From: Candidatus Daviesbacteria bacterium GW2011_GWA1_41_61 | GTDB taxonomy: Bacteria > Patescibacteriota > Microgenomatia > Daviesbacterales > UBA10151 | Length of the DNA stretch: 64,000 nt | Assembly: GCA_000997385.1 (NCBI GenBank) | Contig: LCBT01000002.1 | Coordinates: 119,424-183,423 of the forward strand | Reading direction: 5' to 3' | Part shown: in pieces, positions 1 to 64,000 of the stretch | Position numbering within the stretch: position 1 is the first letter of the stretch | Layout: each line of letters starts with the position of its first letter | Made by a program: the position numbers and the translations under genes | The notes under the pieces: model-generated | Databases searched by the model: none | The model's input: only the letters and a program-made list of their open reading frames with translations | What the model was told of the DNA's origin: nothing

Positions 1-573
1 AAGATGCAGGTCAACGCCGCAAGGCTTCAAGTAATTATTGAGAATACTCTTAATGTATCTATCTATGAGTCAGGAACGATGTCGCTCTTTCTGCAGCCTG
101 TAGATTTTGAAAAGTTGGTAGTAGATGTGGTTAATAACACCTTGCAGTTTGAGGCTGAGGATAAAAAGATCTATCTTAAGATGGATCTTCCCCAGATCCG
201 TCTACCACTTATCAGTGCTGATCCCCAGCGGTTAAAGGATGTGGTAATCAATTTGGTAGAAAATGCCATTAAGTATACTGAGCAAGGAGGAGTGACAGTA
301 AGCCTTTTACAAGACGGAGAGTGGGTGGTAATGGTAGTTGCCGATACCGGCAAAGGTATTGATCCCAAGGATCTGCCTAATCTTTTTCAAAAATTTTATA
401 GGGGGGGAGATTATAAAAACCGGACTATCCAAGGAGCGGGACTGGGACTTTATATTACCAAGAAGTTAGTGGAAAAACATCACGGTACCATTGAAATCAC
501 ATCAGAGCTGGGGAAAGGAACAGTGGTGACACTGAAGTTACCTACTCCTAAAGAAGGCGAGACATGGTCTTAA
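1..573 (+). CDS. Sensor histidine kinase, C-terminal part (HATPase_c); 5' end lies outside the window
   Basis: Translation contains ENAIKYT, DTGKGI and GLGLYITKKLVEKHHGTIEI, which match the N, G1 and G2 boxes of histidine kinase ATPase domains. The ORF runs off the window start. Confidence 0.7.
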   Translation, partial: KMQVNAARLQVIIENTLNVSIYESGTMSLFLQPVDFEKLVVDVVNNTLQFEAEDKKIYLKMDLPQIRLPLISADPQRLKDVVINLVENAIKYTEQGGVTVSLLQDGEWVVMVVADTGKGIDPKDLPNLFQKFYRGGDYKNRTIQGAGLGLYITKKLVEKHHGTIEITSELGKGTVVTLKLPTPKEGETWS

Positions 574-1139
574 ATACTAATTTTTTCCCAACTCTTCTAT
601 TTATAGGGGTAATAGGGGTACTTATTAATATTCATCTGCTCAGGCGGAAGATGGCGTTTTTTTTAACAAAAGTTGATAATCAGACATTGAACTTAAAGAA
701 AGAGCTAATAGAGATGGATAAGCAGCAACAAGTCATCTATAATCTTTCTACCTCAATTTTTCTACTTCGTGGTGTAAAAGAGATTATAAGTAGTACTATC
801 TCCGAAATTGTCGTCATGTATCACTGGTCCGATGTGGCCTATTTCCCTTATGGTCAGTTAGAGGTTGAGAGGAGTTTCTATGGCCAGCACCCTAAATATT
901 CAGCAGAGGAAGTCGCTGCTTTGCTTAAACAGGGAACGGGGACAGACATTATAAATAGTGAGAGATCAGGCCAGTATCTAAGCGTGTTTGGGGTTGGAGG
1001 TGATGGTAGGGCTTTAGGGGGACTGTATGTAGGTAAAAAAGAAGGACCTTTAACGGAAGGCCAAGTAACCTTTTTTAAGACAGTAGCCAGTTTCTTAACG
1101 GTGGCAATAGATAATATCCAAGCTTTAAAGGAACAATGA
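564..1139 (+). CDS. Membrane-anchored putative GAF-like sensor protein
   Basis: It has an N-terminal hydrophobic helix followed by a globular domain. Its C-terminal motif VTFFKTVASFLTVAI is paralogous to the next ORF. It overlaps the HK gene by 10 nt. The GAF assignment is tentative. Confidence 0.35.
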   Translation: MVLNTNFFPTLLFIGVIGVLINIHLLRRKMAFFLTKVDNQTLNLKKELIEMDKQQQVIYNLSTSIFLLRGVKEIISSTISEIVVMYHWSDVAYFPYGQLEVERSFYGQHPKYSAEEVAALLKQGTGTDIINSERSGQYLSVFGVGGDGRALGGLYVGKKEGPLTEGQVTFFKTVASFLTVAIDNIQALKEQ

Positions 1140-1795
1140 GTACTACTTTAATTGTCGGGATTCTACTAATAGGAGCTGCTCTTTGGGAACTCATTCCTTT
1201 ACTTCAGGATTTATACAATCTTAGACTCTTGACGCTTAAGCAGAAACAGACGGCGAAGCTTTTGTTGCAAAAGAAGAACCAGGGTATATTCCTCAATCGT
1301 TTGTACAAATCAGCTGATGATTATCAACCAAAAGAGGTCAGAACTGTTCAGCTTCTGGATGATTTGGAGTACAGTTTAGGTTGGAAGAGACTTGCCTACC
1401 TTGACTTTTTGGAGGATGAGCAGGCAATAATTTTTAGGGTAACAAAAGGTTTACCGCAAAAGTATCTTGATTTTGTTCATGAGGTATACCATGATCGTAT
1501 TGATATCGGCAGCCTGGCGGGAGGTCGGGCTATCTCGACTAAGCAGCCACTAATTGTCAATAATTGGACCCAAGACCCGCACCTTAAACATATCAGCTTT
1601 ATGTCTGAGTACGGGCACGTTATTTCTTTTGGGGCCTTTCCTATTGTCAGCAGTTTGACAACTTACGGATCTTTGCATGTTTACGGGGGCAGTGCCGGGA
1701 TGTTTAAACTTAATGAGGTACAGTTTTTTACCACTGTAGCTAACTCCTTGGCAGCAATTTTAGAACATGACGAATTTTGCTATGAAAGGAGGTGA
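1136..1795 (+). CDS. Membrane-anchored putative GAF-like protein, paralog of the upstream ORF
   Basis: It has an N-terminal TM helix and shares the C-terminal motif VQFFTTVANSLAAIL with the previous ORF. It has 4-nt overlaps (ATGA) on both sides. Confidence 0.35.
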   Translation: MSTTLIVGILLIGAALWELIPLLQDLYNLRLLTLKQKQTAKLLLQKKNQGIFLNRLYKSADDYQPKEVRTVQLLDDLEYSLGWKRLAYLDFLEDEQAIIFRVTKGLPQKYLDFVHEVYHDRIDIGSLAGGRAISTKQPLIVNNWTQDPHLKHISFMSEYGHVISFGAFPIVSSLTTYGSLHVYGGSAGMFKLNEVQFFTTVANSLAAILEHDEFCYERR

Positions 1796-2205
1796 TAAAG
1801 ATGGCAATGAATTTAGAAAAGGCGAAGAGAATTATTGAGGCAGCCAGGGAAGAGGCTCGGCAGATGGGTATTCCCCAAAATATTGCCGTGGTTGACGAGG
1901 GGGGAAATTTAGTTGCTTTTGAGAGGATGGATGGGGCGATGTTGGTAGGGGTGAATATTGCTCAGGATAAAGCCTATACGGCGGCAGGTACAGGCTTTCC
2001 CACAGATGCTTTAGGAGAGCTTTCTCAACCAGGAAAACTTGCTTATGGAGTGGCTTTAGCTGACCGCGGACGGGTGATAGTTTTTGCTGGAGGTTTACCC
2101 ATTAAGGAGGGAGACAAGCTGATTGGGGGTATCGGTGTCTCTGGTGGTATGGCTCCTGATGATAAAAAGGTAGCCGAAGCGGGACTGAAGGCCTTAGAGA
2201 AATAA
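1792..2205 (+). CDS. GlcG/HbpS-like (DUF336) heme-binding or sensor accessory protein
   Basis: Its size and motifs (VVDEGGNLVAFERMDGA ... GGIGVSGG) are typical of the GlcG/HbpS family. Confidence 0.6.
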   Translation: MIKMAMNLEKAKRIIEAAREEARQMGIPQNIAVVDEGGNLVAFERMDGAMLVGVNIAQDKAYTAAGTGFPTDALGELSQPGKLAYGVALADRGRVIVFAGGLPIKEGDKLIGGIGVSGGMAPDDKKVAEAGLKALEK

Positions 2206-2305
2206 TCTTATTAAAGTATCTTAAGCCATCCAGGAAATTTCGCATAACGCCGCTCTTGACGGGCAAAGTAGGATTTGCTAGCCTAAAAAGGTCACGGTAA
2301 ATTTT

Positions 2306-2692
2306 ATGCGAGTAGCCCTTATTGAAGACGAAGAAGTTTTGCGAGATCTCTACAAAAAAGAGTTTCAGTCAGTGGGGTATGTCCTGGATGGCTTTGCCAA
2401 TGGGGAAGAGGGTTTGGCCGGGGTAAAACAAAACAAGTATGATGTTATATTACTGGACCTGATGCTTCCTGGGATTGATGGGTTAGAGATTTTAAAGCAA
2501 ATAAAACAGGACGACAAAACTAAAAATACTCCCGTCATTATCCTTACTAACCTGGGTCAAGATGAGGTTATTAGGCAAGGTTTTAATTTAGGGGCGGAAG
2601 GTTATTTAATTAAGTCTTCAAACTCCTTCAAAGAGGTTGTAGAGGAAGTCCAAAATATCTTAAATAAGAAGGGAAGAACAGTTATTTCCTAA
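2306..2692 (+). CDS. Single-domain response regulator (CheY-like receiver)
   Basis: Acidic pocket DEE, phospho-acceptor context ILLDLMLPGIDG and a conserved K in YLIKS are present. A putative TTGACG promoter lies upstream at about 2248. Confidence 0.75.
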   Translation: MRVALIEDEEVLRDLYKKEFQSVGYVLDGFANGEEGLAGVKQNKYDVILLDLMLPGIDGLEILKQIKQDDKTKNTPVIILTNLGQDEVIRQGFNLGAEGYLIKSSNSFKEVVEEVQNILNKKGRTVIS

Positions 2693-3800
2693 AGAGTGTC
2701 AAACCTGGGTTTGCTTGAACAGATAAGGACTCAATAGGTTTGTAGTGATAAAGAGCACTGGTAGCAATATAGGCAGCGTTATCAGTACAAAGGGAAGGTG
2801 GTGGGAAAAATAGATCTCCACGTGATAGTTGGGTTTTGACCTCTTCCCCAAGCTTTTGCCGGAGCTTCTTATTGGCAGCTACTCCGCCTGCAACAATAAT
2901 TTGTTTAATATTAAATTTTAAAGCTGCGGTGATAGTCTTTTTAACTAGGACATCAGCAATGGCTTCTTCTACAGAAGCAGCTAAATCAGCCATTGAGTTA
3001 GGATTTTGTATATCTATTGCTTTGACAATATTTCCTACAGCTGTTTTTAAACCCGAAAAAGAAAAATCGAAATCATCAGTAGTCATCATTGGCCGGGGTA
3101 ACTTGAAGGCAGAAGGATCTCCTTTTTCCGCCAGCCTGGATATCTGAGGCCCTCCAGGATAGGGCAGTCCCATCAGTCTGGCAGTTTTATCAAAGGCTTC
3201 TCCGGCAGCATCATCCCGGGTTCCTCCCAAGTATTCATACTTACCATGGTCTTTCATTAAAACTAAATCAGTGTGGCCACCGGAAACAAGCAAGCCAATA
3301 AGGGGAAATTTTGGTACACCTTCCAGGTGGGCTTTGACTCCTGGAAGGTGGGTATCGGTGATCCAATTGGCATAGAAATGCCCCAGCAAGTGATTTACAG
3401 GAATTAATGGTTTTTTCCAAACAAGAGCCAGTGTTTTTGCAGTTTCTACGCCTACTAAAAGTGAGCCAATTAGTCCCGGACCATAGGTTACTGCAATAGC
3501 ATCTATAGCTGGACGGTAGATGGTGGAAGATAGAAGGTGTTTTTTGGGAGATGGAGGACAGAGGTTGGATTGAATAAGAGCCTCATTAATTACAGGAATG
3601 ATGGATTTAAGTTGCTCCCGTGCAGCTTGTTCTGGTATTATTCCGCCATATTTAGCGTGTATTTCAGCCGAGGAAGCGACAATATTGGACAATATTTTTA
3701 CTCTTTCTCCATCTTTTTGTACTACTGCAGCAGCTGTTTCATCACAAGAGGTTTCAATACCAAGAATAATTTGAGGTTGGAAATAATTTGTTTTTGCCAT
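2682..3800 (-). CDS. tsaD: tRNA N6-adenosine threonylcarbamoyltransferase TsaD (Kae1/Gcp family)
   Basis: The N-terminus ILGIETSCDETAAAVV, the GPGLIGSLLVG motif and a length of 372 aa fit TsaD. Confidence 0.85.
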   Translation of the reverse strand: MAKTNYFQPQIILGIETSCDETAAAVVQKDGERVKILSNIVASSAEIHAKYGGIIPEQAAREQLKSIIPVINEALIQSNLCPPSPKKHLLSSTIYRPAIDAIAVTYGPGLIGSLLVGVETAKTLALVWKKPLIPVNHLLGHFYANWITDTHLPGVKAHLEGVPKFPLIGLLVSGGHTDLVLMKDHGKYEYLGGTRDDAAGEAFDKTARLMGLPYPGGPQISRLAEKGDPSAFKLPRPMMTTDDFDFSFSGLKTAVGNIVKAIDIQNPNSMADLAASVEEAIADVLVKKTITAALKFNIKQIIVAGGVAANKKLRQKLGEEVKTQLSRGDLFFPPPSLCTDNAAYIATSALYHYKPIESLSVQANPGLTLFRK

Positions 3801-3945
3801 GGTAGTATTGTATCAAAATTAAGCATTGAAAATTTCTAATTTCTAAATAAACCCTAAGGTTCTAATGATTTAGGTTAATTTTTGATTCTGTTTGTTCCAC
3901 ATAATCTATCTTGTCTTGGGTAGCCTCTAGTTGTAGCTTAAATAT

Positions 3946-4803
3946 ATGGCTTCAGACAGCATTCCCCGGACTCACTCTTTTTCTTTGGGAGACTTCCATG
4001 ACTTTGACCGCTGTGTTTTTAGGTTTTTTGTCAACCACCATTTAGGGAAAAAATATGAGCTGGCGGAAGGATCAGCCAATCAGGTTATCGGTACTGTACT
4101 GGATCTAGCTATTAAAAAAATCCATCTAACTCATGCTTACGGCCAACCTTTGGATTACCTTTTAAATTATCTGCAAGCTGCAGAAAAAGAGATCAGGGAA
4201 GATGTAAATAAAAGAGGTAATATTTCTTTTTATGGAGCCCAACTCCCATATTTAACTCCTGAGGTGGTAGAACAAGCAAAAACCATCTTTGCTACCTATT
4301 ACCAAGGGATAGAAGGAAACTTTAAAAAAATGGTCACCACCCCTACTACCAAAAGGATAAAACCTTTTTGGGAGGTGATTTTAAGGGGGTCAACCCCTCT
4401 AAAGTTGTGGGGAGCTCCGGATTCTATTGAGATGGGAGAGGATGGGATACCGGAGGTGGTGGATTATAAATATTTTGGAGATAAAGAAAGGGGGGAGGAA
4501 AATTTGGATATGGATCTAATGCCTAAACTTTATACCCTCTTTTGCGCTGCAGAGCTTAAGGCTTTAGATTTTTCCAAAGTCCGTTTTATGGTTAGACTCT
4601 GGCAAGATCCCGGTAATAATTCCTACTATGAAGAGTTTGATCTGCCCCAGATGTCTTCTGTAGCTGATTTTTTTAAAGATAAAACAGAGAGAATTTTAAG
4701 GACCAAGGAGCTCGCCTTTTGCGGTAAGGAATACTGTCGGGTCTGTCACCATCAAGAAAAAGTGGCGTGGATTAAGGAGCTACAGCAATACTTGCACCAA
4801 TAA
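3946..4803 (+). CDS. PD-(D/E)XK nuclease with Cas4/RecB-like Fe-S cysteines
   Basis: One N-terminal Cys (DRCVF), a D...EVVDYK nuclease core and a C-terminal C-x4-C-x2-C (FCGKEYCRVCHH) resemble the Cas4/AddB nuclease-domain arrangement. It is standalone, with no cas genes nearby. Confidence 0.45.
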   Translation: MASDSIPRTHSFSLGDFHDFDRCVFRFFVNHHLGKKYELAEGSANQVIGTVLDLAIKKIHLTHAYGQPLDYLLNYLQAAEKEIREDVNKRGNISFYGAQLPYLTPEVVEQAKTIFATYYQGIEGNFKKMVTTPTTKRIKPFWEVILRGSTPLKLWGAPDSIEMGEDGIPEVVDYKYFGDKERGEENLDMDLMPKLYTLFCAAELKALDFSKVRFMVRLWQDPGNNSYYEEFDLPQMSSVADFFKDKTERILRTKELAFCGKEYCRVCHHQEKVAWIKELQQYLHQ

Positions 4804-4905
4804 TAATGACATCATAGTAATTTTTCATAAAATTTTTTCTATAACTCGTTTTTTTTATTTTATTATACTTAATTATTTAAATGTCTTTTATCGCTAAGGA
4901 AGAAC

Positions 4906-5472
4906 TTAAGAGCTAGTTAGTGGTACTTCAGCTAAAGTATTGTGGTGGTGGAAGCCTTCTTCCGGAACAGACTCAAAAAGCTTGATCGAGGAAATTTGAA
5001 TGGGGGCAAACTCTTTGAGCATCATATTTTGCAACTTGGCTTCTTGTTCAGTTGAAAGCTGAAAATTGCCGTTGATTTTAGCAATGGCGATATGGGGGAC
5101 ATAACGCCTTTCATCAGTGTCGAGCCCCAAGTGAGAGAGCCCGTCTTTAATTCTTTCCCGGATTATCATCAGCTTATCAATATCTCCTTTGGCTCCGACC
5201 CAAAAAACATGAGCACTGTGGAGATGGGGAAAACCATCAATATAACCCGGAGTAATGGTAAAAGGCGGGATGCCTCCCACGGCTTTGACAATAATTTTTC
5301 TTAAATCCTCTTTTAAATAGTCTGGTTGCTCCCCAATAAAGGCAATGGTCAAATGTAATTTTGGGCTGTCAGTTAGCCTGATTTGAGGGATAATTTCTTT
5401 TAACTGTCTTTGCACTCCTTCCAGTTGTTTTTGACAATTTTGGGGGATCTCTAAGGCCATGAAATAACGCAT
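4906..5472 (-). CDS. thpR: RNA 2',3'-cyclic phosphodiesterase (2H phosphoesterase, LigT/ThpR family)
   Basis: Two H-x-T/S-x motifs are present (HLTIAF and HIAIAK) and the length is about 190 aa. Confidence 0.7.
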   Translation of the reverse strand: MRYFMALEIPQNCQKQLEGVQRQLKEIIPQIRLTDSPKLHLTIAFIGEQPDYLKEDLRKIIVKAVGGIPPFTITPGYIDGFPHLHSAHVFWVGAKGDIDKLMIIRERIKDGLSHLGLDTDERRYVPHIAIAKINGNFQLSTEQEAKLQNMMLKEFAPIQISSIKLFESVPEEGFHHHNTLAEVPLTSS

Positions 5473-5483
5473 GCCTTTTGATT

Positions 5484-7343
5484 CTATTCTTTTGTTCCTA
5501 CTAAGTAAACCGCTTGCCAGGGGCGGTAGTTTGAATCAAAGGCTTCAGAGATTAAAGTTTCTCCACCTCTTGTGACAGTTCTAGAGAAGGTTACTTTGGC
5601 TCCCCAAGCTGGCCAATCAACCTGTTTAATCTCCCCTTTGGGTAGTGTTGGATCATCTTGACGAATCTCCGGCAGAGGTGGGGTTTGGCTTAAGATTTTG
5701 GGGGTAGTAACTGTGGCTACCCGGCCGTCGGAGGTGCCATAAAGATCCACATATAAATTATTGCCTAAAATATAAGCTTGAATGAGAATATGAGCTGGAG
5801 TATCGTTTTTAAATTTTAAATCCACACCGGGATAAAAAACAGTCGCATCCAGCCCCGGTTTAAACCCTCCTTGCTCGTAATAACTGACCCGGTAAGCATG
5901 GGCGGTCCTTTCCAAAATAGGCAGCCCGGTATTTAAAGCCACCCTAAAAACCGTCGTGGAGACCTGACACACTCCTCCCCCATCATCTAAAACTGTCCGC
6001 CCTGATTTGATAATGTAGGCTTGTTTATAACCGGTGACAGCGGAGATATCCCCGACGGTCTCTAAAAAGGAGAATGTTTCCCCCGGAGGGATTAAGATTC
6101 CGTTAAGGCGGGAGGCAGCCAGTCCGATATTGTAGATACGGTTAGTAATTGAGCCAGTAAAGGAGGAGACCCCTTGCCCAATCAGCTGGTTAATACCTAA
6201 ATTATTAACATCGGCATTGGTGATTTTAGGCTGAGTGACAGTAACCGGCAAAGTTATTCCCTGGGAGGAGCCTATAAAGAGGGCTTGAGAAATTAGTCTA
6301 GCGGTTTGTTCAATATCAACTTTACGTCCCTCCCGGGCAGATTGAAATTCAACAACTTTGATCTGTCCGTTGGGAAGTTTCTCTGCACTGAATTTAGCAT
6401 CTTGGGCCTGCTGATCAATTTTTTGGGAGACTTCTTTTAAAAAGCCAGCTAGTTTTGTTTGGTCAATGGTTATTCCTATCTCCTCCGAGGTCAGGTTAGT
6501 TCCTGAAAAATCCGTTCCTGTAAGCTGAGAGGAGGTTTGAGGGAGTGTTAAGACAGAGACAGGTGGAGGGTCCTCTAATGTTAACAGTTTAAACAACACT
6601 TTGTGATCAATAGTCCACTGCTTACTTTGATAGGTTAAGTTTAACGGTCTGGTTTTGACAGCCTCTAGAACTTGTTGGTATTTTTCAGCAGTGGGGGTGG
6701 TAAAGCCGGCCGGGATTTTTTGAAGAGGCAAAGTCATAGGAGGGGGAGCCTTTAAACTCAAATAATCAGTAAGCTGTTTTTTAAACAACTCCTGATCCAG
6801 TTTTTGTCCCTCAACGGAGGGGTTTAAGGTGATAGTTTCCCCTAAAATGATGCGGGCATCCTGGGGCTTTTTTTTGATTACCTGATCAATTTTTCCAAGC
6901 TGGGCGTTGAGTGCTGACGGGTTTTTGACAGTTACCTGGGGAAATAAAGTTGTTCCTGAGAAAACAGCCCACCCCTGTTCTTTTAAATCTACTAAGTAGT
7001 TGCCGGATCGGCCCATCTGATAAGCGCGGAGGATTTTTTGTCCTAAATCAATTGAGGGGGAGCTGTCAGCTAGGTTAAGAGTAAAAGTTTGACCTTGGTA
7101 AGTTAAGATTAAGGGAGTTTTAGCCCGCTTCTGAAACTCTTCTGATAACAGTTGGTGAGCGGAAGCAAGGGTATGGCCTCCTAAGGGAAGATAAGCTACT
7201 TTGATTCCGGGGTAAATCCGTTGGTAGTAATAAGCCAGAAAGGATAGATAGAAAAATAAAACCACTGTCCCTAAGGCTAAAGCAATAATCCCCGCTCTAA
7301 AAGGTAAGGGCAGATGATAACGGTTTTTTTTATTTTTAGCCAT
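5484..7343 (-). CDS. VanW-family protein with an N-terminal membrane anchor
   Basis: It carries the GGGVCQVSTTVFRVALNTG signature of the VanW domain and has an N-terminal TM helix. Confidence 0.6.
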   Translation of the reverse strand: MAKNKKNRYHLPLPFRAGIIALALGTVVLFFYLSFLAYYYQRIYPGIKVAYLPLGGHTLASAHQLLSEEFQKRAKTPLILTYQGQTFTLNLADSSPSIDLGQKILRAYQMGRSGNYLVDLKEQGWAVFSGTTLFPQVTVKNPSALNAQLGKIDQVIKKKPQDARIILGETITLNPSVEGQKLDQELFKKQLTDYLSLKAPPPMTLPLQKIPAGFTTPTAEKYQQVLEAVKTRPLNLTYQSKQWTIDHKVLFKLLTLEDPPPVSVLTLPQTSSQLTGTDFSGTNLTSEEIGITIDQTKLAGFLKEVSQKIDQQAQDAKFSAEKLPNGQIKVVEFQSAREGRKVDIEQTARLISQALFIGSSQGITLPVTVTQPKITNADVNNLGINQLIGQGVSSFTGSITNRIYNIGLAASRLNGILIPPGETFSFLETVGDISAVTGYKQAYIIKSGRTVLDDGGGVCQVSTTVFRVALNTGLPILERTAHAYRVSYYEQGGFKPGLDATVFYPGVDLKFKNDTPAHILIQAYILGNNLYVDLYGTSDGRVATVTTPKILSQTPPLPEIRQDDPTLPKGEIKQVDWPAWGAKVTFSRTVTRGGETLISEAFDSNYRPWQAVYLVGTKE

Positions 7344-7416
7344 AATATTTACTGGTTAATTGTAGTAGTTTTGGCTATCTGTAGCAAGCCAAAGTTAGTT
7401 GTAATATAATTAGGAG

Positions 7417-8736
7417 GTGAAGAAAGTAGCATTAATAGTTATCCTGGCAGCTATCATTTCAGGGATAGGTTTTTGGTGGTATATCTCAATTTACACCAAA
7501 TCCCAAACTCCCAAGGAAGTTACTTTAACTGTTTGGGGGCTGTGGGATGAGGAGGCCATCATCAATCCGGTTTTAGAGGCTTATCAAAAGTCTTACCCTA
7601 ACGTTAAGATCAGTTACGTTAAGCAATCAACCTTAAATTATTATCCTCGGCTGATAACTCAACTGCGCTCAGGTTTTGGCCCGGATATCTTTACCATCCA
7701 TAACTCCTGGCTGCCGATGATGATTTCTGATCTAGTGGCTGCCCCCTCTTCGGTAGTAAGTTTTAATGATTTTAGCAAGGCCTTTTATCCGATGGCTAAA
7801 GAGAGTTTGACTGCTCAAAATAAAGTTTACGGCTTGCCCATGGAGGTGGATGGTTTGGTAATGTATTACAACGAGGAGATTTTAAGGGGAGTTAATGCCT
7901 CTGTACCCGGGGATTGGCGGGAGTTTGCCGAGGTGGCCAAAAAGGTCACCGTGGTAAGTCAAGAGGGTCAAATTCAAACTGCTGGAGCGGCCATGGGGGC
8001 TACCAACAATGTTGATTTTTGGCCGGAGATTATTGGTCTGTTATATTTTCAGCAACCCAACGCTGATATCGCCTCTCCCAATCAGGGGAAAGGGCCGGAG
8101 GTTATCCAATTTTATACGGATTTTATTACTGATCCGAGGAAAAAAACTTGGGACAGTACCCTGCCAACTTCCACCAAGATGTTTACGGAAGGAAAGTTAG
8201 CTTTTTATTTTGCTCCGGCGAGAATTGCTCAAGAGATTAAAACCTCAAACCCTAACTTACAGTTTAAAGTAGCCCCGGTACCTCAACTGCCGGCTGTTCC
8301 CGGGGTTGCTGAGAAAAAGATTGTTTTGGGTGGATTTTGGGCTCAGGCAGTATCGGCAAGATCCGCCTCTTCAGAGGAAGCCTGGAAATTTGTCAAATAC
8401 TTAACTACCCCTCAGGTGCTGCAGGTTTTATACCAGCAACATCTCCAGGCCAGAGGACTGGGCAGGCCTTTCCCCAGAGTAGAGATGGCTAGTCTAATCT
8501 CTTCCCATCCCATCTTTGGGCCGGTGGTGACCCAGGCCCCTTATTATAAAAGCTGGTATTTAAACTCTACCACCGGGGACGGAGGGATTAATGATAAGAT
8601 TATTGACCATTTCAAAGGGGCCATTGATGGGGTACTGGCAGGGCAGGAACCTAAAGCCATGCTTTATACCACCTCAGTGGGTATTAACAGGGTGTTAAAC
8701 AGTTACACCCCCCAACCCACTCCAGTCAAAAAATGA
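7417..8736 (+). CDS. Extracellular solute-binding protein (ABC transporter, family 1 type)
   Basis: It has a signal peptide and an overall SBP_bac_1-like composition and length. The ORF starts with GTG just after AGGAGG. Confidence 0.5.
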   Translation: MKKVALIVILAAIISGIGFWWYISIYTKSQTPKEVTLTVWGLWDEEAIINPVLEAYQKSYPNVKISYVKQSTLNYYPRLITQLRSGFGPDIFTIHNSWLPMMISDLVAAPSSVVSFNDFSKAFYPMAKESLTAQNKVYGLPMEVDGLVMYYNEEILRGVNASVPGDWREFAEVAKKVTVVSQEGQIQTAGAAMGATNNVDFWPEIIGLLYFQQPNADIASPNQGKGPEVIQFYTDFITDPRKKTWDSTLPTSTKMFTEGKLAFYFAPARIAQEIKTSNPNLQFKVAPVPQLPAVPGVAEKKIVLGGFWAQAVSARSASSEEAWKFVKYLTTPQVLQVLYQQHLQARGLGRPFPRVEMASLISSHPIFGPVVTQAPYYKSWYLNSTTGDGGINDKIIDHFKGAIDGVLAGQEPKAMLYTTSVGINRVLNSYTPQPTPVKK

Positions 8737-8746
8737 TTCAGTAATT

Positions 8747-9487
8747 TTAGCAATTTGGGTTTTTCCAGAGAGTTATATGGTTGGGAGTGTTAAGTAATGC
8801 GACACCCTCGTCGGTTTTCCCTAAATAAAACCTATCTACGGCTAACTTTAAAGCTGTGAGGGCTTGAGCAGCTGCTCGAACGTGGTGTATTTTTGGGGAT
8901 AGGGAACGACCCCTTTTCAACTCAAAAGTAAAGCCTTTTTGATAATCTATTTCTCCGGCATAGGAAACCTCGATTTTGCCTGTTCCATTATTATGGAAAT
9001 AAGCTTCAGTTCTGGTTAGGGCTTCACCTCCACGGAGATTGGAATTTCTTTCATAAGTTATTTTTACCTCATCAGGTTCTTCTTGTGGTAAATGAAAATC
9101 TAATTGTAAATATATCCCATCTGGGGAGGAGGGTGCCTCATCTGTATAGTAAAAATCGGGACTTAATTCTTGATTTTTAGAAGCTAAGTTAATTGGTTCT
9201 CTTTCTGTAACAAGTTTGGTACTAACTTGTCTATACAGCGTCTTTTGGGTAGAAAGAAAAGATCTTCTTACTCTTTGCAGGAATTCCTTATCAGAAAGAA
9301 AACAAGGAATAGGAGAGGAGATTTTTTCTTCAAGATCTTTTTCAACGAAAGGGTTTATTCGGGAACCAAGATAACCAGCATGGAGATAAGCTGCTCTAAA
9401 TCTATCAACAAGCCTTTCTGGAACCGCTAATAAGCGGTCTTTTAAAGATCCTGTTGCTTTTGCGGTGGCTGCTTCAGCTTCCAACAT
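8747..9487 (-). CDS. Hypothetical protein
   Basis: Long ORF with no recognisable motifs. Confidence 0.35.
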   Translation of the reverse strand: MLEAEAATAKATGSLKDRLLAVPERLVDRFRAAYLHAGYLGSRINPFVEKDLEEKISSPIPCFLSDKEFLQRVRRSFLSTQKTLYRQVSTKLVTEREPINLASKNQELSPDFYYTDEAPSSPDGIYLQLDFHLPQEEPDEVKITYERNSNLRGGEALTRTEAYFHNNGTGKIEVSYAGEIDYQKGFTFELKRGRSLSPKIHHVRAAAQALTALKLAVDRFYLGKTDEGVALLNTPNHITLWKNPNC

Positions 9488-9916
9488 AAGATACTATATT
9501 ATATGATATTTGGGTAAGTTGTTAATTAAAATTTTTATTTGGGTTACTGCCGCTAGTCTCTCTCTTAAGGTTGAAGTGGTTAGGAGTTAAGGGAGCAAGT
9601 AGCCTCCTTTTGGGAGGAGAGAGGGTAATAATGTCATTTTGACCAGGGCAGTTTCCCTTTTCATTCAGCAATCCTTTATTTAATAGTGTAAGGGTACATT
9701 GAAGCACCTCCAACTCTTTTTTAGAGAAGACAACCTCTCTTTCTGGACTAAAATCTTTCATGATTTATATTATAAGCCCAAGAGATAAGTTTTAGATTAA
9801 AAACCTGTTAGAATATATCTAGTAATGAAGGTAACTCTACTTTTATTCCCAATATATTCTCTTGTTGGCTCTGTTAGCTATAGATGTTTTGTTCGTGGTT
9901 TCCCAACAATAGGGTA

Positions 9917-9972
9917 TTGACAAGTGATGGAAGATATTCTTAAAATAGCAAACGAATCAAGTCACTGCTAAA
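9917..9972 (+). promoter_or_regulatory. groES promoter (TTGACA-N17/18-TTAAAAT) followed by a CIRCE-type inverted repeat TAGCA-N15-TGCTA
   Basis: TTGACA is at 9917-9922 and TTAAAAT at 9940-9946. TAGCA at 9946-9950 and TGCTA at 9966-9970 are spaced exactly as in canonical CIRCE (TTAGCACTC-N9-GAGTGCTAA), but the inner CTC/GAG arms are degenerate. Confidence 0.5.
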
Positions 9973-9986
9973 GAAAAGTAGATTTT

Positions 9987-10316
9987 ATGGGCAGAAAACC
10001 AAAAATACAAATCAACAATCCTGCCAAAGTTGCTGTTAAACCATTGGCAGGTTATGTTTTAGTAGAGCCTGCCCAGGTTCAAAGTACCACTGTCTCAGGA
10101 ATAATCTTGCCAGAATCTGCTCAAGAAAAACCGGCCATGGGAGTAGTGCTCTCAGTTGGTGCTGATCTGGTTTTGGAAAATGGCAAGACTCTTAGATCCC
10201 CGGTGAAGCCCGGGGACAAGGTTTTTTATAAAAAATGGGGCGGAGATGAAATCAAGGTTGACGGGAAAGAGTTAAAACTGGTTAAATTTGATGACCTGAT
10301 GGCAACAGTAGAATAA
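9987..10316 (+). CDS. groES: Co-chaperonin GroES
   Basis: It contains GIILPESAQEKPAMGVVLSVG and KPGDKVFYKKWGG, the mobile-loop and core motifs of Hsp10. Confidence 0.85.
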   Translation: MGRKPKIQINNPAKVAVKPLAGYVLVEPAQVQSTTVSGIILPESAQEKPAMGVVLSVGADLVLENGKTLRSPVKPGDKVFYKKWGGDEIKVDGKELKLVKFDDLMATVE

Positions 10317-10326
10317 GGAAAAAAAG

Positions 10327-10689
10327 ATGACAGAAAGAATAATTACAGAAGCAGAGAGGGCAGTAGCAGAGTTACTGTTTGAAACCACTTTATTACTGCT
10401 TTCAGACAAACGCGATGCTATTGTGGAAAGATTAGGTTCCGATAGCAAGAAGTTGAAGGGAGGGCAAAGATTGATTTTGGCAAAACGGGTGAGAATATTA
10501 GATAGAGAGTGTGATCAATTTCTTTTTATGCTCGGTGAAACAAGGAAAGAAGGGAATGACTTTGCTAGAAGATTTGAAAGTATAGCAAAGGCTGAGGAAA
10601 TTAGAGAACAGGCCTTACTTTATATTCTTCAACCAAGTCAAGTCAAGGAAAATACAGCTGCAGAGCAAGTAGCAGGAGTTCAAACCTAA
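10327..10689 (+). CDS. Hypothetical small protein inserted between groES and groEL
   Basis: It has a good RBS (AAGGAAAAAAAG ATG) and a non-repetitive composition, with no recognisable domain. Confidence 0.4.
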   Translation: MTERIITEAERAVAELLFETTLLLLSDKRDAIVERLGSDSKKLKGGQRLILAKRVRILDRECDQFLFMLGETRKEGNDFARRFESIAKAEEIREQALLYILQPSQVKENTAAEQVAGVQT

Positions 10690-10699
10690 AGGAGAAAAG

Positions 10700-10975
10700 A
10701 TGACAGAAAATCTAGAAGGTGACATTTTAAAACAAATAGCAGTAGTAGGGAGTGCAGCTTCTATGGAGTTGAAAGAAGAGCAGGATGAGGTATATGAAGA
10801 GCTACGTAGGAATTTACGCATACAGTACTTGAGGGGTGTTATAGATACTACTGCTTACTTGTTAAAGTGTAGGGAAGGGGATGTGGCAATGATAGAAACG
10901 ATAGTCGGAAGGGGAAGATATCGGTATCGACGATCCAGAGAAATTGTTGATAGATATCCAGCTTTAGGAGAGTAA
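10700..10975 (+). CDS. Hypothetical small protein inserted between groES and groEL
   Basis: It has a good RBS (AAAGGAGAAAAG ATG) and sits in tight tandem with the previous ORF and with groEL. Confidence 0.4.
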
Positions 10976-10980
10976 TAAAA

Positions 10981-12621
10981 ATGGCTAAAATACTTAAATT
11001 TGATTCATCTGCACGGGAAGCCTTACTTAAAGGTATTAATACCTTGACTGAGGCTGTGGCTTCTACTTTGGGTCCCAAGGGAAGAAATGTGGCTATTGAT
11101 AAAAAGTGGGGAGCTCCCAGTGTGGTCCATGACGGGGTAACTGTAGCTAAAGAAATTGATCTGGAAGATCCTTTTGAGAATATGGGAGCCCAGCTGATTA
11201 AAGAGGCAGCTTCTAAAACCAATGATGTGGCAGGAGACGGGACTACCACCGCTACTATTTTAACCCAAGCTATTGTTTCGGAAGGCTTAAAAAATATCCA
11301 AGCTGGAGCTAACCCCATGATCCTAAGACATGGTATTGAAAAAGCTGTGGCTGTCTTAGTAGAGGAATTAAAGAAGATGAGTAAAAAGCTGACTACTCCA
11401 GAAGAATATACCCAAGTGGCCACTATCTCTGCTCAAAATGAAGAGATTGGCAAGATCATCTCTGAGGCTATCTCTAAAGTGGGTAAGGATGGAGTGATCA
11501 CTGTGGAGGAAGGGAAAACTTTGGAGATGAATGTGGAGTATAAAGAAGGAATGGAGTTTGATAAAGGTTATGCTTCCCCTTATTTTGTCACCGATACCGA
11601 TAAGATGGAGGCTACTATTGAAGATGCTTATATTTTGATTACTGACAAGAAGATCTCCAATATGCAGGAGCTCCTTCCCTTCCTGGAGAAATTCATCCAA
11701 GTTTCCAAAAATTTGGTAATTATTGCTGATGAAATAGAAGGGGAAGCTTTAACGACTTTGGTAGTCAATAAACTGCGAGGCATCTTTAATGTCTTAGCTG
11801 TTTCTGCTCCAGGATTTGGGGACCGAAGAAAAGCCCAGCTTTTAGACATTGCTATTTTAACCGGCGGGACAGTGATCTCCGAAGAAACCGGGAGGAAGTT
11901 TGAATCAGTTGAGGTGGAAGACTTAGGCAGGGCGGGGAGGGTGACTTCCACTAAAGATACGACCTTAATTGTGGATGGTAAGGGCAGTAAAGCTGGAATT
12001 GATTCCAGAATTTCCCAGATTAGACGTGAGCTAACAGCTACTGATTCCGAGTTTGATAAAGAAAAACTTCAGGAAAGGTTAGCCAAGTTAACCGGCGGGG
12101 TAGCAGTAATTAACGTTGGGGCAGCTACAGAAGTGGAGATGAAGGAGAAAAAGGAGAGGGTGATAGATGCTGTGGCAGCCACTAAAGCGGCGATTGAGGA
12201 AGGGATTGTCCCAGGAGGAGAGATAGCTTTAGTAAAAGCAGCAAGGTTGGCCCTTGATAACTTGAAGTTGGAAGACGAACAGCAGTTGGGGGTAAAGATT
12301 ATACAGAAAGCTTCTGAGGAACCACTAAGAAGGCTTGCAGTAAATGCTGGTCAAGATGGGGGTTGGGTGGTAAGAACAATTACAGACCAGTTTGAGGCTA
12401 AAGGAAGAAAGGATATGAACTTCGGATACAATGTTTTATTAAATGAGTTTGGTGACATGGTGGCCTGGGGTATAATTGATCCAGTTAAAGTAACCAGGTC
12501 AGCTTTACAAAATGGAGCTTCGGTAGCCATTATGGTCATGACAACTCAAGTGTTAATTACAGATAAGGTAGAACCCACCCCTCCTCCTCCGATGCCCCAC
12601 GGCGGCATGGGAGAATACTAA
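10981..12621 (+). CDS. groEL: Chaperonin GroEL (Hsp60)
   Basis: Full-length Cpn60 with [12 protein letters not shown]-like and [10 protein letters not shown] motifs and a C-terminal GGM tail. Confidence 0.95.
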
Positions 12622-12664
12622 AAATTAGGTAAAAAGGATATACAGAATGTAGTATCATTTATTT

Positions 12665-13258
12665 ATGGGGAAACTGCATTACCGGGAGGCTCCTTCGGAA
12701 AAAGAGAAAAAATCTTTTGCTAAATTCTTGGCAGAAGATGAAGAGCTAGTATTGGCTACCGGTTTAGGCAAAGCATACCTGCGATCTCAATTTATTATTG
12801 CCATAGCTTTACCGGGAATAATCTTTATCCTAGCCGGTTTAGGATTTGCTTATCTTTTGAAGCTGGAACTGGTTTGGGGATTAGTTCTGGGCTTGTTGGG
12901 AGACTGCTCTTTAGCTACTTTAAAAACTTTGCACCTTTACCATGCCAACCGTTATATCTTAACTACCAGACGGGTTTTGGTAAAAAAGGGTGTTTTTACA
13001 GTCCAACTTCATTCAGCTTTGTATGATAAGATCACCCATATTGAAGTGGACCAGCCGTTTTTTGACAAGATCTTAATGCACTATGGAACAATTGTTATCG
13101 ACACTGCCGGGATGAATAAAGTAGAGATTATTTTAAAGTATATAGATTACCCCATTGAATTTAAAAATCTACTGGAAAGGTTAATTAATAGGGAAAGGGA
13201 ACAATATGGTTACCGCGGTGGACCTATTGTGACAGTAGAAGGCGAGGTAGTGGATTAA
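12665..13258 (+). CDS. Membrane protein with a bacterial PH (bPH_2/YdbT-like) domain
   Basis: Two TM helices precede the segment RRVLVKKGVFTVQLHSALYDKITHIEVDQPFFDKILMHYGTIVID, which is typical of bPH_2. Confidence 0.4.
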   Translation: MGKLHYREAPSEKEKKSFAKFLAEDEELVLATGLGKAYLRSQFIIAIALPGIIFILAGLGFAYLLKLELVWGLVLGLLGDCSLATLKTLHLYHANRYILTTRRVLVKKGVFTVQLHSALYDKITHIEVDQPFFDKILMHYGTIVIDTAGMNKVEIILKYIDYPIEFKNLLERLINREREQYGYRGGPIVTVEGEVVD

Positions 13259-14045
13259 CTGCTGATGCTTCTTTGGTGTTAAATCCCAACTGAGTCATTC
13301 CTACCAAGGGAAGCTTGGGGCTGGAAGTGGGTGAAAGTGCTACTTTACCAGATTTAGATCTTTGAATTTCTGTTTTAGAGATGGGAAAAGGCTGACTTTT
13401 TCCTTGAGGGGCATCTCCGGCAGTTTTAGGCCAATTCGGGACAGCGGGGAGCAAAGTTAAAGGATCAGTAGACCGGCCGTTTTGGCTAATTTCCAAGTGA
13501 GTGTGGGGACCGCTGGTATTTCCAGTCATGCCTACTTCCCCCAAAGTAGAAGAGGTTAAGACTAAATCATTATTTTTGACAAAGATTCTTCCCATATGCC
13601 CATAGGTAGTTTTATACTCTTGCTCGTGTTCTACCACTACATAGTGGCCCAGCCCCCAGTAGCTGTAAACGACCTCCACTACCTTCCCATTATTTACTGG
13701 ATGAATAGGCATGCCGTAGCCAGTGGCAATATCCACTCCGGGGTGCCAGGAAGAGAACCGCTGGGTTAAGTATCCAGGATGGGGTAGTTGAAAGGGTTGA
13801 GATAAACTGTCAGAGCTGATATCTTGCTGTTGAGAAAATTCCGCCAAAACTACAGCCTTTTTAATAGGTGGAATAGCTAAAACTGGTTGGTACCCTGCCA
13901 TGTACAGCAGTACAACCATCCCCAAGGTGAGTTTTGTGAACTTGGAGAAGGCAGAGATTTGAATATTGATTTTAACTGGCTTCTTTAGGGCATTGCCAGC
14001 CCTTGTCTTTTTGGACCAGGGATTGTGATGTCCTGATGACCACAT
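13224..14045 (-). CDS. M23-family metallopeptidase (LytM-like)
   Basis: It has the HPGVDIA and HTHLEISQNG zinc-ligand motifs. Confidence 0.8.
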   Translation of the reverse strand: MWSSGHHNPWSKKTRAGNALKKPVKINIQISAFSKFTKLTLGMVVLLYMAGYQPVLAIPPIKKAVVLAEFSQQQDISSDSLSQPFQLPHPGYLTQRFSSWHPGVDIATGYGMPIHPVNNGKVVEVVYSYWGLGHYVVVEHEQEYKTTYGHMGRIFVKNNDLVLTSSTLGEVGMTGNTSGPHTHLEISQNGRSTDPLTLLPAVPNWPKTAGDAPQGKSQPFPISKTEIQRSKSGKVALSPTSSPKLPLVGMTQLGFNTKEASAVNPLPRLLLSQ

Positions 14046-14122
14046 AAAACCCGCCTATTGGGCGGGACAAGTGTCAAGTATAGCAGAGTTAAAACAAGAA
14101 AGCAAATTTAGTATAATAAATT

Positions 14123-14926
14123 TTGCCCATGAAAAAAGCCGTTGTTGTTACTTTGGTTATTTTGAGTCTGAGTTTAATTGGCCTGCGTTTGGCTTCTCAA
14201 CCTCTGCTTTCTGCCTTAGGTTACCAACAAAAAGCTGGGATCAGAGTAACCTCTGTTCCTTCCTCCACAGTCTTTTTAAATGGGGCTGAGGTAGGGCAAA
14301 CTTTATACCTTAATGAGGCTTTAAAGGCTGGAACATATCAGGTTCAACTTCAGGCAGAGAAGGGGTCTTGGCAGGGGATAGTGGAACTTACAGAAGGGAA
14401 AGTTACTTTAATCAACAGAGAGTTAGAGGAGACAGCAGCTTCTTCTTCAGGGGAGGTCTTAGTTTTAAATGAAGGCCAAGGGGTAGTCATTATTTCCAAT
14501 CCTTCCGGGACGCAGGTGGAGATTGATGGGCAGTTGTCTGGTAAAACTCCCTTATCAGTTTATGAGCTAGCTGCGGGAGACCATACCTTTTTGTTAAGCC
14601 ATGAGGGTTTCCTAAAAAGAAGCATTAGGGCCAAACTACCGGAAGAGATGTCCCTGCACTTAAACGTGGACCTGGCTTTATCGGAGCTGGATTTAGGCAC
14701 CTTTAAAGCCCCTACCGTAACTTCTTCTGCTACTCTCATAGTTAAAGAGACTCCCTTAGGTTTTTTAAGGGTTAGGGATAAGCCTTCCATCTCCGGCAAA
14801 GAGATGACTCAGGTAAAACCAGGGGATAGTCTAATAATGTTAGAAGAGCAGTCTTTTTGGTATAAAGTCAGACTGGCTGATGGTAGTGAAGGTTATGTTT
14901 CATCAAGTTATGTGGAAAAACGGTAA
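14123..14926 (+). CDS. PEGA-domain protein with a C-terminal SH3b domain
   Basis: It has a signal/TM start, repeated PEGA-like segments (VTSVPSSTVFLNGAEVG, VVIISNPSGTQVEIDG) and a C-terminal SH3_3-like WYKVRLADGSEGYVSSSYV. Confidence 0.5.
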   Translation: MPMKKAVVVTLVILSLSLIGLRLASQPLLSALGYQQKAGIRVTSVPSSTVFLNGAEVGQTLYLNEALKAGTYQVQLQAEKGSWQGIVELTEGKVTLINRELEETAASSSGEVLVLNEGQGVVIISNPSGTQVEIDGQLSGKTPLSVYELAAGDHTFLLSHEGFLKRSIRAKLPEEMSLHLNVDLALSELDLGTFKAPTVTSSATLIVKETPLGFLRVRDKPSISGKEMTQVKPGDSLIMLEEQSFWYKVRLADGSEGYVSSSYVEKR

Positions 14927-14929
14927 AAT

Positions 14930-15882
14930 TTATCCTCCCAGGTAGTAGTTAATAAAGATGACCATCACCAGCCACAAAACTACCGAGGCTAAAAGAGGAG
15001 TATCGGTGAGCAATACCTTCTCCGGAGATTCCCCCTCCCTTTTTTCATAAATAGCATAAAGGTATCTCATTACCCCATAGATTACCACCGGCACTGTCAT
15101 CATCATATATTTGGCTTCCCCTAACTCTGTAAAAGGTAGCCCAAAGGAAAGAGAACTATCACCCAAAAACTCTAAGACATTTGGGTTGATAGAGATTAAG
15201 GGTTGTTGAAAAGCAAAGAGAGCATAAGTTAGCCAGGCTGAGGTGGCAAACATAGTGGTTAGAGTGTCCAGTAAAGCCGGGGGATAATGAAGCAGTGTCT
15301 CCCGGTGTTGTTCAGCCCCCTTTTCCATCAAAGTCCGCTCAGACCGTCTTTTTCCAATAGCTAAAAAGAGGGCAAAGGAGATGACGGAAAGTAAAAACCA
15401 AACACTTAGGTGGGCATCAACGGCCCAAATACCGGCGTAAACCCGCAGGATAAAGCCAGTGGCGATGACAATGACATCCAGTAAAATAATCGATTTAAGG
15501 TAGGCAGAATAAAGGAGCTGTAACATTAGATAGGCTACGGCGGCATAAAAAAAAGGCGGCGAGAGGTGATAGGCAAAAGGTAAAAGAGTGATAATTAAAG
15601 CTAGGGCGAAAACCGTAGCCAGCGGAGCTGGAAAGATCCCTGAGGCAATGGGGCGCAATTTTTTAAAAGGGTGTTTTTGATCTCTTTTAATGTCAAAAAC
15701 ATCATTTAAAAAATAAGTGGCAGCGGTCAGTCCAGAGAAGATGATAAAAGCCTGGCTAATCAGCCAAAATGATTGAGGGTTGTTTAACTGGCCGGAAAAA
15801 ACCAACCCGGCAAAGAGGGCAAAATTTTTTATCCATTGTTTGGGCCGTGCGGCTTTGATAACCCCCCAAGCGAGTTTAACCA
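14930..15882 (-). CDS. UbiA-family prenyltransferase (decaprenyl-phosphate phosphoribosyltransferase-like)
   Basis: The N-terminal RPKQWIKNFALFAG motif and polytopic membrane profile fit the family. The listed ORF (to 16018) starts at a non-ATG codon upstream. The likely start is the internal ATG (MVKLAW...) near 15882, which still overlaps the upstream gene by about 50 nt. Confidence 0.55.
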
Positions 15883-16947
15883 TATGATAAAGCCTAAAAA
15901 GATGGCAGCTACACTGATAATAACAAAAAATTTGCTCTCGGTGCTTACTAATAAGGCTACCATGCCAAACATAGCAGATCCAAATATATAAAACAAGCTG
16001 ATTTTCTGATGGGACCACCCCAGATCCAGTAACCGATGATGAAGATGTCCCCGGTCATTCCACACCGGAGAGCGCCCGGAAAGAATTCGCCGGAAAAAGG
16101 TATAAACAAAGTCAGCCATGGGAACAGCCAGGACTAAGATAGCAGTGGCTACTTTGGCAGTAGAGAGGATAGAAAGAGTCGCCAGCATAAAGGCTAAGAT
16201 GGTAGAGCCGGAAAAAGCGGGCATAATTTTAGAAGGATACCAATTAAAGATCAAAAATCCGGCTGAAGTTCCAGCTACTAAAAAGGCTAGTTTGGCATTA
16301 TTAAGCTGACTGCTATCCCCTTGAAAGTAAAACTTTAAAGAGATCAGACCTAAAACTAGGGCGGCCACTAAAGTAATCCCCGGCATTTGCCCATCCACGC
16401 CTTTGGACCAGTTGATTACTTGGGTTAAGGTAACGATCCACAATATAGCAAAGATATCGGCCAGGAGAATAATCTGGTGAGGACCAAGCATTTCAAAAGA
16501 CAGAACAATCTGGTCCAGTCTTAAAAGAGAATCGTTGAAAGGTGGCGGCAGAAAGGGGAGTCCCAAAAAGGGGTTGTTGATAAAAGGCACGCCGATCCCG
16601 GAGCCCACGGCGATGAGGGCAGCCAAAAAAAGCAAGGTCAACCGTTTGTAAGGATTAAATTCTTTTAATTTATCATCTAAAAGGCCCATGATTAAAAGAA
16701 GGGTGATGCCGGCTAAAATTCCTACCAGTTTTTGGTCTAGAGGCAGAAAGATTAAACTGGTGGCAAGGATGGCTATATAGATAGCCATCCCTCCGGCCCG
16801 GGGAATAACTCTTCGTTGAACGTGGGCGGGATGGGGGCGGGTGCTGGGGTCATCTACCAAGCCATATTTTTTGGCTAGTTTAATAACTATAGGAGTGGAC
16901 AGGATGGTAACTATAAAAGAGGTGATGGTTGGTAAAATTAAATCCAT
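15829..16947 (-). CDS. Polyprenyl-phosphate N-acetylhexosamine-1-phosphate transferase (GT4 MraY/WecA family)
   Basis: The GLLDD motif and a polytopic membrane protein of about 370 aa fit MraY/WecA. Confidence 0.7.
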   Translation of the reverse strand: MDLILPTITSFIVTILSTPIVIKLAKKYGLVDDPSTRPHPAHVQRRVIPRAGGMAIYIAILATSLIFLPLDQKLVGILAGITLLLIMGLLDDKLKEFNPYKRLTLLFLAALIAVGSGIGVPFINNPFLGLPFLPPPFNDSLLRLDQIVLSFEMLGPHQIILLADIFAILWIVTLTQVINWSKGVDGQMPGITLVAALVLGLISLKFYFQGDSSQLNNAKLAFLVAGTSAGFLIFNWYPSKIMPAFSGSTILAFMLATLSILSTAKVATAILVLAVPMADFVYTFFRRILSGRSPVWNDRGHLHHRLLDLGWSHQKISLFYIFGSAMFGMVALLVSTESKFFVIISVAAIFLGFIIWLNSLGGLSKPHGPNNG

Positions 16948-16952
16948 AGTTT

Positions 16953-17312
16953 CTAAACAAAGATAAACATAATTTTAATGGCGGTAATTAAGATAGCTAA
17001 GGCTAAAAAGATGGAGTGGAAGATAATAAGCCTTTTTAGGACTATCTGCAGGGGATGAAGATGGGAAGCAATGAGGATATTGATTAAGGTCAGCAAAGCC
17101 AAGATGGAGGGGAGGATTAAAAATTGTTGCCGAGTTATCAATTGGGTTTGTCCCCAGGATAAGGAATAAAAAAGGGGCAGTTTGGACGGCAGATAGTTGT
17201 AAAGCACTAAATATGTCCCCATTATCAAGATAATAGCTACGGTCGAGGTAAAGATTGCCAGCAGCGCTAGCTGGTCTGCTTGGTTTAAAAAACGTAAAAC
17301 CTTGTTGATCAT
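16953..17312 (-). CDS. Small polytopic membrane protein, hypothetical
   Basis: Three predicted TM helices, translationally coupled to neighbours. Confidence 0.3.
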   Translation of the reverse strand: MINKVLRFLNQADQLALLAIFTSTVAIILIMGTYLVLYNYLPSKLPLFYSLSWGQTQLITRQQFLILPSILALLTLINILIASHLHPLQIVLKRLIIFHSIFLALAILITAIKIMFIFV

Positions 17313-19108
17313 TCTTTTAATCGGGCTTTATTGGTGGTGCGGTATTCCAAATATTTGCCTAACATCAGCCTGGTTTGGGCATCAATGGCCGGGATAGAGG
17401 TGATGGTAACTAAGATGATGGGAATTAAAGCCCATTGGATGTAAGACCAGATCCTCTGCAACAGGGACCACTTAGCAGGACGGGGGGGAGCGGTCTTTTC
17501 ATGAACAAAAATAGTCATAAAAAGACCAATAAAGGCTCCGGTTAAGATCCAAGAGGAGATAACCGGCAACTTGTAAGCGACCACTGATTGTGAATAATTG
17601 GGGTTAATTAAAGGTATAAAAAGCCCGGCAAAGGTCACAAATAAAGCCAGCGTTCCCCACTTAAAATAGCTCCAGAGAATAAATAACAGCTTGTCTGTTT
17701 TATCCCAAAAATCCAGTTCTTTGCTGGTAAAATACTTCCTGATGATATAGGGAACATGTTCTACTCCATAGGACCACCTTTTAAGCTGTAGATATTGGTT
17801 TTCAAAAGTTTTTAAAAGGTTGACATCCAAGACTGTATCTGCTGAGATCGGCATATAATGGGGGATAACTTTGTAATCGCCTTTAAAATGATAGTAAGCT
17901 TTCCAGTAAAAACCGGAGTCGTCGTTGACTTTATCCGGGATCCACAGCCCAATATCTAAAAGTGATTTCATATTCATGGAGAGGGAGGAAAAATTAATAT
18001 ATTTATCGCTTCCCACCATCTCTGCCAGTTGCCAGAAAGCTGTGCCGGTTGAGACCAACCTCATTGGAGCGGGACACTGCCAGTAGTTGTTATGGTACAA
18101 AAAGGCTCCGGTAAAAGAACGCTTATAACGAATCTGGGATGGAGTGGAGAGATATTTATGTAAAGCTCCGGCTAAAAATTGGGGATGGATCACAAAGTCG
18201 GCATCTAAAGTTGTTACTAAAACCTGCTCCGGCTTAAGACCTCTTTTGGCAAATTCTTTGACGGCGTTGTTTAAAATCCAGTTACGATTAGTGGCAGGGC
18301 CGGGGATTTCTCCCGGCAGACCAAAAGGATGAATAGTCAAAAAAATGCCACCAATTTTTTCTTGATTCTGTTTAACGTACTCCGCTACTTGGGCGTTTTT
18401 TTCCGGGGAGTCTCTTTCTTCTAAGCCGATGCCAAAGAAAATTTTTTGAGATGGATAATGGGAATTGATAATTGCCTCAAAGGCCGGTTTTAAAACTTCC
18501 ATCGGTTCTTTATAGGTATGGATCTCTACAAAGTGATAATAGCTTTTCCACTCTTTAGGGAAATCTGTCTGGAGTTTACTTAGCCAGTTTTGTTTTTTGA
18601 CGTATTCCATTTTTTTATAGCCAATATAGGTCAAAACTGCAATTCTTATTGCAGTGGCCAACCAGTAAATATCAGCCAGCAAGATGAGGTAGGCAATAGC
18701 GAAGGGCAGGGTAAAGGAAAGCCAGATGGGAGAGGTTAAAGCCAGCCACATTAAAGCCCCAGGGAGGATCTCTAAAAACCTTTCTACTTGATGGTCATGT
18801 TTTTGAATAAACCGTTGTTCCCATTTTTGGGAGATCAGGAAACTTTCGGAAAGCAGATGATAGATCAATATTCCTGTCCCAGAACCTAAAAGACAGGTGG
18901 AAAGCAAGATATCTAAAGGAGTTCCCATCACTGATTTGCCTATAAAAAAAACTGCCACCCCTGCAAGCAGTAAGATAACTCCCAAAAGGCTGATGGTAAA
19001 ACGGACCAGCTGGCTGATCTTTTTAGAACCTTTAACTAATCTGCTTAAGCCAGCAGACAAGAAGAAAAAAAGGATTAAACTGAAAACAAAAATTGCAATA
19101 ATCCGCAT
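17309..19108 (-). CDS. Processive family-2 glycosyltransferase (cellulose/chitin-synthase-like), membrane-embedded
   Basis: A DxD motif (TLDADF) and a QxxRW motif (QLKRW) are flanked by N- and C-terminal TM helices. Confidence 0.55.
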   Translation of the reverse strand: MRIIAIFVFSLILFFFLSAGLSRLVKGSKKISQLVRFTISLLGVILLLAGVAVFFIGKSVMGTPLDILLSTCLLGSGTGILIYHLLSESFLISQKWEQRFIQKHDHQVERFLEILPGALMWLALTSPIWLSFTLPFAIAYLILLADIYWLATAIRIAVLTYIGYKKMEYVKKQNWLSKLQTDFPKEWKSYYHFVEIHTYKEPMEVLKPAFEAIINSHYPSQKIFFGIGLEERDSPEKNAQVAEYVKQNQEKIGGIFLTIHPFGLPGEIPGPATNRNWILNNAVKEFAKRGLKPEQVLVTTLDADFVIHPQFLAGALHKYLSTPSQIRYKRSFTGAFLYHNNYWQCPAPMRLVSTGTAFWQLAEMVGSDKYINFSSLSMNMKSLLDIGLWIPDKVNDDSGFYWKAYYHFKGDYKVIPHYMPISADTVLDVNLLKTFENQYLQLKRWSYGVEHVPYIIRKYFTSKELDFWDKTDKLLFILWSYFKWGTLALFVTFAGLFIPLINPNYSQSVVAYKLPVISSWILTGAFIGLFMTIFVHEKTAPPRPAKWSLLQRIWSYIQWALIPIILVTITSIPAIDAQTRLMLGKYLEYRTTNKARLKE

Positions 19109-19163
19109 AGGCTAGATCTAGATGTAATTACTAAAGTAATTATACTGTAAAATCCTACTTATG

Positions 19164-19991
19164 TCAGTTTGAAGGTAGGGCAAATAGCTGGGTAGCGTTT
19201 TTGAAAACTTGGTGGGAAACTTCTCCCTCGCTCAAGTTTTTTACTTGGGCAATTACTTTTATTACCTCTAAAATATTAGCTGGTTCATTTCGCTGTCCTC
19301 TTTGAGATTGAGGAGGAAGGAAGGGGCAATCTGTTTCGGTTAAGATTTTATCTAAAGGGGTAGTTTTGATAATTTCTCTTAAGGCATCATTTTTAGGGTA
19401 AGTAATTGGACAGGAAAATCCTAGATAATAGCCCAGACTTAAAGCTTTATGAGCATCTTCTGATGATCCTGTAAAGCTATGAAAAACTCCTTGAGTTCCC
19501 TCAAGCTCAGGTAAGAATATATCCTGCCAACAGTCTCTGCAGTGAATAATTAAAGGCAGGCTCAGCTTTTTAGCCAGGTTGATTTGGCCTAAAAATAGCT
19601 CTTTTTGCAGCTTAATCAATGTTTCTTGAGATAGGGTAGAGGGGGTAAAATCTGCCCCGGCAAAATAATAATCTAAACCACATTCACCTAAAGCTACCAC
19701 TTTGTCTGCGTAGTTTTGGTAAATTGTCTCTAATCTATTTATGTTGTCATATATGGATTCATAGTTAGATAATTTAGAAGTTTCATGGGGATGAAGGCCA
19801 ATGGTGGAATAAAAAGAAATTTGACTAGTAGGGCTTTTTAACTGGGCTGCTTTTAAGCTGCTTTCTAAATCAGCCCCAATATTAATGATAGCTTTTAATC
19901 CGGTATCAGCAGCTTTTTGAACTACAGCCTCCAAGTCTGGCTCAAAGGAGTCCCAGGTTAAATGTGCATGAGTATCGATCAACATTAACAT
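19164..19991 (-). CDS. tatD: TatD-family metal-dependent DNase/hydrolase
   Basis: It has the N-terminal IDTHAHL and other TatD His/Asp motifs. Confidence 0.8.
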   Translation of the reverse strand: MLMLIDTHAHLTWDSFEPDLEAVVQKAADTGLKAIINIGADLESSLKAAQLKSPTSQISFYSTIGLHPHETSKLSNYESIYDNINRLETIYQNYADKVVALGECGLDYYFAGADFTPSTLSQETLIKLQKELFLGQINLAKKLSLPLIIHCRDCWQDIFLPELEGTQGVFHSFTGSSEDAHKALSLGYYLGFSCPITYPKNDALREIIKTTPLDKILTETDCPFLPPQSQRGQRNEPANILEVIKVIAQVKNLSEGEVSHQVFKNATQLFALPSN

Positions 19992-19992
19992 A

Positions 19993-21384
19993 TTAGACTC
20001 TGGGAAATAGAGGCGGGGCTGATTTAATACTACCAGAAAACTGAGACAAGATGTTTTCAGCAGTTTGGGGAAGGAATGGCTGGAATAATTTGACAGTTTT
20101 AACTATTTCACTGATATAAGAAGTTAAAAGTTTTTGTAGTTTGTCTTTATCTTTTATTTCCCAGGGTTTTTCTTGGCTGATTTTTTCATCAATATTTTTT
20201 AAATAATGGTTAGCTACTACTAAAGCTCCGGAGAAATCCAAAGATTCAATCTTCTCCTCAAAATCTTTAGTTTCATGTTCTCCCATGTCTTGGTTAATAG
20301 ATAACCCTGATTTCTCACTCAATCTGGCTACCCTGGCCACTAGGTTACCTAGACCGTTAGCTAGATCAGCATTATAAAGTCTATCAAAAAGTTCCCAGGA
20401 AAAATTACCATCTTCTCCAAAAGGAAAAGCAGCCAATAAAACATAACGTGTTCCATCAACGCCATACTTATTTATCAATTCCTCTGGCTTAATAACATTA
20501 CCAATGGTTTTAGACATCTTTTCCCCATTGATGGTGAAAAAACCATGAGCAAAAACTTCTTTAGGAGGTTCTTCCCCAATAGATAGAAGCATTGCTGGCC
20601 AGATGACACTATGGAACCAGAGAATGTCTTTACCAACTAAATGTAAGTCTGCTGGCCAGAGGTCGTTTGCTGAACCATAGGTATAGTAGTTAATTAAAGC
20701 ATCGATCCAGACGTAGGTAGTGTGACTGGTGTCAAAAGGTAATGGGATGCCCCACTCTAAATTAGCCCTTGAGATAGAGATATCTTCCAATCCTTGACGG
20801 ATTTTTCCTAAAACCTCATTTTTTCTAGTCAAGGGCCTTACTTTAATTTTGTCTTCAGAGATTAGTTGTTCCAGTTTTTGTTGATAATCACTTAATCTGA
20901 AGTAATAATTTTCTTCAGCATAATCGATTGGTGCAGTTTTATGATCTGGACATAAACCATTAACCAGTTCATCTTTAGACATAAATTTCTCATGAGGTAC
21001 ACAATAAAGTCCTTTATAAAGACGAGGTTTTTCTTCAACAGCTCCATTTTTATACATCTTTAACAAAAATTCCTGGACTATTTTTATATGATCTTCATCA
21101 GTGGTTCTGATAAATCTGACATAGTTAATATTTAGTTTATCCCAAGTTTTTTTGAATTCCTGGGAGATTTTGTCAGCATATTCTTTTGGTTTTTCTCCGT
21201 GTTTTTTAGCCGCTTCTGCAATTTTGGCTCCATGTTCATCAGTGCCTGTTAAAAGCTGAGCTTCTTTCCCTTTTTGGTGGTGGTAACGGGTGAGGACATC
21301 AGCAGCTATAGTAGTGTAGGTATGCCCGATGTGGGGGACATCATTGACATAATAAATTGGTGTGGTAGCAAAGAACTTGTTCAT
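19993..21384 (-). CDS. metG: Methionine--tRNA ligase (short form)
   Basis: It has HIGH (PHIGHTYT), KMSKT (EKMSKTIGNV) and the N-terminus TPIYYVN. Confidence 0.9.
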   Translation of the reverse strand: MNKFFATTPIYYVNDVPHIGHTYTTIAADVLTRYHHQKGKEAQLLTGTDEHGAKIAEAAKKHGEKPKEYADKISQEFKKTWDKLNINYVRFIRTTDEDHIKIVQEFLLKMYKNGAVEEKPRLYKGLYCVPHEKFMSKDELVNGLCPDHKTAPIDYAEENYYFRLSDYQQKLEQLISEDKIKVRPLTRKNEVLGKIRQGLEDISISRANLEWGIPLPFDTSHTTYVWIDALINYYTYGSANDLWPADLHLVGKDILWFHSVIWPAMLLSIGEEPPKEVFAHGFFTINGEKMSKTIGNVIKPEELINKYGVDGTRYVLLAAFPFGEDGNFSWELFDRLYNADLANGLGNLVARVARLSEKSGLSINQDMGEHETKDFEEKIESLDFSGALVVANHYLKNIDEKISQEKPWEIKDKDKLQKLLTSYISEIVKTVKLFQPFLPQTAENILSQFSGSIKSAPPLFPRV

Positions 21385-21423
21385 AGGTTGGATTGTATCT
21401 TGATCCTAATAGCTTGTCAAAAA

Positions 21424-21879
21424 CTATTTATTTTCCAGTCTACTGATTCTGACTTTGGGTTTAGGTGTTGTTCTAGTCAGTTTTGGTAGTTTGGCTTTGG
21501 GTAAAGGTTTTAAAAGATGGAGTTTTTCTTCCTTAATGGAGTGGTAGAACCTAGCTTTGGGAGGTTTAGTAATGAATTTTAAGATTAAAATTATACTTAA
21601 AACTCCTAGAAAAAAAATTAGGGAGTTTAAAATACTAAGTGATTTTAAAAATAACAACAAAATTAAACCTAAAGATAAAAAGGCACTTTTGGCCCAGTTT
21701 TTTAAGATCAAGTGAGTAAATATGGTTAAAAATATTCCTAAGGGAATAAAAAATAATCCTAGCTGGGGAAGTGTAGCTTCATGCAAAGATTGAGGAGGTT
21801 CAACTTTTAAAACTACTGCGAGTAATGTTATAGCCGTAAAGATCAGCAGTAAGGGTATAAAACTATTTTTAGGCATCAA
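21424..21879 (-). CDS. Hypothetical membrane protein
   Basis: Several TM helices and a lysine-rich C-terminus. Confidence 0.3.
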   Translation of the reverse strand: MMPKNSFIPLLLIFTAITLLAVVLKVEPPQSLHEATLPQLGLFFIPLGIFLTIFTHLILKNWAKSAFLSLGLILLLFLKSLSILNSLIFFLGVLSIILILKFITKPPKARFYHSIKEEKLHLLKPLPKAKLPKLTRTTPKPKVRISRLENK

Positions 21880-21933
21880 ACCATTCTAACTTATTTGGGT
21901 TGTTTTTTCTTTTAGTTAGTTTAAAATAATCTT

Positions 21934-22158
21934 ATGCCTTTATCTGAAATTGCTTATCTTTCTATTTTAGGAAAACCTCTAATTTTTTATCTGGGTATTT
22001 TAACCTACCTGTTATTTGTCTTTACTGCCATACTTGGGTATTCTAATTTCCGAGGCAGACCTATTTTACCCTTTATCTGGCACCCCCGAATAGCTGCAGC
22101 TGCTTTAATTTTAGCTACCATCCATGGCCTACTGGCTTTATCTGTTTACTTTTTTTAA
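21934..22158 (+). CDS. Small hypothetical membrane protein
   Basis: 74 aa with two TM helices. Confidence 0.25.
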   Translation: MPLSEIAYLSILGKPLIFYLGILTYLLFVFTAILGYSNFRGRPILPFIWHPRIAAAALILATIHGLLALSVYFF

Positions 22159-22197
22159 ATAATACTCATTTTATCTTGAAATTCCTTTTCTCCCTTC

Positions 22198-22734
22198 TTG
22201 TGTTACAATTTTTTTATGTTAAAGATTGATCCTCCAAATTATCAATATTGTCCCTTTTGTGGGAAAGGTTTGGGAGTAAGAGTGGAGGAAGGGAGAAAGA
22301 GAAAGTTTTGTTCCTCTTGCAGCTGGACTTATTACCCTTATGTGGCAGGGTCAGCAGGAGCAATTATCTTAAGAGGTGGTAAAGTCTTGATGGTTAAGCG
22401 AAAAAGAGAACCATATAAGGGAACTTGGATGTTTCCTGCGGGCTTTGTTGATTATGGTGAACATCCCAAAGAGACAGTGGTGCGAGAGGTTAAGGAAGAG
22501 ACAGGGCTAGAGGTTAAAACTGTTCAATTTGTAGATGTGATTCAAGCAGACGATGACCCGCGACAAATAGGGCACTTTATATTTTTATACAGGGTGGAAG
22601 TGGAAGATGGTGAGATGAAAACAGACGAGGAGGAAAATGAAGATATTTCTTGGGTAGAGATTAAAAATCCTCCTCCTATCGGCTGGCATGGCCACAAGCT
22701 GGTAATGAAAAAACTTCAGGAAAAGAAGTATTAA
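22198..22734 (+). CDS. NUDIX hydrolase with an N-terminal zinc ribbon
   Basis: The Nudix box GFVDYGEHPKETVVREVKEETGL follows an N-terminal CPFCG...CSSC. Confidence 0.8.
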   Translation: MCYNFFMLKIDPPNYQYCPFCGKGLGVRVEEGRKRKFCSSCSWTYYPYVAGSAGAIILRGGKVLMVKRKREPYKGTWMFPAGFVDYGEHPKETVVREVKEETGLEVKTVQFVDVIQADDDPRQIGHFIFLYRVEVEDGEMKTDEEENEDISWVEIKNPPPIGWHGHKLVMKKLQEKKY

Positions 22735-22764
22735 ACTCCTACCACTTCAAAGGTAGAATCGTTA

Positions 22765-23412
22765 CTAGATTTCTGATGGGTCATCGCTTACTTTTACCCA
22801 ACCTTGCATCTCTTTCATCGGTACATGGGCTAGAGGGTTAACTCTGCCTTTTAAAAACCTGGGAAGAAACTCACTGATAATCCACCAGTCAAAAAATTGT
22901 TGGGGATTAGATGGGTCTATGGGAAGTAGATTCCATCTCTCAGGATAATATTCAAGACTTAAGCCGCTTATAATTTCTGCTTCTCTTAGTTGACCAAATC
23001 TTTCTTTTCCGGTTAATCTCCTTCCGTTACTGGAGAGAGTAACCCGTCCCTTGTATCCTCCATTGGAAGGCCGATCGTTAAACAGAACTTCCCCCAATTC
23101 TCCTTTAGAGGTGTTTCCCCAATGTTTCCAGGCTACAAGTTTAAGGCGGAGTTCTGATGAGAGGTCTCCTAGGAGAATCATATATCCACAAGCCCGATCC
23201 ATGATTTTTCCTCCTATAGTATAATATTCATCATCTCGAGAGAATCTGCCTCTTCTGGCAATGACTGTATCTGGGTCAATATCTAATAAGAATGTATCTA
23301 CTAAAACTGGAGAATAGAAATTTACTTTTCTTAAAAGACCCCAAAATGCTGGTGATGGGTTAGTAAATTGTTCACCTTTAGGGAAAAATTGATCCAGGTC
23401 TGCTCTTTCCAT
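22765..23412 (-). CDS. Hypothetical protein translationally coupled to sbcC (third gene of the sbcDC operon)
   Basis: It lies 8 nt downstream of sbcC on the same strand and has no recognisable domain. Confidence 0.4.
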   Translation of the reverse strand: MERADLDQFFPKGEQFTNPSPAFWGLLRKVNFYSPVLVDTFLLDIDPDTVIARRGRFSRDDEYYTIGGKIMDRACGYMILLGDLSSELRLKLVAWKHWGNTSKGELGEVLFNDRPSNGGYKGRVTLSSNGRRLTGKERFGQLREAEIISGLSLEYYPERWNLLPIDPSNPQQFFDWWIISEFLPRFLKGRVNPLAHVPMKEMQGWVKVSDDPSEI

Positions 23413-23420
23413 AGCTTGGA

Positions 23421-25652
23421 TTATATACCCACAACTTCAAAGGTGGAGCCTGTGGGGCCTTTATTAACTTCAACTCTCACTGGGAATTCTTCCTTTAACT
23501 CTTCTAAATGAGTGATGATTAAAATTTTTTCAAAATCATCTTTGATGGCATCCATGGCTTCCACAATCCTGGATCTTCCCTGGGCATCTTGGGTGCCAAA
23601 GCCTTCATCAATGACTAAAAACTGTAACTTAGCTCCGGCCCGATGAGTTAACAGTTTAGATAAAGCCAGTCTGATGGCAAAGTTGACCCTAAACTGCTCT
23701 CCTCCACTATAAGCTTCATAAGGCCTTTCTCCCATCTCATCAGAGATAATAATATCCAACGTCTCAATAATCCCCGGCGTTTTAGCCTGCCCTGAACTTT
23801 GTCGAAGGGTTTTTGTTTCCCGCTGAGTTTCAAATCTAACTTTCATCCGCCCTTCTGTCAGTCTGTCTAATAATCTGTTGGCCTCATCTTCAATCTCTGG
23901 GATGGCAGTTTCGATAATCATGGCCTGGATGCCTTTTTTGCCAAAAGCTAAAGCCAACTCTTCATAAGCTGCTTTTTCCTCCTGGAACTTTTTCTTCTCA
24001 GTATGTTTGTCTTTCTGCAAGTTTTCCAATTGCTCGGCTTGGGATACTAACTGCTTTGCTTCTCCTACCTTGCCCCGAAGCTCTAAAACTTTTTGAGCCA
24101 GTTCTTGTTTGATTGAATCTTTCCCTTGAAGTTTGCTTTTAACCTCTTCCAGCTGTTGTTGATAAAAAGTGAGCTGCTCTAAACCTTGGCTCTCTTTATC
24201 AATCTGCTCCTGTTTATTTTGAGAGATTTTAAGAAGATCACTAATCGTTTCTTGATGGGCTTTGACCGCAGTTTCTGCTTGCTGAAGTTTGGTATATAAA
24301 TCAACATATTTTTCTAAGTTAGTAATTTTGATATTTAAAAAGCTCCACTCTTTAGTCTCTTCTTCCAGTTTTTGGATAGAGATCTCTTTATCATCAGCTT
24401 CTTTTTGTTGAGGAATGAGATAGTTTTTAACCTGGGCAATCTGTTTTTCTAGAGTTTCCAATTGAGCATTGTTTTTTTTTAACTTAGCCTCATTTTTGAC
24501 GATAATTTCTTTATTTTTATCCTCACCGATATTCTGTCCGCAGGTAGGGCAGAGATCTTTGTGGGATTTTAAGTGATCGAGCTGTTTTTGATATTGTTCA
24601 TTTTCGGTTTGTAGCCTTTTAATATCCACTTCTAAAGAAGTAATCTTACGGCCCCGTCTGTCTTCTAGTTCCAGGAGCTGTTTTTGCAGGGCAGCCAGCT
24701 CGTCCTTAACTGTAATAAGCTCCGACCTTTTTCCTTCCAAAGCTTTCTTCTCCTCCTGGAGTTTTTGTAACTGCTGGTAGGCAGTTTCAATTTGCTGCCT
24801 TTGAGATAAGATTACCTGATATTCTGTTTGAGCTTTTTCTTTTAAGGAGATCTGCAGCTTTAAATCTGCCAACTCTTTTTGGGCTGCCTCAATTCTGGTC
24901 TTGGTTTCTTCTAAGGACTGAAGCTTGGTAGCTGCTGCCTCCCGTTCTTTATCAATAAGTTTTATTTGTGCTTCTACCTCTTTAAGTTGAGATTCTACTT
25001 TTTTAGCTTCCTCTTCCGCCTCGGTGAGAGCTTGTTCCCGAGCCTCTTTTTGAGAAAGTTCTGCTTCAATTTCTAGCAGTTGATATTCTAAAAGTTGTAA
25101 TTTAGTTTGGACCTCTTTGGCTTTTTCCTTAGCTTTTTCTTCCAACTTATCATAGTGGGATAGTCCCAAAATATCTGCCAAAATCCTTTTTCGATCGGAA
25201 GGGCCTTTGGTGGTAAATTCATCAGCATGCCCTTGTCTTAAAAAAGCAGAGTTGATAAAGGTCTCATAAGTTAAATGGAGAGTATCAATAATTTTTTGTT
25301 GGGTAGTTTTGATAGTGCCTTCAGTTAAGTTATAAGAGTTAGAAAACATTTCTAAAGAAGTTTGTCCGCCTCCTTTTAAGACTCTACCTCGTTTGACAGT
25401 ATAGATATGCTCGTCTAGCTGAAAGGAAAACTCTACCGTCATACAAGTTTGTCCTAGCCTGACCAGTTGATCTGCTGAATCTCCCAGTCTGGATGAGCCC
25501 CACAAACACCAGGTAATAGAGTCTAAAAGTGATGATTTACCGGCCCCGTTTTGACCCGATATGGCTGCCATATGAAACTGGGTAAAGTCCAGCTCAGGGA
25601 CATCAGCTCCATAAGAGGTAAAATTTGCTAGTTTTAATTTAACAGGAATCAT
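23421..25652 (-). CDS. sbcC: SbcC/Rad50-like ATPase with coiled coil and CxxC zinc hook
   Basis: N-terminal Walker A (GQNGAGKSS), long coiled coils, a CPTCGQ hook and a C-terminal signature/Walker B (FLVIDEGFG) are all present. Confidence 0.8.
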   Translation of the reverse strand: MIPVKLKLANFTSYGADVPELDFTQFHMAAISGQNGAGKSSLLDSITWCLWGSSRLGDSADQLVRLGQTCMTVEFSFQLDEHIYTVKRGRVLKGGGQTSLEMFSNSYNLTEGTIKTTQQKIIDTLHLTYETFINSAFLRQGHADEFTTKGPSDRKRILADILGLSHYDKLEEKAKEKAKEVQTKLQLLEYQLLEIEAELSQKEAREQALTEAEEEAKKVESQLKEVEAQIKLIDKEREAAATKLQSLEETKTRIEAAQKELADLKLQISLKEKAQTEYQVILSQRQQIETAYQQLQKLQEEKKALEGKRSELITVKDELAALQKQLLELEDRRGRKITSLEVDIKRLQTENEQYQKQLDHLKSHKDLCPTCGQNIGEDKNKEIIVKNEAKLKKNNAQLETLEKQIAQVKNYLIPQQKEADDKEISIQKLEEETKEWSFLNIKITNLEKYVDLYTKLQQAETAVKAHQETISDLLKISQNKQEQIDKESQGLEQLTFYQQQLEEVKSKLQGKDSIKQELAQKVLELRGKVGEAKQLVSQAEQLENLQKDKHTEKKKFQEEKAAYEELALAFGKKGIQAMIIETAIPEIEDEANRLLDRLTEGRMKVRFETQRETKTLRQSSGQAKTPGIIETLDIIISDEMGERPYEAYSGGEQFRVNFAIRLALSKLLTHRAGAKLQFLVIDEGFGTQDAQGRSRIVEAMDAIKDDFEKILIITHLEELKEEFPVRVEVNKGPTGSTFEVVGI

Positions 25653-25662
25653 ATACTTTATA

Positions 25663-26826
25663 TCAACCTTCTAAAATAGATGCAGCATACTTTTCTAACT
25701 GTTTGATTTTTTCTGGACTGTATTTTTTGGATTCAAAATATTTTTGTAGAGCTTCAATGGGAGTTAGTCTTTCTACCTCTTCCTGACCCTCTAAAATAGT
25801 CCTCTCTTTTCTTTCTACATTTCTGGAGATGCCAGCAATAAAGTAGGCTGAATCTAAAGCTTTTTTAATTTTATCCATAGAGATCTCTTTACTGACTGAA
25901 GCTGGGATATCGATTATCAGACGAACCACCTTATTTTCTACGTCATGTTTTTTGATTTCTTTAAGAATAATTTCGGTAGGTTCTACCTCCTCCTCTTGTA
26001 ATGAAACCCTTATGGTTAAGAATTTCCGAGCATCAGAGGGGACAAAATCATAAGTGGTTTGGGCTGGTGTGGAGATATTAACTATTACAAATCCCTTCTC
26101 TTCCTTTTCTTCTCCAAAATCAATTCTTTGCGGTGAACCAGAATAAATAACTGGCGGATCTTTGGCCAAAACCTGATACTTATGAATGTGGCCTAAGGCA
26201 ACATAAGAAAGTTTTCTGTTTGTTAAAAGAGACAGGGGAATGGCGACATCATTGATAATAGCCAACCCCTTTTCGCTGCCAAAAGAAGCCCCTTCTACCT
26301 CCAGGTGTCCTACCAAAATAGCTGGCCCTGAGCTTGTCGAAGGGTTGATTTTTTCATACATGGCCGGCAGTTTATCTCCTAAAGTTTTAAACTCCCCTTT
26401 ATGCAGCCAGGGAGCAGTCAAAACTTGTAGATTTCCGGATTTAGTAGGGATGTTAAAAAACTGGGGTTGTCTGGAAACCCAAACATTCTCCATCTCTAAA
26501 GCAGAATAAATATCTAAAGTGTTGGCTTTGCCCTCCGCATTAGGGGTATCATGGTTGCCCACTACTAAAACAACCGGAATTCCGGCTTTGGTGATTTTTC
26601 TGATTCTTTCCCCAAAACCCCGTTGTTGGGTAGGAGAGGGATCACGGGTTTTATAAGCATCACCGGCAAAGATAAAAGCATCTAACTTTTTTTGGATAGC
26701 ATAGTCCACCATTAAATCCAAAGTTTTGAAAAAATCCAGAAGTCTACTTTCCAGCCCGGTTTCCGGGTCCAACTTAGAATAATTGGTCATGCCAATATGT
26801 AAATCTGCAGTATGAAGTAGTTTCAT
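25663..26826 (-). CDS. sbcD: SbcD/Mre11 nuclease
   Basis: Calcineurin-like phosphoesterase motifs: LHTADLHIG, GDAYK and GNHD. Confidence 0.85.
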   Translation of the reverse strand: MKLLHTADLHIGMTNYSKLDPETGLESRLLDFFKTLDLMVDYAIQKKLDAFIFAGDAYKTRDPSPTQQRGFGERIRKITKAGIPVVLVVGNHDTPNAEGKANTLDIYSALEMENVWVSRQPQFFNIPTKSGNLQVLTAPWLHKGEFKTLGDKLPAMYEKINPSTSSGPAILVGHLEVEGASFGSEKGLAIINDVAIPLSLLTNRKLSYVALGHIHKYQVLAKDPPVIYSGSPQRIDFGEEKEEKGFVIVNISTPAQTTYDFVPSDARKFLTIRVSLQEEEVEPTEIILKEIKKHDVENKVVRLIIDIPASVSKEISMDKIKKALDSAYFIAGISRNVERKERTILEGQEEVERLTPIEALQKYFESKKYSPEKIKQLEKYAASILEG

Positions 26827-27270
26827 GGCAAAGATTATACCCCCGGGATCAGCAGAAGAAAATCCGTAATAACTGATATTAAACTGGTCAAAAATTGTCG
26901 CTGAGCCTTATCACCCCTCAGAAGATCCTCAGATGTGGTTAGCCATACTTGCTGATCCAGATAATAACTGCTTCCAAATAGGCTCCCCAATGGAGTTTTA
27001 AATCTCTTCAAACTTGGCTTCTTTGGGATAGAGTAAAAGATAAGGATAGCCTTGTTGGTTTATTTTAATTCCCTTGCAGTCCTTTTTTTAAAAATTGAAT
27101 CATCTGCTGGGCAGTTTTCTTAGGATCTACTTCTTTTTTGCCAATATACTCTATCTCTACAAAATCCCCCAAGCCTTTGACCTTATCAATCTCTATTTCA
27201 GTATTTTCCATATTCCCCGATTATAACCTACTAGGAAAGTAGAGGGGGTGGGTGGTATAATTTTTGCTAC

Positions 27271-27825
27271 ATGAAGGCCACTCAGCAGCTAAAAGATGAA
27301 CATCAAGGGGTACTGTTGATGTTGGATATTTTAGAAGAGATTAGTCAGAGACTGAAAAAAGGACAGCAAGTTGATCTTACCCATCTAAACCAGATTTTAG
27401 AGTTTTTACAAGTTTTTGTCGATAAATGCCACCACAGTAAAGAAGAGGAGCTTTTATTCCCAGCCTTGGAAGAAAGTGGCATTCCCAAAGAAGATGGCCC
27501 TATTGGAATGATGCTTGTAGAACATGATATGGGCAGGGGGTATATTAAGGGCTTAAGGGAAGCTATCTTAAAGTATGAAAATGGAGAGGGGAAAGCTGCT
27601 GGGGAAATTGCGAAGAATACCCAAAAGTATATTGTTTTACTAAGGGAGCATATTGATAAAGAGGATAATATTTTATATATGATGGCTGACATGCATCTTG
27701 ATGAGGTAATCCAGAAAAGGTTGGCAAAAGAGTTTGAGAAGGTAGAAATGGAAAAAATCGGGGCAGGCAAACACCAACAGTTTCACAAACTTCTGGATAA
27801 TTTAAAAGAGATCTACCTTCAATAA
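27271..27825 (+). CDS. Hemerythrin-like (HHE cation-binding) domain protein
   Basis: Paired His/Glu motifs (DEHQ, CHHSKEEELLFP, VEHDMG, REHIDKED) fit the family. TATAAT lies 8 nt upstream of the ATG, so the transcript is leaderless or nearly so. Confidence 0.5.
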   Translation: MKATQQLKDEHQGVLLMLDILEEISQRLKKGQQVDLTHLNQILEFLQVFVDKCHHSKEEELLFPALEESGIPKEDGPIGMMLVEHDMGRGYIKGLREAILKYENGEGKAAGEIAKNTQKYIVLLREHIDKEDNILYMMADMHLDEVIQKRLAKEFEKVEMEKIGAGKHQQFHKLLDNLKEIYLQ

Positions 27826-27836
27826 TTCCCCTTTTT

Positions 27837-28328
27837 TTGCTATTATCATTTAATGAACATCCTTTAAGGATAGGCTTAAGTTTTGGTTTAACTTCAGGAG
27901 TGATTGCTACCTTAGGACTGATGGTGGGCCTTTACTCTACCACCCAATCTCAACTGGCAGTAGTGGGGGCAATTTTGACTATATCTATCGCTGATGCTTT
28001 CTCTGATGCTTTGGGAATTCATGTCTCCCAGGAAACAGACAGTAAATATTCTCTTAAAGAGGTTTGGCAAGCCAGTGGAGCTACCTTGCTGTTTAAATTT
28101 TTGTTTGCCCTAATTTTTGTTATTCCAGTGCTAACTTTAAGTTTAAGTACGGCTATTTGGACAAAGGTTATTTTAGGTTTAACTTTCTTAAACATTTTTA
28201 GCGTTTTTTTGGCTAAACAAAGAGGAGAAAAGGTTTTAGGGGTGGTTTTGGAACATTCCGCTATTGCTATACTCGTGATTATAGCCAGCGGTTTGGTAGG
28301 CAGTTTGATCTCCCAAATATTTAGGTAG
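27837..28328 (+). CDS. Hypothetical membrane protein (possibly VIT/CCC1-like)
   Basis: 4-5 TM helices. The VIT assignment is weak. Confidence 0.25.
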   Translation: MLLSFNEHPLRIGLSFGLTSGVIATLGLMVGLYSTTQSQLAVVGAILTISIADAFSDALGIHVSQETDSKYSLKEVWQASGATLLFKFLFALIFVIPVLTLSLSTAIWTKVILGLTFLNIFSVFLAKQRGEKVLGVVLEHSAIAILVIIASGLVGSLISQIFR

Positions 28329-28334
28329 CTAAAT

Positions 28335-28841
28335 TTAAACTCTGTAAAAATAAAAGTTGTTGATCTTTGTAAATGGCTGCCAGTTTTTGAAATGATAGGT
28401 TTGGGTTATCACTACCGATCTTTTATTAAGCTCCTTTTTAAGTTTTCCTTCCAGCTTATCCAAAGCTTTGGGCAGAAGATAGATATAGACGATATCAGCT
28501 GGGTAATAACTGCGGTCAAAGATATTGCCGTGAAAGAAATGAGCATTAGGAAGCTTTAATTTAGATGCTTGATAGCGGCTGAACCAGACTCTCAGCCAAG
28601 ATTGTTCTATCCCATAAGCTTGGGCTCCTGTGGCAGCTGCTTTTAGGACTACCCGTCCATCGCCTGAGCCCAGTTCATAAAAATTTTTGCCCTTTTTAAG
28701 TCCAGCCCGCTTAAATATGGACTGTAAAGAATGCATCTTAGTAGGAATAAAAGGAGCATCGGTCCCAGCAAACCAAGAGAGAGCTAGAAAACAAACTAGC
28801 AACAAAAATAAAGTCAGGATGAAGATAGAATCCATAGACAA
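28335..28841 (-). CDS. Membrane-anchored class I SAM-dependent methyltransferase
   Basis: N-terminal TM followed by motif I (LGSGDGRVVL). Confidence 0.45.
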   Translation of the reverse strand: MSMDSIFILTLFLLLVCFLALSWFAGTDAPFIPTKMHSLQSIFKRAGLKKGKNFYELGSGDGRVVLKAAATGAQAYGIEQSWLRVWFSRYQASKLKLPNAHFFHGNIFDRSYYPADIVYIYLLPKALDKLEGKLKKELNKRSVVITQTYHFKNWQPFTKINNFYFYRV

Positions 28842-28847
28842 CCCATT

Positions 28848-29882
28848 TTATCTTTGAACCAGCTTTAAGAGAAGTACCTTAATTTTATTAAACTTTTCTA
28901 AAGTATTAATCAGGATGTAAATAAGAGGGTTAAAAACCAGATCGTAAGTCCCGATGTATTCAACCAACTCTGCCCCTAGATTTTCTTTAAGACGGCTGAA
29001 ACCAAAATAGGGATCTTTAGCTCCTAAGTTAGGGTTAGCTCCCCCCCACAGATCAAATTTTTTTAACTTCAACTTTTTACCCAACTTAATGGCTTCCCAA
29101 GCAGTTAAGGTGGGAGCCATAACATTTTTATACTCTTTTAACGATCCTCCATAAGGGTAGTAAAGCGTATCTTTAAAATTAGTTATCATCCAAGCATTTA
29201 AAGGCAGAGGCTCTTTTTTATCTGACGGTTGGTAAAAAGCAATTAAAAGACGGGCCATTTGAGCTTGCTTTAAAGTTTCCCAGACCTGGCGGTGATATTT
29301 ATGAGTATGGCTTAAAAATCCCTGCCTTTGGGTAGTGGCAAAATGTAATTTGAGATAGATGGCAAAAGCTTGATCATCGGTCCTCTCTTCAACTTTCACC
29401 CCATGTTTTTGCGCGACCTTAATATTATACCTAAACTTAGGGTGCATTTTTTTTAAAATCTCTTCTTCTGGCTGGGTCAGATCTAATAGGTAGTTATATT
29501 TAGTAAACAAAGGCTTAGGTGAAACTTTAAATTTTTTATCTATTCTTAACCCTTTCCCTTTAACACTTAACGCTTCTACATCTGGTTCTACTTTGATAAA
29601 AGCGCATCTTTCTTCCTGAGCGATTTTTTTTAAAGCTTGGGCCAGATTTTCATCAGGGAAAGGGCCTTTGGGCAGATAACCAATATATGAGTTGGACAGA
29701 GGGATCTTATGGAAGGTCAGCTGAAAAGCTTGAACCATTTTTCCGTTTTTATAAAGACCATATCTTTTAACTTTAGTTCCCAGGCTTTGTCTGAATTCTC
29801 CCCACTGCCAAGACTGCATAATATGGGTCACTAAACTGTTGTATTCTTTTTTTTGTTGATCGGTAACGAGTTTTAAATCCAC
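28848..29882 (-). CDS. FemAB-family peptidoglycan peptide-bridge transferase
   Basis: Length and motifs (WQWGEF ... FKDTLYYPYGGS ... FDLWG) are typical of FemX/FemAB. Confidence 0.65.
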   Translation of the reverse strand: MDLKLVTDQQKKEYNSLVTHIMQSWQWGEFRQSLGTKVKRYGLYKNGKMVQAFQLTFHKIPLSNSYIGYLPKGPFPDENLAQALKKIAQEERCAFIKVEPDVEALSVKGKGLRIDKKFKVSPKPLFTKYNYLLDLTQPEEEILKKMHPKFRYNIKVAQKHGVKVEERTDDQAFAIYLKLHFATTQRQGFLSHTHKYHRQVWETLKQAQMARLLIAFYQPSDKKEPLPLNAWMITNFKDTLYYPYGGSLKEYKNVMAPTLTAWEAIKLGKKLKLKKFDLWGGANPNLGAKDPYFGFSRLKENLGAELVEYIGTYDLVFNPLIYILINTLEKFNKIKVLLLKLVQR

Positions 29883-29953
29883 TCCACAATTATATCTTCT
29901 TCCGGTTTACAGAAATAGTAGTTTGTGTTAAAATTATATAGGCTATATTAAAG

Positions 29954-30565
29954 ATGGACCCTAAAACTAGATCAATTATTATTGGAGCGGTGTCCTTAAT
30001 TGTCTTGGCGGCGATTATCGGGGGAATTTTTTTCTTTGGACGGATTTCCCGCGACAATGTGGATGTAACCGGGCCAAATGGGATTGATTCTCTTCCTCAA
30101 ATTGGTACGAGCCCTACTCCGGCTTCCGGTGTGACTACGAGTCCGGAGACAGGAACAGTTGATACTAAAAACTATCAAGCTGATGGGGTGGTAGTTAAAT
30201 ATCCGGCTTCCTGGGGACTTCTAACTTGTTCAACCAACTCTAATTTTGAACTTGATCCTGTAAGCAGTGCTGACGTTAAGGGTGTAGTTTGTGGTTATGC
30301 TTTAAAACCGGTGACCTTTTTAATAGTTAACCGTTTAAATTGTCCGGGAGAGGTAGTGACTTTAGGCAGTCATCCAGTAACTAAGTTCAAAAGTCTAACC
30401 AACGGCGCTACAACTTACCGTTGGTGTGTCAGCGTGGGTAACAAGAACTTAGATATTACTCACCGGGTTTCTCCATCGGGGTCCCGGGCCACTTCTACCA
30501 CTGATTTTTCAGCCCAAGTAGAACAGATCATTAAAGATCTTCAAGTTGCTCCAGTCGTCTCTTAA
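29954..30565 (+). CDS. Secreted/anchored protein related to the MQKGF-leader family (shares the KYP.SW domain)
   Basis: N-terminal TM, a T/P/S-rich linker, and VVVKYPASWGLL matching the FSLKYPTSW motif of the downstream paralogs. Confidence 0.4.
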   Translation: MDPKTRSIIIGAVSLIVLAAIIGGIFFFGRISRDNVDVTGPNGIDSLPQIGTSPTPASGVTTSPETGTVDTKNYQADGVVVKYPASWGLLTCSTNSNFELDPVSSADVKGVVCGYALKPVTFLIVNRLNCPGEVVTLGSHPVTKFKSLTNGATTYRWCVSVGNKNLDITHRVSPSGSRATSTTDFSAQVEQIIKDLQVAPVVS

Positions 30566-30607
30566 GTGGAATTTGTTTTTTACGGCTTTTCCAGTTAGAC
30601 TAATTTT

Positions 30608-30844
30608 GTGCAGAAGGGTTTTATATTAACTCTATTTTTAGTGGCAGTGGTGATTATACTACTGTTATCTGTGTACTGGGATGGTCCTGTAAAGATTAGA
30701 GATATTTTTTCTCGACTAGAACAACCGCGAATTTGTAATGTGGGACTTAGGGCTGCTGAAAATCCTAAAACTGGAGAGTGCCGGCAGTTTCCGACTTCCT
30801 GTGACATTCCTGATGGATGGGCAGTGGTAGAGAGCTGCCCTTAG
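30608..30844 (+). CDS. MQKGF-leader small Cys-rich secreted protein (family member 1)
   Basis: It starts MQKGF + TM (GTG start) and carries a Cys-rich module (C...C...CDIPDG...C) shared with members 2 and 5. Confidence 0.4.
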   Translation: MQKGFILTLFLVAVVIILLLSVYWDGPVKIRDIFSRLEQPRICNVGLRAAENPKTGECRQFPTSCDIPDGWAVVESCP

Positions 30845-31563
30845 AAGATCCTGATTTTGGCTTGTTGCTTTAGCTGTTGGAATTTCTCAGCAAAGATTTG
30901 AGAAAGTTTTTCCTGTTTTAATAAATCCTGGGCTTCTTTTTGCTGTCCAGCAGAGTCAGTTGCTTGAAGTCGGTCTTTATTCTCAGTAATAAATTTTTCA
31001 ACCTCTTGGGCAGAAACAGTTGCCTCGCCGTCATATATCTTTTCAATAATCAGTTGGAACTTCAACTGTTGTCTAAAGCTATCCCTGTTTTGTCCCTGGC
31101 TGGAGAGCAAACTATCCAGCATTTTAGACCCCCCTACTTTAGTTTCTACCTCAGCTACTTTATTATCCAACTCTTTATTGGAAATAGTGACTCCTTTTTT
31201 ACCAGCCTCATTAAGAAGAATTTTTTCGTTAATCATCTGGGTTAAAACTTGTTCCCGGTATTGTTTATTCAGTCTTTGCTGTAGCTCTAGATTAGAAACA
31301 GGAGTGTTGTTAACAGTGGCAGCAATAAACCACTCTTTTTTGTAAGAAGCCAAAAGGACTAAACCAATAGCTAAAAGTAATAGATAAGCACCTTTGGAGG
31401 GTCTATAATTTAAAAGAGCAGAGGGGGATTGTTTAATCTTGGAGAGAAAACTTTTCTTATTTGGTGTTGAATCTGTTTTAGGCCTGGAGGTTTTAGAAAA
31501 AGATTGGGAGGTTCTCCTCTTTGTTTCCCTATTTTTTGGGCCTTTTTGATTTATTCTTGTCAT
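30841..31563 (-). CDS. SurA N-domain-like periplasmic chaperone-like protein
   Basis: A basic N-terminus and TM are followed by a helical region resembling SurA_N/PpiC-associated domains. The assignment is tentative. Confidence 0.35.
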   Translation of the reverse strand: MTRINQKGPKNRETKRRTSQSFSKTSRPKTDSTPNKKSFLSKIKQSPSALLNYRPSKGAYLLLLAIGLVLLASYKKEWFIAATVNNTPVSNLELQQRLNKQYREQVLTQMINEKILLNEAGKKGVTISNKELDNKVAEVETKVGGSKMLDSLLSSQGQNRDSFRQQLKFQLIIEKIYDGEATVSAQEVEKFITENKDRLQATDSAGQQKEAQDLLKQEKLSQIFAEKFQQLKQQAKIRIF

Positions 31564-31627
31564 TGGCCGATATTAACATGAAACTTTTCTCTTTGACAAT
31601 AGGTTATTTTCACGCTACTCTGAAAAT

Positions 31628-32431
31628 ATGCAAAAGGGTTTTAGTCCCACTTCCGTTTTAGTTGGAATTTGCCTTACCGCTTTAGCGGTGGCAGGGGTTT
31701 ACTACTTAAAACCCAATACTCTTCCGTTTCCCAGGAATAACTCTCCTCAGGCTTGCACCCAAGAAGCCAAACAATGTCCTGACGGATCCTTTGTGGGAAG
31801 ATCAGGGCCTAACTGTGAATTTGCTCCTTGCCCTTCCCCCACACCTTCCCAAACCCCTGATGAAACTGCTAGTTGGAAAGCATATATAAATCACCAAAAT
31901 GCATTTTCAATACAATATCCTCAAGCTGTAATTATCAAGGAACTTAACCCAAACGAGATAACCATGCGATTGCCCGATGACACGGATAATAATTTAGTTT
32001 TTGATCTAATCTTTATTAATATTAATCCTGCAGGGGTTACAGATATAAAGCAAGCAATTAAATCTTATGATGCTACAAAATTGTCTTCTAATGATATAGT
32101 AATCGGTGGAATTAAAGGTCTTTACTTTGACTCTGTGCCAGCGGCGTATGAAGCATCTGATGCTTTTGTTATTAAAAATGGTTTGCTCTTTGCATTCCGT
32201 ATAGAAGGAAATTCACCCAAATTCTCAGAAAATAAAAAAATATTTAACCAAATTCTTTCTACCTTTAAATTTTTAGATGGTACTTTAGAAGAAAGAAACT
32301 ATGTTTGTCCGAAAAGTGAATGGGTTAATTGCATGCCGGGGCCGGATTTTAAAAATCAAGAGCAGTGTAGTGAGGACTTTTTAAAGTGGGCAAAAAGTAA
32401 CTGTCCTAGCTTTAAAGGCGGTGCTTATTAA
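31628..32431 (+). CDS. MQKGF-leader secreted protein (family member 2)
   Basis: MQKGF + TM, then Cys-rich CTQEAKQCPDG...C...C, then WKAYINHQNAFSIQYP. It ends with ILSTFKFL and KWAKSNCPSF. Confidence 0.55.
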   Translation: MQKGFSPTSVLVGICLTALAVAGVYYLKPNTLPFPRNNSPQACTQEAKQCPDGSFVGRSGPNCEFAPCPSPTPSQTPDETASWKAYINHQNAFSIQYPQAVIIKELNPNEITMRLPDDTDNNLVFDLIFININPAGVTDIKQAIKSYDATKLSSNDIVIGGIKGLYFDSVPAAYEASDAFVIKNGLLFAFRIEGNSPKFSENKKIFNQILSTFKFLDGTLEERNYVCPKSEWVNCMPGPDFKNQEQCSEDFLKWAKSNCPSFKGGAY

Positions 32432-32439
32432 CTAAAGTT

Positions 32440-33096
32440 ATGCAAAAAGGCTCTGTCCAGCTTTTATTAATCTTTGTAACGGTAATACTTATTGTTGGTG
32501 TAATATACTTTTACCAAAATACAAATAAGGGGACTTTACTACAAAGCCCCGCAACTACTTTAAAACAACCAGAAAAACAGCCAGAATTTAACAATTATTC
32601 AAATTCAGAATTTGGATTTAAGTATTCGAATGATTTAACCGTCGAAGTAGACTCAGAAGAGAAATTTAACAAAAGAGGCAGCACTAATTTTAGAAAGAAT
32701 TTTAGTGGTTCTGCGGGATATGAGCCGGGGAAATTTTTAAGGGCAGTAGTAGTGTTGGATCAGGAAGAAAAATATGACAGCAATCCTTTTAGTGTTTGGG
32801 TATTTGATAACCCTAATAATTTAACAGCAGAGGCATGGTTTGATAAATATTGGTACTACCCATATCTTTGGGGAGTGTTTGATTTTACATCAAAAGGACA
32901 TATTACTCCTGATGCAGAAGCCACAGTTTCAGACCAGGTAGGGAAATCTAAAGTTGTGGGTTACCAAGCTGGTGAGCCAAAATATATCTATATCTCAAAA
33001 GATAAAAAGATCTATTTGTTTAGGGTAATTACAGAAACAGGGGATCAAATCCTTTCCACCTTTAAATTTTTACCCGCCACAGCGGGCAGGGATTAA
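32440..33096 (+). CDS. MQKG-leader secreted protein (family member 3)
   Basis: MQKG + TM, with the shared FGFKYSNDL and C-terminal ILSTFKFL motifs. Confidence 0.55.
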   Translation: MQKGSVQLLLIFVTVILIVGVIYFYQNTNKGTLLQSPATTLKQPEKQPEFNNYSNSEFGFKYSNDLTVEVDSEEKFNKRGSTNFRKNFSGSAGYEPGKFLRAVVVLDQEEKYDSNPFSVWVFDNPNNLTAEAWFDKYWYYPYLWGVFDFTSKGHITPDAEATVSDQVGKSKVVGYQAGEPKYIYISKDKKIYLFRVITETGDQILSTFKFLPATAGRD

Positions 33097-33120
33097 AAAT
33101 GAAAGAACCGTTCCTAGAGA

Positions 33121-33149
33121 TTGACAAAAACAATACAGTGTGTATAATT
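33121..33149 (+). promoter_or_regulatory. Consensus sigma70-type promoter TTGACA-N17-TATAAT driving the toxin-antitoxin pair
   Basis: TTGACA is at 33121-33126, a 17-nt spacer follows, and TATAAT is at 33144-33149. Confidence 0.6.
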
Positions 33150-33178
33150 AGTGTGTATAGGTGAAGGGAAATTTCAGC

Positions 33179-33415
33179 ATGCAGACACAAAGAATTAACA
33201 TTACCTTACCAAATGATTTAGCCCGGGATCTTCGGAAGTTAATTCCTACCCGCTCTCGCAGCAAATTTATTGCTAGCGCTATTGAAGAGAAATTAAGCAA
33301 GAAAGATTTAAAAGATCTGCTTCGCAAGAGCGCAGAGGCACAACGGCAAATTATTGAAGAAATCCGCAAAGATTTTGCACGCGCCGATGAAGAAGCCTTC
33401 AGCAAGTTATCCTAA
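33179..33415 (+). CDS. Ribbon-helix-helix (CopG/MazE-like) antitoxin
   Basis: The N-terminal RINITLPNDLARDL is a typical RHH beta-strand. It is small, acidic at the C-terminus and overlaps the toxin gene. The likely ATG is 33179; the listed ORF begins at an upstream GTG (33161). Confidence 0.55.
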   Translation: MQTQRINITLPNDLARDLRKLIPTRSRSKFIASAIEEKLSKKDLKDLLRKSAEAQRQIIEEIRKDFARADEEAFSKLS

Positions 33416-33746
33416 AAACGGGGAAATTTTTATTGCCGATTTAAACCCTTCCTTTGGTCGGGAGATCCATAAAAAACGCCCGGTACTGGTTATCTCTAAC
33501 AACGTACTAAATCAAGTTCTGCCCACAGTAATTGTTATCCCCTTTAGCTCAATCATCCCACAATTCATTGGCCCGGATATAGTTAAAATTAACAAACAAA
33601 AGGGGCTAAATAAACAATCAACCATTATTGTTAATCAATTACGTTCTATTGATAAAGAAAGGTTAGTTAAAAAGGTTGGTAAGTTATCCAAAACAAATTC
33701 ACAAGAGGTAGAAGAAGCCATCAAAATTGTGCTAGACTTAAATTAA
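33387..33746 (+). CDS. mazF: MazF/PemK-family endoribonuclease toxin
   Basis: GEIFIADLNPSFGREIHKKRPVLVISNNVLN and TVIVIPFSS match the MazF/PemK core. Confidence 0.8.
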   Translation: MKKPSASYPKNGEIFIADLNPSFGREIHKKRPVLVISNNVLNQVLPTVIVIPFSSIIPQFIGPDIVKINKQKGLNKQSTIIVNQLRSIDKERLVKKVGKLSKTNSQEVEEAIKIVLDLN

Positions 33747-34444
33747 TGCAAAAAGGCTTTGCTCCTATTTTGGGTATCCTGGTAATTTTAGTCGCAGTTT
33801 CAATCGGATACGTAATATTAATTGGTTTTCCAGAAAATAAAAAATGCGGACAAGTGTTTGCTTGCCATGGTATCCCATTAAATAATCAATGTATAGGTTA
33901 TAACTCCACTTTTGCCTATGTTGACTGTGCCAAGACAAGTCTAACTGATGAAACTGTTGACACTGAGGGAACTCGAAGTGCTAACTGGAAAACATATACA
34001 AATAGTAAGTATGGATTTTCTTTAAAATATCCGACAAGTTGGACCCTAACAGAGTTTACCAATATAGAAAGTGGAAGCATATATCGGGTTTTTGATTTAA
34101 AACCACAAAATGAGGAAGATAAAAGAAGTCACAATACCATAAATTTCAGATATTTTAATAATCTTAAAAAACTTTCTTTAGAAGATTTTGAAAGAGAACA
34201 GGGCCCAAACAGTGAAGGAGCAGGAAATTGTGGGATTTATTTGCCTGATGATGTGTTAGTCAAAAATAATAGCGGAGTAGATGGCTATTATAGAAAAAAA
34301 GGGATTTGTGAACCACTAGATGCAAAATTTTATACATGGGCTAAGGGAGATAAAATATTTCAACTAATTGATTTTCGTTGGTTTAATGCATCTGAGGATA
34401 AACTACTCAATGAGATTTTTGAAAGCGTTAAATTTTTAGAGTAG
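33746..34444 (+). CDS. MQKGF-leader secreted protein (family member 4)
   Basis: MQKGF + TM, a Cys-rich module, WKTYTNSKYGFSLKYPTSW, and a C-terminal IFESVKFLE. Confidence 0.55.
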   Translation: MQKGFAPILGILVILVAVSIGYVILIGFPENKKCGQVFACHGIPLNNQCIGYNSTFAYVDCAKTSLTDETVDTEGTRSANWKTYTNSKYGFSLKYPTSWTLTEFTNIESGSIYRVFDLKPQNEEDKRSHNTINFRYFNNLKKLSLEDFEREQGPNSEGAGNCGIYLPDDVLVKNNSGVDGYYRKKGICEPLDAKFYTWAKGDKIFQLIDFRWFNASEDKLLNEIFESVKFLE

Positions 34445-35152
34445 GTATATATCAACAAATTTTGCTTTCCAACCTGCAGTTCTTGCATCATCGAAGCCCA
34501 AATCAATAATATTACCTTTAATGGCTCCCCCGGTATCACCTGCTACCGCTACCCCATACCCCGGAACATAAACTTTACTCCTTAGTTTTATAACTTTGGG
34601 GTCAACAGCAATGACCCCTTTTCCTTGTCTCATACCGATGGCTGTCCATTCGTTACATCCGAGGCAGTGAGAATCATAATGGGTGGCCCAAACCCGTAAT
34701 TTTTTCCAGTATCTGATCTCTCCGTCGGCAGTTTGTAAAGTTTTCCAAACGATTTTTGTTCCCCGGGAAATAATTTTGTCTTTAGGGTCTTGAGTCTCCG
34801 TGCCCACAATTTCCCGGGAGTATTCCTTTCCTTCGTATAAAGTGAGCTTAGTGACAGTAGTTTTTTTGCCATCCTCACCTTCCTGGAGGACGGTATCAGT
34901 TCCGGCTTCGGTTTCCGGGTCATCATTATAAACTGTTTTATAAGGGAGGCTTTCGGTTTTTTCTACCAACTCTTCTTTAAAACGGGACTCTGTTTTAATA
35001 GGTTGCAGAGAAGTTGGAGAATCTGAGCTGGCAGATAACACTGAAGGAGATTGATTAGCTTGAGTTGGGGTAGGGTGGGTCTGAAGTGGAGGCAGGTAGA
35101 AATGAATAAAAAAAGCTACGAGGATTAAAGCTGCTCCAATCAAAGATTTCAT
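34436..35152 (-). CDS. G5 + 3D domain cell-wall protein (YabE/YocH-like)
   Basis: A signal/TM start and a G5-like segment (EGEDGKKTTVTKLTLYEG) precede the C-terminal 3D-domain motifs (WATHYDSHC ... GVIAVDPKVIKL ... AGDTGGAIKGNIIDL). Confidence 0.6.
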   Translation of the reverse strand: MKSLIGAALILVAFFIHFYLPPLQTHPTPTQANQSPSVLSASSDSPTSLQPIKTESRFKEELVEKTESLPYKTVYNDDPETEAGTDTVLQEGEDGKKTTVTKLTLYEGKEYSREIVGTETQDPKDKIISRGTKIVWKTLQTADGEIRYWKKLRVWATHYDSHCLGCNEWTAIGMRQGKGVIAVDPKVIKLRSKVYVPGYGVAVAGDTGGAIKGNIIDLGFDDARTAGWKAKFVDIYLL

Positions 35153-35159
35153 TATTTAT

Positions 35160-37031
35160 CTACACATTGAGCCATTCATCTTGATCCTGATCAATTGTAA
35201 CATCATCCAAAAACTGGCCTCGGTCCTGATAATTTGTGGCAGAATTAATCAGTTCTTCTGGCAGATCAATGACAAAACGGGAGACTAAGTTATTAGAACG
35301 GGTGCCAAAATAAAGCCTTTGTCTGGTATAGGTTAAAAAAAGTCTCTCTTTGGCCCGGGTAATACCAACATAACAAAGCCTTCTTTCTTCTTCCAGCTCA
35401 TTGGGATTCAGTAAAGACCTCGAATGGGGGAACAAACCCTCTTCCATGCCAACTATAAAGACCATTGGCCACTCTAAACCTTTAGCCTGATGGAGGGTAG
35501 TTAAGGTAACAGTTTCTTTTTTGTTTTGTCCCCTTTTGAGCTTTTCATCTGAGGAATATTCACTTTCTACCAGGGCGACATTTTCTAAAAACTCTATTAA
35601 GTTGGGGTACTGCTGCGCCACCGAGCGAAGCTCTTTGACGTTTTCAATCCTTGATTTACCGGAATCAGCACCGTCATCCAGATAATCTAAATAATCAGTC
35701 TTTTGTAAAATTAAATCTAACAGCTCTAAAGTGGTATAGTTGGTTAAGGTCTCGCTGAAAAGTTCCCGGAACCTATTTGCTCGGGTTTTGCCGATTTTTT
35801 CAATCCTATTTTTAGAGATTGAATCCTCACTGTTGGCCAGAAGCCGCAGGTACGCGAGTATATCTTTAATCTCCTTTCTCTCATAGAACCTAATGCCCCC
35901 TACTAAAATATAAGGCACTCCGGCTTTGAGAAAAATTTCCTCTAAGGACCGGGATTGGGCGTTGGTGCGGTATAACACCGCACAACTGGAAAGAGGGAAG
36001 TTAAACTTTTTAATCTTACTGACAATAAAAAGGGCTTCTTCCTCTTCGTTCCTGGTTTCTACCACCTCAATTTTTTCTCCGGGAGGGTTGTTAGTCCAAA
36101 GCTTGAGGATTGGGTGGGAGTTGTTTTTAGAGATGACTGCAAAGGCAGCGTCCAAGATGATTTGGGTAGAGCGGTAGTTTTGCTCTAAGTTAAAAACTCT
36201 GGCTCCCGGGTAGTCCCTTTGGAAATTAACAATATTTCTAAAATCAGCTCCCCGAAACATGTAAATGGATTGGGAAGCATCCCCTACCACACAGATGTTT
36301 TTGTAGCGGTGGGCCAAAAGTTTGGAGAGTAAATATTGGACAGTGTTAGTATCCTGATACTCGTCAATTAAGATGTAGCGAAACTGAAGCTGGTATTGGG
36401 ATAAAACTTCCGGGTAAGTCTGAAACAGCTTGACGGTTAAAAGCAGTAGATCATCAAAATCTACCGCTTTGTTTTTTTCCAGTATTTTTTGGTACTCCAG
36501 ATAAATTTTAGCTACCGTTTCCTGATAGTAACCCCTGGCATATTGAGGATATTCCAGGGAGGAGATCATCTCGTTTTTGGCCTGGGAGATAGTATTTTTG
36601 ATTCCGGAAGGAGAGCTTTTTTGAGGGGAGAGGTCTAAATGTTTCATTGCCTCTTTGATGGCATCTAAGGCATCATGTTCGTCATAGATAGAAAAGGAGG
36701 GGGGGAGTCCTATAAGGTGTCCATCTTTTCGTAAAATCCGGGCACAGAAAAAGTGAAAGGTGCCCATGGTTGGGAGGTTAGAGGTTTTGGGTTGATAGCT
36801 TAAAAGCTTGATAATTCTGCCTTTCATCTCATCAGAGGCTTTGTTGGTAAAAGTTAAAACACAGATATTTTCTGGGGGGACAGCTTTTTCTTTAATAAGA
36901 TAGGCTACCCGGTGGGTTAAAGCTTTAGTTTTTCCACTCCCTGCTCCGGCCATGATTAGAGTCGGTCCTTCAGTAGCTTTAACAGCCTCTTTTTGCACTG
37001 GATTTAGGTCATCAAGAAGATTACTGAGCAT
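35160..37031 (-). CDS. pcrA: ATP-dependent DNA helicase UvrD/PcrA (SF1)
   Basis: Walker A (AGAGSGKT), helicase motifs (VDEYQDT, QNYRST, GLEWP) and a length of about 620 aa. Confidence 0.85.
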   Translation of the reverse strand: MLSNLLDDLNPVQKEAVKATEGPTLIMAGAGSGKTKALTHRVAYLIKEKAVPPENICVLTFTNKASDEMKGRIIKLLSYQPKTSNLPTMGTFHFFCARILRKDGHLIGLPPSFSIYDEHDALDAIKEAMKHLDLSPQKSSPSGIKNTISQAKNEMISSLEYPQYARGYYQETVAKIYLEYQKILEKNKAVDFDDLLLLTVKLFQTYPEVLSQYQLQFRYILIDEYQDTNTVQYLLSKLLAHRYKNICVVGDASQSIYMFRGADFRNIVNFQRDYPGARVFNLEQNYRSTQIILDAAFAVISKNNSHPILKLWTNNPPGEKIEVVETRNEEEEALFIVSKIKKFNFPLSSCAVLYRTNAQSRSLEEIFLKAGVPYILVGGIRFYERKEIKDILAYLRLLANSEDSISKNRIEKIGKTRANRFRELFSETLTNYTTLELLDLILQKTDYLDYLDDGADSGKSRIENVKELRSVAQQYPNLIEFLENVALVESEYSSDEKLKRGQNKKETVTLTTLHQAKGLEWPMVFIVGMEEGLFPHSRSLLNPNELEEERRLCYVGITRAKERLFLTYTRQRLYFGTRSNNLVSRFVIDLPEELINSATNYQDRGQFLDDVTIDQDQDEWLNV

Positions 37032-37078
37032 AAGACGAAGTTAAGTATACCAGGAGCAGGTAGAAGATACTATCTGTC

Positions 37079-37339
37079 TCAAGTTTCTCTTAGGGTGGGT
37101 TTTGCTAAAGTCGGCGGGGTACCCCATTCCTGAGCCATCATTCTGTCAATACTCTTTTCAGTATAAGGTTCTGTTTCTACTCCTAAATTCAATAAACCTA
37201 ATTTTTCTATTCGTACCTTCACACCTCGTGAAAGGGCAGAGTCTAGGGTTCTTATACCCCACTGTCTTTGGACGCGTAATCCCTCAATATGTACTTCCTC
37301 ATCGAACTTTCTTTGTTGTTTTGCGTTTCTTTCGACCAT
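37079..37339 (-). CDS. Hypothetical small protein upstream of the helicase
   Basis: ORF only; it overlaps an equally long opposite-strand ORF, so it is uncertain. Confidence 0.2.
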   Translation of the reverse strand: MVERNAKQQRKFDEEVHIEGLRVQRQWGIRTLDSALSRGVKVRIEKLGLLNLGVETEPYTEKSIDRMMAQEWGTPPTLAKPTLRET

Positions 37340-37442
37340 GGGATAATTGTAGGAAAAATTAATATTAATATCAATATAGGAATATTTTCTAGTATTTTTG
37401 GTATTTTACAAATTGAAAATCTATGGTATTATTTTTCTTCGT

Positions 37443-37703
37443 ATGGCAATTAAATTAATTGATTTCTGGGCCCCTTGGTGTTCCCCTTGCCAGGCGATGA
37501 AGCCGGTGATAGAGGAGCTTCATAAAGAGCTTGATGGTAAGGTGGAAATTGTTGAGGTGAATGTTGACGAAAACCCTACTGATGCCACCAAGTACGGGGT
37601 GATGAGCATCCCAACTTATATCATTTTAAAGGATGATAAGGAAGTTGGCCGTAAAATTGGCTATACTTCTAAAGCCGATTTATTAAAGTTGATCGCAACT
37701 TAA
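37443..37703 (+). CDS. trxA: Thioredoxin, minimal form lacking the N-terminal beta1-alpha1
   Basis: It has the WCSPC active site within DFWAPWCSPCQ and a cis-Pro motif (SIPT). The ATG is at 37443. TTTACA-N16-TATTAT ends 10 nt upstream, so the transcript is leaderless or nearly so. The listed ORF begins at a TTG at 37398. Confidence 0.7.
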   Translation: MAIKLIDFWAPWCSPCQAMKPVIEELHKELDGKVEIVEVNVDENPTDATKYGVMSIPTYIILKDDKEVGRKIGYTSKADLLKLIAT

Positions 37704-37744
37704 GGGTTTTAGTTTTTAACAATTTCTTCTAAACTATTGATAAG

Positions 37745-38059
37745 ATGGGCTTTAAGGAGCATGTTATCCGGGTGGTTAAACAAATTCCCCAAGGTAAAGT
37801 CACAACATATGGGACAGTAGCTACTTTGGCAGGGATGCCGCGGGGAGGAAGACTGGTGGGGGGTATTTTGCATTTTTGTACCGAGTCCAATGATTTGCCT
37901 TGGCAAAGGATAATAAACAGGGAAGGTTTTATTTCCACTAAATGTTTGGAACATCCTAAACAGGCACAAAAGGCTTTATTGGCATCTGAAGGGATAGAAG
38001 TTTCGGATGATTTTACGGTAGACTTGAATAAATATGGCTGGTTTGGAGAAAAGATTTAA
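37745..38059 (+). CDS. Alkyltransferase-like protein (MGMT family; Cys replaced in PWQRI)
   Basis: It has the MGMT DNA-binding domain. The active-site PCHR is replaced by LPWQRIIN, as in ATL proteins. Confidence 0.55.
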   Translation: MGFKEHVIRVVKQIPQGKVTTYGTVATLAGMPRGGRLVGGILHFCTESNDLPWQRIINREGFISTKCLEHPKQAQKALLASEGIEVSDDFTVDLNKYGWFGEKI

Positions 38060-38064
38060 CAGTT

Positions 38065-38739
38065 ATGAATAAGCAACTCTGGATTATTGCCAATTGGAAG
38101 AGCAATAAAAATATTAGGGAAGCTTTGGAGTGGATTGATAAAGTGGGACCGGAGTTAGAAAACCGCCTTCATGTTAAGGTAGTGGTTTGTCCGGCCTTTA
38201 CTGATATTGAAGAGGTCAAAAAGGCCGTTTTAGTAGGTAATTATCCCCTTATTGTTGGAGCTCAAGATGTATCTCCTTTTGCTGAAGGTCCTTATACCGG
38301 GGAGGAGTCAGCCAGAATTTTATCTGAATTGGTAGATTTGGCTATTTTAGGGCATTTTGAAAGACGGGAGAACTTTGGAGAGACTGATCAGATGATCTCA
38401 GAAAAGGTGCAGCAGGCAAAAAAGTTTAACATTACTCCCCTGGTTTGTGTTCAGGGAAAGGAAATTAAGGTACCAGAGGGAGTTAATCTCATCGCTTATG
38501 AACCCATTTTTGCCATCGGCAGTGGTAACCCGGATACTCCTCAAAATGCTGCCTTGGTAGCCCAGGGGCTTAAAGAACAATATGGGGAAGATTTAGAGGT
38601 TTTATATGGAGGAAGTGTGACCTCAGACAACAGCAAAGCGTTTTTACAACAGGAAGAGCTGAGCGGGCTACTGATTGGAAAATCTTCTTTGGATCCAGAG
38701 GAATTTGTAAAGATTGTAAAAATAGCCTATCTTATTTAA
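38065..38739 (+). CDS. tpiA: Triosephosphate isomerase
   Basis: ANWK, GHFERR (a GHSERR variant), the AYEPIFAIGSG catalytic Glu loop and YGGSV are all present. Confidence 0.85.
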   Translation: MNKQLWIIANWKSNKNIREALEWIDKVGPELENRLHVKVVVCPAFTDIEEVKKAVLVGNYPLIVGAQDVSPFAEGPYTGEESARILSELVDLAILGHFERRENFGETDQMISEKVQQAKKFNITPLVCVQGKEIKVPEGVNLIAYEPIFAIGSGNPDTPQNAALVAQGLKEQYGEDLEVLYGGSVTSDNSKAFLQQEELSGLLIGKSSLDPEEFVKIVKIAYLI

Positions 38740-38765
38740 TTTCATTTTAAAAAAATGGTACAATT

Positions 38766-40034
38766 TTGATCCGGTCAGGTCAAATTATGAGTAAACTAAA
38801 GCCGTTAAACTTGAAACAAAAAGAGCTGCCCCATGTATCTCCTTGGTTTAAACTTGGAGCCTTAATTCTGATCTTTTTAGGGATCGGGGTTTTTTTATTA
38901 ACAGGGGGGGATAAACCAAACAGGTCTTCAGTATTCAATTATGTTTTAGGCAGAGAGACTACTTTGGAGGAAGATCAAGGAAGAATTAATATTTTACTGT
39001 TAGGCATGGCTGGAGGAAGACATGATGGAGCAACTTTGACTGATACCATCATGGTAGCCTCTTATGATTTAAAAACCAAAAAGGCGGTGCTCGTTTCTTT
39101 GCCACGGGATCTGTGGATTTCTAAGCACCAGGCCAAGGTTAATACCCTTTATCAGACGGGGCTTAGTAGCGGAGAAGGACTAAAGTTTGTCCGGGAAGAG
39201 ATTGGCCAGATTTTGGGCCTAAAAATCCCTTATGCGGTGAGGGTAGATTTTGCTGGATTTGTTCAGGTCGTGGATTTAATGGAGGGGATTGATATTGAAG
39301 TAACCCGTTCCTTTGATGATTATTTTTACCCCCTTGAGGGTAAAGAGAATGACCTTTGTGAATATAAAGAAGAGGAGATAGAGATTGATGAGGAGAAGGC
39401 CAAGAAACTTAATATAAAAACAGGAAAGGTCAAAGTTCTTTTAGACAAAGAGGAGAAAATTGCTACTGCCGCGGCTGAGCCAGGAAAAAGTTTGGTTTAT
39501 AGTGATGACCAAGCCAAGACTTTTTTTTTATGCCGTTTTGAACATTTAACCTTTAAAAAGGGGATGACTCATATGGATGGAGCTTTAGCTCTCAAATTTG
39601 TCAGATCCCGTCATGGGTTAAACGGTGAGGGAAGTGATTTTGCCAGGTCCAAAAGGCAACAACAGGCGCTGCAAGCCTTTAAAAATAAAGTTTTGTCTTT
39701 TCAAACACTGTTTGATGCCGGTAAGATCGTTGAGTTAGGCAGGACTTTTGGCAGAAGTGTCGAGAGTGATATCCCCCAAACTCAGTATTTAGACTTTATC
39801 AAATTAGTTCAGAAAATGGGATCAACTAAAAGTGTGGTGATTGATGGCAGCGGAACCTCTCCCCTGCTGATTACCCCGACAGAGGGTAATTTTGGTGGAG
39901 CCTGGGTGCTTCTGCCCCCTGAGGATGATTTTTCCAGGATCCAACAGTTTATTAAAGATTCTTTTTTGGAGGAAATAGAAGCCACTCAAAGTGCTAATAT
40001 TTCACCTACCCAAAGCGAGAGCCTTAAAAGATGA
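38766..40034 (+). CDS. LytR-CpsA-Psr (LCP) family cell-envelope transferase
   Basis: N-terminal TM and the LCP core INILLLGMAGGRHDGATLTDTIMVASYD ... SLPRDLWI. Confidence 0.8.
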   Translation: MIRSGQIMSKLKPLNLKQKELPHVSPWFKLGALILIFLGIGVFLLTGGDKPNRSSVFNYVLGRETTLEEDQGRINILLLGMAGGRHDGATLTDTIMVASYDLKTKKAVLVSLPRDLWISKHQAKVNTLYQTGLSSGEGLKFVREEIGQILGLKIPYAVRVDFAGFVQVVDLMEGIDIEVTRSFDDYFYPLEGKENDLCEYKEEEIEIDEEKAKKLNIKTGKVKVLLDKEEKIATAAAEPGKSLVYSDDQAKTFFLCRFEHLTFKKGMTHMDGALALKFVRSRHGLNGEGSDFARSKRQQQALQAFKNKVLSFQTLFDAGKIVELGRTFGRSVESDIPQTQYLDFIKLVQKMGSTKSVVIDGSGTSPLLITPTEGNFGGAWVLLPPEDDFSRIQQFIKDSFLEEIEATQSANISPTQSESLKR

Positions 40035-40690
40035 AGATTGCCCTTTTGCACGGTCCAGGAGAGGTGGGGAAAAGAAGTGAACTTTTAAAGATCCGCAGCC
40101 ATTTTAGCCGGAATTTAGTAAGTATTGTTGATTTAAAGCAAGATGATATAGCTAAGATTGAAGAGATAATGTTGTCTCAACCGCTTTTGTTTGAGGGTAG
40201 AAGGTTGGTCTTGGTGGAGAATGCTCCAGAGACATTGGATTTGGAAAAGCTGCCTAAGTTGGCAGGTGAGCTGTTTTTGGCAGTAATGGCCCCTTCTTTA
40301 AAAAATGACTCCTTGATTTTAAAAAGTGCTCACAAACTAGGGGCCAAGATTTTGCTTTTTGAAGGAGAAAAAGAGCTTTCGGCCTTTCCCTTTTTGGATG
40401 CTTTGCTGGAAAAGAAACCTCAGGCTTTTTCAGAGCTTCAGAAGCTTCTTTTAGACTATGGCTGGGTTTATGTGGTGACGATGATTTATTACGGATTGCG
40501 GCGTAATCTCTTGCCTTTACCTCCCCAGGGATTTATTCAGAGAAAAATTTTAGCCCAAAGACAGAACTTCCACCCTCAGGACTTTGAACAATTATATAAA
40601 CTGGCTTTACAGACTGAGTTTAATATTAAAAATGGAGCTATGGCGGAAAAAGTAGCTTTAGCCAAGCTGGTCCAAGCTTTTATCGGCTGA
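40031..40690 (+). CDS. Hypothetical protein (possibly a reduced DNA polymerase III delta subunit-like protein)
   Basis: Its size and helical composition are compatible with HolA. The call is weak. Confidence 0.25.
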   Translation: MKIALLHGPGEVGKRSELLKIRSHFSRNLVSIVDLKQDDIAKIEEIMLSQPLLFEGRRLVLVENAPETLDLEKLPKLAGELFLAVMAPSLKNDSLILKSAHKLGAKILLFEGEKELSAFPFLDALLEKKPQAFSELQKLLLDYGWVYVVTMIYYGLRRNLLPLPPQGFIQRKILAQRQNFHPQDFEQLYKLALQTEFNIKNGAMAEKVALAKLVQAFIG

Positions 40691-41591
40691 CAGATTGATC
40701 CATCATCTGTAAGTCCTGATTATTGACCACTCCATCTTGGTTTAAGTCAGCTACCTTTTGGGTAGGCTTTGAACCAAAATTTTTTAGGATGATACTGCGG
40801 TCTAAAGAGTTAACTTTACCGTCGTTGTTAATGTCGAAGTGGGGAACAAAAGGAGCTTTAGTGGGGCTAGTTAAATTCTGATCTTGTCCTAATATCAAAG
40901 GAGAAGAGATCAGGGCAGCAGAGAAAGGGTTGATTGCTATCTGAGATTGTTGTTTATCATCAAAGATGGTCAGTGTAGCTTTAAGGTCGGGGTTGAAAGT
41001 AGGGATAACCTCGCTTGAGGAGGCGGGATAGATTTCCGTCAGAGGTAAGAGAAAATTTCCGGCCACTTTAGTGACAGTTGCCAATTTCTCCATTCCGGGG
41101 ATCTGTAAGGTAATAAGAGCTTCAACAACCGGCTTTTTAGATTCGTTGATTACTGTGCCAATTAAGGGTGGGAAGTCATAAGAGATAGTTTTGGGGAGCG
41201 TGGTAAAAGTTAAAAACTCCTTAGGCGGATAGGTTAACATTCCGGAGTTAATTTTATAATAATAGGTGGTACTCGGTTGAAGATTAGTCAGGGTGACAAA
41301 ATGGAGCTGATGGCTTTGAGGAGACTGCAAATCCCTCTCATCACGGAAAGTCTGGGTAGCTATGGGGGGCGTTCCCAGTTGGACAAACCCGACAGCCGGC
41401 ACTTGAGTTTGCCAATAGAGGGAGGCACGGGTGGCAGAGAGGTTGACTAAATTAATATTTTGGGGCTCCACGGAAGGGCTGGCTTTAGATTTTAAGGCCT
41501 GGTTTTGATTAGCTAGGAAGACACCCACACCCAGACCAACCAAAATAAGGCTTAATCCTAAAAGTGTTGGAATTTTGGTTTTGGGTTCCAT
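40680..41591 (-). CDS. Membrane-anchored FN3-like protein with a C-terminal dockerin-type Ca-binding repeat pair
   Basis: It has an N-terminal TM, an FN3-like STTYYYKI, and a C-terminal DINNDGKVNSLD ... DLNQDGVVNNQD dockerin signature. Confidence 0.45.
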   Translation of the reverse strand: MEPKTKIPTLLGLSLILVGLGVGVFLANQNQALKSKASPSVEPQNINLVNLSATRASLYWQTQVPAVGFVQLGTPPIATQTFRDERDLQSPQSHQLHFVTLTNLQPSTTYYYKINSGMLTYPPKEFLTFTTLPKTISYDFPPLIGTVINESKKPVVEALITLQIPGMEKLATVTKVAGNFLLPLTEIYPASSSEVIPTFNPDLKATLTIFDDKQQSQIAINPFSAALISSPLILGQDQNLTSPTKAPFVPHFDINNDGKVNSLDRSIILKNFGSKPTQKVADLNQDGVVNNQDLQMMDQSVSR

Positions 41592-41782
41592 GTCTTTACA
41601 AAGAGAGACTATTAATTACCTCTTGATCGAAGTTTGGGTTAACTGGTTCTAAAACTTCTTGTACTTGGGGAGAGATGTCGCTCTGGGTTCGGGTATGGAT
41701 GATGTCTGAAGCTACCCAAATAAGGACAGTGATTAAGGTAGCTATGAGGATATATAAAAATTGTCTTCCGCTCATTGTAAAG

Positions 41783-42388
41783 TTAGTTTTTTAATAGGTA
41801 AGCCTTTCCTGTTACTGATAACGACATATTTCCTTCTGCCGGTTTGTTTAGGACAATGTTGGTCAGTGTTACAATCCGGGAAGAATGTTTTAAGTAATCA
41901 AGGGTGGCCATAAGCTGTTGATATGATCCTTGAGCATTTAAAGCAAATTCGATCTCCCCTAAATTAGGGCTTGTTGTAGCTTCTGCAGCGTTGTCATAGA
42001 CTGTCACCGACTGAACTTGTAGAGCTGAAAAGGAAGCCTCTTTTTTAACTGAATCTTCCAGACTTTTGACTAAGGAAGTTACTTGAGCTTGGGAAGGAAG
42101 AGCCAGTTTAATCCGTTCTTTTGTTTGGGGATCTAGGCTATCAAAATTTTGCTTAGCTAAAGTTAAATCCTGGCCTTTTTTTTTCAACTGATCCAGAATT
42201 TGTTTGTGAGTTTCAATATTTTTTTGGAGTTGGGCAATAGTAGAGAGGGTGGGACGGATAATAAAGATCATAAACAAAGTAACGGCTAAAACACTAAAGA
42301 TATAGGGGGTAGAAGATTTGACCAGTTTGTTGGTGATAACAGGTGTAATATAGGTGTAATAACGGGAGTAATATTTGTTTTGTGACAT
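41783..42388 (-). CDS. PilO-like type IV pilus assembly protein
   Basis: N-terminal TM, then coiled coil, then a C-terminal alpha/beta region. It is coupled to the PilN-like ORF with a 0-nt gap. Confidence 0.4.
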   Translation of the reverse strand: MSQNKYYSRYYTYITPVITNKLVKSSTPYIFSVLAVTLFMIFIIRPTLSTIAQLQKNIETHKQILDQLKKKGQDLTLAKQNFDSLDPQTKERIKLALPSQAQVTSLVKSLEDSVKKEASFSALQVQSVTVYDNAAEATTSPNLGEIEFALNAQGSYQQLMATLDYLKHSSRIVTLTNIVLNKPAEGNMSLSVTGKAYLLKN

Positions 42389-42973
42389 TTAATTTATCCC
42401 TCCTCGGGGCAAGCTGCCGGAAATTGAAAATTTGATTTCGTTTTCGAAAGCCACATTAGTCAGGGTGACTTCGGAAAAAGCTGGATCTTTTTTTAAAGCA
42501 CGGATAAAAGCTGACAGTTCGTTGGTTTGGATGGGAGCCTGTCCATTGATGGTAAATGAAGTTTTAGGGTGGGGTTGGGTTTGCTCTAAAGCAATGCTAG
42601 TAAGCCGGCTGTTGAGAGGCATTAAGCTGCCAACCTTTGTTATTACGGCTGAATAGTTAGGGCTTTCAGCCTTTATCTTTTTAATAGTAGCCAGTTGGAA
42701 TTGAGTCTGCCTAATCATTATCTCGTCATTTCTGAGACTTTTTAAATAGGGTATTTCCTGATTAATCTTATCTTTGAGATCATCCAGTTCAGTGTCTAGC
42801 TGATAGCGATAGACAAGTGCTCCAATGACAATCAGTTCTACTAAAATGACAATAAACCTACCCGAGGATAAAATCCACTTTAGTAAAGCTACTAAGATTG
42901 CTACCGGCTCTCCTTTGCGTACCAGCAAGTTAATGCGGTAGAGGTTTTGACCCGGATTTTTGGAGGCAGCCAT
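42389..42973 (-). CDS. PilN-like type IV pilus assembly protein
   Basis: The N-terminal YRINLLVRKGE (INLLP motif) precedes a TM helix and a periplasmic domain. Confidence 0.5.
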   Translation of the reverse strand: MAASKNPGQNLYRINLLVRKGEPVAILVALLKWILSSGRFIVILVELIVIGALVYRYQLDTELDDLKDKINQEIPYLKSLRNDEIMIRQTQFQLATIKKIKAESPNYSAVITKVGSLMPLNSRLTSIALEQTQPHPKTSFTINGQAPIQTNELSAFIRALKKDPAFSEVTLTNVAFENEIKFSISGSLPRGGIN

Positions 42974-43048
42974 ACTTTTAGTTTACGCCCGAAACTTTAA
43001 AGATGCAAGTTTAAAGATGCAAGATTTTAAACTAAAAGAGTTGTCAAG

Positions 43049-43288
43049 TTATTTAGAAACCATCAATTTAGACAACTGAGACTTTAGGCGGGCGGCTTTA
43101 TTGCGGTGGATCAGTTTAACTTTAGCAGCTTTATCTAAAGTACTAAAAACAGCGCTTAGAGTTTTGGCACTGGGGTTTTTACGAGCTTTTTTAAGCAGGC
43201 TTTTAAGCTTGTTTTTTCTCGCTAGATTGCGGGCAGTTTTCACCTTATCTTGGCGTACTTTTTTAATCGCAGATTTGATAACCGGCAT
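43049..43288 (-). CDS. rpsT: 30S ribosomal protein S20
   Basis: MPVIKSAIKKVRQDKVKTARNLARKNKLKS is the S20 N-terminus, with the start at the internal ATG of the listed ORF. Confidence 0.8.
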   Translation of the reverse strand: MPVIKSAIKKVRQDKVKTARNLARKNKLKSLLKKARKNPSAKTLSAVFSTLDKAAKVKLIHRNKAARLKSQLSKLMVSK

Positions 43289-43353
43289 ACAGCTTGGTAT
43301 GGTAACACAGAGTATAGCTTTGGTGCAAGGATTGATGTTAAAATTTAACATCA

Positions 43354-44988
43354 ATGGTTAAAAATTTACTTTTTCTGCTTTCAGCTAGACAATCATCAAT
43401 TCTTTCCGGGGCTTTGGTGATTATGGCCACAGTGATGGCTTCCAAATTTTTAGGCTTAGTCCGTGACAGATTGTTGGCTCATACCTTCTCTCCGGATCAG
43501 ACAGCTGTTTTTTTGGCTGCTTTTAGAATACCTGACCTGATCTTTCAGTTGTTAATTTTTGGGGCTGTGTCAGTGGCCTTTATTCCTATTTTTACTGACT
43601 ACTTACATAAAAAAGGAGAAGAGGAATCTTTTAGATTTGCTGCGGATGTTTTTAATTTAGTTTTAGGGGGATTTATTTTAATTAGTATCTTGGTGTTTAT
43701 AGTAGCTGACCCTTTAACCAATTTAGTGGTTCCAGGATTTTCGGCAGAGCAAAAACAGTTAACAGCTGTTTTGACCAGGGTTATTTTGGGAGGGCAAGTT
43801 TTGCTGGTGGTAGGGTCTTTTTTTGCCGGAGTTTGCCAATCTTATCAAAGATTTGTTATCCCGGCTTTAGCGGCAGTTTTTTATAATGTAGGAATAATTT
43901 TGGGGATTATTTTTTTGACCCCCTATATTGGACTTTTTGGTCCGGCCTTCGGGGTGATTATCGGCGCTGCCCTGCATGCTTTAATCCAGGTTCCTTTGGT
44001 GGCTTCTTTAGGCTTTAAACACCGCTTCAGTCTTAACTTAAACAGTGAGGGAATTAAAGAGATCTCCGGGTTGATCAGTATTAGGACGGTAGGTGTGGCC
44101 GTGGAACAGATCAACGAGACAGTGGGCATAATATTGGCCTCTTTAATCTCGGTCTCTTCTGTAACTTATTTAACTTTTGCCCAGCATCTACAGACAGTCC
44201 CCATTGGTTTATTTGGGGCGACTTTAGCTCAGGCAGCTTTACCGGTTTTATCTCAAGAGCAAGCAAAGGGTGAAAATGAGGCTTTTAAGACTACCCTTTT
44301 GACTACTATGCATCAGGTGATGTTTTTAAGCTTACCCTCGGCAGCAATATTAATAGTCCTAAGGATTCCGGCAGTGAGATTAGTCTTTGGGGCTTCCCAA
44401 TTTGACTGGCCAGCGACGGTGCTAACTGGACAAACCGTAGCTTACTTGGCGGTGGGTTTGGCAGCTCAAGCAGTTGCCCTTCTTTTAGTGAGGGGGTTTT
44501 ATGCTTTAAAAGATACCCGTACCCCAGTAGTTGTTTCTATCCTTACTGTGGCCCTAAATATTATTTTAAGTGTCTTTTTTATCCAGATACTGCGGTTGGA
44601 TGTATGGGGTTTGGGCCTCTCTTATGCCATCGTCTCTAATTTATCGGTAATTCTCCTGTTATATTTTCTCCATAAAAAACTAGGGGGGTTTGATATTGCT
44701 AGTCTATTTATTCCCGCCGGGAAGATGATCTTGGCAGCAGTGGCAGCAGCAATAACGTTATACCTTTTGATGAAAGGGTTAGATATAGCTTTTGACACCA
44801 GAAAAACGGTTAATTTAATTCTTTTAACAGGCATTGCTTCTATTTTTGGTTTATCAGTTTATATCCTTTTGGTATGGCTTTTGAGGGTCAAAGAGTTAGA
44901 GACTTTTGGCAATTTAATCAAAAGAGTCTACAATGCTCAATTTAATGTTAAATCTCAGGAGATTCTAGAAGAAACAGGCCCAATCTAA
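43354..44988 (+). CDS. murJ: Lipid II flippase MurJ (MviN)
   Basis: A 14-TM profile with the typical N-terminus SILSGALVIMATVMASKFLGLVRDRLLAHTF. Confidence 0.85.
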   Translation: MVKNLLFLLSARQSSILSGALVIMATVMASKFLGLVRDRLLAHTFSPDQTAVFLAAFRIPDLIFQLLIFGAVSVAFIPIFTDYLHKKGEEESFRFAADVFNLVLGGFILISILVFIVADPLTNLVVPGFSAEQKQLTAVLTRVILGGQVLLVVGSFFAGVCQSYQRFVIPALAAVFYNVGIILGIIFLTPYIGLFGPAFGVIIGAALHALIQVPLVASLGFKHRFSLNLNSEGIKEISGLISIRTVGVAVEQINETVGIILASLISVSSVTYLTFAQHLQTVPIGLFGATLAQAALPVLSQEQAKGENEAFKTTLLTTMHQVMFLSLPSAAILIVLRIPAVRLVFGASQFDWPATVLTGQTVAYLAVGLAAQAVALLLVRGFYALKDTRTPVVVSILTVALNIILSVFFIQILRLDVWGLGLSYAIVSNLSVILLLYFLHKKLGGFDIASLFIPAGKMILAAVAAAITLYLLMKGLDIAFDTRKTVNLILLTGIASIFGLSVYILLVWLLRVKELETFGNLIKRVYNAQFNVKSQEILEETGPI

Positions 44989-45038
44989 GTTTTTTAAAGC
45001 AAATTGATTCAAAGTTCAAACTCCACTACAATACTCCC

Positions 45039-46871
45039 ATGGCAAACATCAGAAATTTTTCGATTATTGCTCATATTGATCATGGGAAATCGACCTTAGC
45101 TGACCGTTTGCTGGAGATTACCGGCACTGTGGCCAAAGACAAACTCCAACCCCAACTTTTGGATTCTTTAGCTTTGGAAAGAGAACGGGGTATTACCATC
45201 AAATTAGCCCCGGTCCGATTAAATTATACTTTCAACTCTCAACTTTACACTCTCAACTTAATAGATACTCCCGGCCATATGGATTTTTCCTATGAAGTTT
45301 CCCGGGCTTTGGCGGCAGTAGAGGGAGCGATACTTTTAGTTGATGCTACTCAAGGAATCCAAGCCCAAACTTTAGATCATGGACTGTCAGCTTTAAATCA
45401 GAATTTAACTTTAATTCCGGTGATTAATAAGGTTGACATGCTGTCAATCTTCCCTTCGCCTAACGGCGAACGTAAAATTGATTTTAGTCATCCAGAAATA
45501 GAAAAGTGTGCTCTCCAACTTATGGATACCTTTGGCTTTCGGGAAGATGAGATCATTCTGGCTTCTGGAAAAACTGGAGAAGGAGTGGAAGAGATCTTAA
45601 AAGCAATTATCGAGAAGGTACCTGCACCCAAAGCAGATCCTTCACCCGATAAATCGGGTTCAGGACGAGTTGCGCTGCGCGCACTAGTTTTTGATTCTTT
45701 TTTTGATTCTTATAAAGGAGTGATGGCCCAGGTAAGAATTGTAGAAGGGAGGACTCCTAGAAGTGGAGAAAAGATTGTCTTTTTGGGGACTGGAGCTAGC
45801 GGGCAAATTCTGGAAGTGGGTTACTTTGTTCCTCAGTTAACTGTTGCTGACTGCCTTGAGGCGGGGGAGATTGGTTATATTGCCACAGGTATTAAGCAAC
45901 CTGATTTAGTGAGAGTCGGTGATACTATCTCCACCGATTTGAATGTTGAGCTTTTGCCGGGTTACCGGGAGGTTAAACCGATGGTTTATGTGGGGCTTTA
46001 TCCTATTGAGACAGGAGAATATTTTGAGTTAAAGGAAGCTTTAGCTAAGTTTAGGCTGACAGATCCGGCCTTTTCTTATGAACTAGAGCAATCGGCAGTT
46101 TTGGGATCAGGCTTTAGGTGTGGTTTTTTAGGACTGCTACATGCTGAGGTGGTTCAAGAAAGGTTATCGGAGGAGTTTAATGTTAATCTCCTGGCTACTA
46201 CTCCCTCGGTGGAGTACCAATTTGCAGGCCAGACTATCAACAATCCAGCAGATCTTCCCCAAGGTGAAAACATTAAGGATTTAAAAGAACCGTGGGTAAA
46301 ACTGCAGATTTTTGCGCCTCAAAGTTATATCGGTCCGGTGATGGACTTAGTCCAGGAAAGAAGGGGTAAATTTATTAACATGCAGCACTATGGAATCCAG
46401 GTGGAGTTGTCTTATGAAATGCCTTTATCTGAGATGATTACCGATTTTTATGACAAACTAAAATCAGTCTCCTCAGGTTTTGCTTCCTTAGATTGGGAAT
46501 TTTTGGAATTTAGAGAGGTAGATGCTGTGAGGGTAGATTTTTTAGTAGGGGGAGAAAAAGTAGATGCGCTGTCAACTATAGTTTACAGGCCCAAGGCTGA
46601 ATCAGTCGGCCGGCGGATGGTAGAAAAGCTAAAAGAGATCTTGCCCAGGCAAAATTTTACTATAGCTATTCAGGCAGCTATTGGTGGGAAAATAATTGCC
46701 AGAGAAACAATTTCTCCTTTTAGAAAAGATGTGACAGCCAAACTTTACGGAGGAGACAGGACCAGAAAAGATAAATTGTTAGAAAAACAAAAGAAAGGTA
46801 AAAAGAAGATGAAAATGATTGGAAAGGTAGAAATCCCCCAAGAAGCATTTTTAAGTATCTTGAAATCATAA
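45039..46871 (+). CDS. lepA: Elongation factor 4 (LepA)
   Basis: IRNFSIIAHIDHGKSTLADRLL, a DTPGH switch, and the C-terminal LepA-specific domain. Confidence 0.95.
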   Translation: MANIRNFSIIAHIDHGKSTLADRLLEITGTVAKDKLQPQLLDSLALERERGITIKLAPVRLNYTFNSQLYTLNLIDTPGHMDFSYEVSRALAAVEGAILLVDATQGIQAQTLDHGLSALNQNLTLIPVINKVDMLSIFPSPNGERKIDFSHPEIEKCALQLMDTFGFREDEIILASGKTGEGVEEILKAIIEKVPAPKADPSPDKSGSGRVALRALVFDSFFDSYKGVMAQVRIVEGRTPRSGEKIVFLGTGASGQILEVGYFVPQLTVADCLEAGEIGYIATGIKQPDLVRVGDTISTDLNVELLPGYREVKPMVYVGLYPIETGEYFELKEALAKFRLTDPAFSYELEQSAVLGSGFRCGFLGLLHAEVVQERLSEEFNVNLLATTPSVEYQFAGQTINNPADLPQGENIKDLKEPWVKLQIFAPQSYIGPVMDLVQERRGKFINMQHYGIQVELSYEMPLSEMITDFYDKLKSVSSGFASLDWEFLEFREVDAVRVDFLVGGEKVDALSTIVYRPKAESVGRRMVEKLKEILPRQNFTIAIQAAIGGKIIARETISPFRKDVTAKLYGGDRTRKDKLLEKQKKGKKKMKMIGKVEIPQEAFLSILKS

Positions 46872-47088
46872 TAGTAAAAATGCTATTTTAAGAAAAATAT
46901 GTCAGCTGAAAAAAGACTTCAGGTTGTTGAGATTACTTTAGACACTAAACTTGAGGATATCCCAGACGGTCCACCTTGTATGGTTGGTGGTAAGTCGACT
47001 CAACTACACCAAAGGTATATTGATGAGCAACAAGTCCAAAGTATATACTTTTTTGTCTTGCCTAATGGACTTTTAGCAAAAAAACCTC

Positions 47089-47126
47089 TTGACAGAGATT
47101 AGCAGTCGTGATAACTTACTGCTAGT
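47089..47126 (+). promoter_or_regulatory. hrcA promoter -35 (TTGACA) followed by a CIRCE-type inverted repeat TTAGCAGTC-N9-TACTGCTAG
   Basis: TAGCA at 47100-47104 and TGCTA at 47120-47124 are separated by 15 nt, which is CIRCE spacing. 7 of 9 arm positions are complementary. The site lies about 30 nt upstream of the hrcA ATG. Confidence 0.55.
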
Positions 47127-47155
47127 AATAAACCAATCAGTATATCATTTTTTCT

Positions 47156-47884
47156 ATGAGTGATCTAAGCGATAGACAAAGACAACTTTTACAAGCCATT
47201 GTAGAGCTTTATGTTAAAAGTGGTGAACCTGTTCCTTCTGAAGCTGTTGAAAAAACTTATGATTTAGGCGTCTCTCCGGCCACTATTAGAAATGAGATGG
47301 TCAAATTAACTGATTTAGGATTTTTAAAACAACCTCACACCAGTGCTGGACGTGCACCTACTTCGATGGGTTTCCGTCTTTACATCGGTGAGTTGATGAA
47401 AGAAAAGGAGCTGCCGATAGTTGATGAAGTGGCTATCCGCCAGCAGGTTTTAGACCAACGATCCCAATTTAATAGAATGCTTCAGGTAGCTACTAAAGCT
47501 TTAGCTAAAAAATCCGGAGCTTTGGCTTTGGCTATTAATGGGCATGAGGTCTTTTATACCGGAGCAGCTAATATTTTAGATCTGCCGGAATTTTATGATA
47601 TTGACGTCACCCGCTTTGTGCTGTCGATGTTTGATGAATTTTCTATCTTGGAAAGAATTATCAACAGGGCTCAAGGTTCAGAGACTGTTCATGTTATTTT
47701 TGGGGAGGAGACAGAATTTGAATATCTTCGGTCCACCAGTTTTGCCTTCTTAGACTTTGAATTTGGTCCGGAGAAAGAAGGTATTATTGGGGTGATCGGT
47801 CCCAACAGGCTTAATTTCCCGATAGTGCTCCCCTATTTGAGATACATCGGTCAAGTGTTAGGCGAGGCCTCGAAAGTGGGGTAA
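47156..47884 (+). CDS. hrcA: Heat-inducible transcription repressor HrcA (short, 242 aa)
   Basis: The N-terminal winged helix RQRQLLQAIVELYVKSGEPV and GVSPATIRNEM fit HrcA. It is about 100 aa shorter than typical HrcA. Confidence 0.8.
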   Translation: MSDLSDRQRQLLQAIVELYVKSGEPVPSEAVEKTYDLGVSPATIRNEMVKLTDLGFLKQPHTSAGRAPTSMGFRLYIGELMKEKELPIVDEVAIRQQVLDQRSQFNRMLQVATKALAKKSGALALAINGHEVFYTGAANILDLPEFYDIDVTRFVLSMFDEFSILERIINRAQGSETVHVIFGEETEFEYLRSTSFAFLDFEFGPEKEGIIGVIGPNRLNFPIVLPYLRYIGQVLGEASKVG

Positions 47885-47896
47885 AAGTTATCAAAG

Positions 47897-48400
47897 ATGA
47901 GTAAAAAAAATCAGTTCAAAGAATTAGAAGATAAACTCTCCTCAGCCCAAGAGCAGCTAAAAAGAGCAGTGGCTGATTACCGGAATTTAGAGAAAAGAAT
48001 TCAGGAAGATGGGCTGATGATAGCTCAGTATTCTAAATCCCAGCTGGTAAATAAAATCCTGCCAGCTCTAGACAGTTTAGATCAGGCTGTAGCTGGAGCT
48101 GCTGAGTCTGAGGCAGAATCTGGATGGCTTAAGGGGGTAATGATGGCGATCAAGCAACTACGGCAAGCTTTGGTAGAAGAAGGACTGGTGGAGATTGATA
48201 CCTCAGGCCAATTTAATCCTAGTTTGCATGAAGCAGTTGACGTCAGAACCGGGGAAAATGATAAGATATTAGAGGTAGTCTTAAGAGGGTATATTTTAAA
48301 CGGTAAAGTATTAAGACCGGCCAAAGTGGTAGTAGGAAAATCTCAACCTGAGAAGATGAGCGAGGAAGCAACAAAAGAGATAGAAACAGAGGAGGTTTAA
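47897..48400 (+). CDS. grpE: Nucleotide exchange factor GrpE
   Basis: Coiled-coil N-terminus and the C-terminal GrpE beta domain (GEKFDPNLHEA-like NPSLHEAV). Confidence 0.85.
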
Positions 48401-48401
48401 T

Positions 48402-50327
48402 ATGTCAAAGATTGTTGGTATAGATTTAGGAACAACAAATAGTGTGGTGGCTGTCATGGAGGCTGGAAAGCCCAAGGTGATCCACTCAGCAGAAGGGGAA
48501 AATGTCATCCCCTCAGTGGTCAACCCCACTAAAAATATCGTCGGCAGAGTAGCCAAACGCCAGGCAGTGGTTAATCCTAAAGAAACAATTTTTTCTATCA
48601 AGAGATTGATGGGACGAAAGTTTGCTGACCCCGAGGTACAACGGGACTTAAAGTGGCTTCCTTATACCATCAAAGAGGGTAAAAATGGTATGGCAGTAGT
48701 GGAGGTGGAGGGTCATGAATATACCCCTCAGGAAATTTCGGCCATGATCTTGCAAAAAATTAAAGCTGATGCGCAGTCTTACTTAGGAGAAAAGGTGACC
48801 GATGCTGTGATTACTGTTCCAGCCTATTTTGATGATGCCCAAAGGCAGGCTACTAAACAGGCTGGGGAGATTGCTGGGTTAAATGTCCAAAGAATTATTA
48901 ATGAACCTACAGCTGCTGCTTTGGCTTATGGCTTGGATAAAGTTCATGCTCATACTATTGTTGTATATGATTTGGGAGGGGGAACTTTTGACATCTCGGT
49001 TTTAGAGCTGGGGGAGGGAGTTTTTGAGGTTAAGTCTACTGCCGGGGATACTCATCTGGGAGGAGATGATTTTGACCAAAAAATTATTGATTACTTAATA
49101 GAAGAGTTCAAAAAAGACCAAGGAGTTGATCTAAAATCTGACAGACAGGCTTTACAAAGACTAAGAGATGCAGCGGAAAAAGCCAAAATTGAACTCTCTT
49201 CTTCCATAGAAGCAGACATTTCTCTACCCTTTATTACTGCTGATGCCTCCGGCCCTAAACATCTGGAGATGAAACTTTCTAGGGCTAAACTGGAATCTTT
49301 AGTAGGTGATTTGATTGAGCAGACTTTTAAATCAGTCAAAGATGCCATAAAGGATGCCAAATTAACAGCCAAAGATATTGATGAAGTGGTCTTGGTGGGT
49401 GGAATGACTCGGATGCCGGCAGTACAAAAGGCAGTTAATGATTTTTTTGGTAAAGAACCTCACAAAGGCCTTAATCCGGATGAAGTTGTGGCCATCGGCG
49501 CTGCCATCCAAGGAGGGGTTTTAGGCGGGGAAGTTAAAGATATTCTGCTTTTGGATGTGACACCGCTGACTTTAGGCATCGAAACTTTGGGCGGTATTAG
49601 GACTGCCTTAATTTCCCGAAATACCACCATTCCTACCTCTAAATCGGAGGTTTTTTCCACCGCTGCTGATAATCAAACTCAGGTGGAGATTAATGTGCTG
49701 CAGGGAGAAAGGGAGATGGCTGCTGATAACAAGTCTTTAGGAAGATTTATCTTGGATGGTCTCCCACCAGCTCCCCGGGGCGTACCGCAAATTGAGGTGA
49801 CTTTTGATATTGATGCCAACGGTATCTTGAATGTCTCCGCTAAAGATAAAGCTACCGGTAAGGAGCAAAAGATTACTATCACCGGCTCCACCGGTTTGTC
49901 TAAAGAAGAAGCTGAAAGGATGGCTCAAGAGGCTGCCGCCCACGCCGAAGAGGACAGAAAGAGAAAAGAGGAGATTGAGGTGAGGAACCAAGGAGATGCT
50001 TTAACTTATACTGCAGAAAGAAGTATTAAAGACGCCGGTGACAAGATGCCGGCTGAAACTAAAGCTGACCTGGAAGGTAAGATCTCCGATCTTAGAGAAA
50101 CTGTCAAATCAGGGACAGCGGAAGAGGTGAAAAGTAAATCAGAAGTTTTGTCCGAGGCTTTATCCAAGTGGGGCCAATCAATGTACGGCCAGCAAACCCA
50201 AGCTACCCAGCAGGAACCGGAGATAAATCCTCAAGAAGAGGTAGAGGCTAAAGAAGAAGATGGTAAAAAAGAAGCAGTAGAAGGGGAGGTGGTAGAAGAC
50301 AAGGGGGAGGATGATGGGGGAAAATAA
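48402..50327 (+). CDS. dnaK: Molecular chaperone DnaK (Hsp70)
   Basis: [18 protein letters not shown] and [11 protein letters not shown] signatures, with full length. Confidence 0.97.
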
Positions 50328-50627
50328 GGTTGAGGAACCATTAATTGATTTAGAAAAACCTGAAGAGTCTATTCAACGTGTTTATGACGAGATTCAGTCT
50401 GCTCGGTTATCTCCTCAAGTAAAGAGGGCTGTAACAACAATAACAGAAGAAGCCAGAGAGTGTATAGAAAGAGTAGCTAGATTAGAAGGTAGAGAGATGG
50501 CAGGATCTTTAGATTCCAAACATCGTCCTACAAATGAAGTTGGACTAGATAAAATTAGGTGGAGAATGGGTTGGTAAAGAGGTTTGACTGAGAGTTATGA
50601 GTTTGGCCTCGGGAGACCGGGGCTTTT

Positions 50628-51191
50628 TTGATTATGGATCAAACTTTACACACAGAAAATCTTAAAGGTTTTGAAATCAAGTTCCATACCCTCCCGGGAG
50701 TATTTTCTAAACAGGGGTTAGATGGTGGGACAAAGTTGTTAATTGATTATTTAGAAATCAAAGATGAAACAGTGATGGCTGATTTAGGAGCTGGAGGAGG
50801 AGTCTTGGGCATCGTTCTAGCCAAGTTAAACCCTCATGGTCACGTTCACCTTTTAGAAGATCACTTAAGAGCCAAAGAGTTAGCCCAGGAAAATGTAGAG
50901 CTTAATGGCTTAAAAAACGTGGAAGTTTTTTTAAGTGATCTTTTTTCAGCAGTGGGCAGCAGGAGCTATCATCAGATCTTTTCCAACCCTCCCCAACATT
51001 TAGGTAATGAGTTTTTAGAGTTGATAGCCTTGGAGTGTTATAAACACCTAAAACTAGGCGGACAGCTTTGGTGGGTGATGCAAAAGCACCTTAAGCCATT
51101 TACCCAAAGATTGTTGGAAAGTCACTTCGGAAACTGTAAAATAGTGGCACACGGTAAAGAGCATGTTGTGCTTAAAGCAGATAAAAATTAA
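50628..51191 (+). CDS. Class I SAM-dependent methyltransferase (RsmC/MTS small-domain type)
   Basis: Motif I DLGAGGGVLG and motif IV NPPQH, about 187 aa. It is inserted between dnaK and dnaJ. Confidence 0.55.
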   Translation: MIMDQTLHTENLKGFEIKFHTLPGVFSKQGLDGGTKLLIDYLEIKDETVMADLGAGGGVLGIVLAKLNPHGHVHLLEDHLRAKELAQENVELNGLKNVEVFLSDLFSAVGSRSYHQIFSNPPQHLGNEFLELIALECYKHLKLGGQLWWVMQKHLKPFTQRLLESHFGNCKIVAHGKEHVVLKADKN

Positions 51192-51194
51192 CTT

Positions 51195-52109
51195 ATGGTT
51201 ACCAAAAGAGATTATTACGATATTTTAGGTGTTCCTAAAACTGCTTCTGAGGCAGAGATTAAGACTGCTTACAGAAGATTGGCAAGGCTTCATCATCCTG
51301 ATGTAGATAAATCAGCTGGGGCAGCAGAGAGGTTTAAAGAGGTTTCTGAAGCTTATCAGGTGTTATCAGATCCTCAAAAGAAAAAAGCTTATGATCAATT
51401 TGGCCATGCTGCTTTTGAGCCAGGAGGGGGTTTTGGAGCTGGAGCCGGTCCTTTTGGTGGATTTAGGACTTACTCTTACTCTACAGGGGGGCAGGGTCCT
51501 AATGTGGAGTTTGACTTTGGAGGTTTTACTGACCCTTTTGATCTTTTTGAACAGATTTTTGGGATGGGGGGATTTGGTGGGCCGTTTGGAGGGGCCGGGG
51601 GAAGAGGTTATAAGATAACTCCTACTTATCAGTTAGAGATAGGATTTGAAGAAGCCGTTCATGGGGCAAGGAAAGAGATTGAGTTTACTGATGAAAGCGG
51701 TAAGACCAAACGTATGTCTATTAAAATTCCCCCGGGGGTAGACAGTGGTACCAGGATGAGGTTTGAGGGGATTGATTTGGTTTTTAGGGTAAGGCGTCAT
51801 CCGGAGTTTTTAAGAGAAGGGGCGGATATCTTTTCGGAGGTTAATTTAACCATTCCCCAAATTGTCTTAGGGGATGTGGCAGAGGTGAAAACTGTCTGGG
51901 GTCCAGTGAAACTAAAAATTCCAGCAGGAACAGAACCCGGATCATTAATCAGGATTAAGGATAAAGGAATGCCAAGGCTGAGAAGCTCTGGCAAGGGAGA
52001 TCATTATGTTAGAGTGAGAGTCTCTATCCCCAAAAGGCTGTCTTCAGAAGAAAAAGAGCTTTATGAGCAACTCTCTAAAGTAAGTGCCAAGAAAAAACCT
52101 TGGTTTTAG
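51195..52109 (+). CDS. dnaJ: DnaJ-family co-chaperone lacking the zinc-finger domain (class B/CbpA-like)
   Basis: J domain with HPD ([11 protein letters not shown]), a G/F-rich linker and C-terminal substrate-binding domains. No CxxCxGxG repeats are present. Confidence 0.8.
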
Positions 52110-52443
52110 GTGACTGTAGAGATGAAAGCTTGTATAGCAGCCGTTGCACCTGCGGTTCCTGCTGTGAATGCGCACACCGTAACTAAACGGCTACCCCAAA
52201 AACCTGTACCAGGGGGTAATTTACCTTCTAGAAATGACTCTGGAAAAAGTGTTGTTAGATCCAGAATTCTTTCTAGACTGAATCTTGATCGGCCGTGTGG
52301 TTCACTAAAAGAAGGACCCTTGCTTTGTTCTACCATAGAATAAGGATTGTTATCTTCTACTATTTTTTCCATTTGGCCTTAGTTTACCATAGGATATCTT
52401 ATAAAAACAACCTCTCTTGTAGTGTACTTCCAAGGCGGAATGT

Positions 52444-53001
52444 TTAACGCAGTGTGATGATGGAATAGGATTCAATTAAGGCAGCAATTATTAAAAGTAA
52501 GGCAATAACCAATAGAGCGGAAGTAGATTTTAAAAGGGTTTTGAATCTGTCGCTAAAGCCTCGGCCCGGATGAGAAAGTTTGATGGCTAAAGCTCCAGCT
52601 AAAAGCAAAGCCGGGATTTCAAATACCCCATGAGGTAAAAGCATCTGCAGTATTTTAGGGACTGATAATCCCAATTCAGAAGCTAAAAGAATGACTATCC
52701 CCAAAAGTATGCCATTAAAGAAGATAATAGCTAAAGAAAGATAACGGTGCAGCACACCTAAAGCTACTATGATGAAAGCTGTAGTAAGGTTTTGTTTAAA
52801 TATAGAGAAGGTTAGTTCAAAGTAGTTGCCTGTTTGGGCAGCTTGAAAGATATCCTGATTTGCTTCTAATAAGTTTCTAAAAAACTCCTGGGCATTCATT
52901 TTAGCTACAGAAGCCAGGATTATTCCTAAAACCACCCCCACCCCAAAAACCTGGAAAGAAATTTTTAGCTCTTTGAAAAAATTTGATTTAGTTAAAAACA
53001 T
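52444..53001 (-). CDS. SpoIIM/DUF95-family membrane protein
   Basis: The HGVFEIPALLLAG signature sits within a multi-TM protein. The likely start is the internal Met (MFLTKSNFF), which avoids overlap with the divergent gene. Confidence 0.5.
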   Translation of the reverse strand: MFLTKSNFFKELKISFQVFGVGVVLGIILASVAKMNAQEFFRNLLEANQDIFQAAQTGNYFELTFSIFKQNLTTAFIIVALGVLHRYLSLAIIFFNGILLGIVILLASELGLSVPKILQMLLPHGVFEIPALLLAGALAIKLSHPGRGFSDRFKTLLKSTSALLVIALLLIIAALIESYSIITLR

Positions 53002-53061
53002 AAATTTTATTATATCTCCAAATTGATCTTGGTATTGTGAAGTAGCATAATATTTAAAGAT

Positions 53062-53535
53062 ATGCAAAGAGGATTTAGTACTTTAGTCATTATTCTAAGT
53101 TTAGTCCTTTTAGGAGGACTAATTGGTGGAGCTTTTTATTTAGGGAAAATTAATTATAGTAGTCAATCGGTTGTTAATAATTTTGAAGATTGTACCAAAG
53201 CAGGCTATCCGGTAATGGAAAGTTATCCAGCTCAGTGCAGGACTCCTGATGGTAAGGTTTTTATCCAACAACTTTCTGAAGAAGAAAAATCAAAGTTAGT
53301 TCCACCTGTCTCTGATAAATTTTTGGATCAAGAACAAAATAAATTAAGAGTTTGTCCTGAAAGATGGTTTGAATTTTTAAGTCCAATAAAAATAGAAGGG
53401 CCTTATTTTGGACAAAAGGGTCAATTTATAATGATAAAAGCCACTGGTTCTAGTGATTTAATACCTGCAGGGAGATTTGATCTAGAGTGGATAAAGAAAA
53501 ATTGCCCCTCAAAACAAATGGAACCTGTTGGCTGA
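53062..53535 (+). CDS. MQRGF-leader secreted protein (family member 5)
   Basis: MQRGF + TM, a Cys-rich module (FEDCTKAGYPVMESYPAQCRTPDGKVF) and the C-terminal EWIKKNCPSK motif shared with member 2. Confidence 0.5.
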   Translation: MQRGFSTLVIILSLVLLGGLIGGAFYLGKINYSSQSVVNNFEDCTKAGYPVMESYPAQCRTPDGKVFIQQLSEEEKSKLVPPVSDKFLDQEQNKLRVCPERWFEFLSPIKIEGPYFGQKGQFIMIKATGSSDLIPAGRFDLEWIKKNCPSKQMEPVG

Positions 53536-53965
53536 ATTATCCCCTTGGGAAACTACAGATTTTTTTCCTTGACTTCGGGTATTATTTGGTATATGGTAAA
53601 AAGAGACTGAAACAAACAGCACAAATTTTAATTATGGCGAATTCGCCGTAATTAAGATACCCAAGTCTAAATAAAAGACATGAAAAAAATTATCACCCAA
53701 GGTTTACAAATAGCTGTCATTAAAAATAATGACGAAGAATATATTTCTCTATTCCTCAACAGCCTGCTTATGATTGGAATGCAGTTTCAGCTGCTATTGG
53801 AGGTAATATTCCGGTTAATGTTCCCCAACCGTCACCGGAGGAGAGACCGGTTGAAGAAGGTGTGGTATCTGAAACAGTTGAGCCTGAATGGCTCACCCCC
53901 AAAATCTTCAAAGGCACTTCCTTAGGTTGACAAACGCCCTATAATATGATAAAATTTCAGAAATT

Positions 53966-54691
53966 ATGATTCAAGCAGAAAGGTTTTTAGCAGAAACAGT
54001 AGCTAGATTGCCTGAAGGTTCTGAAAGGGCAAGATTGGCAGGTTGGCTTCAAGAGGCTAGAGATTATAATGCTAACAAAAAACCTGAAGCTGCTTCAAAA
54101 ATAGACCTTCGTCAACAAACATATGATCTTTTAACTCTTGTTAGAAAACCATCAGAACAAGAGAGGGAAGTTTTAAAAAGAAGAGGTATAGTATTTCTGC
54201 CTTTAGAAACAAAATCATATGCACAAGTTGTTTCAGAAGATCCAGATTATTTTTGGTCGGGTGAAGGTGAATTAGATTATGCAAATATTAGACCAGAACT
54301 TCGAGATTACGCACTACCAGTGGCAGTAGAAGTAGGATTTAACCCAACACAACTAGCTTTACCTGATAGTTTTAGAAAATCCCGACCAGTTCAATTACAA
54401 ATGATTGAGGGTTACTCCCAACAGTTACAAGCTGAATTTCCCGATGCTAGAGTAGTTATGCTTCCATCAACAGGATACGCACAGGGAGACAGAGCTTACA
54501 AGGTAGCAACTGGTGAAGTATTATTTAGAAATTACTTTGCAAGGGCTTTAGATAACCTTTCTGAGGTCGATGCTGCTTATGCGGGTCGTCTTGATCCTTC
54601 GAGGCGATTCTTTGTCCATACTTGGTTTGCTGACGATGGCCTTGACTTTGTTGGGGCTGTTCCCGCGGTAGTGTTTGTTGGTAATAAGTAA
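53966..54691 (+). CDS. Hypothetical protein whose 3' end is partially duplicated downstream
   Basis: 241-aa ORF with no recognisable domain. The C-terminal 42 codons recur, degenerated, at 55044-55165. Confidence 0.4.
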   Translation: MIQAERFLAETVARLPEGSERARLAGWLQEARDYNANKKPEAASKIDLRQQTYDLLTLVRKPSEQEREVLKRRGIVFLPLETKSYAQVVSEDPDYFWSGEGELDYANIRPELRDYALPVAVEVGFNPTQLALPDSFRKSRPVQLQMIEGYSQQLQAEFPDARVVMLPSTGYAQGDRAYKVATGEVLFRNYFARALDNLSEVDAAYAGRLDPSRRFFVHTWFADDGLDFVGAVPAVVFVGNK

Positions 54692-55040
54692 TTGGTCAAT
54701 TGGATCTTTTGGATTTTTGCTTCTTGGTTTCCTCGAAAATTTTTACTACAATACCCTTGGATTTGTAAGCAGGCAGTGAAAGAATGAACTAGAGTTCTTG
54801 TTTTGTTGTAAACAATAACCACACAGCTTGTTCTTCGCCTTCTTCTAGACCTTTTCTAAAGTCAGAGTCTCAACGAAGTTTTTTTGTTGAGAGTGTACTT
54901 CAATTTAAGTGTGCTAGACACTACGAATATCCTTCTTTTGATCCACTAATTGGTGGGATCGGATGAAATACAAGGAAGATTCTGCTATGTAGCTGAAAAT
55001 TTCTGGTGAATTTTTATACGGAAGAATATTCAACTTATCT

Positions 55041-55301
55041 TTGGTCAATGCTGCTTATGCAGGTCGAAATGATCCTTCGAAGCAATTCAATGTCAATGAT
55101 TGGAATGCTGACAATGGCAATGACAATGTTGGGGCTGTTCCCGCGGTAGTTTCTAGTTTTAAAAGGTTCAATCTTGTACTGATTTTTGCTTGGTGGATCG
55201 TATCCAACCACCAAGCATCTTACCTAGCAGTGATTGAGAAATATATCCAAGATCAGGGGAGAGTTGAGGATCTGAAGCAGCTAAAATTGTTTGAGCTTTG
55301 A
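55041..55301 (+). pseudogene. Gene-end remnant: degenerate duplicate of the 3' end of the 53966-54691 gene, fused to unrelated sequence
   Basis: VNAAYAGRNDPSKQF...NVGAVPAVV parallels VDAAYAGRLDPSRRF...FVGAVPAVV. The 23-nt stretch gttggggctgttcccgcggtagt is identical in both copies. Confidence 0.45.
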
Positions 55302-55463
55302 CTCTAACACCCTGCGGTCTCTGCCGCAGGGTATTTTACTATAATATTGTTCGTCTTTAATATAGAGAATCAGGAAAAATAACAACAATAGTTGTAACGC
55401 CAGGCAACAATTTGAAATAATTCATCTCACTCTTAGCATACATCTTCTGCTATACTTATCTTT

Positions 55464-56087
55464 ATGCATTTTGATCTGGCTTCTTTGATTCAAACAGTTG
55501 GGTATTTGGGAGTATTTACCATAGTTTTTTTAGAATCCGGTCTTTTAATCGGTTTTTTCTTTCCCGGGGACAGTCTTCTGTTTACAGCCGGATTTTTAGC
55601 ATCTCAGGGATTTTTTGACATTAAAATCTTAATTGCCGGTTGCTTTGTGGCCGCGATTGCAGGTGACAGCATTGGCTATCTAATCGGAGCAAAACTGGGA
55701 CCTAAGATTTTTACAAAGACAAGTTCAATCTTCTTTCATAAAAAACACCTGGAAAGGGCTCAAAGCTTTTATGATAAACATGGAGGTAAAACTATCATTT
55801 TGGCAAGGTTTATTCCGGTAATTCGAGCTTTTGCCCCGGTTGTTGCAGGGGCCGGTAAGATGGATTACAAAAGGTTTGTTTTCTTTAATTTTTTTGGAGC
55901 TGTTCTTTGGGCAATTGGGGTAACTCTGGCAGGATATTACTTAGGAAACCTGATCCCGGATGTTGATAAATATCTCCTGCCAATTGTTGGGCTGATCGTT
56001 ATTGCCTCCATATTACCAGCTCTACACCACATCTTAGTTGATGCAGAAATCAGAGCGAGTATTCTTAGGAAGTTAAAAAGAAAGTAG
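55464..56087 (+). CDS. DedA-family membrane protein
   Basis: FLESGLLIGFFFPGDSLLFTAGFLA and ARFIPVIRAFAPVVAGAGKMDYKRF are the DedA/SNARE-associated signatures. Confidence 0.8.
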   Translation: MHFDLASLIQTVGYLGVFTIVFLESGLLIGFFFPGDSLLFTAGFLASQGFFDIKILIAGCFVAAIAGDSIGYLIGAKLGPKIFTKTSSIFFHKKHLERAQSFYDKHGGKTIILARFIPVIRAFAPVVAGAGKMDYKRFVFFNFFGAVLWAIGVTLAGYYLGNLIPDVDKYLLPIVGLIVIASILPALHHILVDAEIRASILRKLKRK

Positions 56088-56230
56088 TCGGTTTGCAAAA
56101 ACTTAAGTTTCTGATATACTAAGTATTAGTCTAACATCGCCTTGGGTGATGCGGAGCAATAAGACGGATAGTCAATAGCATGCGTTTTAGAGCCGCGAAA
56201 CATCATCAATTATAACCGGCCAAGACTAGA

Positions 56231-58792
56231 TTGGCTGGTTTTATGAAATTCACTAAATTTTTTTCCTGGACATTCTTAGGTTTGGCCTTTGTTACTTTTA
56301 TTTTCTTCTCCGGCATTGTTTCCTTGATTACTGACTGGTGGTGGTACCAAGAAGTAGGGTTTACCGAAATCTTTATCAAATCGCTCAGCGCAAAAATCAT
56401 TGTGGGAGCTCTAGTAGGAATTCTTGCTGCTGCCTTTCTTCTTACCAACTTATCTTTTGCCATCCGTTCAAAAATACCCTGGATGGCAGCCATCCCCGAA
56501 GCCCTAATTGGTACTAATCAACCCCTTAGCCTGAATAGCCGCTTACTTGGAAAGCTCGGCATTATTTTAAGCTGTATTATTGCCCTTTTTATCGGTCTTT
56601 TAGCCTCAAGCAGCTGGCACGAGGTTTTAAAGTTCCTATCAAGCGTGCCATTTGGCCAAAAAGACCCGATATTTGCTGCTGACGTATCTTTTTACGTGTT
56701 TTCCCTGCCTGTTTTTTCTTTGGGGCTTGGCCTTATAAAAACCGTTATTTTAATATCGCTTATCGGTTGCGGCGCAATCTACATTCTGCGGGGCAGCCTC
56801 AATTTATCAAGCCTTTTCCCTAAAATTAACCTCTCCAAATTAACCGGAAAACCTGAAAGTCTGATTATTAGACCTACGAAAGATCAAACCGAACCAAAAG
56901 CCAGACTGCATATCAGCATTCTGCTAGCTCTTTTTCTTACAACCATTGCCGTCGGTACCTATCTTTCTCTCTATAATTTACTTACCAGCCAGAGCGGCCC
57001 GGTGTTTGGCGCGACCTTCACCGATGCCAATGTCATGGTACCGATCCTTCGCGTATCTGTTTTTGTTTACGGGGCGGCTGCCATCCTGGCATTATTTTAT
57101 GGTGTGAGCGGAAAAATTGCGCCTCTTTTTGGAGCAATTTTTTTAACTGTAATAGTCGGGTTTGCTTCTTCAATCATCCCTGGTGTTTTTCAAAAACTGG
57201 TGGTTGCACCCAATGAACTTACCAAAGAAACGCCTTTTATCAAATACAATATTGAGGCCACCAATAAGGCTTATGGTCTGGACAGAGTGGAAGAGCGGGA
57301 AATAGCCGCGGATAAACCGATTACAGCTCCTGATATAGCAGCCAACAATCTGACCATCAAGAATGTCAGACTGTGGGACAGAGCGCCGCTCCTGTCCACT
57401 TTTTCGCAAATCCAGGAGATTAGAACTTACTACGAGTTTACCTCTATTGATAACGATCGTTATACAATCAACAATGAACTGCGCCAAATTATGCTTTCTC
57501 CCCGGGAATTAGCCTCGGACAGCCTGCCGAACAAAAACTGGATTAACGAGCGGCTGACCTTTACTCACGGCTATGGGGTTGCCGGCGGACCAGTGAACCA
57601 GGTTACTCCGGAAGGATTGCCGGTTTTATTTGTCAAAGACTTACCTCCAAAATCCGAAGTCAAAGAACTTGAGGTCACAAGACCGGAGGTTTACTACGGG
57701 GAAATCCCCAATGATTATGTCATAGTCAAAACAAAGTCCAAAGAATTTGATTATCCCAAAGGAGATGAAAATGTGTATACTACATACGGCGGAGTAGGTG
57801 GCGTTGAGATTAACTCACCCCTTCGCCGATTCCTGTATGCGCTGCGCTTTGGTTCCCTCAAATTATTTTTATCTGCTGATGTAACATCGGAGAGCCGTAT
57901 CCTTTATTATCGCAATATAAAAGAAAGAGTTGCTAAAATTGCCCCGTTTCTTGCCTTTGACCGAGACCCATACCTTGTAATCGCTGAAGGTAAAATGTAT
58001 TGGGTACTTGATGCCTATACCTCAACAGACCATTATCCGTATTCTCAACCGCTACCGCTAAATGGCGGTAACGTAAACTATATAAGAAATTCAGTCAAGG
58101 CAGTAATAGACGCTTACAACGGGACAATCAAATTCTATCAAACAGATCCGGATGATCCGATTATCAAAACCTACGCCAAAATTTTCCCCAAAACTTTCCT
58201 TCCACTAACTGAGCTGCCCAAAAGTTTAACTGCTCATTTGCGTTATCCGCAAGATTTGTTCACTCTGCAAACAGCAATCTACACAACCTATCATATGGAT
58301 GATCCGCAGATTTTCTACAACAAAGAGGACCAGTGGGAAATTCCTGCTATTGCCCAGGGGGGCGAGGCACAACCAGCCAAGGTACCGGTAATGGATCCTC
58401 GGCACATGATTATGAAGCTTCCCGGTGAGAAAGCCGAGGAGTATATTTTGATGCTGCCGTTTACCCCGCGGGCAAAAGATAATCTCTCTGCCTGGATGGT
58501 GGCCAGAAATGACGGAGAGCAGTATGGTAAGCTGGTTGTCTACCGCTTCCCCAAGGATAAACTGGTATTTGGTCCCAAACAGATTATCGGCCGAATCAGT
58601 CAGGATGCGCAGATCAGTCAGCAGATTTCCCTTTGGGATCAGGGCGGTTCGGAGGTAATTCAAGGCCCGCTTCTGGTCATTCCAATTGAGGAGTCTTTGG
58701 TCTATGTCCGTCCGCTCTACCTTGAAAAATCCCCGAACTCAAACGGGTCATTGTTGCATATGAGAACAAAATTGCCATGGAAGAAACATTAG
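56231..58792 (+). CDS. UPF0182-family large membrane protein, N-terminal 853 codons up to a frameshift
   Basis: The N-terminus DWWWYQEVGFTEIF has 7 TM helices followed by a large soluble region typical of UPF0182. The reading frame continues in the -1 frame from 58726 (see the next feature). Confidence 0.7.
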   Translation: MAGFMKFTKFFSWTFLGLAFVTFIFFSGIVSLITDWWWYQEVGFTEIFIKSLSAKIIVGALVGILAAAFLLTNLSFAIRSKIPWMAAIPEALIGTNQPLSLNSRLLGKLGIILSCIIALFIGLLASSSWHEVLKFLSSVPFGQKDPIFAADVSFYVFSLPVFSLGLGLIKTVILISLIGCGAIYILRGSLNLSSLFPKINLSKLTGKPESLIIRPTKDQTEPKARLHISILLALFLTTIAVGTYLSLYNLLTSQSGPVFGATFTDANVMVPILRVSVFVYGAAAILALFYGVSGKIAPLFGAIFLTVIVGFASSIIPGVFQKLVVAPNELTKETPFIKYNIEATNKAYGLDRVEEREIAADKPITAPDIAANNLTIKNVRLWDRAPLLSTFSQIQEIRTYYEFTSIDNDRYTINNELRQIMLSPRELASDSLPNKNWINERLTFTHGYGVAGGPVNQVTPEGLPVLFVKDLPPKSEVKELEVTRPEVYYGEIPNDYVIVKTKSKEFDYPKGDENVYTTYGGVGGVEINSPLRRFLYALRFGSLKLFLSADVTSESRILYYRNIKERVAKIAPFLAFDRDPYLVIAEGKMYWVLDAYTSTDHYPYSQPLPLNGGNVNYIRNSVKAVIDAYNGTIKFYQTDPDDPIIKTYAKIFPKTFLPLTELPKSLTAHLRYPQDLFTLQTAIYTTYHMDDPQIFYNKEDQWEIPAIAQGGEAQPAKVPVMDPRHMIMKLPGEKAEEYILMLPFTPRAKDNLSAWMVARNDGEQYGKLVVYRFPKDKLVFGPKQIIGRISQDAQISQQISLWDQGGSEVIQGPLLVIPIEESLVYVRPLYLEKSPNSNGSLLHMRTKLPWKKH

Positions 58793-59028
58793 AAGCAGGT
58801 CTTGCTAAGATATTTGGCACTGCCGAGGGCAAAGTAAAACCATCCGGGGAAACACCTGCCCCGAGTGCATCTACCGATGGAAGCAAAGAAGGTCTCCTTC
58901 AACAAGCCAGTCAGGCGTATGAAGCTGCTATCCGTGCACAACGGGAAGGAGATTGGGGGAGATACGGAGAGGAAATAAAACGCTTAGGAGAAATCCTAAA
59001 TAAGCTAAGCTTGCGTTCTTCGAACTAA
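58726..59028 (+). pseudogene. Frameshifted C-terminal continuation of the UPF0182 gene (-1 frame)
   Basis: Frame B reads KIPELKRVIVAYENKIAMEETLEAGLAKIFG..., a sensible continuation of ...PLYLEKSP. The shift maps to a C4 run at 58731-58734. Confidence 0.55.
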
Positions 59029-59128
59029 AGCTGCGCTAATACTTTAATTAGTCAATTTGTTTTCAATCATCTTTTCAACTTTTCTTTTTGCTTCCTCTAA
59101 AAGCTCTTTTGATTTTTTCCTCGATATA

Positions 59129-59710
59129 TTATTTTGCATTTTCTAACCAAGTTGCAAAATTGTTATATCCATTTCCGCTTATCCAATCATAACACTGAAC
59201 CCAACTTGACAGCTTGAAACCCTTGCCCCAATACTGTCTATCAAAACTGGCTGTCTTGGACGGCAAATCCTGATAAATCTTCCAATCTGTTCCGTCGTGT
59301 TCGTAATAGGTAATTCTCCTTCCGTCTTCGCTTGTCACAAATCCTAGAAAATCAAACGGATTTTGCCCCTGAAAAAAAGTCTGTCTATTTTTGTCAGGTA
59401 CGCTGTTTATATGAACGCCAAACAATGTATTTCCTCGATCATAACTTTTTAATATTTCGTACCTAACCCAACGCCTGTTCCAAGTATTTGTGCCAATAAG
59501 AACACAAGTAACGGTTGTGTCATCAAGGTTTGAATTTATAAGTCGTTTTACTGAATCGGCACCGTATCTTTTTGCATCTTCCCAAATTGAGGCATCAAAA
59601 AATCCTGCTTCTTGACCATTCGCTTTTGTAAAACCATGATTTCTTACAACATTGGCACGAAATGTTTTTACATCGTCATAATGAAAACTGAAGAATACCT
59701 GCTTTGCCAT
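59129..59710 (-). CDS. TIR-like domain protein (ThsB-like, DUF1863-type)
   Basis: From the internal Met it reads MAKQVFFSFHYDDVKTFRANVVRNHG ... FDASIWEDAK ... VTCVLIGTNTWNRRWVRYEI ... GVHIN ... NPFDFLG. This closely resembles Thoeris ThsB-type TIR proteins, as recalled from memory. The ATG lies 2 nt after the stop of the upstream TM-protein gene. Confidence 0.6.
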   Translation of the reverse strand: MAKQVFFSFHYDDVKTFRANVVRNHGFTKANGQEAGFFDASIWEDAKRYGADSVKRLINSNLDDTTVTCVLIGTNTWNRRWVRYEILKSYDRGNTLFGVHINSVPDKNRQTFFQGQNPFDFLGFVTSEDGRRITYYEHDGTDWKIYQDLPSKTASFDRQYWGKGFKLSSWVQCYDWISGNGYNNFATWLENAK

Positions 59711-59712
59711 AT

Positions 59713-60114
59713 TTAGTTTATTAAATACACAATAAAAAGCATGATAAAAATTAGGGATAGATAAAACCACAAAAGAGTCAGTGAAGACATTGAGCTTAAC
59801 CAACTGTTGCGCTTGTTCTTTTTATACTTCCGCGTGTCCATGGAAAAATCTATTTCTTTTTCATCAAGTTTTCTGACATCATCATATAAATCACGGAATA
59901 ATCGCTCTTGAGAAAGAAAATAACCGTCCAAAACCCAGAACATAATAACCGGAAAATAAGCAATGAAAATGTACTTCGGATTTGCATCCTTTGCAGATAA
60001 AGCAAAAAGTGCGGCAATCAATGTAATCGCCCATCCTTTCAGAAAAAACGAATTGCCTGCCATTTTATTGATGACTCCTTGAATGAACTCAAGATGTTTT
60101 CGCTTATTTTCCAT
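59713..60114 (-). CDS. Small 3-TM membrane protein coupled to the TIR gene (candidate effector, SLATT-like?)
   Basis: From MENKRKHLEF there are three hydrophobic helices (GWAITLIAALFALSA; IFIAYFPVIMFWVLDGYFL; LTLLWFYLSLIFIMLFIVYLI) and a charged loop. There are 2-nt gaps to both neighbours. No SIR2/SLOG/Macro domain is present. Confidence 0.45.
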   Translation of the reverse strand: MENKRKHLEFIQGVINKMAGNSFFLKGWAITLIAALFALSAKDANPKYIFIAYFPVIMFWVLDGYFLSQERLFRDLYDDVRKLDEKEIDFSMDTRKYKKNKRNSWLSSMSSLTLLWFYLSLIFIMLFIVYLIN

Positions 60115-60116
60115 AC

Positions 60117-60914
60117 TCAAATAATTACTGTTGCTTTTTCGTACAATATTGGTAAACAATCCTGCCTCATTCGAAATTTTGTGCCATGATTGTGCCCCGT
60201 GCGTGCGTCAAAATCCACAAGGATTTTGCCTTCTTCTAATGCTTTCAAAAATCCTTCAAAGCTGAATTTTTGCAACATCATTACTTTTGTGTAGTGATAA
60301 TATTCCTTTTTCCCTTCAATTTTTACTTCAGCCTGAACATAAAAAGTATTAAGTAATTTTGTTCCAGCTTTATGATCCAGATCATCAAAGCCCCAATATG
60401 GTTGTGGATTAAGTTCATCTAGTCCAACACGCTTTTTGACAGATTCAAGCCATTCTTTATGCCTTTTATCAACGCTTTCTGCATCGAAAGAAATTAAAAT
60501 TTTCCGCTCCTTACGGTCAATTACTACCATGAAACCACGATCGCTTCTTGCCAGCCCATGGATAGTAAGGCGAAAACTCATCTCGCCTTTTTGATATTTT
60601 TTACCGTCTTCTTGATGCGTCCAGCCGTATCCAGGCAAAAGGACTTGGGGGACGAAACGAACTGCTCTAGGTGAAGGCTCGGTATGAAAAAGGGTTGTAA
60701 GAGATGAAGAATTGAGTCGTTGCGCTTTTAATTCCCACTCCGCAGCATTTGGAATTGGTAAATTATTTTCTTTAATATCAAGTAAATCTTCGAGTGTGTT
60801 CCCTATCCCACCAGAGTTATCTCGCCGGGCGTTCGTAACCCAACCCATAGCGGCAATTTCTTTAAGTTTATCAATTAATGTTTGCTTTGAATAAATAATA
60901 GGTTTATCTGTCAT
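60117..60914 (-). CDS. Type II restriction endonuclease, MvaI/BcnI family
   Basis: GNTLEDLLDIKENNLPIPNAAEWELKAQRLNSSSLTTLFHTEP parallels the BcnI/MvaI N-terminal catalytic region (ENN ... GE.ELK ... NLTLFH..P). It is about 265 aa and immediately downstream of an N4-cytosine methyltransferase. Confidence 0.7.
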   Translation of the reverse strand: MTDKPIIYSKQTLIDKLKEIAAMGWVTNARRDNSGGIGNTLEDLLDIKENNLPIPNAAEWELKAQRLNSSSLTTLFHTEPSPRAVRFVPQVLLPGYGWTHQEDGKKYQKGEMSFRLTIHGLARSDRGFMVVIDRKERKILISFDAESVDKRHKEWLESVKKRVGLDELNPQPYWGFDDLDHKAGTKLLNTFYVQAEVKIEGKKEYYHYTKVMMLQKFSFEGFLKALEEGKILVDFDARTGHNHGTKFRMRQDCLPILYEKATVII

Positions 60915-60920
60915 TGTTAT

Positions 60921-61730
60921 TTACAAAAGACTAATTTGAGATTGGTCTATTCTAATCCTTTCTTCAGCCATATCGCAATATTCTGGCGAGATATCTATCC
61001 CAATATAATTTCGTTTGAAGTTTAGAGCGGATATTGCAGTTGTGCCAGATCCCATAAAAGGATCAAGGATAACTTTTGCATTTGTTGACGAGATAATTCG
61101 ATCAATTAATTTGACAGGGAAAGCGGCAGGGTGTTCGTTTTTCATCTCTTGTGTAAATTCCCAAACATCACCGTAAGCATTGGCTTTTGGTGCAAGTTTA
61201 AACCTCGGCTTTGCAATAAGATAAATTACCTCATAGGTGGGAAGAAAGTACCCTGCATTAAAATTAAGACCTCCTTTCCTCTTCCAAATAATAATTTGCC
61301 TGACAGGAAATCCAGCAACGATATCTTGACGATCTTGTAACAAGCCATCTTGAACACGCCATTTATGATTGTAGAAAATCGCGCCATCTTCTGGAATTAT
61401 TCTCATCATTTCATTCAAACACTCTTTTTGCCATTTAACATATCCATCATGGGGCATACAATCGTCGTGATGTGTGTATCCATTTTGGAGTGCAGCATTT
61501 GCCCACTTTCCGCCACGCCCATCTTTCATGCCGTTACCAGTTGAATTTTTGAGATTATACGGTGGTGAGGTAACAACTAAATCAACCTTTCCATCAGAGA
61601 TTTGCTTCATTATCTCGACAGCATCACCACATAGAATTCGATTTATAAAATCTTCCGGATATAAAAGCTTTTTAACACTCTTTTTGTTAGACTGATAGTC
61701 TAATCCAGTTTTGTTTATACCTTGTGGCAT
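60921..61730 (-). CDS. DNA N4-cytosine (or N6-adenine) methyltransferase, beta class, SPPY motif
   Basis: Motif IV DLVVTSPPYN precedes motif I DPFMGSGTT. The likely start is MPQGINK at 61730, 7 nt after the LexA-1 stop. The listed ORF extends to 61763. Confidence 0.8.
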   Translation of the reverse strand: MPQGINKTGLDYQSNKKSVKKLLYPEDFINRILCGDAVEIMKQISDGKVDLVVTSPPYNLKNSTGNGMKDGRGGKWANAALQNGYTHHDDCMPHDGYVKWQKECLNEMMRIIPEDGAIFYNHKWRVQDGLLQDRQDIVAGFPVRQIIIWKRKGGLNFNAGYFLPTYEVIYLIAKPRFKLAPKANAYGDVWEFTQEMKNEHPAAFPVKLIDRIISSTNAKVILDPFMGSGTTAISALNFKRNYIGIDISPEYCDMAEERIRIDQSQISLL

Positions 61731-61737
61731 TATAATA

Positions 61738-62355
61738 TTATCCATTGATTTTACTCTTCCCAAGTATACCTACAACCTTACCTAATAATCTAGTCTCAGG
61801 GTATATGGGAATATTTCTATATTTTGGGTTCTCCGGTTTCAGATAAACCTTACCATCAGCATGAATAAATCTTTTAACAGTAGTCTCGCCATCCCAACGG
61901 GCTAAAACTATGTCACCGTTTTTAAAGTCTTTTGCATACCTTACTAAAACAGCATCATCATCCTGTATTCCAGCACCAATCATAGAGTCTCCTTTTACTT
62001 TTACTACAAATAAATCTACTGTTGTTTCAATATCGCCTGCTGCTTTCCATTCAATATCTTCAAACGCTTGCATATATGCACCAGCTGCGCTGATTCCTAC
62101 ATATGGCATTATTGGTTGCGTGTCAAGAGCCTCAAATCCTTTTTGCAGAATCTTTAGTCCTCGTGCCATACCTTCTTCCTTCTTAATAAATCCCTTATTT
62201 TCTAATAAGCGCAAAAGGTCTAAAACTGATTGATTTGAAGAAACATTTAGTTCTTCGCGAAGATCTGCGAGTGTTGGGGGAAAACCTGAATCTTTGAGAG
62301 ATCGATAGATAGCTCTGAGCGTCTGTTTTTGCCGGGGGGTTAATTTACTTTTCAT
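61738..62355 (-). CDS. lexA: LexA-type S24 repressor, paralog 1
   Basis: LexA winged-helix N-terminus (LTPRQKQTLRAIYRSL ... FPPTLADLREELNVSSNQSV), an Ala-Gly cleavage site (SAAGAY), Ser (GDSM) and Lys (VKRF) of the S24 peptidase. The true ATG is 62353-62355. The listed ORF starts at a TTG inside the promoter. Confidence 0.8.
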   Translation of the reverse strand: MKSKLTPRQKQTLRAIYRSLKDSGFPPTLADLREELNVSSNQSVLDLLRLLENKGFIKKEEGMARGLKILQKGFEALDTQPIMPYVGISAAGAYMQAFEDIEWKAAGDIETTVDLFVVKVKGDSMIGAGIQDDDAVLVRYAKDFKNGDIVLARWDGETTVKRFIHADGKVYLKPENPKYRNIPIYPETRLLGKVVGILGKSKING

Positions 62356-62362
62356 AGAGTAA

Positions 62363-62391
62363 AATATACTGACTATATAGTCAGTTGTCAA
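62363..62391 (-). promoter_or_regulatory. Promoter TTGACA-N17-TATATT with the 18-bp palindrome ACTGACTATATAGTCAGT filling the spacer (putative LexA operator)
   Basis: -35 is rc of 62386-62391, the palindrome is at 62368-62385, and -10 is rc of 62363-62368. The ATG is 7 nt downstream, so the transcript is leaderless or nearly so. Confidence 0.6.
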
Positions 62392-62498
62392 GATAGCAAA
62401 TTATACAGCTTTCTTTGAGCCCGTAAACTGCCTCTTCATTTTTGAATATCTTTCCAATCACATCTTCGGCTTTATTTGGTTTTATAGTTGGCATAAGT

Positions 62499-63137
62499 TT
62501 AAGAAATCATCCTCCATTGACCATTTTTCAAAACAGAAATAACTTTACCCTCTAAAACCACGTCTTCTGTAAAGTAAATAATTTCATACTTTGGATTTTC
62601 CGGTTTTAAATAAAGATATGGCGGTTTATCTTCCGAAATAAAACGTTTTACCATAGACTCATCTCCGACTTTTGCCAGTACAACATCTCCCGAAACGAAT
62701 TCTTTTTGACTTTTTACCAATACTTTGTCCCCATCATCTATTCCCGCATTGATCATCGAGTCGCCTGAGATTTGAAGAAGAAAAACATTATCTTGAAGCA
62801 TTGCAACCTGAGAAGAAAGAATTTGCCATTCACCGGAAATTTCAATGGCTTGAAGAGGAACGCCTGCGGATGTAGCACCCAGGAAGGGAGCAATTGGTGG
62901 TTTGCCGAGTACCTCGTAGCCAAGAGGCAATATCGTTATGCTTCGCGCTTGGGATTCGTTGCGCTTAATGAGCTTTTTCTTTTCCAGTTTCGCTAATAGA
63001 TCAATCACTGACTGATTGGAGGAGACGTTTAGTTGCTCTCGCAATTCTTCAAAAGTCGGAGGATAACCCGTACTTATAATATACCTGTAAAGGTTTTCCA
63101 GTAATTCCTTCTGCCTTTCCGTGATGGAAGAAACCAT
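62499..63137 (-). CDS. lexA: LexA-type S24 repressor, paralog 2
   Basis: ITERQKELLENLYRYI ... YPPTFEELREQLNVSSNQSV, an Ala-Gly site (TSAGVP), GDSM Ser and VKRF Lys. Confidence 0.8.
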   Translation of the reverse strand: MVSSITERQKELLENLYRYIISTGYPPTFEELREQLNVSSNQSVIDLLAKLEKKKLIKRNESQARSITILPLGYEVLGKPPIAPFLGATSAGVPLQAIEISGEWQILSSQVAMLQDNVFLLQISGDSMINAGIDDGDKVLVKSQKEFVSGDVVLAKVGDESMVKRFISEDKPPYLYLKPENPKYEIIYFTEDVVLEGKVISVLKNGQWRMIS

Positions 63138-63146
63138 AGCAATTCA

Positions 63147-63175
63147 AATATACCCGACTATTTAGTCGGGGTCAA
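63147..63175 (-). promoter_or_regulatory. Promoter TTGACC-N17-TATATT with the 18-bp palindrome CCCGACTA(AA/TT)TAGTCGGG in the spacer (putative second LexA operator)
   Basis: The palindrome is at 63153-63170. It shares the core GACTA-NN-TAGTC and the same promoter architecture as the site upstream of paralog 1. Confidence 0.6.
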
Positions 63176-63190
63176 GAGGCAATTGTAACC

Positions 63191-63780
63191 GGCATACTAG
63201 AGTGGTGGAGCATATTTTTTTGTCAAATCCCAAACTCCGCAACCTCAAGTTCAAAATCAGGTTGTAGTTTCTCAAACTCCTAAATCTACTACTATTCCAG
63301 ATGGAACTGCTAACCCCAATCCCGACCAATTCGGGACCGATTTAATCGGGGCTAACTGAAAAATATATGAAAACCCGTCTTACAAATTTAGCCTTAAGTA
63401 TCCTTCGGATTGGCGGCAAGAGACTCAGGTTTCTACTTATGGTGATCAAACTTTAGCAGTGTTAACTTTAGATCCTTCCTGTTCGGATGTAGGTTGTAGT
63501 GGTAGGCCAAGGGGTGTGTATATTTACCTTTAAAGACTATGTTAACCAGATAGTTATACCGCAAAACTCCTCTGCGAAAATCATAAATCAGCAGAAGTAC
63601 TTTAGAAATCTTGATGCGGTAGTTGCCGAGGGGTTTTCAGGAGCGGGGTCTCCAGGGTTAGTAGCATTTATAGCTAAAGAAACAAATATTATTGAGCTAT
63701 TTTCAGACGGTATTGATGAAGCTATTGCAAATAAATTTTTTCCACCTTTAAATTTATCCAGTAAAAATAAACTTGTGTGA
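63191..63780 (+). pseudogene. Multi-frameshift remnant of an MQKGF-family / KYP..W-domain paralog
   Basis: Three frames carry consecutive pieces: a Q/P/T-rich linker (63191-63358, no start codon), KIYENPSYKFSLKYPSDWRQE... (matches FSLKYPTSW of member 4), then the ORF 63499-63780. Confidence 0.45.
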
Positions 63781-63822
63781 GTTTGTAAAATTACAGGATA
63801 AGAGGTATGATTGTTTCGTTTT

Positions 63823-64000
63823 ATGAAAATTGCTCAAATTGCACCTATTGTGGAGAGAGTTCCTCCTAAAAAATATGGAGGAACTGAGCGAGTAGTTTAC
63901 GCTTTGACTGAAGATCTCGTGAGACTTGGACACGATGTGACATTATTTGCCAGCGGCGATTCTATTACTTCCGCCAAATTAATATCTGTTTACCCCCGTG
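63823..64000 (+). CDS. GT4-family glycosyltransferase, N-terminal part (runs off the window end)
   Basis: MKIAQIAPIVERVPPKKYGGTERVVYALTEDLVRLGHDVTLFASGD is the classic GT4 (group 1) N-terminus. Confidence 0.55.
   Translation, partial: MKIAQIAPIVERVPPKKYGGTERVVYALTEDLVRLGHDVTLFASGDSITSAKLISVYPR

Follow-up and report, generated by a model that had tools for sequence, protein, structure and literature searches.

A probable mosaic defence operon with a LexA-headed restriction cassette at its core in Candidatus Daviesbacteria

A minus-strand island of six genes in Candidatus Daviesbacteria is probably a mosaic defence operon, in which a LexA-headed restriction cassette was inserted behind an older lexA gene (lexA-2) and would be controlled by LexA and DNA damage. 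A strong promoter with a 16-18 bp palindrome in its -35/-10 spacer would drive lexA-1, a methyltransferase gene, an endonuclease gene and a Thoeris-like pair (a small membrane effector and a ThsB TIR sensor), the latter piggy-backing on the restriction cassette.

The window (the whole 64 kb stretch of DNA that was analysed) comes from an uncultured groundwater bacterium. Six co-oriented ORFs were found on its minus strand where an initial annotation, made from the letters alone, had placed them (Table 1; start codons were chosen from the sequence). The gene identities proposed there were all borne out by domain searches (Pfam, NCBIfam and PADLOC), the R-M and TIR/membrane protein genes matching PADLOC defence models, e.g. 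REase_II and ThsB1. The genes are indeed packed like an operon, behind LexA-type repressors that have operators: 143 nt separate lexA-2 from lexA-1, lexA-1 and the methyltransferase gene overlap by 8 nt (ATGGATAA; or lie 7 nt apart if the second ATG is the start), and the gaps that follow are 6 nt (methyltransferase-endonuclease), 2 nt (endonuclease-membrane protein) and 2 nt (membrane protein-TIR). From this spacing alone, we infer a single transcription unit running from lexA-1 to the TIR gene. The best minus-strand promoters in a promoter scan were those of the two lexA genes, and no terminators were found in the operon apart from the operators themselves; weak internal promoter-like sites are present, for example at 60949-60978, just 5' of the endonuclease gene.

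Table 1. Features of the island, in window positions
Feature	Position	Strand	Description
lexA-2	62499-63137	(-)	212 aa; start codon picked from sequence
lexA-1	61738-62355	(-)	205 aa; first gene of the predicted operon; start codon picked from sequence
DNA methyltransferase	60921-61745	(-)	274 aa; SPPY motif, beta-class N4/N6 type
Restriction endonuclease	60117-60914	(-)	265 aa; type II, MvaI/BcnI family
Membrane protein (PDC-M50A)	59713-60114	(-)	133 aa; three predicted membrane helices
TIR protein (PDC-M50B / ThsB1)	59129-59710	(-)	193 aa; ThsB-type
lexA-2 promoter	63147-63175	(-)	TTGACC-17-TATATT; sequence reading; promoter scan 10/12; motif matches
lexA-2 operator	63154-63169	(-)	palindrome CCGACTAAATAGTCGG; fills -35/-10 spacer
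lexA-1 promoter	62363-62391	(-)	TTGACA-17-TATATT; sequence reading; promoter scan 11/12
lexA-1 operator	62368-62385	(-)	perfect palindrome ACTGACTATATAGTCAGT; fills -35/-10 spacer
Type IIG N-terminus relic	62381-62494	(-)	about 32-37 codons; BcgI/type IIG-like restriction-methylase

Both lexA promoters are near-consensus, and the two palindromes already noticed in the initial annotation (CTGACTATATAGTCAG / CCGACTAAATAGTCGG) are genuine, each sitting exactly inside the 17-nt spacer. Within the window, the sequence GACTANNTAGTC is confined to these two lexA promoters, with one copy in each, and the architecture TTGACA-CTGAC-N6-GTCAG-TA was seen upstream of 12/12 related lexA genes (genes located by protein similarity). 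LexA-2 is complete (Pfam PF01726 and PF00717; TIGR00498, 144 bits versus a cutoff of 111): it has both the winged-helix DNA-binding domain and the S24 peptidase domain, as well as the Ala-Gly cleavage site and the Ser/Lys dyad. LexA-1, 47% identical to it, is likewise a complete LexA by its Pfam domains, its score with this LexA equivalog model (152 bits) and its similarity to solved LexA structures (E = 1e-26). Since the cleavage site and dyad are intact, gating of the operon by DNA damage is plausible; recA is absent from the window.

A relic between the two lexA genes bears on the origin of the island. It begins 4 nt past the lexA-2 stop codon, is cut off at the lexA-1 promoter and was the sole match (E = 5e-6; next best 1.3) among 1304 window segments to a profile built from the N-termini of 16 type IIG-like genes linked to lexA; such genes were also the top matches in a short-peptide BLAST search. 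The relic shows that an older lexA-2 operon received the lexA-1 cassette: lexA-2, which has a similar promoter-operator of its own, once headed a type IIG-like restriction gene, and the cassette went in about 100 nt 3' of lexA-2. Homology across species spans the -35 box (start 62395-62415) to the stop codon of the endonuclease gene, and the transferable cassette has its left edge at the lexA-1 promoter/palindrome. The methyltransferase and endonuclease share 84-88% identity with their orthologs in three other species, the LexAs of which are only 66-69% identical to that of the window. The DNA is of mobile origin, as proposed in the initial annotation, but its insertion is shown by the relic and not by the flanking pseudogenes then invoked. 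The UPF0182 gene called frameshifted is disrupted here, but by a 13-nt deletion at about 58724 in this assembly only, and is intact (932 aa) in the other assemblies from this population (99.9% identity). Upstream of lexA-2, the supposed degraded secreted-protein paralog was not borne out, the only tblastx match to another part of the window being 21 aa long.

In Microgenomates, a methyltransferase or R-M gene lies directly 3' of lexA, behind the same promoter-operator, in 25/25 informative LexA lineages (clusters formed at 90% LexA identity, with six cargo classes among them); the linkage was also seen in 10/10 informative species-representative genomes and in all of the 22 informative metagenome loci. 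At least five cargo types stand behind these LexAs, and near-identical LexAs swap cargo, those 85-89% identical bearing different R-M types. The upstream neighbourhood of lexA differs even among LexAs 84-90% identical, so lexA seems to travel with its cargo. In other CPR bacteria, LexA::methyltransferase fusions form a large family, with at least 120 LexA-S24-methyltransferase clusters; their S24 domain is complete and sits between the DNA-binding and methyltransferase parts, and these independent fusions argue for functional coupling.

The restriction pair itself is of an ordinary type (methyltransferase: PF01555, E = 2e-40, PADLOC MTase_II PDLC03305, E = 4e-119; endonuclease: PF15515, E = 4e-66, PADLOC REase_II, E = 2.5e-81). 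It shares its endonuclease fold family and gene pairing with R.MvaI and R.BcnI and their N4-cytosine methyltransferases, although similarity to the solved structure of R.MvaI is remote (PDB 2OA9, phmmer E = 7e-18; R.BcnI, E = 1.5e-7). The first catalytic Asp of MvaI and BcnI is replaced by Asn in this endonuclease and in all three of its orthologs, so that nuclease activity is not certain. CCNGG-type specificity is putative, and no depletion of CCWGG or CCSGG was found in the window.

The membrane protein and the TIR protein are strong matches to the two models of PDC-M50, a computational candidate system of PADLOC, and are adjacent in the order A-B (PDC-M50A, E = 6e-55; PDC-M50B, E = 9e-56; TIR also ThsB1, E = 1e-52, and PF08937, E = 2e-20); the window copy, however, has lost the upstream region that it once had and now follows a restriction gene at a distance of 2 nt. 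No paper naming PDC-M50 was found. The TIR protein matches ThsB of the type I Thoeris system of Bacillus cereus MSX-D12 over its full length (PDB 6LHY/9B7D; E = 1e-61, 52% identity), including the catalytic Glu motif WVRYEI, but the SIR2-SLOG protein ThsA is lacking and the partner is instead the 133-aa membrane protein, presumed to be a Thoeris-type membrane effector. Its AlphaFold model is all-helical (pLDDT 89.7), its family comprises 5020 clusters, and its plasmid homologs are annotated as hypothetical by NCBI. Type V Thoeris, which pairs ThsB with ThsF (DUF2270, three membrane helices) and signals through 3'cADPR, provides three-TM effectors activated by this molecule (bioRxiv 10.64898/2025.12.03.692087); like the window pair, it consists of two genes, one for a small membrane effector with three helices and one for a ThsB, and its TIRs, like that of the window, cluster with type I ThsB. 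The window membrane protein, though, falls below the Pfam cutoff for PF10028 (DUF2270/ThsF; 12.7 bits versus 25, E = 0.098), and weak DUF2270 matches were found in only 8 of 134 representatives of its family. One or two ThsB genes lie directly 3' of the membrane protein gene in every context seen, more than 10 of them without LexA in front, and the pair is a very widespread, autonomous two-gene Thoeris-like module. The layout of R-M and TIR-membrane protein genes, in which the initial annotation recognised no described system, is a mosaic: the pair is already catalogued and the restriction genes are standard.

It is very improbable that the island is one integrated new defence system in which the R-M pair, the membrane and TIR proteins and both LexAs are mechanistically interdependent. 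Tight packing in one orientation would suit such a system, as would a decayed membrane-protein gene after the orthologous endonuclease gene in a second species (L017), so that this junction is older than the present species, and the position of the pair in two more contexts unrelated to this one (L197, with HinfI-type genes, and L101), where it directly follows type II R-M genes in the same orientation. However, the six genes are not co-conserved as a system: their order was found only in contigs of one population (99.9% identity), the lexA-methyltransferase-endonuclease cassette lacks the pair in three other species (L013/L019, L014/L018, L017), the pair lacks LexA or R-M in L099, L196, L198 and in E. 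coli, Vibrio and Priestia plasmids, and either module is recognised as a unit that stands by itself.

Two further alternatives concern the regulator. It is unlikely that the LexA of this clade is an ordinary SOS repressor without a specific defence role, and that restriction cassettes collect at the 3' flank of lexA because insertion is tolerated there and gives them the use of a reliable promoter. The proteins do pass the LexA equivalog model, their groups track taxonomy (Daviesbacteria L016-19, Curtissbacteria L020-21, Woesebacteria L023/25), only one clade lexA per genome was seen, the window excepted, and the exchange of cargo under near-identical LexAs would also fit. Against this, neutral insertion does not readily account for a linkage that is unbroken (25/25) over more than five cargo types, the variable upstream neighbourhoods and the independent fusions point the other way, and a metagenome scan with perfect operator 18-mers gave no further promoter-type targets, as one would expect of a regulator dedicated to its own operon and less so of a master regulator of SOS. 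We also doubt that LexA is solely a homeostatic autorepressor of methylase and nuclease, with S24 serving dimerisation and no role for DNA damage. Operator and promoter overlap, and the first product of the operon is the repressor, a classic negative autoregulation of the kind that R-M systems generally need (PMC3874152), and the 18-mer in promoter-type (TTGAC-flush) arrangement was found only beside lexA (31 of the 80 loci listed). Yet the Ala-Gly site, Ser and Lys are invariant in 28 aligned LexA members, both window paralogs included, which would be unexpected if self-cleavage were unused, and the fusion family retains its S24 domain.

According to the mosaic operon model, LexA dimers would bind the palindrome and occlude RNA polymerase, so that LexA would autoregulate and keep the methylase, the nuclease and the abortive-infection pair low and buffered, in the role of C proteins in other restriction systems. 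RecA bound to single-stranded DNA, whether this arises by DNA damage, by degradation of phage DNA or by self-restriction, would set off LexA self-cleavage and derepress the whole operon, the parts of which would act independently and in known ways. The R-M pair would cut unmodified CCNGG-type sites; ThsB would sense infection and make a cyclic ADP-ribose-type signal, 3'cADPR being the best guess because the TIR resembles B. cereus ThsB, and this signal would activate the membrane protein and stop the infected cell.

Potentially self-harmful genes silenced by a damage-sensitive repressor have counterparts in SOS/LexA-controlled toxic or mobile modules (tisB, symE, yafNO, colicins and integron integrases) and in the DNA-damage-responsive CapH/CapP regulators of CBASS. 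In those cases the targets are scattered and a master LexA encoded on the chromosome controls them in trans, whereas here lexA is the first gene of the defence cassette and moves together with its exchangeable cargo. SsoII/EcoRII-type methyltransferases autoregulate through an N-terminal HTH, and the CPR fusions similarly put a repressor domain on a methyltransferase; the fused module is, however, an entire LexA that has both the cleavage site and the Ser/Lys dyad, and in the window the two are separate, translationally coupled genes. An association of LexA with some defence genes has been noted (bioRxiv 10.64898/2025.12.14.694197). In C-protein R-M systems, a regulator at the head of the operon binds a palindrome over its own promoter and sets methylase and nuclease expression (PMC3874152; this review mentions LexA for toxin-antitoxin systems only). 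PvuII, Esp1396I, Kpn2I and Csp231I thus likewise have a small DNA-binding regulator heading R-M genes, but it is of the Xre-type HTH class, whereas the window has a full LexA, with winged helix and self-cleaving S24 peptidase, that is predicted to be a pure repressor and heads at least five different R-M architectures. We found no description in the literature of LexA directly heading restriction systems in this bacterial group. The parts of the island are already known; its notable part is the LexA head directly before R-M genes in Microgenomates, and LexA control of a restriction module appears to be a real, recurrent association.

Six co-oriented open reading frames occupy the minus strand at positions 59129–63137 of the window, which belongs to Candidatus Daviesbacteria bacterium GW2011_GWA1_41_61, a groundwater member of the CPR (Patescibacteria) according to database source names. 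When the ORFs and their spacings were re-read from the sequence, the compact, tightly packed island described in the initial annotation proved to be accurate. In the order lexA-2, lexA-1, methyltransferase, endonuclease, membrane protein (TM) and TIR protein, consecutive genes are separated by 143 nt, by an 8-nt overlap (or a 7-nt gap with the second ATG as start), and then by 6, 2 and 2 nt. A promoter and terminator scan predicted no terminator inside the cluster apart from the palindromes of the two lexA promoters themselves. In the simplest reading, lexA-1 to TIR would therefore form a single transcription unit, with possible read-through from lexA-2.

Coordinates of the six genes of the island (window positions)
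Gene	Position	Strand	Product length	Start codon
lexA-2	62499-63137	minus		picked from sequence
lexA-1	61738-62355	minus		picked from sequence
methyltransferase	60921-61745	minus		picked from sequence
endonuclease	60117-60914	minus		picked from sequence
membrane protein (TM)	59713-60114	minus	133 aa	picked from sequence
TIR protein	59129-59710	minus	193 aa	picked from sequence

Both paralogs carry the Pfam domains of LexA (PF01726, LexA_DNA_bind, and PF00717, Peptidase_S24) and exceed the cutoff of the TIGR00498 equivalog model (144 bits for LexA-2 and 152 bits for LexA-1; cutoff 110.95); a comparison with solved LexA structures, made for LexA-1, gave matches. The two proteins are 47% identical to each other. 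In an alignment of 28 sequences, comprising both paralogs and 26 relatives, residues A91-G92, S124 and K161 (LexA-1 numbering) are invariant; thus the Ala-Gly cleavage site, the nucleophilic serine (in GDSM) and the general-base lysine are intact in both repressors. The top two promoter matches on the minus strand are those of the lexA genes, both near consensus: TTGACA-ACTGACTATATAGTCAG-TATATT for lexA-1 and TTGACC-CCGACTAAATAGTCGGG-TATATT for lexA-2, the 17-nt spacer being in each case the palindrome. Its core, GACTANNTAGTC, occurs at only these two sites in the 64-kb window, and the palindromic box is kept upstream of 12 relatives found by protein similarity. At the level of sequence, this arrangement is what is expected if LexA regulates its own synthesis by binding a palindrome within the lexA promoter. 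The lexA-1 operator (62369–62384) follows the clade consensus CTGAC...GTCAG, whereas that of lexA-2 (63154–63169) reads CCGAC...GTCGG, a symmetric change affecting both half-sites. In their recognition-helix regions (SSNQSV[LI]D) the two proteins hardly differ. One may speculate that the half-site change tunes or separates the two repressors through differing operator affinity. No recA gene is present in the 64-kb window.

The restriction pair belongs to well-known families. The methyltransferase is a beta-class N6_N4 enzyme with an SPPY motif (PF01555, 2e-40; PADLOC MTase_II), and the endonuclease, which adjoins it across the 6-nt gap as expected of a pair of this type, is of the MvaI/BcnI family (PF15515, 4e-66; PADLOC REase_II; PDB match to MvaI, 7e-18). 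Around residues 52–62 the latter reads PNAAEWELK, to be compared with PDFHDIEIK in MvaI and GDLGEFELK in BcnI, so that the E-x-K part (EWELK) is present. The position aligned to what we take to be the first catalytic aspartate of MvaI and BcnI is, however, an asparagine in this endonuclease and in all three of its orthologs, a substitution that could affect its activity and calls for caution on this point. The observed/expected ratios of CCWGG and CCSGG in the window (1.03–1.09) are uninformative about avoidance of a recognition site. Control by a C protein was considered and rejected: the cluster contains no Xre/HTH_3-type controller gene and its regulator is of the LexA type.

The last two genes correspond to a module that has already been catalogued. 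Their products match the two components of the PADLOC candidate system PDC-M50, namely PDC-M50A for the membrane protein (E = 5.7e-55) and PDC-M50B for the TIR protein (9.4e-56), and the genes lie 2 nt apart. The TIR protein also matches PF08937 and PADLOC ThsB1 and aligns along its whole length, at 52% identity, with Bacillus cereus ThsB (PDB 6LHY/9B7D, E = 1e-61), the sensor of a type I Thoeris system, with which it has the catalytic WVRYEI motif in common. Type I Thoeris, however, uses a SIR2-SLOG effector, ThsA, whereas the SIR2 and SLOG domains are absent from this cluster. The membrane protein has a confident all-helical AlphaFold model (pLDDT 89.7) and three hydrophobic membrane-spanning stretches as read from its sequence; it has no significant Pfam family, and Foldseek against the PDB returned nothing below E = 1. 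A preprint of December 2025 reports the validation of Thoeris types with small membrane effectors, among them type V, in which TIRs clustering with type I ThsB make 3'cADPR that activates the three-helix DUF2270 protein ThsF (bioRxiv 10.64898/2025.12.03.692087). Against PF10028 (DUF2270) the membrane protein scores only 12.7 bits (E = 0.098; cutoff 25), short of what would identify a ThsF, and weak DUF2270 matches appear in 8 of 134 representatives of its family (best 1.4e-5). It would thus be at best a distant relative of DUF2270; the type V label was rejected because the cutoff is missed, and the pair was filed as 'Thoeris-like, PDC-M50'. No paper naming PDC-M50 was found.

The family of the membrane protein is large (5020 clusters at 50% identity) and spread over many phyla and 140 plasmids, including IncC plasmids of Klebsiella and E. 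coli. The TM gene was examined in 11 other contexts and is directly followed in each by one or two TIR genes of the ThsB type; this recurrence as a unit is the layout of Thoeris, within whose generic gene definition the pair falls. LexA is upstream of the pair in none of these 11 contexts. The pair is often found within defence islands and, in two further contexts, directly behind a type II R-M pair (of the HinfI type in L197, of unassigned type in L101). A Pfam scan of the 134 representatives gave one SLOG cluster 2 and one SLOG cluster 3 match; since SLOG domains sense nucleotide signals, members of the family fused to them fit an effector role. Some members (P0378, P0381, P0423 and others) measure 350–380 aa and carry the TM module C-terminally, and weak links of the family to DUF3278 and 8xMP were also seen. 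The initial annotation recognised no described defence system in this layout of the TM and TIR genes behind a restriction pair: the gene identities are borne out by PADLOC (REase_II, MTase_II, PDC-M50A/B and ThsB1) and, for the TIR protein, by Pfam and the match to ThsB, but TM-TIR is an independent candidate module.

The association of LexA with restriction genes, on the other hand, extends well beyond this genome. Relatives of LexA-1 at 58–73% identity are abundant in Microgenomates. Three were looked up, and each lies behind a TTGACA-CTGACTATTTAGTCAG-TA promoter with restriction genes directly after it: in two cases an N4/N6 methylase and an MvaI/BcnI nuclease, in the third a 650-aa HSDR_N_2 + N6_Mtase + Eco57I protein with an S subunit (BcgI/type IIG-like). 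A protein-based scan of species-representative genomes yielded 12 loci of the clade, from Daviesbacteria, Curtissbacteria, Woesebacteria, Shapirobacteria and Berkelbacteria. All 12 have a CTGAC-N6-GTCAG palindrome between the -35 box and a TA-rich -10 element, and a methyltransferase or R-M gene adjoins lexA in each of the 10 with enough downstream DNA; the cargo includes enzymes of the MvaI, BcgI/IIG-like and PstI/BsuBI types and a 527-aa N6_N4 enzyme. Metagenomes were scanned with the exact 18-mer operator, perfect sites only, which gave 91 matching stretches. Among the 80 examined, 31 have the operator directly upstream of lexA, and the other 49 are unrelated (TetR-type operators and repeats, GC 23–66%, no flush -35 box); no further member of the regulon was seen among these 80 stretches. 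Every metagenomic lexA locus with room for it (22/22) has a methylase or R-M gene downstream. One of the 31 lexA genes (L148, about 5390–6050, minus strand), LexA-2-like and behind a standard promoter-operator, apparently starts with ATA or ATT instead of ATG, GTG or TTG and was for this reason missed by ORF calling. When all LexA sequences were collapsed at 90% identity, 33 lineages remained, of which 25 were informative, and restriction cargo was present in all 25: 17 IIG-like, 3 of the MvaI type, 1 of the PstI type, 2 with other N6_N4 enzymes, 1 type I-like M+S and 1 relic.

A few additional genes accompany these loci. DUF2130 proteins with an N-terminal CxxC zinc-ribbon-like motif adjoin lexA-restriction loci in three species (L017, 5758–6897; L020, 4107–5255; L026, 9384–10481), and in two lexA-IIG cassettes a gene directly follows that of the restriction-methylase (L142, 7415–7963, and L106, 1616–2260), one coding for a ClpP-like protease and one for a DUF4145 protein.

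LexA and a methyltransferase also occur as a single polypeptide. Near a TM-TIR homolog in another Patescibacteria genome (L096, 4068–5600, minus strand) lies the gene of a 510-aa LexA::N6_N4 methyltransferase fusion that holds a complete LexA, with DNA-binding domain, Ala-Gly site, Ser and Lys. Beside it lies a TaqI-type nuclease gene, accompanied by an HTH controller, and a GIY-YIG-TM-TIR operon is oriented divergently to it. The fusion belongs to a large family: its best 120 database relatives (P0241–P0360), from Minisyncoccales, Nealsonbacteria, Jorgensenbacteria and Kaiserbacteria, are all full-length (about 507 aa) with the same architecture, and are named 'LexA' at NCBI. Together with the lexA-headed operons, the fusions indicate that LexA is linked to restriction methylases as an operon in Microgenomates and as a fusion in Parcubacteria-type lineages.

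Comparison of these loci suggests how the island was assembled. LexAs that are 86–89% identical head different cargo, IIG-like in L016 versus MvaI type in L017–19, and the 85% identical LexAs of L020 and L021 are followed by PstI-type and IIG-like genes, respectively. Conversely, the methyltransferase and endonuclease of the island are 84–88% identical to orthologs whose LexA is only 66–69% identical to that of the window. DNA homology to these MvaI-type species runs from the -35 box (62395–62402) exactly to the endonuclease stop codon, and the neighbours upstream of lexA are different in every genome. Between the two lexA genes, a 37-codon ORF (62381–62494, minus strand) begins 4 nt past the lexA-2 stop codon and ends abruptly at the lexA-1 promoter. 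With a profile of 16 lexA-linked IIG-like N-termini, it was the sole match among 1304 segments of the window (E = 5e-6), and it is what remains of the N-terminal part of a BcgI/type IIG-like restriction-methylase gene. It follows that an IIG-like gene formerly stood behind lexA-2 and that a complete cassette (promoter, lexA-1, methyltransferase, endonuclease, TM and TIR) was later inserted into the 5' end of that gene, hence the tandem LexAs. Directly after the stop codon of the MvaI-like endonuclease gene, L017 (9226–9300) retains some 75 nt of the 5' end of the TM gene in decayed form. The junction between endonuclease and TM is thus older than the species of the window, and the block M-R-TM(-TIR) was once present in a second species, where TM-TIR has been lost. 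A viral origin was rejected: IMG/VR yielded no more than 2 loci of the TM family, both weak, no tRNA lies nearby, and the genes called in the flanking 10 kb include no integrase. At the other end of the island, the 100-nt gap before the convergent UPF0182 gene holds a 31-codon ORF (59029–59128) that overlaps the TIR stop codon; it is annotated as a gene in two assemblies (L001 and L006) and might be another relic.

The initial annotation had favoured a single co-conserved system of six genes, gated by DNA damage and bordered by pseudogenes marking the insertion of foreign DNA. An exact look-up of the TIR protein found it on 23 contigs, all with the same six genes; being 99.9% identical to the window, these represent the same population and were rejected as comparative evidence. 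The six genes together were not found in another species, so the order is seen solely within this population. That they make up one integrated system is accordingly the least likely of the explanations considered. Nor did the flanks keep the meaning given to them. The plus-strand UPF0182 gene is intact (932 aa) in other assemblies of the population, and the window lacks 13 nt (AAGGCAGCAACAG) at about 58724, a deletion that splits the gene into ORFs of 853 and 83 aa and stems either from an error of assembly or from variation between strains; the frameshift in this flank hence does not mark an insertion. On the upstream side, the region has no convincing paralog in the window. Every protein of the island belongs to a known family, and with TM-TIR already a catalogued candidate, the island is a mosaic of known modules and does not warrant description as a new defence system.

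As read here, the operon combines a LexA-type repressor gene, an operator within its own promoter, four tightly coupled downstream genes and intact self-cleavage residues, and a mosaic, autoregulated operon is in our view highly probable from these features. LexA dimers would repress it and, in the manner of a C protein, buffer the levels of methylase and nuclease. Self-cleavage of LexA would be triggered by RecA* arising on single-stranded DNA, upon which the restriction, methylation and Thoeris components would rise together, the modules thereafter acting independently, each in its own known way. Real gating by DNA damage is a distinctly less secure proposition than autoregulation, and on the sequence evidence we lean slightly against it. 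Besides the integrated system there are two main rivals. One takes LexA to be a purely homeostatic controller, in keeping with an operator that lies in the promoter of its own operon; the self-cleavage residues are nevertheless invariant throughout the alignment. The other takes LexA to be an ordinary SOS regulator with which the cargo merely hitch-hikes. The cargo does change between closely related LexAs, yet it consists of restriction genes in every informative lineage, and the recurring LexA::methyltransferase fusion points in the same direction as the LexA-headed cassettes.

The known solutions to the control of restriction are C proteins, autoregulating methylases and antisense RNAs. A LexA site is reported to lie at the BsuM methylase operon of B. 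subtilis, a precedent not used here as evidence. We found no description of restriction cassettes that are exchangeable behind an invariant LexA head, or of the LexA::methyltransferase fusion family. A literature search for LexA linked with restriction systems, CPR defence or Thoeris returned nothing relevant; it did not include the one dedicated study of the Patescibacteria SOS network (Sanchez-Osuna et al. 2017, PMID 28618189), in which this LexA box or its linkage to restriction may already be described. Where LexA is concerned, the main review of R-M regulation speaks of toxin-antitoxin systems only (PMC3874152), and a recent preprint goes no further than placing certain defence genes in LexA regulons (bioRxiv 10.64898/2025.12.14.694197).

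The broadest interpretation, which we put forward tentatively and hold to be less likely than not, is that in Microgenomates and other CPR a self-cleaving, damage-sensitive LexA is the standard mobile head of R-M cassettes, with exchangeable restriction cargo (here also Thoeris) and the 3' end of lexA as the site of exchange, that it is fused to the methyltransferase elsewhere, and that immunity is gated by RecA and LexA. Restriction systems need tight regulation, and cassettes that always begin with the gene of a self-cleaving, LexA-type repressor would, if this is true, be a fourth solution. The strength of restriction and of abortive-infection defence would then also depend directly on the sensing of DNA damage. 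The genomes of CPR bacteria are tiny, and restriction, not CRISPR, is reportedly their main defence; the innate immunity of these CRISPR-poor bacteria would then be gated by RecA/LexA signalling.

Follow-up and report, generated by a model that had tools for sequence, protein, structure and literature searches.

A thsF–thsB gene pair with very probable type V Thoeris identity in a Daviesbacteria genome

Organization of the thsF–thsB locus

The window analyzed here is a 64,000-nucleotide stretch of contig LCBT01000002.1 (positions 119,424 to 183,423) of Candidatus Daviesbacteria bacterium GW2011_GWA1_41_61, a member of the Patescibacteria; all coordinates refer to this window. It contains a co-directional cluster on the minus strand that is headed by a gene for a LexA-like repressor (61738..62355) with LexA DNA-binding and S24 peptidase domains (Pfam LexA_DNA_bind 3.5e-15, Peptidase_S24 2.7e-26). 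This gene is followed by a restriction-modification pair consisting of an N4/N6 DNA methyltransferase (60921..61745, minus strand; Pfam N6_N4_Mtase 2.3e-40, PADLOC MTase_II 4.3e-119) and a type II restriction endonuclease of the MvaI/BcnI family (60117..60914, minus strand; Pfam MvaI_BcnI 4.1e-66, PADLOC REase_II 2.5e-81), the latter lying outside the Thoeris genes proper. The cluster ends with thsF (59713..60114), encoding a small membrane protein, and thsB (59129..59710), encoding a TIR protein. The junctions between these genes, in the order lexA-like, methyltransferase, restriction enzyme, thsF and thsB, measure -8, +6, +2 and +2 nt: the methyltransferase probably starts at ATG 61745 and thus shares 8 nt with the end of the LexA-like gene upstream, and the TGA stop of the restriction enzyme is located 2 nt before the ATG of thsF.

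Direct reading of the sequence places thsF between ATG 60114 and TAA 59713 (133 aa) and thsB between ATG 59710 and TAA 59129 (193 aa), both on the minus strand. Longer TTG-started open reading frames (224 and 148 aa) were rejected as artefacts; homologues begin at MENKRKHLE and MAK(Q/R)VFFSFHY. The two genes are separated by the 2-nt spacer AT (59711..59712, minus strand), and the junction reads TAA-AT-ATG. By eye, no obvious Shine-Dalgarno sequence is present upstream of the thsB ATG, in agreement with translational coupling; in related loci, the thsF–thsB gaps are mostly shorter than 20 nt. Further neighbors are another LexA-like gene (two in total) and a convergent UPF0182 gene, while no SIR2, SLOG or Macro gene was found near thsB–thsF. 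Two statements of the original prediction, namely the 2-nt stop-to-ATG gap and the lack of an adjoining SIR2/SLOG or Macro ThsA, are thus borne out by the junction and by the identity of the neighboring genes (ThsF, restriction enzyme, methyltransferase, LexA-like genes and UPF0182).

ThsB is closely related to a type I Thoeris TIR protein

ThsB is composed of a TIR domain and a C-terminal domain, with the catalytic Glu85 positioned within the motif WVRYE. The ThsB type originally proposed for this TIR protein is reflected in its matches to Pfam ThsB_TIR (PF08937, E = 1.7e-20) and PADLOC ThsB (6.8e-53), in addition to which it matches PADLOC PDC-M50B (5.5e-56). Residues 1–189 match PDB entries 6LHY and 9B7D at E about 1e-61, and pairwise comparison with the protein in these entries, ThsB of B. 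cereus MSX-D12, revealed 52% identity over 191 residues (E = 3e-70). In a gap-free alignment, window E85 falls on E85 of B. cereus ThsB, a residue whose mutation (E85Q) abolishes defence; the catalytic Glu, on which the original prediction had staked its case beforehand, is therefore present. The window protein falls in one clade with type I ThsB from B. cereus MSX-D12. It is presumed to serve as both phage sensor and signal synthase, and probably makes a small signal molecule that switches on ThsF.

ThsF is a three-helix membrane protein homologous to a validated effector

BLASTP aligned window ThsF over its full length with the 141-aa product of the gene adjoining thsB in B. thuringiensis DAR 81934 (50% identity, 131 aa, E = 7e-45), which is ThsF, the effector of a validated type V Thoeris system (bioRxiv 10.64898/2025.12.03.692087). 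Both proteins match the PADLOC HMM PDLC04686; window ThsF matches PADLOC PDC-M50A at E = 4.3e-55. A Kyte-Doolittle scan placed its hydrophobic segments at residues ~22–41, ~48–67 and ~108–133, and the loop between the last two (67–107) carries 11 K/R and 9 D/E. An AlphaFold2 model of the monomer, built from an input alignment without Bacillus and plasmid sequences, reached a pLDDT of 96.7 and contains helices at 2–43, 53–82 and 112–132; hydropathy and model thus agree with the three hydrophobic helices and charged loop first noted for this 133-aa neighbor of the TIR gene. The predicted layout comprises an N-terminal amphipathic helix, TM1 (~22–41), TM2 (~48–67) and TM3 (~108–133), with a charged loop, 67–107, that would face the cytoplasm. 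Positions conserved in ThsF are H7, Q12, R/K17, K26, W28, D63, E70 (invariant), R74 and Y77, and H7, Q12, K17, K26, D63, E70, R74 and Y77 would all be located on cytoplasm-facing segments. Comparison with PDB sequences and structures revealed no solved structure resembling the ThsF fold; searching PDB sequences with a ThsF family profile returned nothing real, the top match being a septin at E = 0.91. Tandem duplication was also considered for ThsF and rejected: when its profile was compared by hhalign with the 8xMP domain to which ThsF is fused in P0189, the probability was 0.2%.

Window ThsF has no significant match to any Pfam or NCBIfam family, its matches to Uma2, DUF2270 and RodZ all being sub-threshold. 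DUF2270 (PF10028) is stated as the Pfam annotation of ThsF by Yirmiya et al. (bioRxiv 10.64898/2025.12.03.692087). With the current Pfam model of this family, window ThsF scores 12.7 bits (E = 0.098), below the cut-off of 25, and B. thuringiensis ThsF shows no match at E ≤ 1. Among 117 representatives of the ThsF family scanned with Pfam, only six match DUF2270 at E ≤ 0.01, and the matches to DUF2270 are weak and scattered, as are those to DUF3278 (15 members). Since the validated ThsF and most family members lack a DUF2270 match, this label is a poor definer of ThsF, and missing it does not count as an argument against type V membership. Annotation pipelines based on Pfam will consequently miss type V systems, which are detected by PADLOC PDC-M50A or by direct homology to ThsF.

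The original prediction also likened the membrane protein to SLATT proteins. Accordingly, it could represent a SLATT-type effector, belonging either to a type VII-like Thoeris system or to a borrowed CBASS module: both are small alpha-helical membrane proteins that adjoin TIR genes, and type VII Thoeris does combine TIRs with effectors of the SLATT kind (bioRxiv 10.64898/2025.12.03.692087). However, the SLATT families of Pfam match neither the window protein at E ≤ 0.1 nor the 117 family members at E ≤ 0.01, the only PADLOC match is to PDC-M50A, and the direct homology is to ThsF. The likeness to SLATT is not upheld by these comparisons, and a SLATT-type effector is highly improbable at this locus compared with a ThsF effector.

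Assignment of the gene pair to type V Thoeris

Type V Thoeris was introduced, together with experimental tests, in a preprint of December 2025 (Yirmiya et al., bioRxiv 10.64898/2025.12.03.692087). The window pair, thsF followed by thsB, very probably constitutes an anti-phage system of this type. The features of type V Thoeris shown for the window pair are a ThsF homologue, its three helices, an adjacent TIR gene with the catalytic Glu and a pairing conserved across genomes; in addition, each of the two proteins is homologous to a validated component, and the genes are tightly coupled. The window gene pair is already known: the TIR domain listed in Table S1 of the preprint as IMG 2627819578 ('DUF2270 - Type V') is identical to residues 3–114 of window ThsB. 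No new claim is made for the locus, because the gene is already included in that table. An earlier description is PDC-M50, a PADLOC candidate system proposed through 'guilt-by-embedding' and left untested and without a mechanism (Payne et al., bioRxiv 10.1101/2024.01.29.577857). The adjacent window genes match its two models, PDC-M50A (4.3e-55) and PDC-M50B (5.5e-56), both at E about 1e-55; PDC-M50 had no function attached to it, which type V Thoeris now provides. A literature search for the name PDC-M50 yielded no match. Through ThsF homology and the Table S1 entry, the combination of a TIR signal generator with a small membrane-disrupting effector, recognized here from sequence alone, corresponds to published type V Thoeris and has since been validated as such; its novelty did not survive, since the system has been published, the window gene appears in Table S1 and PADLOC had defined PDC-M50 earlier.

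The window system shares with that of B. thuringiensis the same effector family (50% identity, three transmembrane helices, about 135–140 aa) and the arrangement as a two-gene co-directional cassette whose TIR partner carries the catalytic Glu. The two differ in TIR clade, as the window TIR is a 193-aa protein similar to the B. cereus type I ThsB whereas that of B. thuringiensis has 252 aa, and in gene order, thsF preceding thsB in the window whereas thsF lies directly downstream of thsB in B. thuringiensis, where Table S2 of the preprint assigns consecutive gene IDs to TIR and effector (bioRxiv 10.64898/2025.12.03.692087). Unlike the B. thuringiensis system, the window cassette resides in a host of the Patescibacteria (Daviesbacteria) and is joined to a restriction-modification operon.

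The ThsF family is large and its members are paired with diverse TIR genes

One search identified at least 2,495 ThsF homologues at E ≤ 0.001, and a second returned 4,523 cluster representatives at the same threshold, numbers that go well past anything expected by chance. Judged by these homology searches, the ThsF family appears to be much larger than reported, and close relatives are common in genomes of Patescibacteria, a group in which little work on defence has been done. In 51 of 59 thsF loci from GTDB species of many phyla, one or two co-directional TIR-like genes are positioned beside the thsF homologue within 1.2 kb, a count that includes one doubtful case (L046), which owes its place solely to a match of the sequence to itself and whose protein shows no TIR domain in Pfam. 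Five of the eight unpaired loci are contig ends, fragments or a copy disrupted by an IS element (L029), which leaves three (L035, L036 and L043). The adjacency of thsF and a TIR gene was also found on plasmids of Priestia and Klebsiella and in phage-like elements of Vibrio. The distribution of thsF is patchy, identity reaches 78% across phylum boundaries, and the pattern looks like the outcome of horizontal transfer.

These observations bear on whether the two genes form a unit at all. A conserved housekeeping membrane protein could have come to lie by coincidence beside a stand-alone TIR gene, and the one point in favor of this is that the small protein carries no curated family name. This explanation, to which we assign a vanishingly small probability, is effectively refuted by a pairing that persists in 51 of 59 loci from numerous phyla and extends to plasmids and phage-like elements of Vibrio, by the patchy and seemingly horizontally transferred distribution and by junctions of just 2 nt; the membrane protein is hence not a housekeeping protein without TIR partners, and the two genes are read as one system. 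Across the loci, the effector is conserved (50–78% identity), while the TIR partners are diverse, belonging to several seed families, and are often duplicated. A conserved effector combined with diverse, often duplicated sensor TIRs represents a Thoeris-like evolutionary pattern. In two family members (P0140 and P0147), a SLOG ligand-sensor domain is fused to the ThsF module, which fits a role of ThsF as a nucleotide-triggered membrane module. A homologous methyltransferase is found within 5 kb of thsF in 18 of the 59 loci; together with the restriction-modification genes directly upstream of thsF in the window, this was counted in favor of a defence context.

Proposed mechanism and identity of the signal

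According to the proposed mechanism, ThsB would remain inactive until phage infection and, once activated, would turn NAD+ into an isomer of cyclic ADP-ribose, with 3'cADPR (1''-3' gcADPR) as the most likely product. ThsF would assemble in the membrane as a homo-oligomeric ring, and the signal would bind to pockets on its cytoplasmic side, formed by the N-terminal amphipathic helix (H7, Q12, K17 and K26) and the helix continuing TM2 (D63, E70, R74 and Y77). Once bound, the signal would open the assembly or distort it, membrane integrity would be lost, and the infected cell would stop growing or die before the phage cycle is completed. Oligomer and pocket correspond to a feature taken for type V Thoeris, in which ThsF would be a channel built as a heptamer-like homo-oligomer, with positively charged pockets where protomers meet; for the window proteins these, like signal identity, topology and defence phenotype, draw on published work or on inference. 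ThsF has no separate soluble sensor domain, and ligand binding must therefore come from its own helices.

Similar designs are found among other defence systems. In types II (transmembrane-Macro effector, His-ADPR) and VII (SLATT effector, cADPR), a signal made by a TIR likewise acts on a membrane-breaching effector; window ThsF differs from these in that it shows neither a Macro nor a SLATT domain. CBASS and Pycsar also have small transmembrane effectors, which are short, helical and, as ThsF would be, switched on by a nucleotide second messenger, but they show no sequence relationship to window ThsF in PADLOC or Pfam, and the enzyme that makes their signal is a CD-NTase or pyrimidine cyclase instead of a TIR protein. 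Type I Thoeris of B. cereus MSX-D12 is similar in its ThsB, a close homologue with conserved E85, and differs in that a SIR2-SLOG ThsA adjoins thsB there. The window has no nearby ThsA, and its effector is a membrane protein, not an NADase as is type I ThsA.

Both B. cereus MSX-D12 ThsB and the type V ThsB of B. thuringiensis produce 3'cADPR (bioRxiv 10.64898/2025.12.03.692087). Because of the full-length identity of 52% and the conserved E85, window ThsB probably makes the same 3'cADPR signal as its B. cereus counterpart. For the window system as a whole, this signal is suggested by its relationship to two ThsBs that make 3'cADPR and to a ThsF that responds to it. The phage protection known for type V Thoeris is that of Bacillus homologues only: the B. 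thuringiensis system protected B. subtilis and became toxic when 3'cADPR was added, the Vibrio cholerae system gave no defence in E. coli, and addition of 3'cADPR was not toxic with the system of Bacillus sp. 1NLA3E (bioRxiv 10.64898/2025.12.03.692087). The signal or trigger may thus differ among type V members, since the 1NLA3E system is not triggered by 3'cADPR. The window system could then be the same system using another signal, such as canonical cADPR, 2'cADPR, N7-cADPR, His-ADPR or another ADPR derivative, or could depend on an extra infection cue for ThsF. Along with the behavior of 1NLA3E, the several new Thoeris types noted in the preprint with other or unknown signals and the several different families of TIRs that partner ThsF speak for this alternative, whereas the full-length similarity of window ThsB to a known 3'cADPR producer and that of window ThsF to the specifically 3'cADPR-responsive B. 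thuringiensis ThsF speak against it. We consider another signal unlikely but by no means negligible, and retain 3'cADPR as the favored candidate.

A more radical departure would make the TIR protein itself the killer, that is, an NAD+-depleting effector for which the membrane protein acts as anchor, sensor or regulator, with no diffusible signal involved. Bacterial TIRs that work as NADase effectors are indeed known, among other settings, from CBASS, Pycsar, TIR-pAgo and AVAST, and nothing in the sequence by itself shows signalling. In the validated homologous system, however, 3'cADPR was present in filtered lysate of infected cells carrying only ThsB, 3'cADPR was toxic to cells with the system, and the sponge protein Tad1 lowered its defence (bioRxiv 10.64898/2025.12.03.692087). 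Window ThsB, moreover, falls within the signalling clade of type I Thoeris. A killer TIR is therefore very improbable, and a signal-producing ThsB that acts through ThsF is preferred.

The adjoining restriction-modification operon

The restriction enzyme gene and thsF are probably co-transcribed because of the 2-nt junction between them, and since the cassette is attached through this junction to the end of the operon, restriction-modification and Thoeris are probably transcribed together in the window genome. A scan of 58.7–63.7 kb for promoters and terminators found 20 promoter-like sites compared with 14 ± 4.1 in shuffled sequence, which is not above expectation, and operon boundaries were therefore set by gene junctions only. 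One promoter-like site (62391–62363; 11 of 12 positions matched) lies upstream of the LexA-like gene, and the palindrome GACTATATAGTC is located just upstream of the same gene, at 62371–62382. The palindrome GACTANNTAGTC occurs twice in the window, a count that is not significant, as 31 of 100 shuffles reach two with one mismatch allowed. That the LexA-like gene and the methyltransferase represent a recently frameshifted fusion was rejected: identity to fused forms is only ~30%, and the window has a clean ATG/TAA overlap.

In other genomes, a LexA-like (S24 self-cleaving) repressor is fused to the methyltransferase. In Patescibacteria the cassette is often welded to restriction-modification operons, in the window under a LexA-like gene, which points to joint regulation of restriction and abortive infection. 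Rather more speculatively, and with considerable doubt, thsF–thsB in Patescibacteria might form the last module of a single operon of lexA-like, methyltransferase and restriction enzyme genes, in which self-cleavage of the repressor upon DNA damage or infection would release the expression of both defences. Such an operon, if real, would amount to a layered defence, with restriction first and abortive infection second. As a side observation, the LexA-headed restriction-modification operon joined to the pair may be fresher than the pair itself.

Identity of the gene pair

Both genes are on the minus strand: thsF, a 133-aa ORF (ATG 60114 to TAA 59713), is followed by thsB, a 193-aa ORF (ATG 59710 to TAA 59129), and the junction reads TAA-AT-ATG, confirming both the places of the genes and the 2-nt stop-to-ATG gap of the original prediction. 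Longer TTG-started versions of both ORFs in a mechanical ORF list were rejected because the homologues begin at ATG codons, and the short forms are thus taken as the genes. The 133-aa protein contains three hydrophobic segments (about residues 22–41, 48–67, and 108–133) and a 41-residue loop (67–107) with 11 K/R and 9 D/E. Its very confident AlphaFold2 model (pLDDT 96.7, built on 92 homologues) has helices at residues 2–43 (long), 53–82, and 112–132, so that hydropathy and model agree with the three hydrophobic helices and charged loop proposed earlier.

No significant family was found for the 133-aa protein in Pfam or NCBIfam. The first lead to its identity was a match to the PADLOC membrane protein model PDC-M50A (4.3e-55), the paired TIR model of which, PDC-M50B, matches the 193-aa protein (5.5e-56). 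In PADLOC, PDC denotes untested "phage defence candidates" predicted by guilt-by-embedding (bioRxiv 10.1101/2024.01.29.577857). Type V Thoeris was recently defined as ThsB together with ThsF, an effector with three membrane-spanning helices, the AlphaFold3 model of which is a homo-heptameric channel whose protomers have positively charged pockets between them (Yirmiya et al., bioRxiv 10.64898/2025.12.03.692087). The effector labels in Table S1 of that preprint are inherited from cluster representatives and noisy by the authors' own warning, and effector membership was therefore tested directly by homology. The Bacillus thuringiensis ThsB from Table S1 was used as a query, retrieving an identical database protein (P0271), the contig of which was then fetched. 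The product of the gene directly downstream of this TIR has 141 aa and three hydrophobic segments, and that of the upstream gene has none; since TIR and effector gene IDs are consecutive in Table S2 of the preprint, the 141-aa protein was identified as B. thuringiensis ThsF. The 133-aa protein aligns with it over the whole length (50% identity, E=7e-45), and one PADLOC model is common to both. Homology to this validated protein establishes, at the sequence level, that the 133-aa protein belongs to the ThsF family. A relationship to SLATT-type effectors, suggested previously, is not supported by family searches with the window protein and family members.

The system is already known. The Table S1 entry IMG 2627819578, "DUF2270 - Type V", has a TIR-domain sequence identical to residues 3–114 of the window's ThsB, and the best database match of the small protein (Candidatus Daviesbacteria GW2011_GWA1_41_6..., 100% identity) is likewise exact; the gene pair is thus already catalogued, as a type V Thoeris listed in the preprint. 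What the locus still offers is a warning for annotation and the link of the pair to restriction-modification and LexA-like genes.

The warning concerns DUF2270, the annotation given to ThsF in the preprint. In current Pfam, DUF2270 (PF10028) scores 12.7 bits against the window protein (E=0.098; cut-off 25) and has no match to B. thuringiensis ThsF at E<=1. It reaches E<=0.01 in only 6 of 117 ThsF family representatives, and weak matches to DUF3278 are commoner (15/117). The failed label is a practical annotation warning, not evidence against ThsF membership: pipelines that rely on Pfam will fail to detect the effectors of type V Thoeris.

ThsB and the proposed mechanism

Pfam ThsB_TIR (PF08937) matches the 193-aa protein (E=1.7e-20), as do PADLOC ThsB models. 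Residues 1–189 match the structures of B. cereus MSX-D12 ThsB (PDB 6LHY and 9B7D, E about 1e-61; 52% identity), titled "putative cyclic ADP-D-ribose synthase ThsB1", and both domains, TIR and C-terminal, are covered by the match. The catalytic Glu, whose absence would have spoken against a signal-generating TIR, was looked for and is present: the alignment is gapless through residue 102, so that window E85 (in WVRYE) corresponds to B. cereus E85, the residue whose replacement in E85Q abolished defence. B. cereus ThsB is a type I Thoeris enzyme with the signal 3'cADPR (bioRxiv 10.64898/2025.12.03.692087), and this relationship would fit a 3'cADPR-responsive ThsF.

In the same preprint, the type V system of B. 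thuringiensis DAR 81934 protected B. subtilis, its ThsB produced 3'cADPR on infection, added 3'cADPR was toxic to cells with the system, and defence was lowered by Tad1, a sponge for 3'cADPR. These lysate, toxicity, and sponge experiments on a homologous system argue against the TIR protein itself being an NADase effector, which is unlikely. Adding 3'cADPR did not trigger one type V system, and another failed to defend E. coli (bioRxiv 10.64898/2025.12.03.692087); a signal other than 3'cADPR in the window's system is a rather improbable alternative.

The present analysis establishes directly that both proteins are homologous to validated Thoeris components, that ThsB retains the catalytic Glu, that ThsF has a three-helix architecture, that the two genes are tightly coupled, and that their pairing is conserved, supporting the reading of a TIR signal generator coupled to a membrane effector. 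In the proposed type V Thoeris mechanism, ThsB would sense phage infection and make 3'cADPR, and ThsF oligomers would bind this signal and disrupt the membrane. The positive-inside rule predicts a cytoplasmic location both for the N-terminal amphipathic helix, with 4 K/R, and for the 67–107 loop, with 11 K/R. The nearly invariant polar residues of ThsF (H7, Q12, R/K17, K26, D63, the invariant E70, R74, and Y77) sit on segments predicted to be cytoplasmic and may form a putative ligand pocket, in agreement with the basic pockets between protomers of the preprint.

Two database proteins carry the ThsF module C-terminal to an N-terminal SLOG domain: P0147, which matches Pfam SLOG cluster 2 (1.7e-15), and its homologue P0140. 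These may be the '4TM SLOG' candidate effectors of the preprint, and such fusions lend support to ThsF as a putative nucleotide-gated membrane module. In a third protein (P0189), the module follows an N-terminal 'octameric membrane protein' domain (8xMP, PF24838).

Distribution of ThsF and its TIR partners

A single search returned at least 2,495 ThsF homologues at E<=0.001, and a representative library yielded 4,523 ThsF clusters at E<=0.001, of which 2,550 reached E<=1e-10. Scanning one genome per GTDB species gave 59 thsF loci, mostly in the Patescibacteria group, with the remainder in Bacteroidota, Bacillota, Pseudomonadota, Thermodesulfobacteriota, Chloroflexota, Actinomycetota, and a few archaeal-labelled MAGs. 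Neighbouring ORFs were searched with eleven TIR seeds for co-directional partners within 1.2 kb of thsF. At least one TIR-like gene was found in 51 of the 59 loci, or more safely 50, as L046 was counted only through a self-match and shows no Pfam TIR domain. This conserved pairing refutes the alternative of a housekeeping membrane protein found without TIR partners. Of the eight partnerless loci, five are accounted for by a contig end, a short fragment, or interruption by a transposase gene; the other three are L035, L036, and L043. In the interrupted copy (L029:5001-6280), a 329-aa opposite-strand gene, transposase-like by eye, truncates thsF after residue 97. This locus lacks a following TIR gene and appears to be an inactivated system.

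The best seed families of the partner TIRs are several (among them the window's type and the 162-167-aa, 123-aa, 220-230-aa, and B. thuringiensis 252-aa types), and about sixteen of the loci have two TIR-like genes. ThsF identity to the window protein is 50-78% across loci, and that of the neighbouring TIRs is often as low as 31-45%; the Saccharibacteria and Ratteibacteria ThsF copies reach 77-78% despite distant phyla. A well-conserved ThsF beside a divergent ThsB implies that the effector is often transferred horizontally and that its sensor is swapped. In the classic pattern of Thoeris, sensors diversify and multiply around a conserved effector, as they do here. The adjacency of thsF and TIR genes also occurs on Priestia and Klebsiella plasmids, and ThsF homologues (41% identity, E=7e-17) were found at positions 2222-2527 of three Vibrio phage-like elements (10N.286.55.* 'PE', about 14.35 kb), which suggests that satellites or other mobile elements spread the system.

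Restriction-modification and LexA-like neighbourhood

Upstream of thsF on the minus strand (60117–62391) lie a LexA-like gene, an N4/N6 methyltransferase, and an MvaI/BcnI-family restriction enzyme, co-directional with thsF and thsB. The LexA-like stop overlaps the likely methyltransferase ATG by 8 nt, 6 nt separate methyltransferase and restriction enzyme, and the restriction enzyme ends 2 nt before the thsF ATG (junctions -8, +6, +2, and +2 nt through thsB); from these tight junctions the restriction and Thoeris genes are probably co-transcribed. A homologous methyltransferase occurs within 5 kb of thsF in 18 of the 59 loci; it overlaps or abuts the thsF start in six (L013, L014, L015, L023, L026, and L044) and ends 23 nt before it in L057. 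In L005:1836-3392 (-), a LexA DNA-binding domain, an S24 peptidase, and an N4/N6 methyltransferase are in-frame in one 518-aa protein (Pfam), and the proteins at L017:3068-4600 (-; 510 aa) and L021:327-1955 (-; 542 aa) each match the LexA-like gene of the window as well as its methyltransferase. All three fused forms are in Patescibacteria loci, next to thsF, whereas in the window the two parts, about 30% identical to the fusions, are separate overlapping genes. To our knowledge, LexA-methyltransferase fusions have not been described. The gene order and the fusions suggest, as a hypothesis, one operon that combines restriction with abortive infection and is controlled by a LexA-like protein; a promoter scan of the region was not significant.

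Still further upstream is another LexA-like gene. The palindromes GACTATATAGTC (62371-62382) and GACTATTTAGTC (63156-63167) are each just upstream of one of the tandem LexA-like genes and overlap promoter-like -10 elements. These are the only two copies in the 64-kb window, a count that alone is statistically non-significant, and they could be operators for LexA-like autoregulation.

Other observations in the window

The UPF0182 gene (56231-58792, +; Pfam E=5e-287) has an apparent frameshift near an A5/C4 run (about 58730-58795), and its C-terminal part, beginning PELKRVIVAYENKIAMEETLE, runs on in another frame as the 58777-59028 ORF; the break reflects an indel in the assembly or a genuine frameshift. 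The ORF at 55041-55301 repeats the C-terminal motif (AYAGR.DPS...W.AD.G.D.VGAVPAVV) of the upstream 241-aa ORF (53966-54691, matching no Pfam family) and looks like a duplicated gene fragment.

Follow-up and report, generated by a model that had tools for sequence, protein, structure and literature searches.

What is known of how restriction–modification (R–M) systems are made safe and turned on comes mainly from C-proteins and from autoregulation by methylases. In C-protein systems (PvuII, BamHI, Esp1396I and AhdI) an autoregulator encoded ahead of the R–M genes recognizes a palindrome within its own promoter. Other immune genes are tied to a DNA-damage sensor, through the WYL-type proteins DdaA, BrxR and CapW or through CapH/CapP of CBASS, and DdaA in Moraxellaceae is reported to control R–M, Zorya and CRISPR-Cas promoters (PMC12392091). 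SOS toxin modules (symE, tisB, yafNO and colicins) place a potentially self-harming nuclease or toxin behind a LexA operator (PMC3874152). The MvaI (CC/WGG) and BcnI (CC/SGG) R–M systems have nucleases of family PF15515, and MvaI sites are protected by N4-cytosine methylation.

The locus described here lies in a 64-kb stretch of DNA, analysed over its whole length and referred to as the window. It contains a methyltransferase gene (M) and a nuclease gene of family PF15515 (R) which, unlike those of the MvaI and BcnI systems, sit inside a predicted lexA operon. We favour the reading, to which we assign a probability of about 0.6, that a five-gene operon headed by lexA-1 carries M and R as an imported, LexA-repressed pair, and that, in this LexA clade of the candidate phyla radiation (CPR), the kind of R–M system held behind lexA is exchangeable. 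As in C-protein systems, an autoregulator gene heads the R–M genes and its product is predicted to bind a palindrome in its own promoter. However, the window lacks both a C-box and a small C gene of the Xre type; the regulator here, a full-length LexA carrying a self-cleaving S24 domain, would be a pure, damage-responsive repressor; and lexA-1 does not lie between M and R, so that it cannot delay R. The proposed tie between immunity and damage sensing recalls DdaA, BrxR, CapW and CapH/CapP, except that LexA itself, with its gene in the R–M operon, would act as the sensor and would work by repression and self-cleavage rather than as a WYL activator or through a separate protease. Whereas symE, tisB, yafNO and the colicins belong to a regulon with separate promoters, the window genes are cistrons of a predicted lexA transcript, whose cargo amounts to a complete R–M system. 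The source organism is uncultivated.

The features of the locus are as follows.

63147–63175, minus strand: lexA-2 promoter, TTGACC-17-TATATT, 10 of 12 consensus positions
62499–63137, minus strand: lexA-2, 212 aa, TIGR00498 at 3.5e-42; resident, widely distributed CPR-type LexA
62412–62494, minus strand: left joint, 5′ remnant of a type-I-like methylase gene, first ~27 codons, MPTIKPNKAEDVIGKIFKNEEAVYGLKE
62363–62391, minus strand: lexA-1 promoter, TTGACA-17-TATATT, 11 of 12 consensus positions
61738–62355, minus strand: lexA-1, 205 aa, TIGR00498 at 1.2e-44; first gene of the imported block
60921–61745, minus strand: M, β-class SPPY DNA methyltransferase, PF01555; alternative ATG at 61730
60117–60914, minus strand: R, MvaI/BcnI-family restriction endonuclease, 265 aa, PF15515 match
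59713–60114, minus strand: membrane protein, 133 aa, PADLOC candidate PDC-M50A (PDLC04686, 4.3e-55); ATG 2 nt past the R stop
59129–59710, minus strand: ThsB-type TIR protein (PDC-M50B), last gene of the imported block
59060–59118, minus strand: right joint, 3′ remnant of a type I specificity-subunit gene, 83% identical to positions 10409–10467 of the related locus L167

Both tandem lexA copies score above the TIGR00498 equivalog cut-off of 111 bits, at 152 and 144. LexA-1 retains its Ala-Gly cleavage site as well as the Ser/Lys dyad, with G92, S124 and K161 invariant in the LexA alignment, and LexA-2 has 1,487 relatives at E ≤ 1e-30, some of them 92–100% identical. The TTG at 62391, mechanically called as the start of lexA-1, is actually the -35 hexamer of its promoter, and the gene begins instead at the ATG at 62355, 7 nt past the -10 element. 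The promoter spacer of lexA-1 is filled by a perfect 18-bp palindrome, ACTGACTATATAGTCAGT (62368–62385), and that of lexA-2 by the putative operator CCGACTAAATAGTCGG (63153–63170). GACTANNTAGTC has no other copy in the window. The lexA-1 promoter architecture is shared by the nine LexA-1-type loci with aligned promoters and that of lexA-2 by four loci (L167, L168, L169 and L171); in L172 and L173, too, the palindrome motif precedes lexA. A scan of 1.63 Mb placed the motif immediately upstream of lexA in every CPR LexA locus covered, and found hardly any other copies. We infer that the 18-bp palindrome is the LexA operator, which predicts autoregulation. The window contains no recA.

The lexA-1 and lexA-2 promoters are the best minus-strand promoter matches between 58.9 and 63.5 kb, and the same scan found no comparable promoter between lexA-1 and M. 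Weak promoter-like matches, at 9 of 12 positions each, lie inside lexA-1 (62135–62108) and inside the 3′ end of M (60978–60949). Because lexA-2 is upstream and no clear terminator separates it from lexA-1, the hierarchy of the two promoters is uncertain.

Mapping of both joints against L167 delimits the replaced region. The 91% nucleotide identity to L167 spans 63187 to 62412 and then ends within the methylase remnant; the similarity at the right joint corresponds to the end of the L167 Methylase_S gene. By these joints, the block from about 62411 to 59125 is an import that replaced the type-I-like methylase/specificity pair normally found behind lexA-2, and it arrived complete with its own promoter. 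The lexA-2 unit, 91% identical in the window and L167, itself has sharp ends and unrelated flanks, with no terminal repeats seen at its ends.

The order lexA-1, M, R, membrane protein, TIR protein is maintained with gaps of at most 7 nt throughout, the junctions being an 8-nt overlap (or 7-nt gap) followed by gaps of 6, 2 and 2 nt. The first-pass annotation had placed the M start 7 nt after lexA-1, and an ATG at 61730 is indeed 7 nt past the lexA-1 TAA. A second ATG in the same frame, at 61745, gives an 8-nt overlap with the lexA-1 stop (ATGGATAA), and it is this form that other loci conserve. It opens an N-terminal extension of about 27 residues. The usual cassette start codon, 4–10 codons before the M core, is missing in the window and in L001, and in these two loci and L183 M starts at an ATG that lies within the lexA stop region, so M appears to depend on lexA.

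We propose that the sole strong promoter of the operon is that of lexA-1, so that M and R would be made from a LexA-autorepressed transcript, low at rest, and that activated RecA would trigger LexA self-cleavage and hence de-repression after DNA damage or during infection. It counts against a LexA-controlled operon that switching on a nuclease while DNA is being repaired looks hazardous; restriction alleviation of type I systems follows the opposite logic.

Comparison across loci bears on whether the pair is expressed from the lexA-1 promoter, as had been proposed. The arrangement of lexA followed by the same M–R pair, with overlapping or nearly abutting codons, recurs in L001, L082, L183 and the distant L005. 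More widely, an R–M gene lies directly downstream of lexA in all 16 resolved cases of the CPR LexA clade, as against no DNA methylase or nuclease downstream in 38 other LexA loci used as a control. The cargo comprises four MvaI-type pairs, one HinfI-type pair, one DPPY β-methylase and ten type-I-like methylase-plus-specificity sets, the last count including the window remnant. The gap from lexA to the R–M gene is mostly at most 18 nt, or an overlap, and reaches 145 nt by gene calls in L172 and L173. An overlapping junction of the form AATGnnTAA recurs with unrelated cargo genes (L163, L165, L166 and L183). As predictions from gene arrangement, co-transcription and LexA repression of M–R are well supported, and the presence of R–M genes behind lexA in every related CPR locus examined suggests that DNA damage controls R–M immunity at these loci. 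We found no description of lexA–R–M operons in CPR bacteria in the literature searched, whose reach ended short of a 2017 study by Sanchez-Osuna et al. in Environ Microbiol, reportedly on the SOS network of Patescibacteria.

As had been read from its motifs, M is a β-class SPPY methyltransferase: motif IV (VVTSPPYN) precedes motif I (DPFMGSGTT), and the open reading frame as searched (60921–61763, minus strand) matches PF01555 (N6_N4_Mtase) at 2.3e-40. The proposed N4-cytosine type also stands, as N4-cytosine-like, in that its best solved relatives (8s9n and 8s9m, 3e-36) are deposited as 'DNA cytosine-N4 methyltransferase'. M, an SPPY amino-methyltransferase like the enzyme that protects MvaI sites, probably modifies cytosine N4. 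The closest solved structure (PDB 8s9n) is N4CMT of bdelloid rotifers, likewise an SPPY β-class enzyme but, unlike M, fused to a eukaryotic chromodomain, epigenetic in role and without a partner nuclease; its nearest bacterial relatives methylate TCGA and CCSGG (PMC8885841).

Assignment of R to the MvaI/BcnI family is upheld by a PF15515 (MvaI_BcnI) match covering profile positions 1–227 of 227 (4.1e-66; 223.7 bits against a cut-off of 25). Relatedness to the characterized enzymes is modest: solved R.MvaI (2oa9) aligns over residues 15–254 at 6.6e-18, and solved R.BcnI (2odh) over the N terminus only, at 1.5e-7. By these matches R is a member of the MvaI/BcnI fold family. The active-site positions are E42, N56 (instead of Asp), E59, E61 and K63. 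Three of the four MvaI catalytic residues (Glu36, Asp50, Glu55 and Lys57) are thus kept as E42, E61 and K63, whereas Asp50 aligns without gaps with Asn56, so that the expected conservation of the BcnI/MvaI catalytic residues holds for three positions and fails at one, where the change is clade-wide and apparently compensated. Asn56 is fixed in 120 close homologues, all full-length and 81–100% identical to the window protein, which argues against a recent inactivating mutation and indicates strong purifying selection on R. Of 17 representatives with Asn, 16 have an acidic residue at +3, as against 12 of 34 with Asp, suggesting relocation of a metal ligand; Glu59, three positions past Asn56, probably substitutes for the missing Asp. 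R is predicted to be an active nuclease, and would illustrate how an active-site residue can move naturally within the MvaI/BcnI family.

The suggested CCWGG/CCSGG specificity is not established. Equivalents of MvaI His223, His225 and Arg230, the His-x-His…Arg recognition motif, are kept in R (HNHGTKFR), but Asp stands at the position of Arg209, the residue with which MvaI reads the inner G and the central base, and R probably reads the central and inner bases differently from MvaI. Site frequencies in the window give no depletion of CCWGG or CCSGG (observed/expected 1.09 and 1.03), and site avoidance was set aside as a clue to specificity: under a Markov model CCWGG, CCSGG, CCNGG and CCGG all have ratios of about 1.

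Taken alone, the M–R pair is ordinary. By sequence, it is a real type IIP R–M pair with a presumably monomer-type nuclease, and it forms a highly mobile two-gene unit, 78–90% identical in at least 572 genomes (CPR phyla and archaeal bins) and found in unrelated contexts, usually without LexA. As annotated earlier, no C-protein accompanies it: no small HTH open reading frame flanks the pair in the window, and an HTH_3 neighbour occurs in only 2 of 68 cassettes of the family. The further idea that the lexA-1 promoter times R against M fails, since a shared upstream promoter cannot do so. R follows M at a distance of -17 to +12 nt in 78 cassettes, the majority of which lack LexA, and a Shine–Dalgarno-like motif precedes R in only three; tight M-then-R order is general, so the balance between the two appears to be built into the cassette. 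In the window the R ATG lies 6 nt past the M stop and lacks such a motif, so that R would be translated by coupling to M. Gene order and translational coupling, not LexA, would therefore time R relative to M. Of cassettes with a scorable upstream neighbour, 63 of 68 (~93%) have no LexA/S24 gene upstream, which argues that LexA is not needed for M–R function, and no remnants of a lexA 3′ end were found upstream of non-LexA cassettes. Eight viral contigs carry a nuclease 56–66% identical to R; none carries a LexA-1-type gene, and a phage-borne module was rejected.

The mobility of the pair and the two 9-of-12 promoter-like matches raise the alternative that mobile R–M cassettes simply find a permissive insertion site behind lexA, with a weak internal promoter driving M–R and LexA control absent or incidental. 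Neutral insertion alone would hardly give 16 of 16 against 0 of 38, and lexA-linked copies have lost their native M start and upstream region in favour of an ATG inside the lexA stop region; the recurrence of the AATGnnTAA overlap with unrelated cargo also speaks against it. Over the last ~110 nt of lexA-1, identity between the window and L001 does climb from about 60% to about 88%. This might have marked a recombination joint or a hidden promoter, but the idea was rejected because clade members with different cargo conserve the same end. The frequency of identical codons in this end (0.66–0.67) is not clearly higher than elsewhere (0.48–0.67), so the conservation is mostly at the protein level, and synonymous sites showed no trace of an embedded DNA element. 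We regard a passive hot spot as unlikely.

Still less probable, in our judgement, is that LexA controls the methylase for post-repair methylation or epigenetic regulation, with R inactive or a nickase. Replacement of a key two-metal ligand of MvaI fits this alternative, as does the commonest CPR lexA cargo, type-I-like methylase plus specificity subunit with no HsdR gene seen nearby; a single mutation is reported to turn BcnI into a strand-specific nickase (PMC3089477). Against it stand the purifying selection on full-length R, the intact E42, E61 and K63, the apparent move of the ligand to +3, and the retention of the adjoining partner methylase beside the nuclease in all cassettes examined.

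If the LexA-repressed operon is real, R–M genes as cistrons of a lexA transcript, lineage-wide and with interchangeable cargo, would tie the SOS response directly to innate immunity and give the poorly understood CPR SOS system a concrete, testable output. Possible outcomes include a stronger defence at times of infection or prophage bursts, feedback whereby chromosome damage from self-cutting increases methylation, and a burst-then-shut-off programme on entry of the module into a new cell. A bolder extension, which we put forward only tentatively, is that promoter-operator, lexA and R–M genes form a portable, self-repressing, damage-sensing module in which cargo is swapped and the LexA head kept. 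The sharp-ended lexA-2 unit with its unrelated flanks and the import of the lexA-1 block with its own promoter fit this extension, under which LexA would be a cleavable equivalent of a C-protein, and running immunity or limiting self-restriction would be its principal job in tiny CPR genomes.

The last two cistrons of the predicted operon match PDC-M50, which is a PADLOC candidate system only. The TIR gene, whose ATG is 2 nt past the membrane-protein stop, is not accompanied by a ThsA (SIR2 or Macro) gene; its product matches PF08937 (ThsB_TIR) at 2.4e-20, PDLC04688 at 5.5e-56 and ThsB at 6.8e-53.

On the minus strand, an unbroken series of genes runs from two tandem lexA genes through a methylase gene (M) and a nuclease gene (R) to genes for a membrane protein and a TIR protein:

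62499-63137, minus strand: lexA-2
61738-62355, minus strand: lexA-1, with its own promoter, separate from that of lexA-2
60921-61745, minus strand: methylase M, overlapping the preceding gene by 8 nt (a 7-nt gap if the ATG at 61730 is used)
60117-60914, minus strand: nuclease R, 6 nt after the preceding gene
59713-60114, minus strand: membrane protein, 133 aa, 2 nt after the preceding gene
59129-59710, minus strand: TIR protein, 193 aa, 2 nt after the preceding gene

LexA-1 and LexA-2 both exceed the NCBIfam equivalog threshold, and LexA-1 keeps the Ala-Gly site and the Ser/Lys dyad. The first-pass annotation's pairing of an MvaI/BcnI-family nuclease with a methyltransferase is borne out by Pfam and solved-structure matches for both R and M, and its placement of the M start 7 nt past lexA-1 holds for the ATG at 61730. 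Another ATG in the same frame, at 61745, overlaps with the stop of lexA-1 (ATGGATAA); it is this overlapping start that other loci conserve.

The two best minus-strand promoter matches of the region lie upstream of lexA-1 (TTGACA-17-TATATT) and lexA-2 (TTGACC-17-TATATT). At both, the spacer between -35 and -10 is occupied by a palindrome, the putative LexA operator (ACTGACTATATAGTCAGT and CCGACTAAATAGTCGG, respectively), and GACTANNTAGTC occurs twice in the 64 kb, only at these promoters. The lexA-1 ATG lies 7 nt past the -10, so the predicted mRNA would be nearly leaderless. From lexA-1 to the TIR gene there is no comparable promoter and no terminator, only 9/12 promoter matches. The operator palindromes (62368-62385 and 63153-63170) were also flagged in the terminator scan because each combines a stem with a T-rich -10; if read from upstream, by read-through from lexA-2, the lexA-1 operator might cause weak attenuation.

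Among retrieved loci of other genomes (handles beginning with L), every lexA-1 relative counted (60-73% identical, with readable downstream sequence) has a restriction-modification (R-M) gene directly downstream, and the kinds differ: an MvaI-type M-R pair (L001, L082 and L183), a 537-aa methylase with a HinfI-family nuclease (L164), a DPPY beta-methylase (L084), or a ~650-aa type-I-like methylase that has a nuclease-like domain at its N terminus and is paired with a type I specificity subunit (L163, L165, L166, L172 and L173). The lexA-2 relatives (72-92% identical; L167, L168, L169/170 and L171), Levybacteria and Portnoybacteria among them, are all followed by the type-I-like pair. R-M cargo thus stands directly behind lexA in 16/16 cases, both window genes included. 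The junction AATGnnTAA, where the next gene's ATG and the lexA stop overlap, is repeated with unrelated cargo, and all these lexA genes have the palindrome between -35 and -10, a motif near-absent from the remaining 1.63 Mb of compared sequence. In 38 control LexA loci (31-41% identical, apparently mostly non-CPR), a downstream DNA methylase or nuclease was found in none; neighbours there are HAD hydrolases, Y-family polymerases and ABC transporters. In L183, ruvC-ruvA-ruvB precede lexA, which from its sequence context looks like a resident repair-linked gene and not a stray regulator. In L084 (4989-8407), the LexA-1-type gene and DPPY beta-methylase are followed by a convergent 238-aa ORF without a family match, possibly the nuclease of that methylase; with an apparent reverse transcriptase gene (306 aa, by eye) and an HTH gene farther on, the stretch would make up a small island of defence genes behind lexA.

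The history of the locus was read against L167, which carries a LexA 92% identical to LexA-2. The two align at 91% nucleotide identity from 63187, shortly before the lexA-2 promoter, down to 62412, which is 83 nt inside the type-I-like methylase gene; homology returns only over 59 nt (59118-59060), the end of the specificity gene. Because homology breaks at 62412 and resumes at 59118, ~3.3 kb must have replaced ~3.7 kb of resident cargo, bringing in the lexA-1 promoter, lexA-1, M, R and the membrane and TIR protein genes. A 38-codon remnant ORF runs from just past lexA-2 into the lexA-1 operator. Beyond 63187 and 59060 the flanks share no similarity, even at the protein level, so the lexA-2 unit (promoter through specificity gene end) has different surroundings in each genome; its ends showed no terminal repeats.

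The M-R pair is found in more than 570 genomes (78-90% protein identity) from many CPR phyla and several archaeal bins, always with M immediately upstream of R. Across 78 loci, the distance from M stop to R start is -17 to +12 nt and a Shine-Dalgarno-like motif precedes R in only three, so translational coupling would be the family's built-in route to M first and to R no more abundant than M. The first-pass annotation had read-through from the lexA-1 promoter timing R against M; these loci point instead to order and coupling inside the cassette. The top Pfam family upstream is Peptidase_S24/LexA, yet in only 5 of 68 scorable loci, with HTH_3 in two; judged by its neighbours, the family is generally without a C-protein and does not need LexA. 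A serine recombinase is the upstream neighbour in 3/68 loci. Cassettes in L001-L080, also from bins labelled Aenigmatarchaeota, Thermoplasmatota and Gammaproteobacteria, are always bare two-gene units in unrelated contexts, which, with 78-90% identity across phyla, points to horizontal spread that is frequent and very recent. M-R is directly preceded by a 205-aa LexA-like S24 protein (29% identical to LexA-1) in L005 (845-3649) and by a 228-aa HTH-S24 protein in L012 (207-3006). Immediately upstream of the regulator in L012 is a small divergent HNH-motif gene, and L005 has a similar gene (both called by eye) and a second small ORF; the two may represent an independent module of HNH gene and S24 regulator-M-R.

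R matches the entire Pfam MvaI_BcnI profile (4.1e-66), solved R.MvaI over near full length (6.6e-18) and R.BcnI at the N terminus. The MvaI active site comprises Glu36, Asp50, Glu55 and Lys57, with both metal ions ligated by Asp50 (PMC1874612). In an ungapped alignment the equivalents in R are E42, N56, E61 and K63, so that three of the catalytic residues are kept and the central Asp is Asn. Since all 120 close homologues (81-100% identical) have Asn at position 56, it is not a lesion. Among 50%-identity representatives the nearest subfamily has Asn and remoter relatives the canonical Asp; an acidic residue at +3 accompanies 16/17 with Asn versus 12/34 with Asp (phylogenetically non-independent counts), a pattern suggesting to us that the metal ligand has moved to Glu59. 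MvaI His223, His225 and Arg230 are conserved in R (HNHGTKFR) and Arg209, the MvaI reader of the central base and inner G, is Asp, so R may share the outer CC/GG readout with MvaI and differ at the centre. The proposed site-frequency check, run on the window, found no depletion of CCWGG or CCSGG.

M matches N6_N4_Mtase (2.3e-40), with SPPY before FMGSGTT, and the solved structures nearest to it are of cytosine-N4 methyltransferases (8s9n, 3e-36), judging from related papers the bdelloid rotifer N4CMT enzyme, whose nearest bacterial relatives its describers count among N4C enzymes for TCGA and CCSGG (PMC8885841). In ordinary cassettes the M start lies 4-10 codons ahead of the conserved core; in the window and L001 this start is missing and a ~27-codon extension leads back to the ATG within the lexA stop region. 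Within the window's extension, a 7+7 palindrome (TTAGACTATCAGTCTAA, minus, coding strand; 61687-61703) has GACT/AGTC half-sites as in the LexA operator, with a centre of 3 nt versus 4 nt; it is not preserved in L001 (…GACCATCA…) and is probably due to chance.

Most likely, the LexA-autorepressed lexA-1 mRNA would also serve for translation of M and R, perhaps joined by transcripts reading through from lexA-2; output would be low at rest and rise on RecA-stimulated LexA self-cleavage, and the order of the two genes and their coupling would fix the M/R ratio. Insertion at a neutral hot spot, with an internal promoter of its own for the pair, is possible, but is disfavoured by loss of the native M start codon, recurrence of the overlapping junction and the contrast of 16/16 with 0/38. 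A methylation-only role, with R dead or nicking, sits poorly with the strong conservation of the nuclease. Under LexA control, benefits might include stronger defence when infection or prophage burst gives damage signals, more methylation when self-restriction or repair synthesis threatens the chromosome, and a burst followed by shut-off upon entering a cell without repressor. The difficulty is that a nuclease would be switched on while DNA is being repaired; type I systems, in contrast, undergo restriction alleviation.

Taken by itself, the pair adds a member to a known family. LexA-headed R-M resembles C-protein control, in that an autoregulator heads the operon, and the damage-sensing WYL and CapH/CapP defence regulators (PMC12392091), but belongs to neither. 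What is apparently new is a complete R-M system as a lexA cistron, lineage-wide and with exchangeable cargo; no description was found in the literature searched, which did not include the key Patescibacteria SOS paper.

The membrane and ThsB-type TIR proteins (59129-60114, minus strand) match the PADLOC candidate PDC-M50 (A, 4.3e-55; B, 5.5e-56), with no ThsA-like gene beside them; lying 2 nt apart and 2 nt past the R stop, they form a second, uncharacterised candidate defence pair in the putative LexA-headed operon. On the plus strand, 56231-58792 encodes an 853-aa UPF0182-like membrane protein with an apparent frameshift near the 3' end, its expected C terminus resuming in a different frame within 58700-59028 as an 83-aa ORF (58777-59028; …AMEETLEAGLAKIFG…), so that the gene is either misassembled or a pseudogene.
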